From Myxococcales bacterium (lineage in GTDB: Bacteria > Myxococcota_A > UBA9042 > JABWCM01 > BTVJ01), in NCBI GenBank assembly GCA_045863395.1, contig BTVJ01000110.1:1-21733 (forward strand): 21,733 bases of DNA, in the 5' to 3' direction. The notes below the pieces were generated by a model, which did no database searches, was not told the origin of the DNA, and saw only the letters and a list, made by a program, of their open reading frames with translations. How positions within the stretch are numbered: position 1 is the stretch's first letter; every line of letters begins with the position of its first letter. The position numbers and the translations under genes are program-made. Shown piece by piece: positions 1-21,733 of the stretch.

Positions 1-146
1 GACCCGAGGGCGCGCAGGGACCCGAGGGCGCGCAGGGACCCGAGGGCGCGCAGGGACCCGAGGGCGCGCAGGGGCCCGAGGGGCCCGAAGGCGCGCAGGG
101 ACCCGAGGGGCCCGAAGGCGCGCAGGGGCCCCAAGGCCCAGCGGGC
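1..146 (+). repeat. 18-bp/9-bp coding tandem repeat (GGACCCGAGGGCGCGCAG) encoding a collagen-like (GPE-GAQ)n tract
   Basis: Direct tandem copies with no spacers; translates as 16 uninterrupted Gly-X-Y triplets. Confidence 0.9.
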
Positions 147-830
147 ACGAGCTGCTGGGACCTCAACGAGAACGGCGTGGCCGACACCGACGAGGACACG
201 AACCAGGACGGCAAGGTCGACGTCTTCGACTGCCAGTACGTCCCACCGAAACAGCAGCCGGAGCCCGGCTCTCTGACGATCACCGTGCGCGACGCGAAGA
301 CCATGGCGCTCCTCTCCGGCGTGACGGTCACGCTCGAGGGCTCCCCCCTGACAGGCCAGACGAGCACCGCGGGAGTGCTCACCCTCAGCCCCCTCGACGC
401 AGGCCTCTACGGGGTCACTGTCACGGGCGCAGGCCTCGCCCTCTCTGGCTCCGCCATCGTGGCGTCGGGCACCGTCAGCGCGTCCGCGGCGGATGTCCCG
501 GTGCTCGCGGGCAAGGACTCGCCGCTCTCGCTCGGCCTGGACCGCATCCCCGCTACGCTGAACCTCAAGGCAATCAAGAAGGGCGGGTCCCCGACCTTCA
601 CGGCGGCCAACTGCGTGGCGTGCCACACGGACCGCAAGAACGAGACGTCACTGGATCCGGCCATCAAGCCCTTCCACGCCATCGGCGCCCACAGCGCGCT
701 GTCCTGCACGACCTGCCACACCAGCGTGGATCTGCAGGCCAACGTGGACCCAGTGCTGCGCGACCAGGTGGACTCAACGAAGACCTGCAAGATGTGCCAC
801 ACGAAGTACCCGAAGATTCTGCCGCTCTGA
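1..830 (+). CDS. 5'-truncated collagen-repeat, triheme cytochrome c protein (Gly-X-Y repeats, Ca-binding-like CWDLNENG..DxNxDG motif, beta-sandwich domain, 3 CXXCH)
   Basis: The frame is open from base 3 (PEGAQG repeats) into the listed 177..830 ORF. Heme-binding motifs CVACH, CTTCH and CKMCH lie at the C-terminus. The true start is outside the window. Confidence 0.85.
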
Positions 831-916
831 GGGCGAGGTGAGCGGCCATGAACAAGGAATCAGGAGCTCCGGCGCTCGCAAGGGCCACCGCGGGATCGAC
901 ACGAAGGAGTGAGGAC

Positions 917-3900
917 ATGACCCGAAGCCTGTCCCGAAGACTGTTCATCAAGTTGAGCGGCGCACTGGCCGGCGGCACTGCCGTCCTCGGCGGCGCCACC
1001 CTGTCCGCGGGCGTCAAGACCGGGCAGAACGACCCCGACGACCAGATCGGCGGGATCAAGGTGCTCCGCAGCGCGTGCATGATGTGCAACGCCGGCTGCG
1101 GAATCCAGGTGAAGGTGAGAGACGGCGTCGCCATCAAGGTGGACGGCAACCCATACTGCCCGCAGACCAGCGAGTATGCGTCGGCTGGCAAGGAGGTCGT
1201 GGAGTCCGACGTCGCCCCCACGGCGTTGGGCAGCCTCTGTGCTCGCGGCCAGGCGGGCCTGATGAGCCTCTACGACCCGATGCGCATCAAGTACCCGCTG
1301 AAGCGAGTAGGCGCTCGCGGTGCCGGAGAGTGGGAGGTGATCTCCTGGGACCAGGCCATCGCGGAGATCTGCTACGGCGGGAAGCTCCTGGAGGGGAGCT
1401 TCGAGGGCCTCGCGTCCATCCGCAATAGCGCTCCCATCGGCGCCGCCGAATCCGACTACATGGACGAGGCGCCCGCCACGGGATACGGCCCAAAGTCCAA
1501 CCAGCTCGTCGTGCTGTCCGGGCGCAACCAGAACGGCGCCATCACGGGCCGGTTCACCGCAGCTTTCGGCACCACCAACAACATCGATCACACCGCGATC
1601 TGCAACGCGTCCTACAAGACTGCCGGCTATCACACCTTCAGCCGGCCCAAGTCCAGCTCGGGGACCTACAACCTGAAGCCGATCATCGAGAACGCGGACT
1701 ACCTCTTGCTGTTTGGCACGAACCCGGTGGAGTCCAACGTCCCGAGCAATACGTTCGGGCGCCTGGTCGCCAGCTTCCTGAAGAAGGGCGGAAAGATCGT
1801 CACGGTCGACCCGCGGTTCTCCAACACGGCGGCCAAGTCTCACCGGTGGGTTCCCATCAAGCCAGGGTATGACGGCGCCTTCGCCCTCGGCGTAATGCGG
1901 TGGCTGATCGACAGCGGCATGCACGCGATCGACTACCTGAGCCGGACCAATGAGGACGCGGCGAAGAAGGACATCGGCGGCCTCAAGTACGTGAACTGGA
2001 CCAACTCCACGTTCCTGATCAGCAAGTCGACCCACAAGTTCATCGACTCGGCAGAGGCCGGAGTCCTCTCGACCGTGTTGGACGGACCGATCACCAAGAC
2101 GGATGCGACCGTGACCGTCACGGACGCGTCGGGCTTCCCCGCCAAGGGGACGATCAAGATCGGGACCGAGTACGTCGTCTACACGAGCCGGACAGACACG
2201 ACGTTCACCGGACTGACGCGCGGCTTCTATCGGACGACCGCGGCCGATGCGGCGAGCGGCGCCACCGTCTCGGTCCCCTTCGTCGTGGTCTCGGGCGGCT
2301 TCGCCCACCCCTACACTGCCGTCGACCAGGCCGACATCGAGTTTGACGGGACGGTCAATGGCATCTCGTGCGAGACCAGCTTCTCCGCCCTGAGCGCCTC
2401 GGTGTTCGAGCGGACGGTGGCCGAGTATGAGGCGCTCTGTGACATCCCGGCGGGGACCATCGCGACGGTGGCCGGCGAGTTCGCCACGGCGCAGAACCCC
2501 GTCGCCGACTGCTACCGGGGCTCGCAGTCTGGTACCAACGGGTACTACAACATCCGCGCGATCAACCTGCTCAACGTGATCATGGGCCGCGTCGACCGCG
2601 CGGGCGGGTACGCCGTCGGTCCGCGGTTCGCCGGGGCCGACCCGACCAGGCCCGTCACGACCAGCACGTCGGGGGTGCGCCTCGACCGCTACAAGGCGAA
2701 GTACGCCGGAGCGAAGTCCAAGCCCAGCCGGCAGTGGTTCCCGCTCGGGGAGTCGGGCGTCCACCCCGAGACGCTGGCGTCCATGAAGTTCGGCTACCCC
2801 TACAAGGTGAAGGCCATGATCACCTTCACCAACAACCCGGCTTTCACCGCCCCGTACCCCCAAGGTCAGATCGAGACGCTGAAAGACACCAAGGCCCTAC
2901 CGCTGCACATCGTCTCGACGGTGAACATGGACGAGACGGCCGCCTACGCGGACTACATCCTCCCAGACGGCACCTACTTCGAGAAGTGGGCAGAGCCCAT
3001 GACGGGCTACCCGACGGTCCACACCCGCTCTTCGACGATCCGAAGGCCTGTCGTCGGCAAGTTCGATCCCATCACGAAGCATTACATCCCGGCGCTGCCT
3101 GGGACCATGCTGTGGGACGACGTCCTCATCCGCATCGCCGTGGAGCTCGGTCTGCCCAACTTCGGTCTCAACGGTGCCGGCGCCGGGAAGGACATCTTCA
3201 CGGCGTGGCAGTACTACAACCTCTACTTCTCCGGCGGCGCCTACACGCAGGGGCTCGACGACAAAGCAGACTGCATGCGCATGGGCGGGCGGCGTGAGAA
3301 CCCCGCGGCGATCATCGATCCAGCCAATCCGGACCTCGCCCTCAACAAGTATGCCGACATGCTCGAGGTGTACTACGAGAAGGTCGGCACGACGAAGAAC
3401 GCGCTGACGGGGGCGTACTTCTCAGGAGTCCCAATCTTCGAGCAGCCCCACCTGGACCTGGAGGGGACCGCCATCCCGCCGACGGCCGGCTACGACCTGC
3501 AGCTCATCACGTTCAAGCGGGGCTGGCACACCCAGAGCCGGACCGCGTCCAATGTGTGGCTCAATGAGATCGAGCCGGAGAACGCCCTGTGGATCAACAC
3601 GGGGGACGCCCAGGCCCGCGGCATCGCCAACGGCGACCTGGTCAAGATCACGACGCCGTATCACACGGACGGTGAGACCGGGCACGCCTACGTGACCGAG
3701 GAGATCCGCCCGGGGGTGATCGGGGTCAGCGCCCACTTCGGGCGGCGTCAGGCGGGCTCCAAGCCCTACGTGGTCGACGGAGAGACGCAAGCCCACGACC
3801 CGTCCTTCGGGAAGGGGCTCAGCGCCAACCACCTGATGGCCCGTGACCCGAAGTTCCCCAACCTGTGCATGACGGACCGCGTCTCTGGCATGGCCGCGTT

Positions 3901-3934
3901 CATGTCCCCCTACGTGAAGGTCCAGAAGCAGTAG
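917..3934 (+). CDS. Tat-exported molybdopterin (bis-PGD) oxidoreductase catalytic subunit, tetrathionate reductase TtrA-like clade of the DMSO reductase family
   Basis: Tat motif SRRLFIK after the ATG at 917 (AGGAG/GAGG upstream; alternative ATG at 848). FS0 motif CMMCNAGC...CARG with the long TtrA-type spacer; RIKYPLKRVG; GPKSNQL; HTAIC (likely Cys Mo ligand); ETAAYADYILPD; C-terminal molybdopterin dinucleotide-binding domain. Confidence 0.88.
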   Translation: MTRSLSRRLFIKLSGALAGGTAVLGGATLSAGVKTGQNDPDDQIGGIKVLRSACMMCNAGCGIQVKVRDGVAIKVDGNPYCPQTSEYASAGKEVVESDVAPTALGSLCARGQAGLMSLYDPMRIKYPLKRVGARGAGEWEVISWDQAIAEICYGGKLLEGSFEGLASIRNSAPIGAAESDYMDEAPATGYGPKSNQLVVLSGRNQNGAITGRFTAAFGTTNNIDHTAICNASYKTAGYHTFSRPKSSSGTYNLKPIIENADYLLLFGTNPVESNVPSNTFGRLVASFLKKGGKIVTVDPRFSNTAAKSHRWVPIKPGYDGAFALGVMRWLIDSGMHAIDYLSRTNEDAAKKDIGGLKYVNWTNSTFLISKSTHKFIDSAEAGVLSTVLDGPITKTDATVTVTDASGFPAKGTIKIGTEYVVYTSRTDTTFTGLTRGFYRTTAADAASGATVSVPFVVVSGGFAHPYTAVDQADIEFDGTVNGISCETSFSALSASVFERTVAEYEALCDIPAGTIATVAGEFATAQNPVADCYRGSQSGTNGYYNIRAINLLNVIMGRVDRAGGYAVGPRFAGADPTRPVTTSTSGVRLDRYKAKYAGAKSKPSRQWFPLGESGVHPETLASMKFGYPYKVKAMITFTNNPAFTAPYPQGQIETLKDTKALPLHIVSTVNMDETAAYADYILPDGTYFEKWAEPMTGYPTVHTRSSTIRRPVVGKFDPITKHYIPALPGTMLWDDVLIRIAVELGLPNFGLNGAGAGKDIFTAWQYYNLYFSGGAYTQGLDDKADCMRMGGRRENPAAIIDPANPDLALNKYADMLEVYYEKVGTTKNALTGAYFSGVPIFEQPHLDLEGTAIPPTAGYDLQLITFKRGWHTQSRTASNVWLNEIEPENALWINTGDAQARGIANGDLVKITTPYHTDGETGHAYVTEEIRPGVIGVSAHFGRRQAGSKPYVVDGETQAHDPSFGKGLSANHLMARDPKFPNLCMTDRVSGMAAFMSPYVKVQKQ

Positions 3935-3952
3935 TCCACCGGAGGCAACGAG

Positions 3953-4495
3953 ATGGCCCAGCTATCCTTCAAGATCGACCTGACGCGGTGTGTGGGCTGC
4001 AGGGCCTGCGAGGTCGCCTGCAAGTCCGAGAACAACACGCCCGTCGGCGTCCGCTATCGCAAGGTCGTGGACGTGCTCACGGGCACCTTCCCCAACCTGA
4101 AGAAGCAGTTCGTCTCCATGGCCTGCTTCCACTGCAAGGACCCGGCCTGCGTCGCCGCGTGCCCGAGTGGCGCCGCCTTCAAGGAGTCCGCGTTCGGCAT
4201 CGTGCGCATCGACCAGGAGGTCTGCGTCGGCTGCAAGCGCTGCATCGCGGCGTGCCCCTATGGCGCCCCGCAGTTCAACGCGGCGACCGGCACCACCGAG
4301 AAGTGCACGATGTGCTACCACCGCATCGTGGACGAGACCGGCGTGGGGTTGGTCCCGGGGATGCTGCCCGCGTGCGTGACATCCTGCATCGGCCGCGCCC
4401 TGACACTGGAGTTCGACAACGGTGACGTGGGAGAAGCGCCGGCGAAGTTCGCCGACCCGACCCTGACCAAGCCGTCGGTGACCTTCACCACGTGA
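3953..4495 (+). CDS. Four-cluster 4Fe-4S electron-transfer subunit (TtrB/DmsB/NrfC-like)
   Basis: CVGCRACEVAC, CFHCKDPACVAACP, CVGCKRCIAACP and CTMC...PACVTSC motifs; GGAGG RBS at 3941-3945. Confidence 0.92.
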   Translation: MAQLSFKIDLTRCVGCRACEVACKSENNTPVGVRYRKVVDVLTGTFPNLKKQFVSMACFHCKDPACVAACPSGAAFKESAFGIVRIDQEVCVGCKRCIAACPYGAPQFNAATGTTEKCTMCYHRIVDETGVGLVPGMLPACVTSCIGRALTLEFDNGDVGEAPAKFADPTLTKPSVTFTT

Positions 4496-4502
4496 GGTCC
4501 TC

Positions 4503-5129
4503 ATGGCTCCCGACGCAGACCGCCTGGCCTTCGCGCGGGCGAGGAAGGACCTCTACTCCTTCCTCGCTCGGGCCTTCTGCTACCCTCCAGGGCAAGACTG
4601 GTTGGACCGTCTGGGCGCGCCGGAGATCCGGGAGTCCCTTGCGGCCATTCAGGGAGCCGAGGGTCCCGGCGCGCCCGCCCTCCCGGAGGTCCGCAGAGCC
4701 TTCTTCCAGCTCCTGAAGGTCCCGGGCGACCTGTACGTGCGCCCATACGAGTCGGTCTACTCCGACTCTGTCCGTGTGGCTGGGGAAGAGACTGGCGGCC
4801 TGCTGATGGGTGAGGCGGCGGTGGCCGTCCAGCGGGTCTACGAGGCTGCGGGCTACTCTCCGCCGGACCACCTCGAGCTCCCCGACTACCTGGGGCACGA
4901 GCTGGCGTTCGCCGGCTATCTCTGGTCTCTGGAGGAGGATGCCCTGACTGCCGCAAACATCGAGGCCGCCGATGCTCGCCGCGCCGAGACTCTGGCGTTC
5001 GTGGGCGCCCACCTGTCGAGGTATGTGCGGCGGCTGGTGGAGGTGGTTGGCGAGAAGGACCCGACAGGCGTGTACGCTTCCCTCGGCGCCATCGCCACCA
5101 CGCTGGTCGAGGAGGACGCCGCGCCGTGA
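4503..5129 (+). CDS. TorD/DmsD-family redox enzyme maturation chaperone
   Basis: PYESVY and ELPDYLGHELAF (E-x-x-D-H-like) motifs; follows the Mo-enzyme genes. Confidence 0.88.
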   Translation: MAPDADRLAFARARKDLYSFLARAFCYPPGQDWLDRLGAPEIRESLAAIQGAEGPGAPALPEVRRAFFQLLKVPGDLYVRPYESVYSDSVRVAGEETGGLLMGEAAVAVQRVYEAAGYSPPDHLELPDYLGHELAFAGYLWSLEEDALTAANIEAADARRAETLAFVGAHLSRYVRRLVEVVGEKDPTGVYASLGAIATTLVEEDAAP

Positions 5130-5671
5130 AGGAGCGTCCCCGGGAGAGTCGCCTCCGGGGCCTCGGCTGGCTCCTGGGCAGGGTCCCCATCGCCCTGCGG
5201 GAGGACCGCTGCACCCGCGCCATCAGCCCCATGTCCACCTGCACGCGGTGCGTAGGCGCCTGCACGCGGGGCGCCATCGAGCTCAAGCCGCAGCGGAGCA
5301 AGTCCGTGCCCGCCTTCATGCCGTCCTGCGACGAGTGCGGGGAGTGCGCCCGTGAGTGCCCCAACAGCGCGATCATACTGCCGGGCAAGTCTTCGACGTC
5401 CCGGCGCGACCTCCTGGCGGGGTGGCTCGTTCCACGAGCGCGGATTCGGCCGGCGCGCGCCGCATGGGTGCTCTCACGAGGGGGGTGCGACGGCTGCGGA
5501 GTCTGCGAGAAGCTCTGCCCGGTTGGCGCCCTCGACGGAGTCACCCGCGCGTCGTGGTCCGAAGTGGCGTCTTCGGCCTGCACCGGCTGCGGCCTCTGTG
5601 TCGACGTCTGCGTCTTGAAGGCCATCGCGGTCCGCGCCGAGGCCGATGAGTTCACTCAGACTGCTTCCTGA
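5126..5671 (+). CDS. Polyferredoxin / NapF-like 4Fe-4S protein
   Basis: Four CxxCxxCxxxC-type motifs; the GTG start overlaps the TorD stop (GTGA). Confidence 0.8.
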   Translation: MKERPRESRLRGLGWLLGRVPIALREDRCTRAISPMSTCTRCVGACTRGAIELKPQRSKSVPAFMPSCDECGECARECPNSAIILPGKSSTSRRDLLAGWLVPRARIRPARAAWVLSRGGCDGCGVCEKLCPVGALDGVTRASWSEVASSACTGCGLCVDVCVLKAIAVRAEADEFTQTAS

Positions 5672-7007
5672 GCTTCTCCCAAAGAGTCTTCCTGCTGATT
5701 CCGAGCGCGTCGGCCGCCTTGCTCCGATTGCCCTGCGCGTCCTCGAGAGCCCGCTCGATATACGCTCGCTCGAAGCGGGCCGTTGCGTCGCCAAGCGGGG
5801 CAGGATCGCCGTCCAGACCGGGGAGCGCCTCGCTGCTTCCCCCAGGGACTCCGTCGAGGCATATGTGCGCGGGCAGGATCTCGTCGCCGCCACACAGGGT
5901 CACGGCCCGCTCCATCACGTTCTGGAGCTCGCGGACATTCCCCGGGAACGGGTGCGACTCGAGGATCGCCTTCGCTGCCGGGCCCACGCGCGGCGCCGCC
6001 CTGCCTTGTCGCCGGGCGATGTGTGTAACGAAGTGGGCGGCGAGCGGACCGACGTCGTCCACGCGCTCCCGGAGAGGCGGGACGCGGACCGTGAACACGC
6101 CGAGACGGTAGTAGAGGTCCTTTCGGAATGTGCCCCGCTCGATCCGGTCGGGCAGATCGTCCTGGGCCGCAGCGATCACGCGAACGTCGACGGTGATGGG
6201 CTTGCTCGACCCCACGCGCTCGAACTGGCGGGTCTGGATGGCGCGCAGGAGCTTGGCCTGCCCTTCCAGGGACAGGGACGCGACCTCGTCGAGCAGGATC
6301 GTGCCGCCGTGGGCGGCCTCGAGCCGCCCCGCGCGACGCGCCACCGCTCCGGTGAAGGCACCTTTCTCGTGGCCGAACAGCTCCGACTCGAACAGGGAGT
6401 CGGGGATGGCAGCGCAGTTGACGCGGACGAACGGGCCCTCCGCGCGGCGGCTGAAGTGGTGGATTGCCTCGGCGACCACCTCCTTCCCCGCACCCGTCTC
6501 ACCGGTGATGAGAACATTGGCGTCCCCGGGCGCGATGCGGCGCACCGAGGAGAGGACGTCCTGCATTCCGCGCGAGCAGCAGACGACGTCGGCGAGCCGA
6601 AACCCGTGGGGATCCTCTGGAGACGGGTCGGCGCGGGCGCACAGGGGAGCCAGCTTCTCCTCGAGCTCGGCGAAGCGGAACGGCTTGACCAGGTAGTCGG
6701 TCGCGCCGAGTCGAAGCGCCGCGACCGCCGTGTCGACGCTCGCGAACGCGGTGATCAGGATCACGTGGCAGTCCGGGTGGAGCTGGCGCGCGGTCCGGAG
6801 GACCTCCAGGCCATCGGCGCCCGGCATGCGCACGTCCGTGATCACCAGGTCGTACCGTCTCTGGCGCAGCGCCGCCAGCGCCTGCTCGCCGTCCTCCACC
6901 GCCAGGACCTCGGCGCCGCCGCCGCGGAGAAACCCGGCCAGGGGCACCCGCAGCGTCTTCTCGTCCTCGGCGACCAGGATGCGCTTGCAGCGCGCGCACA
7001 GGCTCAT
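5652..7007 (-). CDS. Sigma-54-dependent response regulator (NtrC/AtoC family; REC-AAA+-Fis HTH)
   Basis: REC domain (EDE, DVRMP, KPF), Walker A GETGAGKE, GAFTGA, LLDEV, PGNVREL, HTH AADALGISRKTLWEKL. ATGA overlap with the kinase stop. Confidence 0.95.
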   Translation of the reverse strand: MSLCARCKRILVAEDEKTLRVPLAGFLRGGGAEVLAVEDGEQALAALRQRRYDLVITDVRMPGADGLEVLRTARQLHPDCHVILITAFASVDTAVAALRLGATDYLVKPFRFAELEEKLAPLCARADPSPEDPHGFRLADVVCCSRGMQDVLSSVRRIAPGDANVLITGETGAGKEVVAEAIHHFSRRAEGPFVRVNCAAIPDSLFESELFGHEKGAFTGAVARRAGRLEAAHGGTILLDEVASLSLEGQAKLLRAIQTRQFERVGSSKPITVDVRVIAAAQDDLPDRIERGTFRKDLYYRLGVFTVRVPPLRERVDDVGPLAAHFVTHIARRQGRAAPRVGPAAKAILESHPFPGNVRELQNVMERAVTLCGGDEILPAHICLDGVPGGSSEALPGLDGDPAPLGDATARFERAYIERALEDAQGNRSKAADALGISRKTLWEKLRKQSE

Positions 7008-8443
7008 GGGGAGACCTCGGCGTTCGGGTGGTCCACCGGAAGCCAGACGGCGAACACGGCACCGCCTCCGGGAGCGTCGTCAATGACGATCTCGCCTCCG
7101 TGGCGGCGGACGATGGCATCGCACAGAGCCAGCCCGAGGCCGGTGCCCTTCCCCTGGGCGCGCGTCGTGTAGAAAGGCTCGAAGACGCGGAGACGGTTCT
7201 CGAGGGAGACACCGGGACCGTGATCCCTCACCGCCACGACGACGCCGTCCCGCCCGAGCCTGGACTCGACGTGCACCGGCGACCCTGGGGCGGCGAGGCG
7301 CCCATTGGTGTACAGGTTCACGATCACGTCGGACAGCGCGTCAGGCTCGCCCTGGATGACCGGCAGGTCCATCCCCAGCTCCACGACGGGCTCCGGATCG
7401 CTGACCCGGTCCCAGGTGCGGCAGAAGGCCAGGGCATGCCGCACGACCTCGTTGACGTCGGTGGGTCGCGGCCCGGAGAGCCCCGTCCTGGCATACTCCG
7501 TAAGCCGTCGCATGACCTCCGCCAGGCGCCCCACGCCCTCCTCCGCGAGGTCGAGATACGCGCGTCGCTCTCCCTCCGGCGCCTCCCGCGCCATCTCGAG
7601 GCAGCTCTGGACGCCCGCCAGGGGGTTGTTCACCTGATGGGCGATCCCCGCCACCAGGGTCCCCATGGCCGCCAGCTTCTCGGCGCTCGCGGCGCGGCGG
7701 GACGCGCTGGCCGCGGCGGCCTGGTGGTGCTCCATGTCGCGCCGCATCTGGTCCATGGCGCGCGCGACCAGATCCATGTGGGGGTCTCCAGTGCTCGCGG
7801 GAACCCGAGCGTCGGCTTCCCCGGACCCGACTCGCTGGGCCGCCTGCACCAGGATCTCGGTGGGTCGGCCGAGGCGTCGCCCGAACGCCCAGGCGAGGAG
7901 AGCCGCTAACGCGGCGATCAGGGCCGTGGCGCCCGCCATGACGAGGTCTGCCTCCAGGAGCGGCTGCGTGAGCCAACGCTCGCCGACGCCCACGTGCACC
8001 GCCGCCCGCAGCGACGGGATGATCGGCACGGCCACGTCATAGGAGGTCTCGTCCGCGCCGCGGATCGCGGTGGTGAACGGGCCGCCAAGGGTGGGCGTGG
8101 TGCGGATCGCGTCCCGCACGGCGTGCGACAACGGCCCGGGGCCCGTGGCCAGGATCTCCCCGCCGTTGCCCACCACGGCGATCCACTGGACCCCCTCCTC
8201 GGTGGTCAGGGTGCGTGCCAGGGCGGGCTCGATGCGCCGGGTGTCTCCGGTCAGGATCGCGTCGGCGTGGGCGGTGGCGAAGCCCCGAGCCACGGTGCGG
8301 ATATGGGCGTGAGCGCTCCCGACGAGCCGCTCCACGAGCAGGGAGCGCGACCACAGCGCGAGCAACGAGCTGGCCAGAAGCACGATGCCGCCGGCGGCGA
8401 GGGCGAGCCGGACCCCGGCGGCGCGGGTGGTGGAGGCGCTCAC
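7004..8443 (-). CDS. Membrane sensor histidine kinase (2 TM, periplasmic domain, HAMP, HisKA, HATPase)
   Basis: H-box AGIAHQVNNPL, N-box, DHGPG, FEPFYTT, GTGLGL. The GTG start at 8443 overlaps the upstream gene stop (GTGA). Confidence 0.9.
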   Translation of the reverse strand: MSASTTRAAGVRLALAAGGIVLLASSLLALWSRSLLVERLVGSAHAHIRTVARGFATAHADAILTGDTRRIEPALARTLTTEEGVQWIAVVGNGGEILATGPGPLSHAVRDAIRTTPTLGGPFTTAIRGADETSYDVAVPIIPSLRAAVHVGVGERWLTQPLLEADLVMAGATALIAALAALLAWAFGRRLGRPTEILVQAAQRVGSGEADARVPASTGDPHMDLVARAMDQMRRDMEHHQAAAASASRRAASAEKLAAMGTLVAGIAHQVNNPLAGVQSCLEMAREAPEGERRAYLDLAEEGVGRLAEVMRRLTEYARTGLSGPRPTDVNEVVRHALAFCRTWDRVSDPEPVVELGMDLPVIQGEPDALSDVIVNLYTNGRLAAPGSPVHVESRLGRDGVVVAVRDHGPGVSLENRLRVFEPFYTTRAQGKGTGLGLALCDAIVRRHGGEIVIDDAPGGGAVFAVWLPVDHPNAEVSP

Positions 8444-9393
8444 GGTCCACCGGCAGGCGCATGGCGCGGCTGGACGGCCCGGACGCCGTCGTAGAGATCG
8501 TCGGACACCGGGACGAAGCGCTCCACGCCCAGCTCCGCAAGGATGTCGCGGCCCTGCGGGGTCTGGCCCATCCCCGTGAGCGCCTGGGCCACGCTCAGGC
8601 GCACGGCAGGCGACACGTGGGCCGCCGCGACCACCGGCGGAGCCCCGAAGTCGTCCGACCGGGCGATCACCCGTATCTTCCCGGCGAGAGAGGCGTCCGC
8701 TCGCAGCATCGCGTGCAGGATCAGCGCGTCGACACCCGCCAGGTCCACGTGCCCCCCCGCCACGGCGCGCACCGACTCGTCGTGGCTCCCAGTCCAGAGC
8801 GGCCGCGCCATGTGCCGCTCCGGGTCCACCCCGACACGCCGCAGCATGGCGCGGGGCGCCGCGCAGCCCGTGTTGGACAGCCGGTCCGTGTAGGCGATGC
8901 GGAGCCCCTGGGTGCCTCGGACGTCCTCGAGGCGCCGGAGCGGGGAGCCGGAGGGCACGATCACCTCTCCCCAGTAGGAGGGGCGCCCATCGGTGACCGG
9001 TGCGACCAGCAGCGCGACCCTGGAGGTGCGCGCCAGCTCCACGTAGGCGCCGCTGCACACGAAGGCGATGTCCACCTCCCCCGCCTCGACCAGACGATTC
9101 GTCTCGCCGTAGGAGGCCCGCTGCACGAGCTCGACGGGCCGACCCAGCTCCTGGGAGAGCATGTGGGCAAGGCGCGCATACTGGATGAAGGTCGCGCGCG
9201 GCGAGATCATGGCGCCAATGGCAAACCGCAGCGGCTTCTGCCCTGGCGCCTGAGCCCTGGGAACGTCGATGGCCCCCGAGGCCACCATAACGCGGTCCAC
9301 GGGAATGGGCGCGTCCCCGAGGTAGGGTCTGACGAGCAACGCCGTCCCGGCGAGGGAGCACAGCACGGCGATGAGAGCCCACGTCCGCGACAT
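8440..9393 (-). CDS. PhnD-like periplasmic substrate-binding protein, AioX/ArxX/ArrX-like oxyanion sensor component
   Basis: N-terminal hydrophobic segment; LGRPVELVQRASYGE, DIAFVCSGAYV (conserved Cys), DRLSNTG, GSHDESVRAV. Coupled to a kinase and a sigma-54 regulator, with no ABC permease or ATPase nearby. Confidence 0.82.
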   Translation of the reverse strand: MSRTWALIAVLCSLAGTALLVRPYLGDAPIPVDRVMVASGAIDVPRAQAPGQKPLRFAIGAMISPRATFIQYARLAHMLSQELGRPVELVQRASYGETNRLVEAGEVDIAFVCSGAYVELARTSRVALLVAPVTDGRPSYWGEVIVPSGSPLRRLEDVRGTQGLRIAYTDRLSNTGCAAPRAMLRRVGVDPERHMARPLWTGSHDESVRAVAGGHVDLAGVDALILHAMLRADASLAGKIRVIARSDDFGAPPVVAAAHVSPAVRLSVAQALTGMGQTPQGRDILAELGVERFVPVSDDLYDGVRAVQPRHAPAGGP

Positions 9394-9474
9394 GGTCCGG
9401 ATCGTACACGTCCCGCACCTGCGGGCAACGGGCGACTGCAGGAACCAGGCGGAGACGTTACGAGCGGGTGAGGG

Positions 9475-10113
9475 TCAGGGCCCGCCCGACCAGTACACGT
9501 AGACGATGGGCACGGCGACGCCGACCGCCACGAGCAGGCCGCCGCGGCCCAGGAGCCCCTTGCGGCCGGCGAGCATGAACATGCCGCTCGTCGCGAGCAC
9601 CAGCAGGAGCACGGCATAGGCGTCGGCGACGGTCACCCACGCGGACTTGCCGCGGGCGACGTGGAGCCAGTTGATCACGCGCAGGATGAAGCGCGGGCGC
9701 TGGCCCTCCTCGTGGACGACGCCCTTGTCGGTGTTCACGTGCAGGGTCGCCTGCTCCAGGATGATGTCCACGTTGGCGTCGTCGATGCGGAACACGTCCT
9801 GGGGCTCCTCGCTGCGCCCGACGTGGGCGATGACCGCGCGGGCCAGGGCGTCGTCGTCGGTGGGGAGCACTGACGGGAGGTCGTGCCGCGCGTCCACCTG
9901 CACGAAGCTCGGGTCCCAGTCCAGGATGTGGTTCACCGCGATACCCGACACGGCGTACACGAAGGTCAGGCCCACGACCAGGTAGCCCATGTCGCGGTGC
10001 ATGGCGCGGAGCAGGGGGCGCCACCGGCGGCGGAGCCAACCGCGGGGGGCGGGCGTAGCGGGGGCGACGGAGGTGACGGGGGCGTCGAGCTGCGCAGATC
10101 CGCCGTCACGCAT
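9475..10113 (-). CDS. PepSY-associated TM helix membrane protein
   Basis: LRAMHRDMGY...YAVSGIAVNH and INWLH motifs with three hydrophobic helices; the start overlaps the upstream stop by 8 nt. Confidence 0.8.
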   Translation of the reverse strand: MRDGGSAQLDAPVTSVAPATPAPRGWLRRRWRPLLRAMHRDMGYLVVGLTFVYAVSGIAVNHILDWDPSFVQVDARHDLPSVLPTDDDALARAVIAHVGRSEEPQDVFRIDDANVDIILEQATLHVNTDKGVVHEEGQRPRFILRVINWLHVARGKSAWVTVADAYAVLLLVLATSGMFMLAGRKGLLGRGGLLVAVGVAVPIVYVYWSGGP

Positions 10114-10795
10114 GCCGCTCCTCCTTCCAGGGGTCCGCGTGGTTGTGGTAGCCCCGCACCTCCCAGTAGCCGGGCTCGTCCCGCGTGGTGAACCGGATGC
10201 CCGTCACCCACTTGGCGCTCTTCCAGAAGTAGAGCTGGGGGATCAGCGCGCGGACCGGGCCGCCGTTGCGCCGCGCCAAGGGGTCCCCGTTGTGGCGGTG
10301 GACGATCAGGGAGTCCGGGGCGAGGGCCTCGGCGAGCAGCACGTTGGCCGTGTAGCCGTGGGCCGCCTCGATGACCACGTGGCGCGCATCGGGGCGCACA
10401 CCGGCCCGCTCGGCCAGGTCCCGGATGCGGACCCCCCTGAACGTCTGGTCCAGCGCCGACCAGGTGGTCACGCAGTGGACGTCCGACGACTGCTCGGTCT
10501 GCGGCAGGGCGAGCAGCTCCCGGTAGTCGATGGTGAAGGGCCGGTCCACGGCGCCGTGCACCTGGAGGCGGAAGTTGCGAGGGTTGGGGTCCCCCTCCTG
10601 GCCGCCCATGGGGCGGAGGAAGGAGATGACCTTCTGGCCCGGCGGCAGGCGCTGGCGGCCGTCGGGCAGCGACTGGGCGCGGGCCTCCCGGGTCGCGCTG
10701 TCGCTGGCGACGACCCAGAGGCCGCCGCCGAAGGCGACGACGGCGGTGCCCGCGAGGGCGCGGCGGATGAAGTCCCGGCGGGACGAGTGGTTCAT
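10106..10795 (-). CDS. Tat-exported sulfite-oxidase-family molybdopterin oxidoreductase (MsrP/YedY-like)
   Basis: SRRDFI Tat motif after the ATG at 10795 (GGAG upstream); RLPPGQ, DVHCVTTWS (Mo-ligating Cys), GGPVR, YFWKSAKW, GYWE. Confidence 0.88.
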   Translation of the reverse strand: MNHSSRRDFIRRALAGTAVVAFGGGLWVVASDSATREARAQSLPDGRQRLPPGQKVISFLRPMGGQEGDPNPRNFRLQVHGAVDRPFTIDYRELLALPQTEQSSDVHCVTTWSALDQTFRGVRIRDLAERAGVRPDARHVVIEAAHGYTANVLLAEALAPDSLIVHRHNGDPLARRNGGPVRALIPQLYFWKSAKWVTGIRFTTRDEPGYWEVRGYHNHADPWKEERHA

Positions 10796-10867
10796 GCGGC
10801 TGGCTCCCGTGTTGATGGACGCTCCAGAGCATACGGCACAAGGGGCCGAACGGACGGTTACGGCGCG

Positions 10868-10896
10868 TTGTGGGGCCCGTGGGCCCGTGGTAGTGT
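10868..10896 (+). promoter_or_regulatory. Candidate sigma-70 promoter for the acylase gene (TTGTGG-N17-TAGTGT with extended TG)
   Basis: Spacing and partial consensus match, about 30 nt upstream of the ATG at 10929. Confidence 0.35.
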
Positions 10897-10928
10897 GCGC
10901 GCGGACCACGTTCTTGAAGAGGCGAGAC

Positions 10929-13478
10929 ATGCGAAAGCTTCCTTGGGTGGCGCTCGTGATCGGGGTCGCGGCGTGCGCGGACGATGGCGAGCCGGGTGCG
11001 GGGGATGTGGGCGGGGCGGACGTGACAGCGGACGCTGTCGACGGCGGGGTCGCGGACGGCGCGGGCGGGGCGGACGGTGGAGTCCCGGGCGACGCTGGTG
11101 CGGGTGACGGGGGTGGGGTGGACGCGGGCGATGCCGACGCTGGCTCCGAGCCGCTCGGCCCCTACCGGGCGACCATCCGCCGCACGAGCTTCGGCATCCC
11201 GCACATCACCGCCGACGACTGGGGCTCCCTGGGCTACGGGGAGGGCTACGCGCTCGCGCAGGACCACGTCTGCACCCTCGCGGACCAGGTAGTGCGTGTC
11301 AACTCGCGCAGAGCGGAGCTGTTTGGCCCTGGGGCGGGCGACGCCAACGTGAACAGCGACTTCGGCATGCTGGCGCTTGGGGTGCGGGCGTCTGCGAAAG
11401 AGACCTGGGAGAAGCAGGGGCCCGAGGTGCAGGCCGTGGTCGAGGGCTACGCCGAGGGCTACAACCGCTACCTGGCCGAGGTCGGGGCCGCAGGGCTGCC
11501 CGAGCCCTGCAAGGGGGCCGCGTGGGTGCAGCCCATCACGCGGGAGGACCTGCTCGCCTACTACGCCATGCTGGCGCTCTATGGATCCGGGATGCCGCTG
11601 TTGGACTACATCGCGACCGCGCAGCCTCCCGGGGCGACGCAGTCGAACGTGCTGCCCATGACGTCGTTCCCCGACTTCCGGCGCCTGGACGCGCTCGGTA
11701 GCAACGGCTGGGGCATCGGCAAGGACCGGGCGGAGGCAGGGATGGTCGCGGTGAACCCCCACTTCCCGTGGGAGGGGGAGCGGCGCTTCTGGGAGGTCCA
11801 CGTCACGATCCCCGGCGTGCTCGACGCCTACGGGGCGGCGCTGGTCGGCACGCCGCTCCTGCAGATCGGCTTCAACGACTCGCTCGCCTGGACGCACACT
11901 GTCTCTGCGGCCAAGCACTTCACGTTCTACCGCATCACCATGCCGGCCGGGGACCCGACCAGCTACGTGTATGACGGCGAGACCCGCAAGATGGACGCCA
12001 CGACGTACACCATCCAGGTGCGGAAGCCCGACGGGACCCTGGAGCCGCGCGAGCGCACCATGTACCGCACCCACTTCGGCCCCATGCTCAACGTGCCGCC
12101 CATCGGCTGGACGGGGGACCTGGCAGTGAGCTACCGGGACGCCAACGCCGGGAACAGTCGGCTCATCGAGCAGTGGAGACGGTTCATCCTGGCCAGGAGC
12201 GTGGGGGAGCTGGAGAAGGCGCTGCGGGAGGTGAACGGGATCCCCTGGGTCAACACCATGGCCGCGGACATGAGCGGCCAGGCGTTCTACAGCGACACGG
12301 GCGGTGTGCCCAACCTGTCGACGAAGACCATCGCGGCCTGGGAGGCGGCGCTGAAGAGCGACCCGTTCACCGGGCTCGCGTGGGCCAACGGCCTCATCCT
12401 GCTCGACGGGTCCAAGAAGGAGTCCGAGTGGGAGGACGCGCCGGGGAGCCCGCCGGGCGTCGTCCCCTTCGATCAGACTCCGCACCTGGTGAGGAGCGAC
12501 TTCGTGGCCAACGCCAACGACAGCTTCTGGCTGACCAATCCGGCGGCCCCTCTCACCGGATATGGACCCCAGTTCGGCGACACGGGCACGCCGCGCAGCC
12601 CGCGCACCCGGATGAATCTGAAGATGCTCACGGAGCCGGATGGGGCGTCCGGGGCGGACGGCAAGTTCAGCCTGGAGGAGCTCCAGGAGGCCATGCTCGG
12701 CGGGCGCGCCCTGATGACGGAGCTGCTGCGCGACGAGGTGGTGGCGAGGTGCACTGGCGCGGGCATGGTGAAGGTGGGAGACGGCGAGGTGGACGTGTCT
12801 GCGGCGTGCGGCGTGCTGGCGGACTGGGACGGGCGGCTCCGGGCCGACAGCGTAGGCGCGGTGTTGTGGCGAGAGGTTCTGGGAGGCTATACGAGCGACG
12901 ACTTCTACGACGCAGGCGCGCTGTTCGCGGTGCCCTTCGACCCGGCGGACCCGGTGGGGACGCCGCGGGAGCTGGTGGCGGCGCCGCAGGACGGGCCGGA
13001 CCCCGTGATCCAGGCGGTCGCCAAGGCGGTGGCTCGACTGGAGGGGGCTGGGTTCGCATCGGACGTCGCCCTGGGAGACGCACAGTACACGCTGAAGGGC
13101 GGGGAGAGAATCGGGATCCCGGGCGGACGGGAGATTCCCGAGGGGGCCTTCAACATCGTGAGCCCGGCGAGCGGCAATGGGACGCTCTACCCGTCGATGC
13201 CAGGAACGACGACCATCAACGGCATGACGGGGCTCACGGGAGACGGCTACCCGATCCGCTACGGCTCCAGCATCGTCATGGCCATCGAGCTCTCTGGGAC
13301 GGGTCCCCGGGCCAAGGCCCTGCTGACCTACTCGGAGTCGGCGGACCCCGCGTCTCCGCACTCCAAGGACCAGACCAAGAGATTCACCAACGCCGAGTGG
13401 CGGGACGTTCTGTTCACCGAGGCATCAATCAAGGCCGACCCCGCTTTGAGCGAGGTCGTCATCGAGATAGGAGAGTGA
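10929..13478 (+). CDS. Penicillin acylase-family Ntn hydrolase (PvdQ/acyl-homoserine-lactone acylase-like) lipoprotein
   Basis: Lipobox VAAC, Asp/Gly/Ala linker, IRRTSFGIPHI, beta-subunit N-terminal nucleophile G|SNGWGIG, NPHFPW, WTHTVS, NANDS, LLTYSES. Confidence 0.9.
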   Translation: MRKLPWVALVIGVAACADDGEPGAGDVGGADVTADAVDGGVADGAGGADGGVPGDAGAGDGGGVDAGDADAGSEPLGPYRATIRRTSFGIPHITADDWGSLGYGEGYALAQDHVCTLADQVVRVNSRRAELFGPGAGDANVNSDFGMLALGVRASAKETWEKQGPEVQAVVEGYAEGYNRYLAEVGAAGLPEPCKGAAWVQPITREDLLAYYAMLALYGSGMPLLDYIATAQPPGATQSNVLPMTSFPDFRRLDALGSNGWGIGKDRAEAGMVAVNPHFPWEGERRFWEVHVTIPGVLDAYGAALVGTPLLQIGFNDSLAWTHTVSAAKHFTFYRITMPAGDPTSYVYDGETRKMDATTYTIQVRKPDGTLEPRERTMYRTHFGPMLNVPPIGWTGDLAVSYRDANAGNSRLIEQWRRFILARSVGELEKALREVNGIPWVNTMAADMSGQAFYSDTGGVPNLSTKTIAAWEAALKSDPFTGLAWANGLILLDGSKKESEWEDAPGSPPGVVPFDQTPHLVRSDFVANANDSFWLTNPAAPLTGYGPQFGDTGTPRSPRTRMNLKMLTEPDGASGADGKFSLEELQEAMLGGRALMTELLRDEVVARCTGAGMVKVGDGEVDVSAACGVLADWDGRLRADSVGAVLWREVLGGYTSDDFYDAGALFAVPFDPADPVGTPRELVAAPQDGPDPVIQAVAKAVARLEGAGFASDVALGDAQYTLKGGERIGIPGGREIPEGAFNIVSPASGNGTLYPSMPGTTTINGMTGLTGDGYPIRYGSSIVMAIELSGTGPRAKALLTYSESADPASPHSKDQTKRFTNAEWRDVLFTEASIKADPALSEVVIEIGE

Positions 13479-13480
13479 CC

Positions 13481-13819
13481 ATGGCAGAGTTGGCTCCGAG
13501 ACTCGAGGGCATGGACGAGGTCACGCGGGAGCGGCTCGTGCAGCTCGCCTGCGTGGCGGCCTGGTCCGACTTCCACGTAGCGCCGGAGGAGCGCAAGGTG
13601 GTCCTGACCCTGGCCGCCGAGCTGGCCATCGGGGACCGCTCCATGGAGCGCGTCTACCGGTGGCTCGACGAGGCGCCGCCGTACCTCGACCCCCAGGCCA
13701 TCCCGGTGGAGCACCGCGCGGTGTTCCTCGACGCGCTGCAGGCGGTGATCAGGGCGGACGGGCGGCTCGACCCGGCGGAGTGTGAGACGCTCCGGCTGAT
13801 CAAACAGCTCGTCGCGTAG
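13481..13819 (+). CDS. TerB-like (tellurite resistance family) small helical protein
   Basis: AAWSDFHVAPEE and VIRADGRLDPAE twin ADG/E motifs; starts 2 nt after the acylase stop. Confidence 0.75.
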   Translation: MAELAPRLEGMDEVTRERLVQLACVAAWSDFHVAPEERKVVLTLAAELAIGDRSMERVYRWLDEAPPYLDPQAIPVEHRAVFLDALQAVIRADGRLDPAECETLRLIKQLVA

Positions 13820-13928
13820 CGCGGCCAGGGGGCTCGTGCCGCTCGGGTCCGAGTGCCCCGATGGCACCCCGAACGTTCCTCGAAGGCACCGCCCGCCCCC
13901 CTTGTCAGGCCGAAATCGCTGTGAACCG

Positions 13929-14129
13929 TCACCGTCGCTCCGGATCGTGGCTCCGGTGGCGTCTCCATGCCGCGCGCGCCTCGGGCGACGCCATCTCGAA
14001 CAGCGCGAGCAGCGTGTCGCTCCACCACAGATAGCGCTCCTCGACGGTGAGGCGGGCGAACTGCGCGACCTGCTCGCGGCTGGGTGAAGCGACCAGGGGC
14101 CGGCGGCGCGACTGCGGGTCAGGCGTCAT
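13929..14129 (-). CDS. Small 66-aa partner protein of the nucleotidyltransferase
   Basis: The start overlaps the upstream gene end by 11 nt; the LTVEERYLW motif resembles small proteins commonly paired with such NTases. Confidence 0.6.
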   Translation of the reverse strand: MTPDPQSRRRPLVASPSREQVAQFARLTVEERYLWWSDTLLALFEMASPEARAAWRRHRSHDPERR

Positions 14130-14613
14130 CGTCCAGCTCCTCGAGGTGCTCGATGTCGGCGAGGTCCTGCGGCCGGCCTGCGTAGCGCTTGAGCGCGATG
14201 AGCGTTGCGCGCCCGACGACCGGGACCTTCGTGCTGCCGAGATTGCGGTGCTGCAGGTCCTGGGCGAGTGCGCTCCATGGGAGAGGCGGCGCCAGCAGAA
14301 TGTCCACCTCCTCGACCGGCCGAGAGGGGTGCCAGAGCGAGAGCGCGATCATGTTGCGAGCGCGCAAGGCCTCGCGGCTCGCGAGGTCGGCAAGATCGGT
14401 GAGCGGCACGGAGATCCGAGGCCGATAGCCTGCCTGATCGAGAACCTCGACCAGCGCCGTCATGTTGTCTGGCTCCGGGTCCACGACCAGGTCCACGTCG
14501 AAGGTCATGCGGGGGACGCCATGAAGTACGGCGGCCAAGCCGCCAACGACCGCAAACCGGACGCCTCCCCGGTTCAACGCCTCGAACAGCTCCTCGTACG
14601 GTCGTCTCGTCAC
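14119..14613 (-). CDS. Pol-beta superfamily nucleotidyltransferase (putative toxin-antitoxin component)
   Basis: VVGGLAAVLHGVPRMTFDVD (GG..DxD), VDI, LIALKRYAGRPQDLADI. GGAGG lies 7 nt upstream of the GTG at 14613. Confidence 0.8.
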   Translation of the reverse strand: MTRRPYEELFEALNRGGVRFAVVGGLAAVLHGVPRMTFDVDLVVDPEPDNMTALVEVLDQAGYRPRISVPLTDLADLASREALRARNMIALSLWHPSRPVEEVDILLAPPLPWSALAQDLQHRNLGSTKVPVVGRATLIALKRYAGRPQDLADIEHLEELDDDA

Positions 14614-14740
14614 GGGTCGACCTCCATCAGCCACACTGGCCGGCGCCCTCAGGGTAGCGGCGCTGCGACAGGGGCGCCAGGGCTGGGGTGCCCGAGGCCC
14701 CGGTCAGCTCACGGCGTAGCAGGAAACATGGGCGCGGCCC

Positions 14741-16936
14741 TCATGCGCCGAGCCCGCGACCGATCGGTGACGGGCAAATGTGAGGATTGGAGCGACGGCG
14801 AACGAGCAGGAGCGCGAACAAGAACGCGAGCAGGAGCGGGAGGGAGACAGGCGCCGGGGCGGCGGAGCAGCCGCTCTCGCTTGCGGGGGCAGGCGCCTCC
14901 TGCGCGATGTCTCCGGAGGGGGCGCCGTCCTGGGGGGATGCGTCGCAGCCGGAGCAGACACAGGTGCCTTCCGAGCAGACCTGGCCGTCCGGGCAGCTCC
15001 CGCAGGTCCCGCCGCAGCCATCGTCGCCGCAGACGCCGACGCAGGAGGGGACGCAGGAGCACGCGCCGGCGACGCAGGTGGCTGGAGGTGTGCAGGTCCC
15101 GCACGTTCCGCCGCAGCCGTCGTCGCCGCAGTCTCCGGCGCACGTCGGGGCGCAGGCGGTGCAGGCGCCGCTGACGCAGGTGGCGGGCGGTGTACAGCTC
15201 CCGCACGTCCCGCCGCAGCCGTCGTCCCCGCAGTCGCCGGCGCAGTGCGGGGTACACGGGGCGCAGGCGCCGTCGACGCAGGCTTGGGATGGAGGGCAGC
15301 TCCCGCAGCTCCCGCCGCAGCCGTCGTCGCCGCAGTCTCCGGCGCAGGTCGGAGTGCAGCCCTCGCAGGCCAGGGGGTGTGTACCGCTCGGGTCCGCCCC
15401 GCTGAAGCCGCAGTCGTACCAGCCGAGGCCGCCCCGGCCGCTCGGGTCCCACCCGCAGGTGGTCGCACACGAGTAGCCTCCGAGGACGCCGCCGTCACAG
15501 GTCTTGACCGCGTCGGTGGAGCAGCAGCCGGCGGGGGGGACGTCGCCGCAAGTGGGTGGGACGCACTGTCCGCCATCGCAGGTGAGGGCGGCGGGACAGG
15601 TGCCGCAGGTGCCGCCGCAGCCGTCATCGCCGCAGGCGCGCCCCTCGCAGGCGGGGATGCAGGTGGGGCACGCGCGGGCGTGGACGCCGGAGGGGTCAGA
15701 GCCCGTGTGACCGCAGTCGTACCAGGCCGCGGCCGGATCCCAGCCGCAGCCGCCCTCGCAGGTCCGCGCTTGGGGGGTATCGCCCTGACACCAGCGGGTG
15801 ACGTCTCCGTCGCAGCAGCCCACCCAGCCGAGGACGCCGCAGCCCGTACACGCGCCGCCCTCACACACCTGGCCCGCGAGACACGGCCCGCACTCCCCGC
15901 CGCAGCCGTCGTCTCCGCAGGCTTTGTCGGTGCAGTCGGGGACACAGCTCAGGCACTGGCCGCCGACGCAGGTGTCACTCTCTGAGCAGGTCCCGCAGGT
16001 TCCGCCGCAGCCATCGGGGCCGCAGGACTTGTTCAGGCAGTCGGGGACGCAAGGGAGACAGGCCCCGTCCACGCAGGGGTCGAAGGGGGCGCAGCTCCCG
16101 CAGGTGCCGCCGCAGCCGTCGGGCCCGCACTCCTTGCCGCTGCACTGGCGCGTGCAGCACTCGCCGAAGAGGCACACCTGGTTGGCGCCGCAGCCGCCGC
16201 AGTCGACGCCGCAGAAGGAGCCGCAGGAGGTCGGGGCGCAGGTGGGGTTCGGAGGACAGGGGGAGCAGTCCTTGCCGCACTCCTGCTCGCAGGCCGTCGC
16301 ACAGAACAGGTCCCATGCGTCGGTGCAGCAGGTTGGGTACTTGGCGCACACGCAGGCCTCGCAAGAGCAGCCGTCGCAGCCGGGCTTCGCGCGGGGCCCG
16401 CAGCCGAGAGGTGGCGCCTGGCAGGCCCCGAGGTCCTCGACGCACACCTGGCCCTTGGCGCAGGTGCCGCACGAGAGGCCCTGCGGGTCCTTGCCGCAGC
16501 TCTTGCCGCCGCAGAGGGGCGCGTGGCAGGCGCCGTCGTCGAGGCAGGCCTGGCCGGCGGGGCACGACCCGCAGAGGCCCTTGCACGTGGGGCTGCACGG
16601 GGCAGAGGCGCAGCCCGGGGGGCACGGGTCGCAGGACGGGCTCGCCTTGCCGCTCGGGTCGACGGATCCAGCCGCCTGCCCGCAGTCGTAGAGCCCGAGC
16701 GGGTTCCAGCCGCAGTGGGCGAAGCCGTCCGCGCAGTCGACGCAGTAGAGATCCTGGCCCTGGCACCAGAGGTTGCGCCCCTGGACGTCGCAGCAGCCGG
16801 CGGCCGGGACCGTGGAGCAGCCACCGGGCACGCTCGGCACGAGGGCGCCCTTGCACTCGACGACGGTCGGGGCAGCGGTGGCGTCGATTGGGGTGAGGGA
16901 GACGAGGGCGAGGGCGGCAAGGACGCGGGGGCTCAT
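14741..16936 (-). CDS. Secreted Cys-rich repeat protein with a MYXO-CTERM-like C-terminal anchor
   Basis: Signal peptide MSPRVLAALALVSL; many CGxDGCGGxCG repeats; C-terminal SGC + hydrophobic helix + RRR. Confidence 0.85.
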   Translation of the reverse strand: MSPRVLAALALVSLTPIDATAAPTVVECKGALVPSVPGGCSTVPAAGCCDVQGRNLWCQGQDLYCVDCADGFAHCGWNPLGLYDCGQAAGSVDPSGKASPSCDPCPPGCASAPCSPTCKGLCGSCPAGQACLDDGACHAPLCGGKSCGKDPQGLSCGTCAKGQVCVEDLGACQAPPLGCGPRAKPGCDGCSCEACVCAKYPTCCTDAWDLFCATACEQECGKDCSPCPPNPTCAPTSCGSFCGVDCGGCGANQVCLFGECCTRQCSGKECGPDGCGGTCGSCAPFDPCVDGACLPCVPDCLNKSCGPDGCGGTCGTCSESDTCVGGQCLSCVPDCTDKACGDDGCGGECGPCLAGQVCEGGACTGCGVLGWVGCCDGDVTRWCQGDTPQARTCEGGCGWDPAAAWYDCGHTGSDPSGVHARACPTCIPACEGRACGDDGCGGTCGTCPAALTCDGGQCVPPTCGDVPPAGCCSTDAVKTCDGGVLGGYSCATTCGWDPSGRGGLGWYDCGFSGADPSGTHPLACEGCTPTCAGDCGDDGCGGSCGSCPPSQACVDGACAPCTPHCAGDCGDDGCGGTCGSCTPPATCVSGACTACAPTCAGDCGDDGCGGTCGTCTPPATCVAGACSCVPSCVGVCGDDGCGGTCGSCPDGQVCSEGTCVCSGCDASPQDGAPSGDIAQEAPAPASESGCSAAPAPVSLPLLLAFLFALLLVRRRSNPHICPSPIGRGLGA
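14960..15365 (-). repeat. Four tandem ~102-bp (34-aa) coding repeats, CAGDCGDDGCGGTCGSC...
   Basis: The CCGCAGCC(G/A)TCGTC core recurs at 15012, 15111, 15213 and 15315. Confidence 0.85.
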
Positions 16937-16940
16937 GGGC

Positions 16941-17888
16941 TCACTCCACGGTAAAGGAGGTGATGCCCTTGCCCTGCTCAGAGACCAGCTTGAGGCAGGT
17001 CTCCTTGGCGTCGGGCTTGGAAGGACAGTCGAGGTCCGTCGCGAGGTAGACCGCGAAGGCCTCGTCGGTGCCGCCGCCTTGAGAGCCCAGCTCGTAGACG
17101 GTGATCTTCCAGCCCGGCCCGATGGCGTTCTTCCCCGGGAAGGTGCCCACGACCCACCCGCCCCCAAGGGAGAGCTGGTCGCTGCCCGGCGGGCCCAAGG
17201 TGACCCCTGCGTCCGTGTAGCCGTTGCTGCAGGGCTGGGTGCCCGGGTTGGCCTTCACGTCCACCCAGTTGCCGACGAGCTGACCGGCCGGGGTGTAGAG
17301 GTCCGCACCCGTGATGTCGGCGCCCGGCGAGCTGGACCCGCTGCACGTGCCGCTCCACCGGTCCTCTACATAGACGGCGGAGTAGACGACGGGCTCGACC
17401 GGCGGGACACAGGCCCCATCGACGCAGGCGGTGTTGGTGCACGTGCCGCAGGTGCCGCCGCAGCCGTCCGGCCCGCACTGCTTGCCGGAGCAGTCCGGGG
17501 CGCAGACACACGCGCCGTCGATGCAGAGCTCGGCGCAGTCCTGCACCTTGGACCAGGCGCCGCTGAAGCAGACCCAGGAGGCGCCGCCGATGCAGCGGGT
17601 AGCCCCCTCCTCGCAGCCCAGGGGGCCGGCGTCGAGGGTGACGGTGTCCTCCTGGATGTCCGCGGTGGCGTCTTGGGCGGCGTCGGGCGGGGTGACGTCA
17701 CCCGGGGGGACGTCGAGTGGAGGGCCCGCGTCGGTGGAGGCGTCGGCACCGCTCCCGTCATCGGGCCCGCCGATGCCCACGATGTCTCCGGGAGCGACCC
17801 CGCCGGGAACGTCGGCCCCTTCGACGAAGGTGCCGCCCTTGCCGCTGTCACAGGCGACCAGCGCCAGAATGATCGCGAACCGTCTCAC
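16941..17888 (-). CDS. Cys-rich lipoprotein of unknown function
   Basis: GTG start with GGAGGAG RBS; lipobox LVAC; Asp/Ala/Pro linker; CGPDGCGGTCG repeat; globular C-terminal domain. Ends 4 nt before the next gene. Confidence 0.8.
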   Translation of the reverse strand: MRRFAIILALVACDSGKGGTFVEGADVPGGVAPGDIVGIGGPDDGSGADASTDAGPPLDVPPGDVTPPDAAQDATADIQEDTVTLDAGPLGCEEGATRCIGGASWVCFSGAWSKVQDCAELCIDGACVCAPDCSGKQCGPDGCGGTCGTCTNTACVDGACVPPVEPVVYSAVYVEDRWSGTCSGSSSPGADITGADLYTPAGQLVGNWVDVKANPGTQPCSNGYTDAGVTLGPPGSDQLSLGGGWVVGTFPGKNAIGPGWKITVYELGSQGGGTDEAFAVYLATDLDCPSKPDAKETCLKLVSEQGKGITSFTVE

Positions 17889-17994
17889 TACGCGCTCCTC
17901 CCTGTGCCCCCCCAGGACCCGCACGATGATACCGAGGGCGGCGCTCCTTTCCAGTGTCCGCGTGATTCCGGCTCGGAATGTGGGGCCGTGACGC

Positions 17995-18816
17995 TCAGAA
18001 GTCGGCCGGTGGATCCTCGAGCAGGGTCTTCAAGGTGCGGGCCAGCAGCCCCCCGTGGTAGCCGTCGATGACGCGGTGGTCGAAGGTGCCCGTGATGGTG
18101 ACCACGGGCCGGATGACCACCTGCCCGTTGCGGACGACGGGCCTGTCCTCCAGGGCGCCAACGAGGATGAGGGCCGGACAGCGGCTCGGGGGGAAGATCG
18201 GGGCGAAGCCCACCCGGATACCGAACATGCCGACGCTGGTCACCATGGCACTGCCGAAGGGGTCGCGCGGGAGGCCGAGGAGCCGCCCGTCGAGGTTCAG
18301 CGTGTAGGTGAGCCAGCCCATCAGGAGCGTGACGGGCCGCATGAGGAAGGCGGGGACGCTGGCGATGCGCTTCTTGGAGGAGCGCATCTCTCGATCTTCG
18401 CCGTTGCGGATTCCGCGGGCGCGGAGCGCGATCTCGGCGGCGATGTCGGCGAGGGGCTTGGTGTCTGCCCGCTCGATCTTGCAGCCGGACAGGTCGGGGC
18501 TCTGGCCGTCCTCCACGACCGCGACCTGCAGGAAGATGTCCACGTCCCGGCGCTCGTAGATGCGCCCCCACCGCACGATGACGTTCAGGTCCGGGTGCTC
18601 GCGCAGCGCAAGGGCGAGGGCGCGCGCGACGGCGTGGGTCAGCGTGATGCGACGCCCGGAGGAGGCGCTGAGCTGGTCGAGGACGGGGAGCAGTCGCGAG
18701 ACATCCACGTCCAGCATCCCATAGATGGTGGGGTCGTCAGGCGGCGCCCAGGCAGCGACGCTCATCTTGCGCCAGGTGCTGAGCCGGGTGGCCTTTCGGA
18801 GGACGATGTTCGGCAT
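17995..18816 (-). CDS. Stand-alone 2-oxoacid dehydrogenase E2-type acyltransferase catalytic domain
   Basis: LSTWRK, HPDLN, VTSVGMFG and catalytic FDHRVIDG; no lipoyl or E3-binding domain. Confidence 0.88.
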   Translation of the reverse strand: MPNIVLRKATRLSTWRKMSVAAWAPPDDPTIYGMLDVDVSRLLPVLDQLSASSGRRITLTHAVARALALALREHPDLNVIVRWGRIYERRDVDIFLQVAVVEDGQSPDLSGCKIERADTKPLADIAAEIALRARGIRNGEDREMRSSKKRIASVPAFLMRPVTLLMGWLTYTLNLDGRLLGLPRDPFGSAMVTSVGMFGIRVGFAPIFPPSRCPALILVGALEDRPVVRNGQVVIRPVVTITGTFDHRVIDGYHGGLLARTLKTLLEDPPADF

Positions 18817-18823
18817 GGGGGCG

Positions 18824-18852
18824 ATTATGGGCGCCTTTCGGGGGAAGGGCAA
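18824..18852 (-). promoter_or_regulatory. Sigma-70-type promoter TTGCCC-N17-CATAAT, probably giving a leaderless E2-domain mRNA
   Basis: The -10 box ends 7 nt upstream of the ATG at 18816; no Shine-Dalgarno sequence is present. Confidence 0.6.
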
Positions 18853-18914
18853 CTGGGGAGTGAGAGGAGCAGGCGATGCGGGACGTGGGAGCGGTCGCAG
18901 AGAAGAATTGTGGG

Positions 18915-18944
18915 TTGACCAATTTGCCCGAGTCGACCTATAAC
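18915..18944 (+). promoter_or_regulatory. Near-consensus sigma-70 promoter TTGACC-N18-TATAAC pointing into the 3' end of the integrase genes
   Basis: 5/6 matches at both hexamers, within an AT-rich patch of an otherwise very GC-rich window. Confidence 0.5.
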
Positions 18945-19048
18945 CGTTCCATTCGCTTGCCAGAAGTGGGGTGCTCCGGGTGGAAGGACGCACGACCAGG
19001 GACACGACGGGGACGGCGCTGTGGAGCGGGGTCGCGGCTGCGTGGCGC

Positions 19049-19996
19049 TCACCGGTCCAGGGGGCTGACCACGCCCAGGGGTCCCCGTCGCACCACGTGC
19101 GTGTAGATCATGGTGGTCTTGAGGCTCCGGTGCCCCAGCAGAGACTGGATGACCCGGATGTCCGTCCCCGCCTCCAGCAGGTGCGTCGCGAAGCTGTGGC
19201 GCAGGGTGTGGGCGCCAGCCTTCTTGTCGATGCCCACGGCGACTACGGCGTCGTGCACGCTCGACTGCACGCCCCGCTTCCCGATGCAGGGTCGCCGCGA
19301 CCCTCCGGTGTCGTCGGTCTCGAGGCCGTCCGCTGGGAACACCCACTGCCAGGTCAGCTCCCGCGCGGCGTTCGGGTACTTCTGCCCGAGGGCGTGCGGA
19401 AGCTCGATGGGGCCGACCCCTGCGGCGAGGTCCTGGCGGAGCGTCGCCGCGACGGACTCGATCTGCGCTCGCAGGGCGGGGACGAGGGTGCGGGGAAGCA
19501 GCGTCACCCGGTCCACCTGCCCCTTCCCCCGGCGCACGATGATCTGCCCCCGCCCGAAGTCCACATCCTGCACACGGAGCCGCGCACACTCACCGAGTCG
19601 GAGGCCGGACCCGTACAGCACCCGAGCCGGACTCTCGTGGGGCGGAGCCACGTGGTCGAGGACCGCGGCCACCTCGTGCGGGTCCAGTACGACGGGGAGA
19701 CGACGCGGCTTGTTAGAGCACGGGAAGGATTGCAGGTCGCCGAGGTCGATCTCCAGCACGTGCCGGTAGAAGAACAAGATGGCGCACAGCGCCTGGTTCT
19801 GCGTGGACGCGGCGAGGCGTCGCTCGACGACCAGGTGTGTCAAGAAGGCGGTGACATCGTCGGGCCCCAGGCCACGCGGGTGCTTCAGGTCGTGGAAGCA
19901 GATGTACCGCCGCGCCCACTCCACGTAGGCCTCCTCGGTGGCCTTCGCGTAGTGGCGCCGGCGCAGCACGGCACGCAGTCTCTCCAGCAGCTTCAT
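19049..19996 (-). CDS. intI: Integron integrase, catalytically complete copy
   Basis: N-terminal SAM-like domain (STQNQAL); R (YGSGLRLGE), K (RRGKG), HxxR (HTLRHSFA), LGH and Y (TMIYTHV); integron patch LPHALGQKYP...WQWVFP; C-terminal SPLD. Confidence 0.93.
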   Translation of the reverse strand: MKLLERLRAVLRRRHYAKATEEAYVEWARRYICFHDLKHPRGLGPDDVTAFLTHLVVERRLAASTQNQALCAILFFYRHVLEIDLGDLQSFPCSNKPRRLPVVLDPHEVAAVLDHVAPPHESPARVLYGSGLRLGECARLRVQDVDFGRGQIIVRRGKGQVDRVTLLPRTLVPALRAQIESVAATLRQDLAAGVGPIELPHALGQKYPNAARELTWQWVFPADGLETDDTGGSRRPCIGKRGVQSSVHDAVVAVGIDKKAGAHTLRHSFATHLLEAGTDIRVIQSLLGHRSLKTTMIYTHVVRRGPLGVVSPLDR

Positions 19997-20008
19997 GGGA
20001 CCCTCCGC

Positions 20009-20995
20009 TCAGAGTGGGAGCCCGCGGGCGGCGCGCTGGCTCATGGGGAGCCCGTCCAGCGGACTGTTGGGGGAGTTCTGGGCCTTTGCAGCGACCTGCT
20101 CGTAGACCATCGTGGTGCTCACGCTCTGGTGCCCGAGCAGAGTCTGGACGGTACGAACGTTGGACCCGCCCTCGATGAGGTGGGCAGCGAAGCTGTGCCG
20201 CAGGGTCAGGCAGCTCGCGCGCTTGGGTATTGCAGCGTCGATGACCGCCTTCCGCGCGGCCCTCTGCATGGCCGACGGGTCGATGTGCCAGCGCCGGCGC
20301 ACCCCCGATGCGGGATCCACGCTGATCCGAGACGCGGGAAACAGCCACTGCCAGCCGAGCTTCCGCTCCTCGTCACCGCGGCGACCACCGAAGCTCCGGG
20401 GCAGCGGCGCCGTGCCAAAGCCGGCGCGCAGGTCGTCCCCGTGGATTCGTGCGACCTCCTCGATCTGCGTAGTGAGGGGGCCGACAAGGGCGTCGGGCAA
20501 CAGGGTCGCGTGATGCACCTCCCCCCGCTCGTCACGGACCATTGTCTGCCTCTGAGCAAAGTCGAGGTCCCGCACCCGCAGCCCGACGCACTCGGCCAGG
20601 TGCAGCCCGGCGCCGTAGATCAGCCGCCCCATCAGCCCGTAAGCCTTGGGCAGGCGCTCGATGACCGCGAACACCTCGTCCCGGGTGAGCACGACAGGCA
20701 GATTCCGCGCCTTCTTGGCGAAGGCGGTGGAGTCGAGACCCAGGTCGATACCGAGCACCTCCCGGTACAGGAACAGGACGGCGCACAGAGCTTGGTTCTG
20801 GGTAGAGGACGCCACGGTTCGCTCGATGGCCAGGTACTCGATCCACGCGAGCACCTCAGCCTTCCCCATGGTGGCGGGGTGCCGGATACCGTGGAACCGG
20901 ATGAACCGGAGGATCCACCGAACGTAGGTGTCCTCCGTGGTAGCCGAGTACTCCTTGGCTCGCAGCACCGCGCGCACCCGATCCATCAACTTCAT
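20009..20995 (-). CDS. intI: Integron integrase paralogue, intact ORF but predicted catalytically inactive
   Basis: ATG at 20995 with GGAGG RBS; same architecture ([40 protein letters not shown]), but YGAGLHLAE (R>H), RDERG (K>R) and CLTLRH (H>L). Confidence 0.88.
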
Positions 20996-21175
20996 TGCGT
21001 CCTCCACTGGCAGTCTGTGGCGCGGCCCGCTTCGGCTCCCGTCGGGCGACGCTGCGGACTTTTTTCACGACGCAGGCCGCGCCCGTCACTTTCGGGGCGC
21101 CGCACGGGTCTATCGACGCGCCCGAGGCGCGGGTCCGGCGCAATTACCGTGCGGTGGTCGAGAGCCATTGGAGCA

Positions 21176-21194
21176 CCCCATAGGTCAGTTCGCC
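21176..21194 (+). other. Candidate attI simple site CCCCATA-GGTCA-GTTCGCC
   Basis: 7-5-7 layout ending in a GTT core, about 190 nt upstream of the integrase starts and divergent from them, as expected for attI. attI sites are poorly conserved, so this is tentative. Confidence 0.35.
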
Positions 21195-21616
21195 CGGTGT
21201 CGGCATCAGCGTCCGCGCCGACTACGGCGGCCCCCTCCGCACCGTGCCGGCCCACCACCGCCACACCAGAGCACCTCCACCATTACGACGGCGAGCTCGC
21301 AGTAGAACACCACCAGGTCCAGCAGATGTATTGCAGCGAATCCGGCAAGGATCGCCCGAGGCACCGAGGTCGCTCCACTGGCACCGGCACCCGCCCTGAG
21401 CGGCTCGTGCACCACACTGCCATAAACGGTCTCTACAGCGGCTTCCACGGCAGCAGCGCAGCACAACCGCCTCCACGTCGTTCTTCCACTGCCGGAAACG
21501 CAGCGGCCGACGCCACGCTGCGGGCTTCCACTGCGGCTTCGCAGCGAGAGAGGTCACGGCGCTGCAGCCAGGTCGGCGACACGCCGAGCAGTGCCGCGGC
21601 CCTCCGTGCTTCCACC

Positions 21617-21671
21617 ACCGTACTGTTTGCGGCTTGTACTGCGGGGGCTGCCGCTGAAAGCATAGTTCGGT
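21617..21671 (+). other. Degenerate attC-like hairpin, or a second simple site (ACCGTAC...GCGGC-loop-GCCGCTGAAAGCATA-GTTCGGT)
   Basis: The ends are near-inverted (ACCGTAC vs GTTCGGT, 1 mismatch) with an inner GCGGC/GCCGC stem. The left arm is 5 nt short and has TAC instead of AAC. Confidence 0.3.
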
Positions 21672-21733
21672 CCCTAATCGCGACGGAATGGTGGCGTTGC
21701 GACATACCGCGCTTCGGCCGAGGACAACGTGGG

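Follow-up and report, generated by a model that had tools for sequence, protein, structure and literature searches.

Integrons have been described with one integrase, IntI, that fills both the attacking and the non-attacking positions of the recombination synapse (PMC3053210, PMC2727003), whereas the locus reported here carries two paralogues. In the solved VchIntIA complex (2a3v), P232, H240 and H241 of the non-attacking subunit are described as holding the extrahelical base T12'' in cis, and Q145, W157, K209, Y210 and W219 of the attacking subunit as contacting G20'' in trans (PMC3053210). Only two of the four monomers are reported to be catalytic, cis binding of the T base disorganising the other active sites, and the same work poses as open questions what halts IntI after a single strand exchange and what picks out the R box at attI, a site with no extrahelical base to mark it (PMC2727003). 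The K-Y pair is also given as a contact of the attacking subunit, with the C-terminal helix linking one subunit to another (PMC11641012), and W157 is given as the counterpart of R168 in IntI1 (PMC2095811). Substitutions of H277 in IntI1 abolished attI1 binding according to work cited in PMC3146285, which also describes an IntI of environmental origin whose changes include K171R and H277A; K171, K219 and H277 are reported as invariant in 182 Shewanella integrases (PMC9229058). The use of residues by each VchIntIA subunit is taken from these papers, while the residues, their conservation and the gene layout come from the present analysis; residues are numbered as in VchIntIA, from an alignment to the solved chain 2a3v.

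Cooperation between two tyrosine recombinases is known from XerC and XerD, both of which cut, in turn. Modules with several recombinases include the RIT trios and the TnpA/TnpB of Tn554, which are alike in that two or three tyrosine recombinases cooperate in one reaction or element; every member, however, is described with a catalytic motif or tyrosine, and none is described as an integron (PMC8138268, PMC3414803). Non-catalytic partners with a recombinase fold have been described for the SE and GInt elements, namely Tfp (SE) and GinC (GInts), which are long and distant proteins that miss the whole RHRY motif and belong to transposon modules of four genes (PMC10214605). The dead protein at the present locus is instead a full IntI paralogue, within a probable integron, that keeps R270, H293 and Y302. 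Several intI genes per genome, as well as intI pseudogenes, have already been described (PMC2426708; PMC4889954; PMC9229058; PMC8876359). Like the upstream gene reported here, the pseudogenes and the truncated IntI2* are inactive intI genes in integrons, often from duplication, but they are characterised by stops, frameshifts or truncation and are reported as generally not conserved across species (PMC2426708; PMC8876359), in contrast to the upstream copy, a conserved gene of full length whose intact partner is itself reciprocally altered. In the literature covered, mostly open-access main text, no description of a dead IntI gene next to an intact one was found, and IntegronFinder tables in supplements may list such pairs unremarked. 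The locus is a variant of the integron that is real, selected and rare, and that comes with a testable division-of-labour model.

Layout of the tandem intI genes

The window, by which we mean the whole stretch of 21,733 nt that was analysed, is one entire contig of an 8.77 Mb assembly with 71% GC and a shortest contig of 2.6 kb. On its minus strand two intact open reading frames lie head to tail: the upstream gene for P0001 (20009..20995; 328 aa) and the downstream gene for P0002 (19049..19996; 315 aa), separated by a 12-nt spacer (19997..20008) that contains the GGAGG of the downstream gene (20002-20006). The GGAGG of the upstream gene lies at 21001..21005 on the same strand, and each motif stands five bases before an MKL start. 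A previous sequence-only reading had described two co-oriented full-length genes, each with its own ribosome-binding site, and this layout was confirmed at 20995..20009 and 19996..19049. The two proteins are 46% identical, are the sole IntI of the assembly, and score 332.8 (P0001) and 389 bits (P0002) against the NCBIfam integron-integrase profile TIGR02249, both above its curated cut-off of 265 bits. Each has the N-terminal binding domain and aligns to 2a3v and to other IntI through the integron-specific insertion, from alpha-I2 to the beta4-5 region; together with a divergent attI-like site, these are the features that the pair shares with known integron integrases such as VchIntIA and IntI1. 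An intA-tfp-intB-srap or ginABCD operon was looked for and is absent, the layout consisting of two genes with unrelated neighbours and R270 and Y302 being kept.

A chimeric assembly was rejected because contigs from other samples cross both genes with 1-4 differences (X3 over 19169-21046 and X5 over 18966-21694). The two listed strain variants within the genes that were checked are synonymous. A sigma-70-type promoter upstream of the pair and a terminator between the genes were looked for and neither was found; the spacing and the ribosome-binding sites suggest that the two genes form one operon and are probably co-expressed. Contigs from RNA-labelled runs also extend across both genes, and they were set aside as evidence because contigs cannot show transcription. 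The AlphaFold model of P0002 (pLDDT 85.5) added nothing.

The catalytic set of P0001 reads H-R-L-R-H-Y in place of R-K-H-R-H-Y, with His at position R135 (20600..20602, minus strand), Arg at K160 (20525..20527) and Leu at H267 (20207..20209). These are the three changes given by the sequence-only reading, which the 2a3v alignment matches exactly. That reading had also called the upstream gene intact in its binding and C-terminal elements, and P0001 indeed retains R270 (20198-20200), H293 (20129-20131), Y302 (20102..20104), W219 and the SPLD motif, while in P0002 all six catalytic residues are present, as had been claimed. The labels active and dead, as used here, are read from these motifs. 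In a comparison set up after the first search, R135, K160 and H267 are intact in 115 of 121 proteins and all three are lost only in P0001 and its relative P0003; chance is thereby excluded for the triple loss in P0001, since 115 of the 121 proteins keep all three positions.

Constraint and complementary losses

P0003 is the single close relative of P0001 returned by a search of 5.8 billion proteins. It has the same 328 aa, is 67% identical without any indel, and appears to be dead as well, with Gln, Arg and Gln at positions R135, K160 and H267, substitutions that partly differ from those of P0001. The orthologues of P0002 are P0359 (69% identical) and P0360 (68%), all further matches being at 58% or less. 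P0003 and P0359 have the same sources and the same longest contig (10,706 bp), which makes it probable that they lie side by side. Terminal branches are of similar length in both groups (0.27/0.27 for the dead orthologues and 0.23-0.37 for the intact ones).

Judged by its substitutions, the dead copy is under purifying selection. P0001 and P0003 are identical in 99 of 114 columns conserved among IntI (87%) versus 50 of 103 variable columns (49%; Fisher p about 1e-9), and GC3 is 0.87 in the upstream gene and 0.90 in the intact downstream gene. The upstream copy shows none of the marks by which intI pseudogenes are defined (stop, frameshift or size change over 20%, and neutral drift). Neutral simulation to equal divergence, with indels left out, kept 11 of 150 genes stop-free under a GC-rich base model and 3 and 1 of 150 under two others; given that some simulated genes stay stop-free, an intact reading frame by itself is suggestive, and more weight falls on the column pattern. 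These results support the earlier proposal of selection for a non-catalytic partner over decay. Nor is the pair unique to this genome, with a dead orthologue at 67% and intact orthologues at 68-69% identity and the dead copies diverged under constraint.

On its residues the intact copy is itself abnormal, a point that the sequence-only reading had missed. The T12'' pocket (19286..19312, minus strand) is absent from the catalytic protein P0002, in which P232 is replaced by Asp (19310-19312), H240 by Pro (19289-19291) and H241 by Cys (19286-19288), and K209/Y210 are kept (19376..19381). P0001 presents the mirror image: the alpha-I2 positions of K209/Y210, the attacking-subunit contacts to G20'', are Arg/Arg (20378..20383, minus strand), and its beta4-5 region (residues 221-244; 20264..20335), which forms the T12'' pocket of the non-attacking subunit, has P232, a Trp at position H240 and H241. 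In an alignment of 468 proteins that includes 430 intact background IntI, the dead pair P0001/P0003 has lost K209, Y210 and P211 and has kept P232 and H241 as well as an aromatic side chain at 240, while K209 is found in 97% of the 430 intact proteins. The intact trio P0002/P0359/P0360 retains its catalytic residues and K209 and carries Asp, Asp and His at 232 and Pro at 240 in 3/3; H241, Cys in P0002, is kept in two of the three. Among the other intact IntI, Pro at 240 occurs in 2/430, and P232 and an aromatic 240 are both missing in 4/430. It is H240 and not P232 that bears the argument, because, of 56 IntI loci in this phylum, 55 have an aromatic residue at position 240, the remaining one having a gap there, but just 25 have P232.

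The same reciprocity can be seen at the level of regions. In the beta4-5 region the dead pair is identical at 21 of 24 positions and the intact orthologue pairs at 12, 9 and 10; values of 21/24 or more are reached by 0.36% of 12,754 background pairs with like overall identity (mean 14.2). In the C-terminal catalytic region, conversely, the dead pair is identical at 45 of 72 positions versus 56-58 in the intact pairs, and the N-terminal domain, the core and alpha-I2 (9/17 versus 10/17) do not differ. The regions compared were drawn after the pattern had been seen, and the three intact orthologues represent one evolutionary event. Counter to a neat picture, the dead pair keeps two attacking-subunit contacts, W219 and the Arg equivalent to W157, and its residue at 240 is Trp or Phe and not His. 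Read from sequence, the pattern is nevertheless one of complementary loss, with one set of role residues missing from each of the neighbouring paralogues, and this reciprocity between the copies is new here. Such mirror-image losses suggest that two genes divide the work for which an integron normally uses four copies of one protein; where the earlier reading had left the partner as structural or regulatory, the loss in the intact copy favours a structural one.

A wider set of IntI-like proteins was compared as well. All six catalytic residues are present in 129 of 150 representatives clustered at 50% identity, and two or more are missing in 13. From the proteins found, a dead set of 17 full-length sequences was picked by hand, comprising the pair P0001/P0003 and 15 others that include the copy from the locus L017 discussed below; frameshift-like or truncated proteins (P0126, P0131, P0184, P0269), P0220 and other rows with a single change, and near-duplicates (P0122, P0123, P0274, P0275) were left out. 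Losses in this set affect K160 in 16, H267 in 11, R135 in 6, K209 in 15, T275 in 14 and H304 in 14, K160 loss having been a selection criterion and the losses of K209, T275 and H304 not; since cluster representatives over-sample divergent proteins, these counts give no frequency. Position T275, which is Thr in 430/430 intact IntI, is Ala in P0001 (20183..20185, minus strand). R270, H293 and Y302 are kept in 17/17, H241 in 16/17, P232 in 10/17 and an aromatic residue at 240 in 8/17; on their residues, then, not all of the other dead IntI-like proteins keep the pocket. The members are scattered over the tree, one of them coming from a named complete genome (Xylophilus sp., XAH25018.1), and a single clade of all dead IntI was unsupported by the trees.

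Putative integration site and a second pair

An attI-like simple site, assigned by its position and geometry, lies on the plus strand at 21653..21671, divergent from the intI pair and 657 nt upstream of it. It consists of a 7-nt L box, a 5-nt spacer and a GTT-type R box (21665-21671), and the contig ends 62 nt past it. Upstream of the site, on the same strand, four 7-nt direct repeats start at 21442, 21483, 21525 and 21609 (21442..21615; spacing 41, 42 and 84) and may be accessory binding sites; their motif has 9 matches in the window versus 2.2 expected. At the putative crossover begins a multicopy sequence (21665..21733, plus strand), a cassette or an insertion element, which runs off the contig end. 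The ends of two further contigs, C114 and C10, carry diverged copies of the attI-like block (71% mean identity over about 320 nt), and from the GTT on the three blocks share 53 nt that are identical but for one base. In two runs, moreover, a contig 6-8 times deeper than its neighbours begins exactly at 21665. The near-identical sequence after the GTT, the diverged blocks before it and the jump in depth indicate that one sequence recently entered three related sites at the same junction, which is compatible with recent site-specific insertion, either of a cassette placed by the integrase or of an insertion element with that target. Two hand-made scans of the assembly found no attC array.

A comparable pair was identified in L017, one of 33 metagenome loci, in which a degenerate intI (1612-2595) lies 34 nt upstream of an intact one (2630-3607), in the same order, attI-degenerate-intact, as in the window. 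The degenerate copy has H267>R and H271>D and has lost K209/Y210, with R135 and K160 kept, and the intact copy has H240>S with P232 and H241 kept. The locus is a complete integron: a methyltransferase-like cassette is followed by a 129-nt attC, whose inverse core is matched by the attI core. L016 and L017 are 99.96% identical over 2,289 nt and then diverge exactly at the attC crossover, which implies cassette turnover. In a tree with catalytic and diagnostic columns masked, a clade (99/96) unites the dead pair of the window and the intact trio with three ordinary IntI and P0138, which is also dead, and leaves out the dead copy of L017; joining both dead lineages was rejected (AU p 0.0196, for a group named after a first quick tree). 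The suggestion that dead upstream copies might form one clade does not hold, since that of L017 groups apart; as far as the sequences tell, the L017 pair evolved separately from that of the window. In this tree the dead pair of the window and the intact trio are not immediate sisters, so either the duplication predates those ordinary IntI or two genes from related lineages came together.

A proposed division of labour and rival explanations

The reading we favour, with a probability of roughly 0.55, is that of a subfunctionalised heterotetramer in which the dead copy may act as the non-attacking subunit and the intact copy as the cutter. An intI gene would have been duplicated and its copies would have divided between them the attacking and non-attacking parts that, in the asymmetric synapse of four subunits, usually fall to a single IntI. 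The downstream protein would be the attacking subunit, sitting on the R box, cutting and exchanging the single strand pair and touching the partner attC in trans. The upstream protein would be a dedicated non-attacking subunit on the L box, its beta4-5 pocket gripping the folded attC's first extrahelical base and its C-terminal helix linking the tetramer, and it could not carry out an abortive second exchange of strands. If translated together from a single operon, the two proteins would be made in a 2:2 ratio. The hetero-oligomer, the assignment of boxes and the mutual dependence of the copies are what we infer from these patterns. The dead copy may not bind attI, given the loss of binding on H277 substitution cited for IntI1. 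A bolder version, which we regard as possible but doubtful, is an obligately two-gene integrase in which the synapse's asymmetry, which attC usually imposes on a set of identical subunits, would be built into a pair of paralogues that each need the other; it would have evolved more than once, in this lineage, in that of L017 and perhaps in other full-length dead IntI-like proteins that lose K160, K209, T275 and H304.

A dominant-negative brake or regulator is the first competing explanation, and we consider it unlikely. The dead copy would bind att sites or join mixed tetramers to lower or steer a self-sufficient integrase, or it would repress the intI or cassette promoters. Its intact DNA-binding domain, C-terminal SPLD and fold, and the purifying selection on it, agree with such a role; integrase activity reportedly carries a cost and is frequently inactivated (PMC2426708; PMC8876359), and the region upstream of the pair yielded neither a sigma-70 promoter nor another control element. 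A brake, however, leaves unexplained both the loss of H240 in all three intact orthologues and the relaxation there of the very beta4-5 region that the dead copies conserve; a co-translated inhibitor would be present at a fixed ratio and make a poor switch, and the L016/L017 integron has changed cassettes while carrying such a pair. Improbable in our view is an architectural role at attI, by which the dead copy would bind accessory sites such as the four phased repeats and favour integration without occupying the L box of attC. The position and spacing of those repeats fit this view, as do the IntI-bound accessory direct repeats described for attI1 (PMC3146285), yet conservation of the dead copy is highest in the beta4-5 pocket, which is specific to attC, and the repeats are just partly present in the paralogous blocks.

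The remaining two explanations concern the activity of the upstream protein itself. In Flp, an active site is shared and the tyrosine is donated in trans; that the upstream protein gives its tyrosine to the active site of its partner in this manner, or retains residual cleavage, is likewise improbable. The retention of R270, H293 and Y302 throughout the dead set, while T303/H304 and T275 drift, speaks for it, but the intact copy has its own Y302 with T303/H304, bacterial tyrosine recombinases cleave in cis, and the three residues may serve phosphate binding and packing. Least probable of all, and very much so, is decay after duplication, in which a redundant copy would be on its way to being lost. 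Pseudogenes are reported to make up about one third of intI genes, many arising from duplication (PMC2426708), P0126 in the dead clade looks frameshifted and degenerate, the tandem arrangement is rare, and the GC-rich neutral model does leave a few genes stop-free at this divergence. Reported pseudogenes are nonetheless defined by stops, frameshifts and size change (PMC2426708), whereas P0001 and P0003 are of equal length and free of indels, with the column pattern and GC3 described above; the dead pair has diverged no faster than the intact pair, and stop-free genes were fewer still under the other two models.

If the division of labour holds, a natural pair of cutter and non-cutter would allow each position of the synapse to be mutated alone, which a homotetramer does not permit, and would offer a clean case of transition from homomer to heteromer by complementary loss, caught at two stages, with deep divergence here and a milder one in L017. 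Because profile searches score dead copies as ordinary integron integrases, surveys take them for functional integrases or for second integrons. Adjacent IntI pairs were not found in 40 relatives or in 400 phylum genomes (104 other genomes had a match, and five candidates in each were scored), samples that include no genome of the same family or genus. The tandem arrangement by profile is seen in 1/401 phylum genomes, and the dead-type DNA pattern likewise in 1/401, the window's own; that pattern had 0 matches in viral contigs. No dead-type copy was present in the 56 phylum loci (54 distinct genes), 20 of which had been chosen among lower-scoring full-length matches, and the second match in locus L090 proved to belong to an integrase that is unrelated and lacks the IntI insertion. 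A profile built from 16 dead proteins recovered, as top matches, mostly already-known or ordinary IntI; plasmid and phage searches returned ordinary IntI and Atlas searches integron integrase clusters only.

Divergence of the intI block and its flank

When compared with other samples (run X5), the intI pair together with its attI region (18966-21694) differs by only about 0.15% (4 of 2,729 positions), whereas the acyltransferase-like flanking gene (17937-18841) differs by about 2.6% (22/838). The far lower divergence of the intI block hints at its recent transfer or at a sweep. Directly downstream of the intI pair, the flanking region encodes a stand-alone 2-oxoacid dehydrogenase acyltransferase catalytic domain (PF00198; 17995-18816), and the sole match to a sigma-70-like promoter in the promoter scan (18824-18852) lies at this acyltransferase gene.

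Paralogous attI-like blocks and neighbouring genes

Three paralogous attI-like/promoter blocks are present within the single genome analyzed here (G000), located at 21400-21717 of the window, at the start of contig C114 (locus L080) and at the end of contig C10 (L081), and just one of them adjoins intI. Upstream of the attI-like site in the window (21653-21671), a 7-nt motif occurs in four copies (21442-21615) spaced by 41, 42 and 84 nt. Behind each of the three blocks lies the same multicopy sequence, starting at the GTT; it extends over at least 800 nt and, in two other samples, shows a 6-8 times higher depth. This sequence is either a cassette or an insertion element, with IS91-like targeting as a possible lead.

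Elsewhere in the window, a TerB-like small gene is found with an AbiEii-like nucleotidyltransferase (13478-14634), the latter being probably one half of a toxin-antitoxin pair. A further cluster (177-5671), assigned from translations only, comprises ORFs whose products resemble a cytochrome c, a molybdopterin oxidoreductase (1,028 aa), ferredoxins and a chaperone.

Long integrases and other recombinases

Both protein searches ranked highly a set of 420-500 aa matches (P0004-P0011, P0276 and others) that are intact IntI proteins with a duplicated N-terminal binding domain; these may correspond to the long clade-15 integrases mentioned in PMC2426708. Relative to its intact partner, the degenerate IntI of the metagenome integron L017 has about 12 extra residues, inserted in frame close to the N terminus (L017:1612-1680). 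Within the tree group of the window's catalytically dead upstream copy, P0126 presents a frameshift-like tail and numerous odd substitutions, attributable to either decay or long-read error. In another genome (G328), a tyrosine recombinase without the IntI insertion (L090:3605-4579) precedes an intact intI on the same strand at a distance of 209 nt; it probably belongs to an inserted element rather than being a dead paralogue.

Follow-up and report, generated by a model that had tools for sequence, protein, structure and literature searches.

Two adjacent genes in the window analyzed here, a 21,733-nucleotide contig from a Myxococcales bacterium, encode paralogous integron integrases (IntIs), designated A and B, that have degenerated in different places: A is catalytically complete and has a degenerate beta-4,5 hairpin, and B keeps most of that hairpin and has lost active-site and I2-helix residues. 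The explanation that we consider best, at a probability of roughly 0.55, is a heteromer with a division of labor, in which B and A would be expressed together and make up a single mixed integron recombinase. Catalysis would fall to A, along with the I2-helix pocket (K209 and W219) that the cleaving subunit applies in trans to the second extrahelical base; B would be a noncleaving structural subunit that clamps the first extrahelical base in cis with its beta-4,5 hairpin (D-P and aromatic-His). The initial annotation had proposed such a split of the IntI roles over two genes; selection on B, reciprocal constraint, and recurrence of the pattern speak for it, whereas the I2 helix as a whole lacks the expected asymmetry, B keeps W219, and the relatives of A have K-L together with H241.

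Gene A (positions 19049 to 19996, minus strand; 315 amino acids [aa]; stored as P0121) encodes the proposed cleaving ("attacking," R-box) subunit, and gene B (20009 to 20995, minus strand; 328 aa from the ATG at 20995, with an alternative GTG start at 21007; stored as P0001) encodes the paralogue with a degenerate active site, the proposed noncleaving ("non-attacking," L-box) subunit. On the minus strand, B lies upstream of A, and the 12-nt spacer from the B stop codon (TGA) to the A ATG (19997 to 20008, minus strand; coding strand, GCGGAGGGTCCC) contains a GGAGG-like ribosome-binding motif. A 2,729-nt contig from an RNA library (run X5) covers positions 18966 to 21694 and spans both genes. 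With the short gap, the GGAGG motif, and the RNA-library contig across both genes, the B and A layout is that of an operon. The third-codon-position G+C content (GC3) of B is 0.82 to 0.93, as for a real gene. A chance open reading frame (ORF) of 921 aa overlaps the A/B region on the opposite strand.

Both proteins exceed the 265-bit cutoff of the NCBIfam model TIGR02249 ("integron integrase"), with A scoring 389 bits and B 332.8 bits (389.1 and 332.5 bits in the genome search), and both score well under the XerC and XerD model cutoffs and are thus not Xer proteins. They are 46% identical to each other (145/315). Each can be aligned over its full length with VchIntIA (PDB 2a3v; HMMER E values, 9.3e-79 for A and 2.2e-63 for B), and the alignment covers the I2 helix and beta-4,5 hairpin peculiar to IntIs, a region that we take to be the IntI "additional domain." The alignment is free of gaps over VchIntIA residues ~199 to 243, so that this domain is present in A and B, and W219 and the F-P motif are retained in both. 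The name "additional domain" is used for the I2 helix and beta-4,5 hairpin region, between patch III and box II, in PMC2426708.

Residue equivalences were taken from the HMMER alignments to VchIntIA, and each codon was checked; the correspondence assumed in the initial annotation was confirmed for both proteins. The active-site set R-K-H-R-H-Y is complete in A (R133, K158, H263, R266, H289, and Y298, equivalent to VchIntIA R135, K160, H267, R270, H293, and Y302), and A also retains Q145, K209, Y210, and W219 (VchIntIA numbering is used from here on). The set is incomplete in B, where H132, R157, and L263 replace R135 (codon at 20600 to 20602), K160 (20525 to 20527), and H267 (20207 to 20209), respectively, and where D163 and R164 are both replaced by histidine (20510 to 20515; all minus strand). 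R270, H293, and Y302 are retained. From the active-site losses, B is probably catalytically inactive. P0002, a relative of B, has Q, R, and Q at positions 135, 160, and 267.

In the VchIntIA synapse, P232, H240, and H241 of the nonattacking subunit hold T12'' in cis, and the attacking subunit reaches G20'' in trans through Q145, W157, K209, Y210, and W219 (PMC3053210), in agreement with the structural premise of the initial annotation (K/Y/W in trans, Pro and His-His in cis). In A, the I2-helix pocket (19349 to 19381, minus strand) is intact, with K209 at 19379 to 19381, Y210 at 19376 to 19378, and W219 at 19349 to 19351, and the beta-4,5 hairpin (19283 to 19321, minus strand; ETDDTGGSRRPCI) carries D in place of P232 (19310 to 19312), P in place of H240 (19289 to 19291), and C in place of H241 (19286 to 19288). 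In B, the I2-helix motif ALxxKYP is replaced by SFGGRRG (20375 to 20395, minus strand), with K209 and Y210 changed to R and P211 to G. Minus-strand translation thus reproduced the earlier readings of KY (19376 to 19381) and a degenerate hairpin in A and of the loss of KY in B. The B hairpin (20285 to 20323, minus strand) had been described as retaining His-His; D231 and P232 (20312 to 20317) and H241 (20285 to 20287) are indeed present, but position 240 is W (20288 to 20290), making the pair W-H rather than H-H. P0002 has R-A-R at positions 209 to 211, and the two relatives of A (P0122 and P0123) have K-L instead of K-Y and retain H241.

How unusual these changes are was judged against 232 other IntIs. 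Among them, the catalytic residues R135 and K160 are invariant (232/232 each) and H267 is nearly so (230/232). In the I2 helix, W219 is found in all 232 proteins and K209 in 229, and position 210 is Y or F in 198 and M or L in 33. Hairpin residues are likewise not commonly absent, which the initial annotation had left as a possible objection: P232 is present in 188/232, position 240 is His or aromatic in 228/232, and H241 is present in 230/232. Given this conservation, the motif losses in A and B exceed chance variation as judged from the alignments, except that the loss of P232 in A carries little weight since that residue is conserved at only 81%. W at position 240, as in B, occurs in 4 of the 232 ordinary IntIs. 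A nonaromatic residue at that position is found in all six active-type copies (A, P0122, P0123, the downstream copies of G842 and G433 described below, and P0135) versus 4/232 in the background, P0135 being itself one of those four; H240 is also replaced by G in at least one IntI without a neighbor within 10 kb (L036). In an unbiased scan of 116 columns conserved at 90% or more, both B-clade members deviate at 23 and the A clade deviates at 10. The B-clade deviations cluster in the ArgI, GKGxKDR, HxxR, YTH, and ALxxKYP motifs, and B retains 93 of the 116 columns. Public data contain other degenerate IntIs, among them P0261 (XAH25018.1, encoded by a Xylophilus genome), in which both KY and H240 are lost; these proteins (e.g., P0340/P0391, P0354, and P0261) may be further noncleaving partners.

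B and A are comparably distant from their relatives: B is 67% identical to P0002, its only close relative, and A is 69% and 68% identical to P0122 and P0123. In this second myxobacterial-type lineage, P0002 and P0122 are probably encoded by neighboring genes, since the longest contig listed for each measures 10,706 nt and their sources are the same. The crown branches are similar in length (0.36 and 0.39 in the B clade versus 0.32, 0.33, and 0.44 in the A clade), and the stem is longer in B (0.97 versus 0.53). Compared with a ~97%-identical strain, represented by contigs of a single run (X17) and by small counts, B differs at 12 synonymous and 7 nonsynonymous codons (pN/pS, 0.21; binomial P = 0.0009 against neutrality) and A at 7 and 5 (pN/pS, 0.26; P = 0.02). 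These comparisons argue that B is under purifying selection and is not decaying. Two further B-clade proteins, P0240 and P0244, look decayed.

The constraints on the two proteins are reciprocal. The hairpin is the best-kept segment of B, with 24/27 residues identical between B and P0002, and the least constrained segment of A, with 14/27 identical since the A/B split (Fisher P = 0.006); A-clade pairs share 12 to 14 of 26 to 27 hairpin residues. Conversely, the K-loop (21/23 in A versus 13/23 in B; P = 0.017) and the tyrosine region with the tail (23/25 versus 12/25; P = 0.0015) are better kept in A. Judged by these sequence identities, the hairpin is kept in B while that of A drifts, and the catalytic loops are kept in A while those of B drift. 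K209 and W219 are invariant throughout the A clade, and the whole I2-helix segment showed no significant rate asymmetry (14/22 in A versus 13/22 in B).

A second tandem pair was identified in the order of an Anaerolineae metagenome-assembled genome (IntI matches in 55 of 145 genomes), where two genomes have adjacent IntI genes with the degenerate copy upstream (G842:C256 and G433:C266). The G842 pair is intact as far as its contig extends; the G433 pair has frameshifts and a stop codon, and this, with the decayed look of P0240 and P0244, indicates that such pairs can die. In the upstream copies, KY is changed to EE or DE, three residues are deleted, H267 is changed to R, H271 to D, and R164 to H, and the hairpin motif D-P...R-R-H-H is intact; because R135 and K160 are kept, these copies are degenerate rather than certainly dead. 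The downstream copies have the full catalytic set and KYP, with H240 changed to S or D. The two genomes are about equally diverged in both genes (81% identity for the upstream and 82% for the downstream copies). Over a 24-residue hairpin stretch, counted by hand in the alignment, 22/24 residues are identical between the upstream copies and 14/24 between the downstream copies. In the tree, the G842 and G433 copies fall in a starred Chloroflexota-type clade (95) and A and B in a separate starred clade (96), which points to two duplications. The same gene order and reciprocal pattern thus arose independently in another phylum, as judged from the tree, and this Anaerolineae-order pair is new. The recurrence anticipated in the initial annotation was borne out in the only other tandem-pair lineage that we found. 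A low-scoring second IntI in G293:C5 proved catalytically complete, and in L019 and L115 the second recombinase gene next to the IntI gene was not of the IntI type.

Two phylum samples, with 102 and 150 further genomes that carry an IntI, showed no adjacent IntI pair. B-clade patterns matched only eight loci in the genome contigs, all ordinary IntIs at 42 to 47% identity, and had no match in the viral contigs; short B fragments gave a single unrelated match (160 aa, 39% identity). The A-clade alignment matched at least 80 ordinary IntI loci in the metagenome contigs, and the P0123 contig was absent among the matches listed. P0261 had no relative above 47% identity on plasmids.

The contig ends 726 nt upstream of the alternative GTG start of B (738 nt from the ATG). 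About 660 nt upstream of B, the heptamer GTTCGGT (21665 to 21671, plus strand) shares its form with the GTTCGRC ends of cassette-like repeats on two other contigs of the genome (C116 and C147), and metagenome contigs either match the window to position 21670 or 21674 and then diverge or match it from 21665 onward only. We infer that GTTCGGT is a candidate attI-type crossover core. It lies in a multicopy element (21631 to 21733, plus strand), delineated by depth and copies: sequencing depth rises 5- to 8-fold at 21655 to 21733 in three of the four runs, and copies of 84 to 87 nt (90 to 94% identity) occur where C10 ends and where C114 starts. Candidate identities for this element, in which the contig breaks off, are a first cassette and an insertion element targeting such sites. 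C116 and C147, which are not physically linked to the window, begin with cassette-like arrays of GTCGAAC...GTTCGRC repeats and toxin-antitoxin-like ORFs. A home-made attC scan of the whole genome with strict cores found no array, and neither did one with relaxed cores and a hairpin filter, which did recover arrays in four control loci (L052, L076, L030, and L063). The negative result is partly wrong because both scans missed the attC-like repeats on C116 and C147 (candidate sites at C116 1124 to 1302 and C147 32 to 143), which fold as branched structures rather than simple hairpins. An Rfam scan of the window gave no family at gathering score, and a promoter and terminator scan gave nothing useful. 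An ORF at 21433 to 21705 (minus strand) has a helix-turn-helix look by eye, no Pfam match, and no support for that frame from GC3.

How such a pair could arise follows from the reaction itself: since integron recombination exchanges one strand pair only, the L-box subunits of a homotetramer need never cleave, and either product of a tandem duplication would then be free to shed what its fixed position leaves unused. We infer that A and B would bind each other with 2:2 stoichiometry, A at the R box and B at the L box, and would act on the attC-like sites of this genome. Structure prediction of the A and B complex returned "weak support," with a score of 0.43 against 0.00 for the best control, at least 75% contact agreement between runs, and a partner pLDDT of at least 81. 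Of 157 solved complexes, 116 reached the mark for support, as did 2 of 215 mismatched pairs; scores of 0.60 or below were given by only 18 of the 157 and by both passing mismatches. Resemblance to the solved IntI tetramer may account for the pass. The fuller proposal falls slightly short of an even chance: an obligate A2B2 integron recombinase, with the dead paralogue as the permanent L-box subunit on the first base and the active one as the R-box subunit on the second, which would have evolved at least twice (myxobacterial type and Chloroflexota type) by tandem duplication.

Three other explanations were weighed. That B is a functionless, dying duplicate whose frame stays open only through the rarity of stop codons at 71% G+C is very improbable. 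About one-third of genomic intI genes have been called pseudogenes (PMC2426708), the 921-aa chance ORF lies over the same region on the other strand, and P0240/P0244 and the G433 pair look decayed; however, B and A have diverged from their relatives to the same extent (67% versus 69%), its 12 synonymous and 7 nonsynonymous codons (pN/pS, 0.21; P = 0.0009) depart from neutrality, and the 93/116 conserved columns, the 24/27 hairpin residues, and the GC3 of 0.82 to 0.93 are those of a maintained gene. These same features, a crippled protein under purifying selection with its DNA-facing hairpin and most of its fold preserved, would suit a conserved noncatalytic regulator or accessory protein, which might poison A tetramers as a dominant-negative inhibitor or occupy attI or attC sites, and inactivated tyrosine recombinase domains have been reused as DNA-targeting modules, as in TnsF (PMC10293859). 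We regard such a role as unlikely, as it does not predict the loss of H240 in the active partner, seen in both independent lineages (6/6 versus 4/232), and leaves unexplained why the hairpin is the least constrained segment of A.

It is less likely still that A and B act on another substrate, such as double-stranded mobile-element or resolution sites, on which the extrahelical-base residues would drift and the reciprocity would be accidental. The contig is without a cassette, A (389 bits) and B (332 bits) score low among the phylum's full-length TIGR02249 matches (mostly 400 to 470 bits), the attC-like repeats of the genome are branched, and by our estimate, for two motifs in two proteins, a correctly oriented reciprocal loss would occur by chance in about one of four events. 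Against this stand the active conservation of the retained motifs (the B hairpin, and K209 and W219 in the A clade), the identical outcome in two independent cases, the cassette-like arrays with GTCGAAC...GTTCGRC ends in the genome, and the divergence of metagenome contigs at the GTTCGGT core upstream of B.

A heteromer with a division of labor would have parallels in known systems. A and B belong to the same family as the canonical IntIs (IntI1 and VchIntIA; 2a3v), enzymes that recombine folded attC bottom strands as homotetramers. The proposed reaction would not differ from theirs, a single-strand exchange in which two subunits cleave and two do not (PMC3053210), but each conformational role would be fixed in a gene of its own. 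Trypanosome AdoMetDC and its prozyme likewise combine a dead duplicate and an active paralogue in a working heteromer (PMC5201418), with another fold and chemistry and only the evolutionary logic in common. TnsF of Tn6022-like Tn7 elements has a tyrosine recombinase fold that lost catalysis and was kept for DNA recognition (PMC10293859); its partner, however, is a transposase rather than an active paralogue, and it has extra zinc finger domains and is outside the IntI family. XerC and XerD are two paralogous tyrosine recombinases that occupy fixed positions in one synapse, but both have complete active sites, their genes are usually unlinked, and they recognize half-site sequence rather than extrahelical bases; unlike them, A and B are recent IntI paralogues. 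The catalytic activity of XerD is dispensable in CTX phage integration. In that reaction, XerC/XerD act on folded single-stranded DNA and exchange only one pair of strands, after which replication is believed to complete the process (PMC3442271).

We found no description of a two-protein IntI system in print. An enzyme previously known only as a tetramer of a single protein may, to judge from the A/B pair, also exist in a two-protein form; to our knowledge, biochemical and structural work on integrons has always assumed one integrase with two synapse conformations. If the division of labor is real, the two conformers would be separate proteins and would give a genetic handle, hard to obtain in a homotetramer, on the cleaving and noncleaving contacts, on strand choice and the enforcement of single-strand exchange, and on which subunit reads which extrahelical base. 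It would also be a clean case, seen twice, of the passage from homomer to heteromer by complementary loss after duplication and would add a noncatalytic subunit to the tyrosine recombinase repertoire. For annotation, an intI gene with a ruined active site beside an intact intI gene would not necessarily be a pseudogene.

The genome assembly that contains the window (8.77 Mb, 71% G+C, 186 contigs) includes it as a complete contig of 21,733 nt (C110), at the right end of which the minus strand carries two integron integrase (IntI) genes in head-to-tail arrangement. Gene B extends from 20995 (ATG; an alternative GTG is found at 21007) to 20009 and is followed, after a 12-nt spacer containing GGAGG, by gene A (19996 to 19049). 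Both products contain two Pfam integrase domains and score above the cut-off of the NCBIfam integron-integrase model (389 bits for A and 332.8 bits for B; cut-off, 265), and they share 145 of 315 residues (46%). Ordinary chromosomal genes are located 3' of the pair (2-oxoacid dehydrogenase acyltransferase, penicillin amidase, a two-component system, and molybdopterin oxidoreductase). A single 2,729-nt contig from an RNA library spans positions 18966 to 21694 and thus covers both genes, with DNA carry-over possible.

The initial annotation proposed that A and B form a mixed recombinase, with A as the attacking and B as the non-attacking subunit. The four peptides that it quoted are identical to the minus-strand translation, and residue equivalence to VchIntIA, which it had asked for, was fixed by HMMER alignments of both proteins to the 2a3v structure. 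In these alignments, A retains R135, K160, H267, R270, H293, Y302, Q145, K209, Y210, and W219, and positions 232, 240, and 241 are occupied by D, P, and C. In B, positions 135, 160, and 267 are H, R, and L, 163 and 164 are HH, and 209 to 211 are R, R, and G; W219, D231, P232, and H241 are retained, and position 240 is W. The roles that the initial annotation gave to these residues in the synapse agree with PMC3053210, according to which the non-attacking subunit contacts T12'' in cis through P232, H240, and H241 and the attacking subunit contacts G20'' in trans through Q145, W157, K209, Y210, and W219. An IntI1 K219A/Y220A mutant was made to weaken the trans contact with the extrahelical base (PMC11641012).

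The residue losses in the pair are unusual among IntIs. Across 232 other IntIs, gathered with both A and B as queries, R135, K160, and W219 are invariant (232/232), H267 and K209 are conserved in 230 and 229 sequences, respectively, and position 210 is Y or F in 198 and M or L in 33. It had been considered that solo IntIs might commonly lack the hairpin residues; this is refuted for H240 (His or aromatic in 228/232) and H241 (230/232) but only partly for P232 (188/232). An unbiased scan of 116 alignment columns, each at least 90% conserved, showed that B and its relative P0002 both deviate at 23, concentrated in the catalytic motifs and ALxxKYP, and the A clade at 10. The H240 rule may have a solo exception in the IntI of a Gemmatimonadaceae metagenome-assembled genome (MAG) (L036, 10001 to 10939), which has a complete active site, G at 240, and L at 210; no second IntI gene was found in the 10 kb upstream of it.

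One close relative of B (P0002, 67% identical) and two of A (P0122, 69%; P0123, 68%) were identified. P0002 repeats the B pattern with other replacements (Q, R, and Q at 135, 160, and 267; R-A-R at 209 to 211; D-P retained; F-H at 240 and 241), and P0122 and P0123 retain all catalytic residues, with K-L-P, D or H at 232, and P-H at 240 and 241. In the trees, the A clade and the B clade each received full support and grouped with 316-aa IntIs, including Sorangium- and Deltaproteobacteria-labelled proteins; the B stem is longer, and the B crown branches resemble those of A. When compared with an ~97%-identical strain represented by contigs of RNA-library run X17, B differs in 19 codons (12 synonymous and 7 not; pN/pS, 0.21) and A in 12 (7 synonymous and 5 not; pN/pS, 0.26). 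The synonymous excess in B is significant (P = 0.0009), and the G+C of B by codon position is as in a normal gene.

Segment identities, which count change since the A and B lineages split, differ reciprocally: in the beta-4,5 hairpin, the B pair shares 24/27 residues and the A pairs share 12 to 14 of 26 to 27 (Fisher P = 0.006), whereas the B pair is less conserved in the K-loop (13/23 versus 18 to 21/23; P = 0.017) and in the Tyr region and tail (12/25 versus 23/25; P = 0.0015). Since the difference across the whole I2 segment is not significant (13/22 versus 14 to 17/22), the case for the I2 side rests on K209, Y210, and P211 and the neighboring A and L rather than on a segment-wide rate.

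Adjacent IntI pairs are rare. None besides the one described here was found in 107 genomes of the same class, where 18 others carry one IntI each, or in 401 sampled genomes of the same phylum (103 with an IntI match; 13 others with at least two, none adjacent). A 401-genome sample of another phylum yielded no adjacent pair (150 with a match; 52 with at least two, listed in full), its only neighboring IntIs being two halves of a single split gene, and neither did 106 IntI loci on genome and metagenome contigs, many of them short. At locus L019 (1495 to 3629; G064:C1), a non-IntI tyrosine recombinase lies directly upstream of an IntI on the same strand, and at L115 (4930 to 8160), an IntI gene that is cut short precedes another tyrosine recombinase and a zinc-finger ORF of 397 aa that resembles, by eye, an IS91-type transposase.

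A tandem pair was found in two genomes of an Anaerolineae order (145 genomes, 55 with an IntI match), and there the reciprocal pattern recurs, as the initial annotation had asked of other tandem pairs; this is the only other pair lineage found. On a 1,897-nt contig (G842:C256), the contig end truncates the upstream gene, g1, and the downstream gene, g2 (322 aa), is intact, with a gap of 56 nt; on a 2,132-nt contig (G433:C266), both genes contain frameshifts and g2 also contains a stop. In g1, K-Y is replaced by E-E or D-E with a three-residue deletion, and H267 to R, H271 to D, R164 to H, and G159 to R changes are present; the hairpin D-P...R-R-H-H is intact, and R135, K160, and Y302 are retained. 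In g2, all catalytic residues and K-Y-P are present, and position 240 is S or D; R-P occupies 240 and 241 in P0135, which has 73% identity to g2. The orthologues are 81% (g1) and 82% (g2) identical, and a hand count over a 24-residue hairpin stretch gave 22/24 identities for g1 versus 14/24 for g2. Because g1 and g2 fall in a starred Chloroflexota-type IntI clade, apart from the starred clade with A and B, the two pairs arose by separate duplications. Both copies on G433:C266 (L123, 700 to 800 and 1800 to 1900) share an eight-residue insertion, GVYPE[RH]SRR, within HLLExG-DIRTVQ; it is absent from the intact G842 pair, a distribution suggestive of gene conversion within the tandem pair.

A search of all 1.84 billion representative proteins, with residues 140 to 250 of B as the query, identified further IntIs lacking both K160 and K209 (P0240, P0244, P0261, P0307, P0340, P0351, and P0354, plus fragments). 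P0240 and P0244 group with the B clade and appear decayed, and the trees require at least two more origins for the others. P0261/P0390, P0340/P0391, P0354, P0307, and P0351 are full-length and IntI-like, with both the catalytic Lys and K209 replaced. P0261, annotated as "integron integrase [Xylophilus sp. GW821-FHT01B05]" (XAH25018.1) in a complete Xylophilus genome, falls outside the reciprocal pattern because H240 is lost too.

The contig ends 738 nt upstream of the ATG of B (726 nt from the GTG), inside a multi-copy element (21631 to 21733) that also ends two other contigs of the assembly (C10, 162787 to 162870; C114, 1 to 87) and has a metagenome depth 5- to 8-fold that of the flanking DNA. 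Metagenome contigs match the window to position 21670 or 21674 and then diverge, at a GTTCGGT core (21665 to 21671), and in other contigs the right-hand element follows a different left flank, with the junction exactly at 21665. The element is entered or exited at the core in at least four ways. Its possible identities are a common first cassette and an insertion element targeting attC/attI-type sites. The alternative left flank, which ends in ...AAGCGCAACAC, is the conserved end of repeats located at the starts of contigs C116 and C147. These repeats (C147, 32 to 143; C116, 1124 to 1302 and 1 to 89) run from GTCGAAC to ...AAGCGCAACAC-GTTCGRC, contain 12-nt GGGATTGCCTCC tandem units, fold as branched structures, and bracket cassette-like ORFs assigned by eye (a PIN-like and RHH-like pair, a 352-aa ORF, and a MazF-like and RHH-like pair). 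Both contig starts (C116, 1 to 2750, L119; C147, 1 to 1100, L120) resemble cassette-array ends. The core and the repeats would fit an attI site, in the canonical divergent orientation, whose first cassettes can be exchanged, the arrays lying on separate contigs. Between gene B and the core, a GGCTTCCACTGCGG-like motif occurs as three to five direct repeats (21440 to 21453, 21523 to 21536, and 21631 to 21644; also 21479 to 21494 and 21605 to 21620) at a spacing of 42 to 108 nt; these might serve as accessory binding sites for the integrase, comparable to DR1/DR2 of attI1. The other end of the window (1 to 66) is also an assembly break at a short tandem repeat: the first 30 nt of the window recur at position 37 and, in two copies, at the end of contig C146 (10682 to 10775).

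When A and B were modelled together by structure prediction, the score was 0.43 (best control, 0.00), graded as weak support, with contact agreement between runs of at least 75% and partner pLDDT of at least 81. Of 157 solved complexes and 215 mismatched pairs, 116 and 2, respectively, reached the mark; only 18 of the 157 solved complexes, and both passing mismatches, had scores of 0.60 or less. The pass may merely echo the solved IntI tetramer. Full-text searches of the literature available without subscription turned up neither a heteromeric integron integrase nor tandem IntI pairs that have lost complementary motifs. In the accessible part of PMC2426708, more than one intI is reported in a fifth of integron-bearing lineages and pseudogenes by stop or frameshift make up about a third of intI genes; intact dead IntI paralogues are not mentioned in that part.

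The reciprocal motif loss in A and B is real. Five independent kinds of sequence evidence appear to be best explained by a division of labor, in which A would cleave and B would serve as the non-cleaving subunit, and this reading is strengthened by the convergent second case of g1 and g2.
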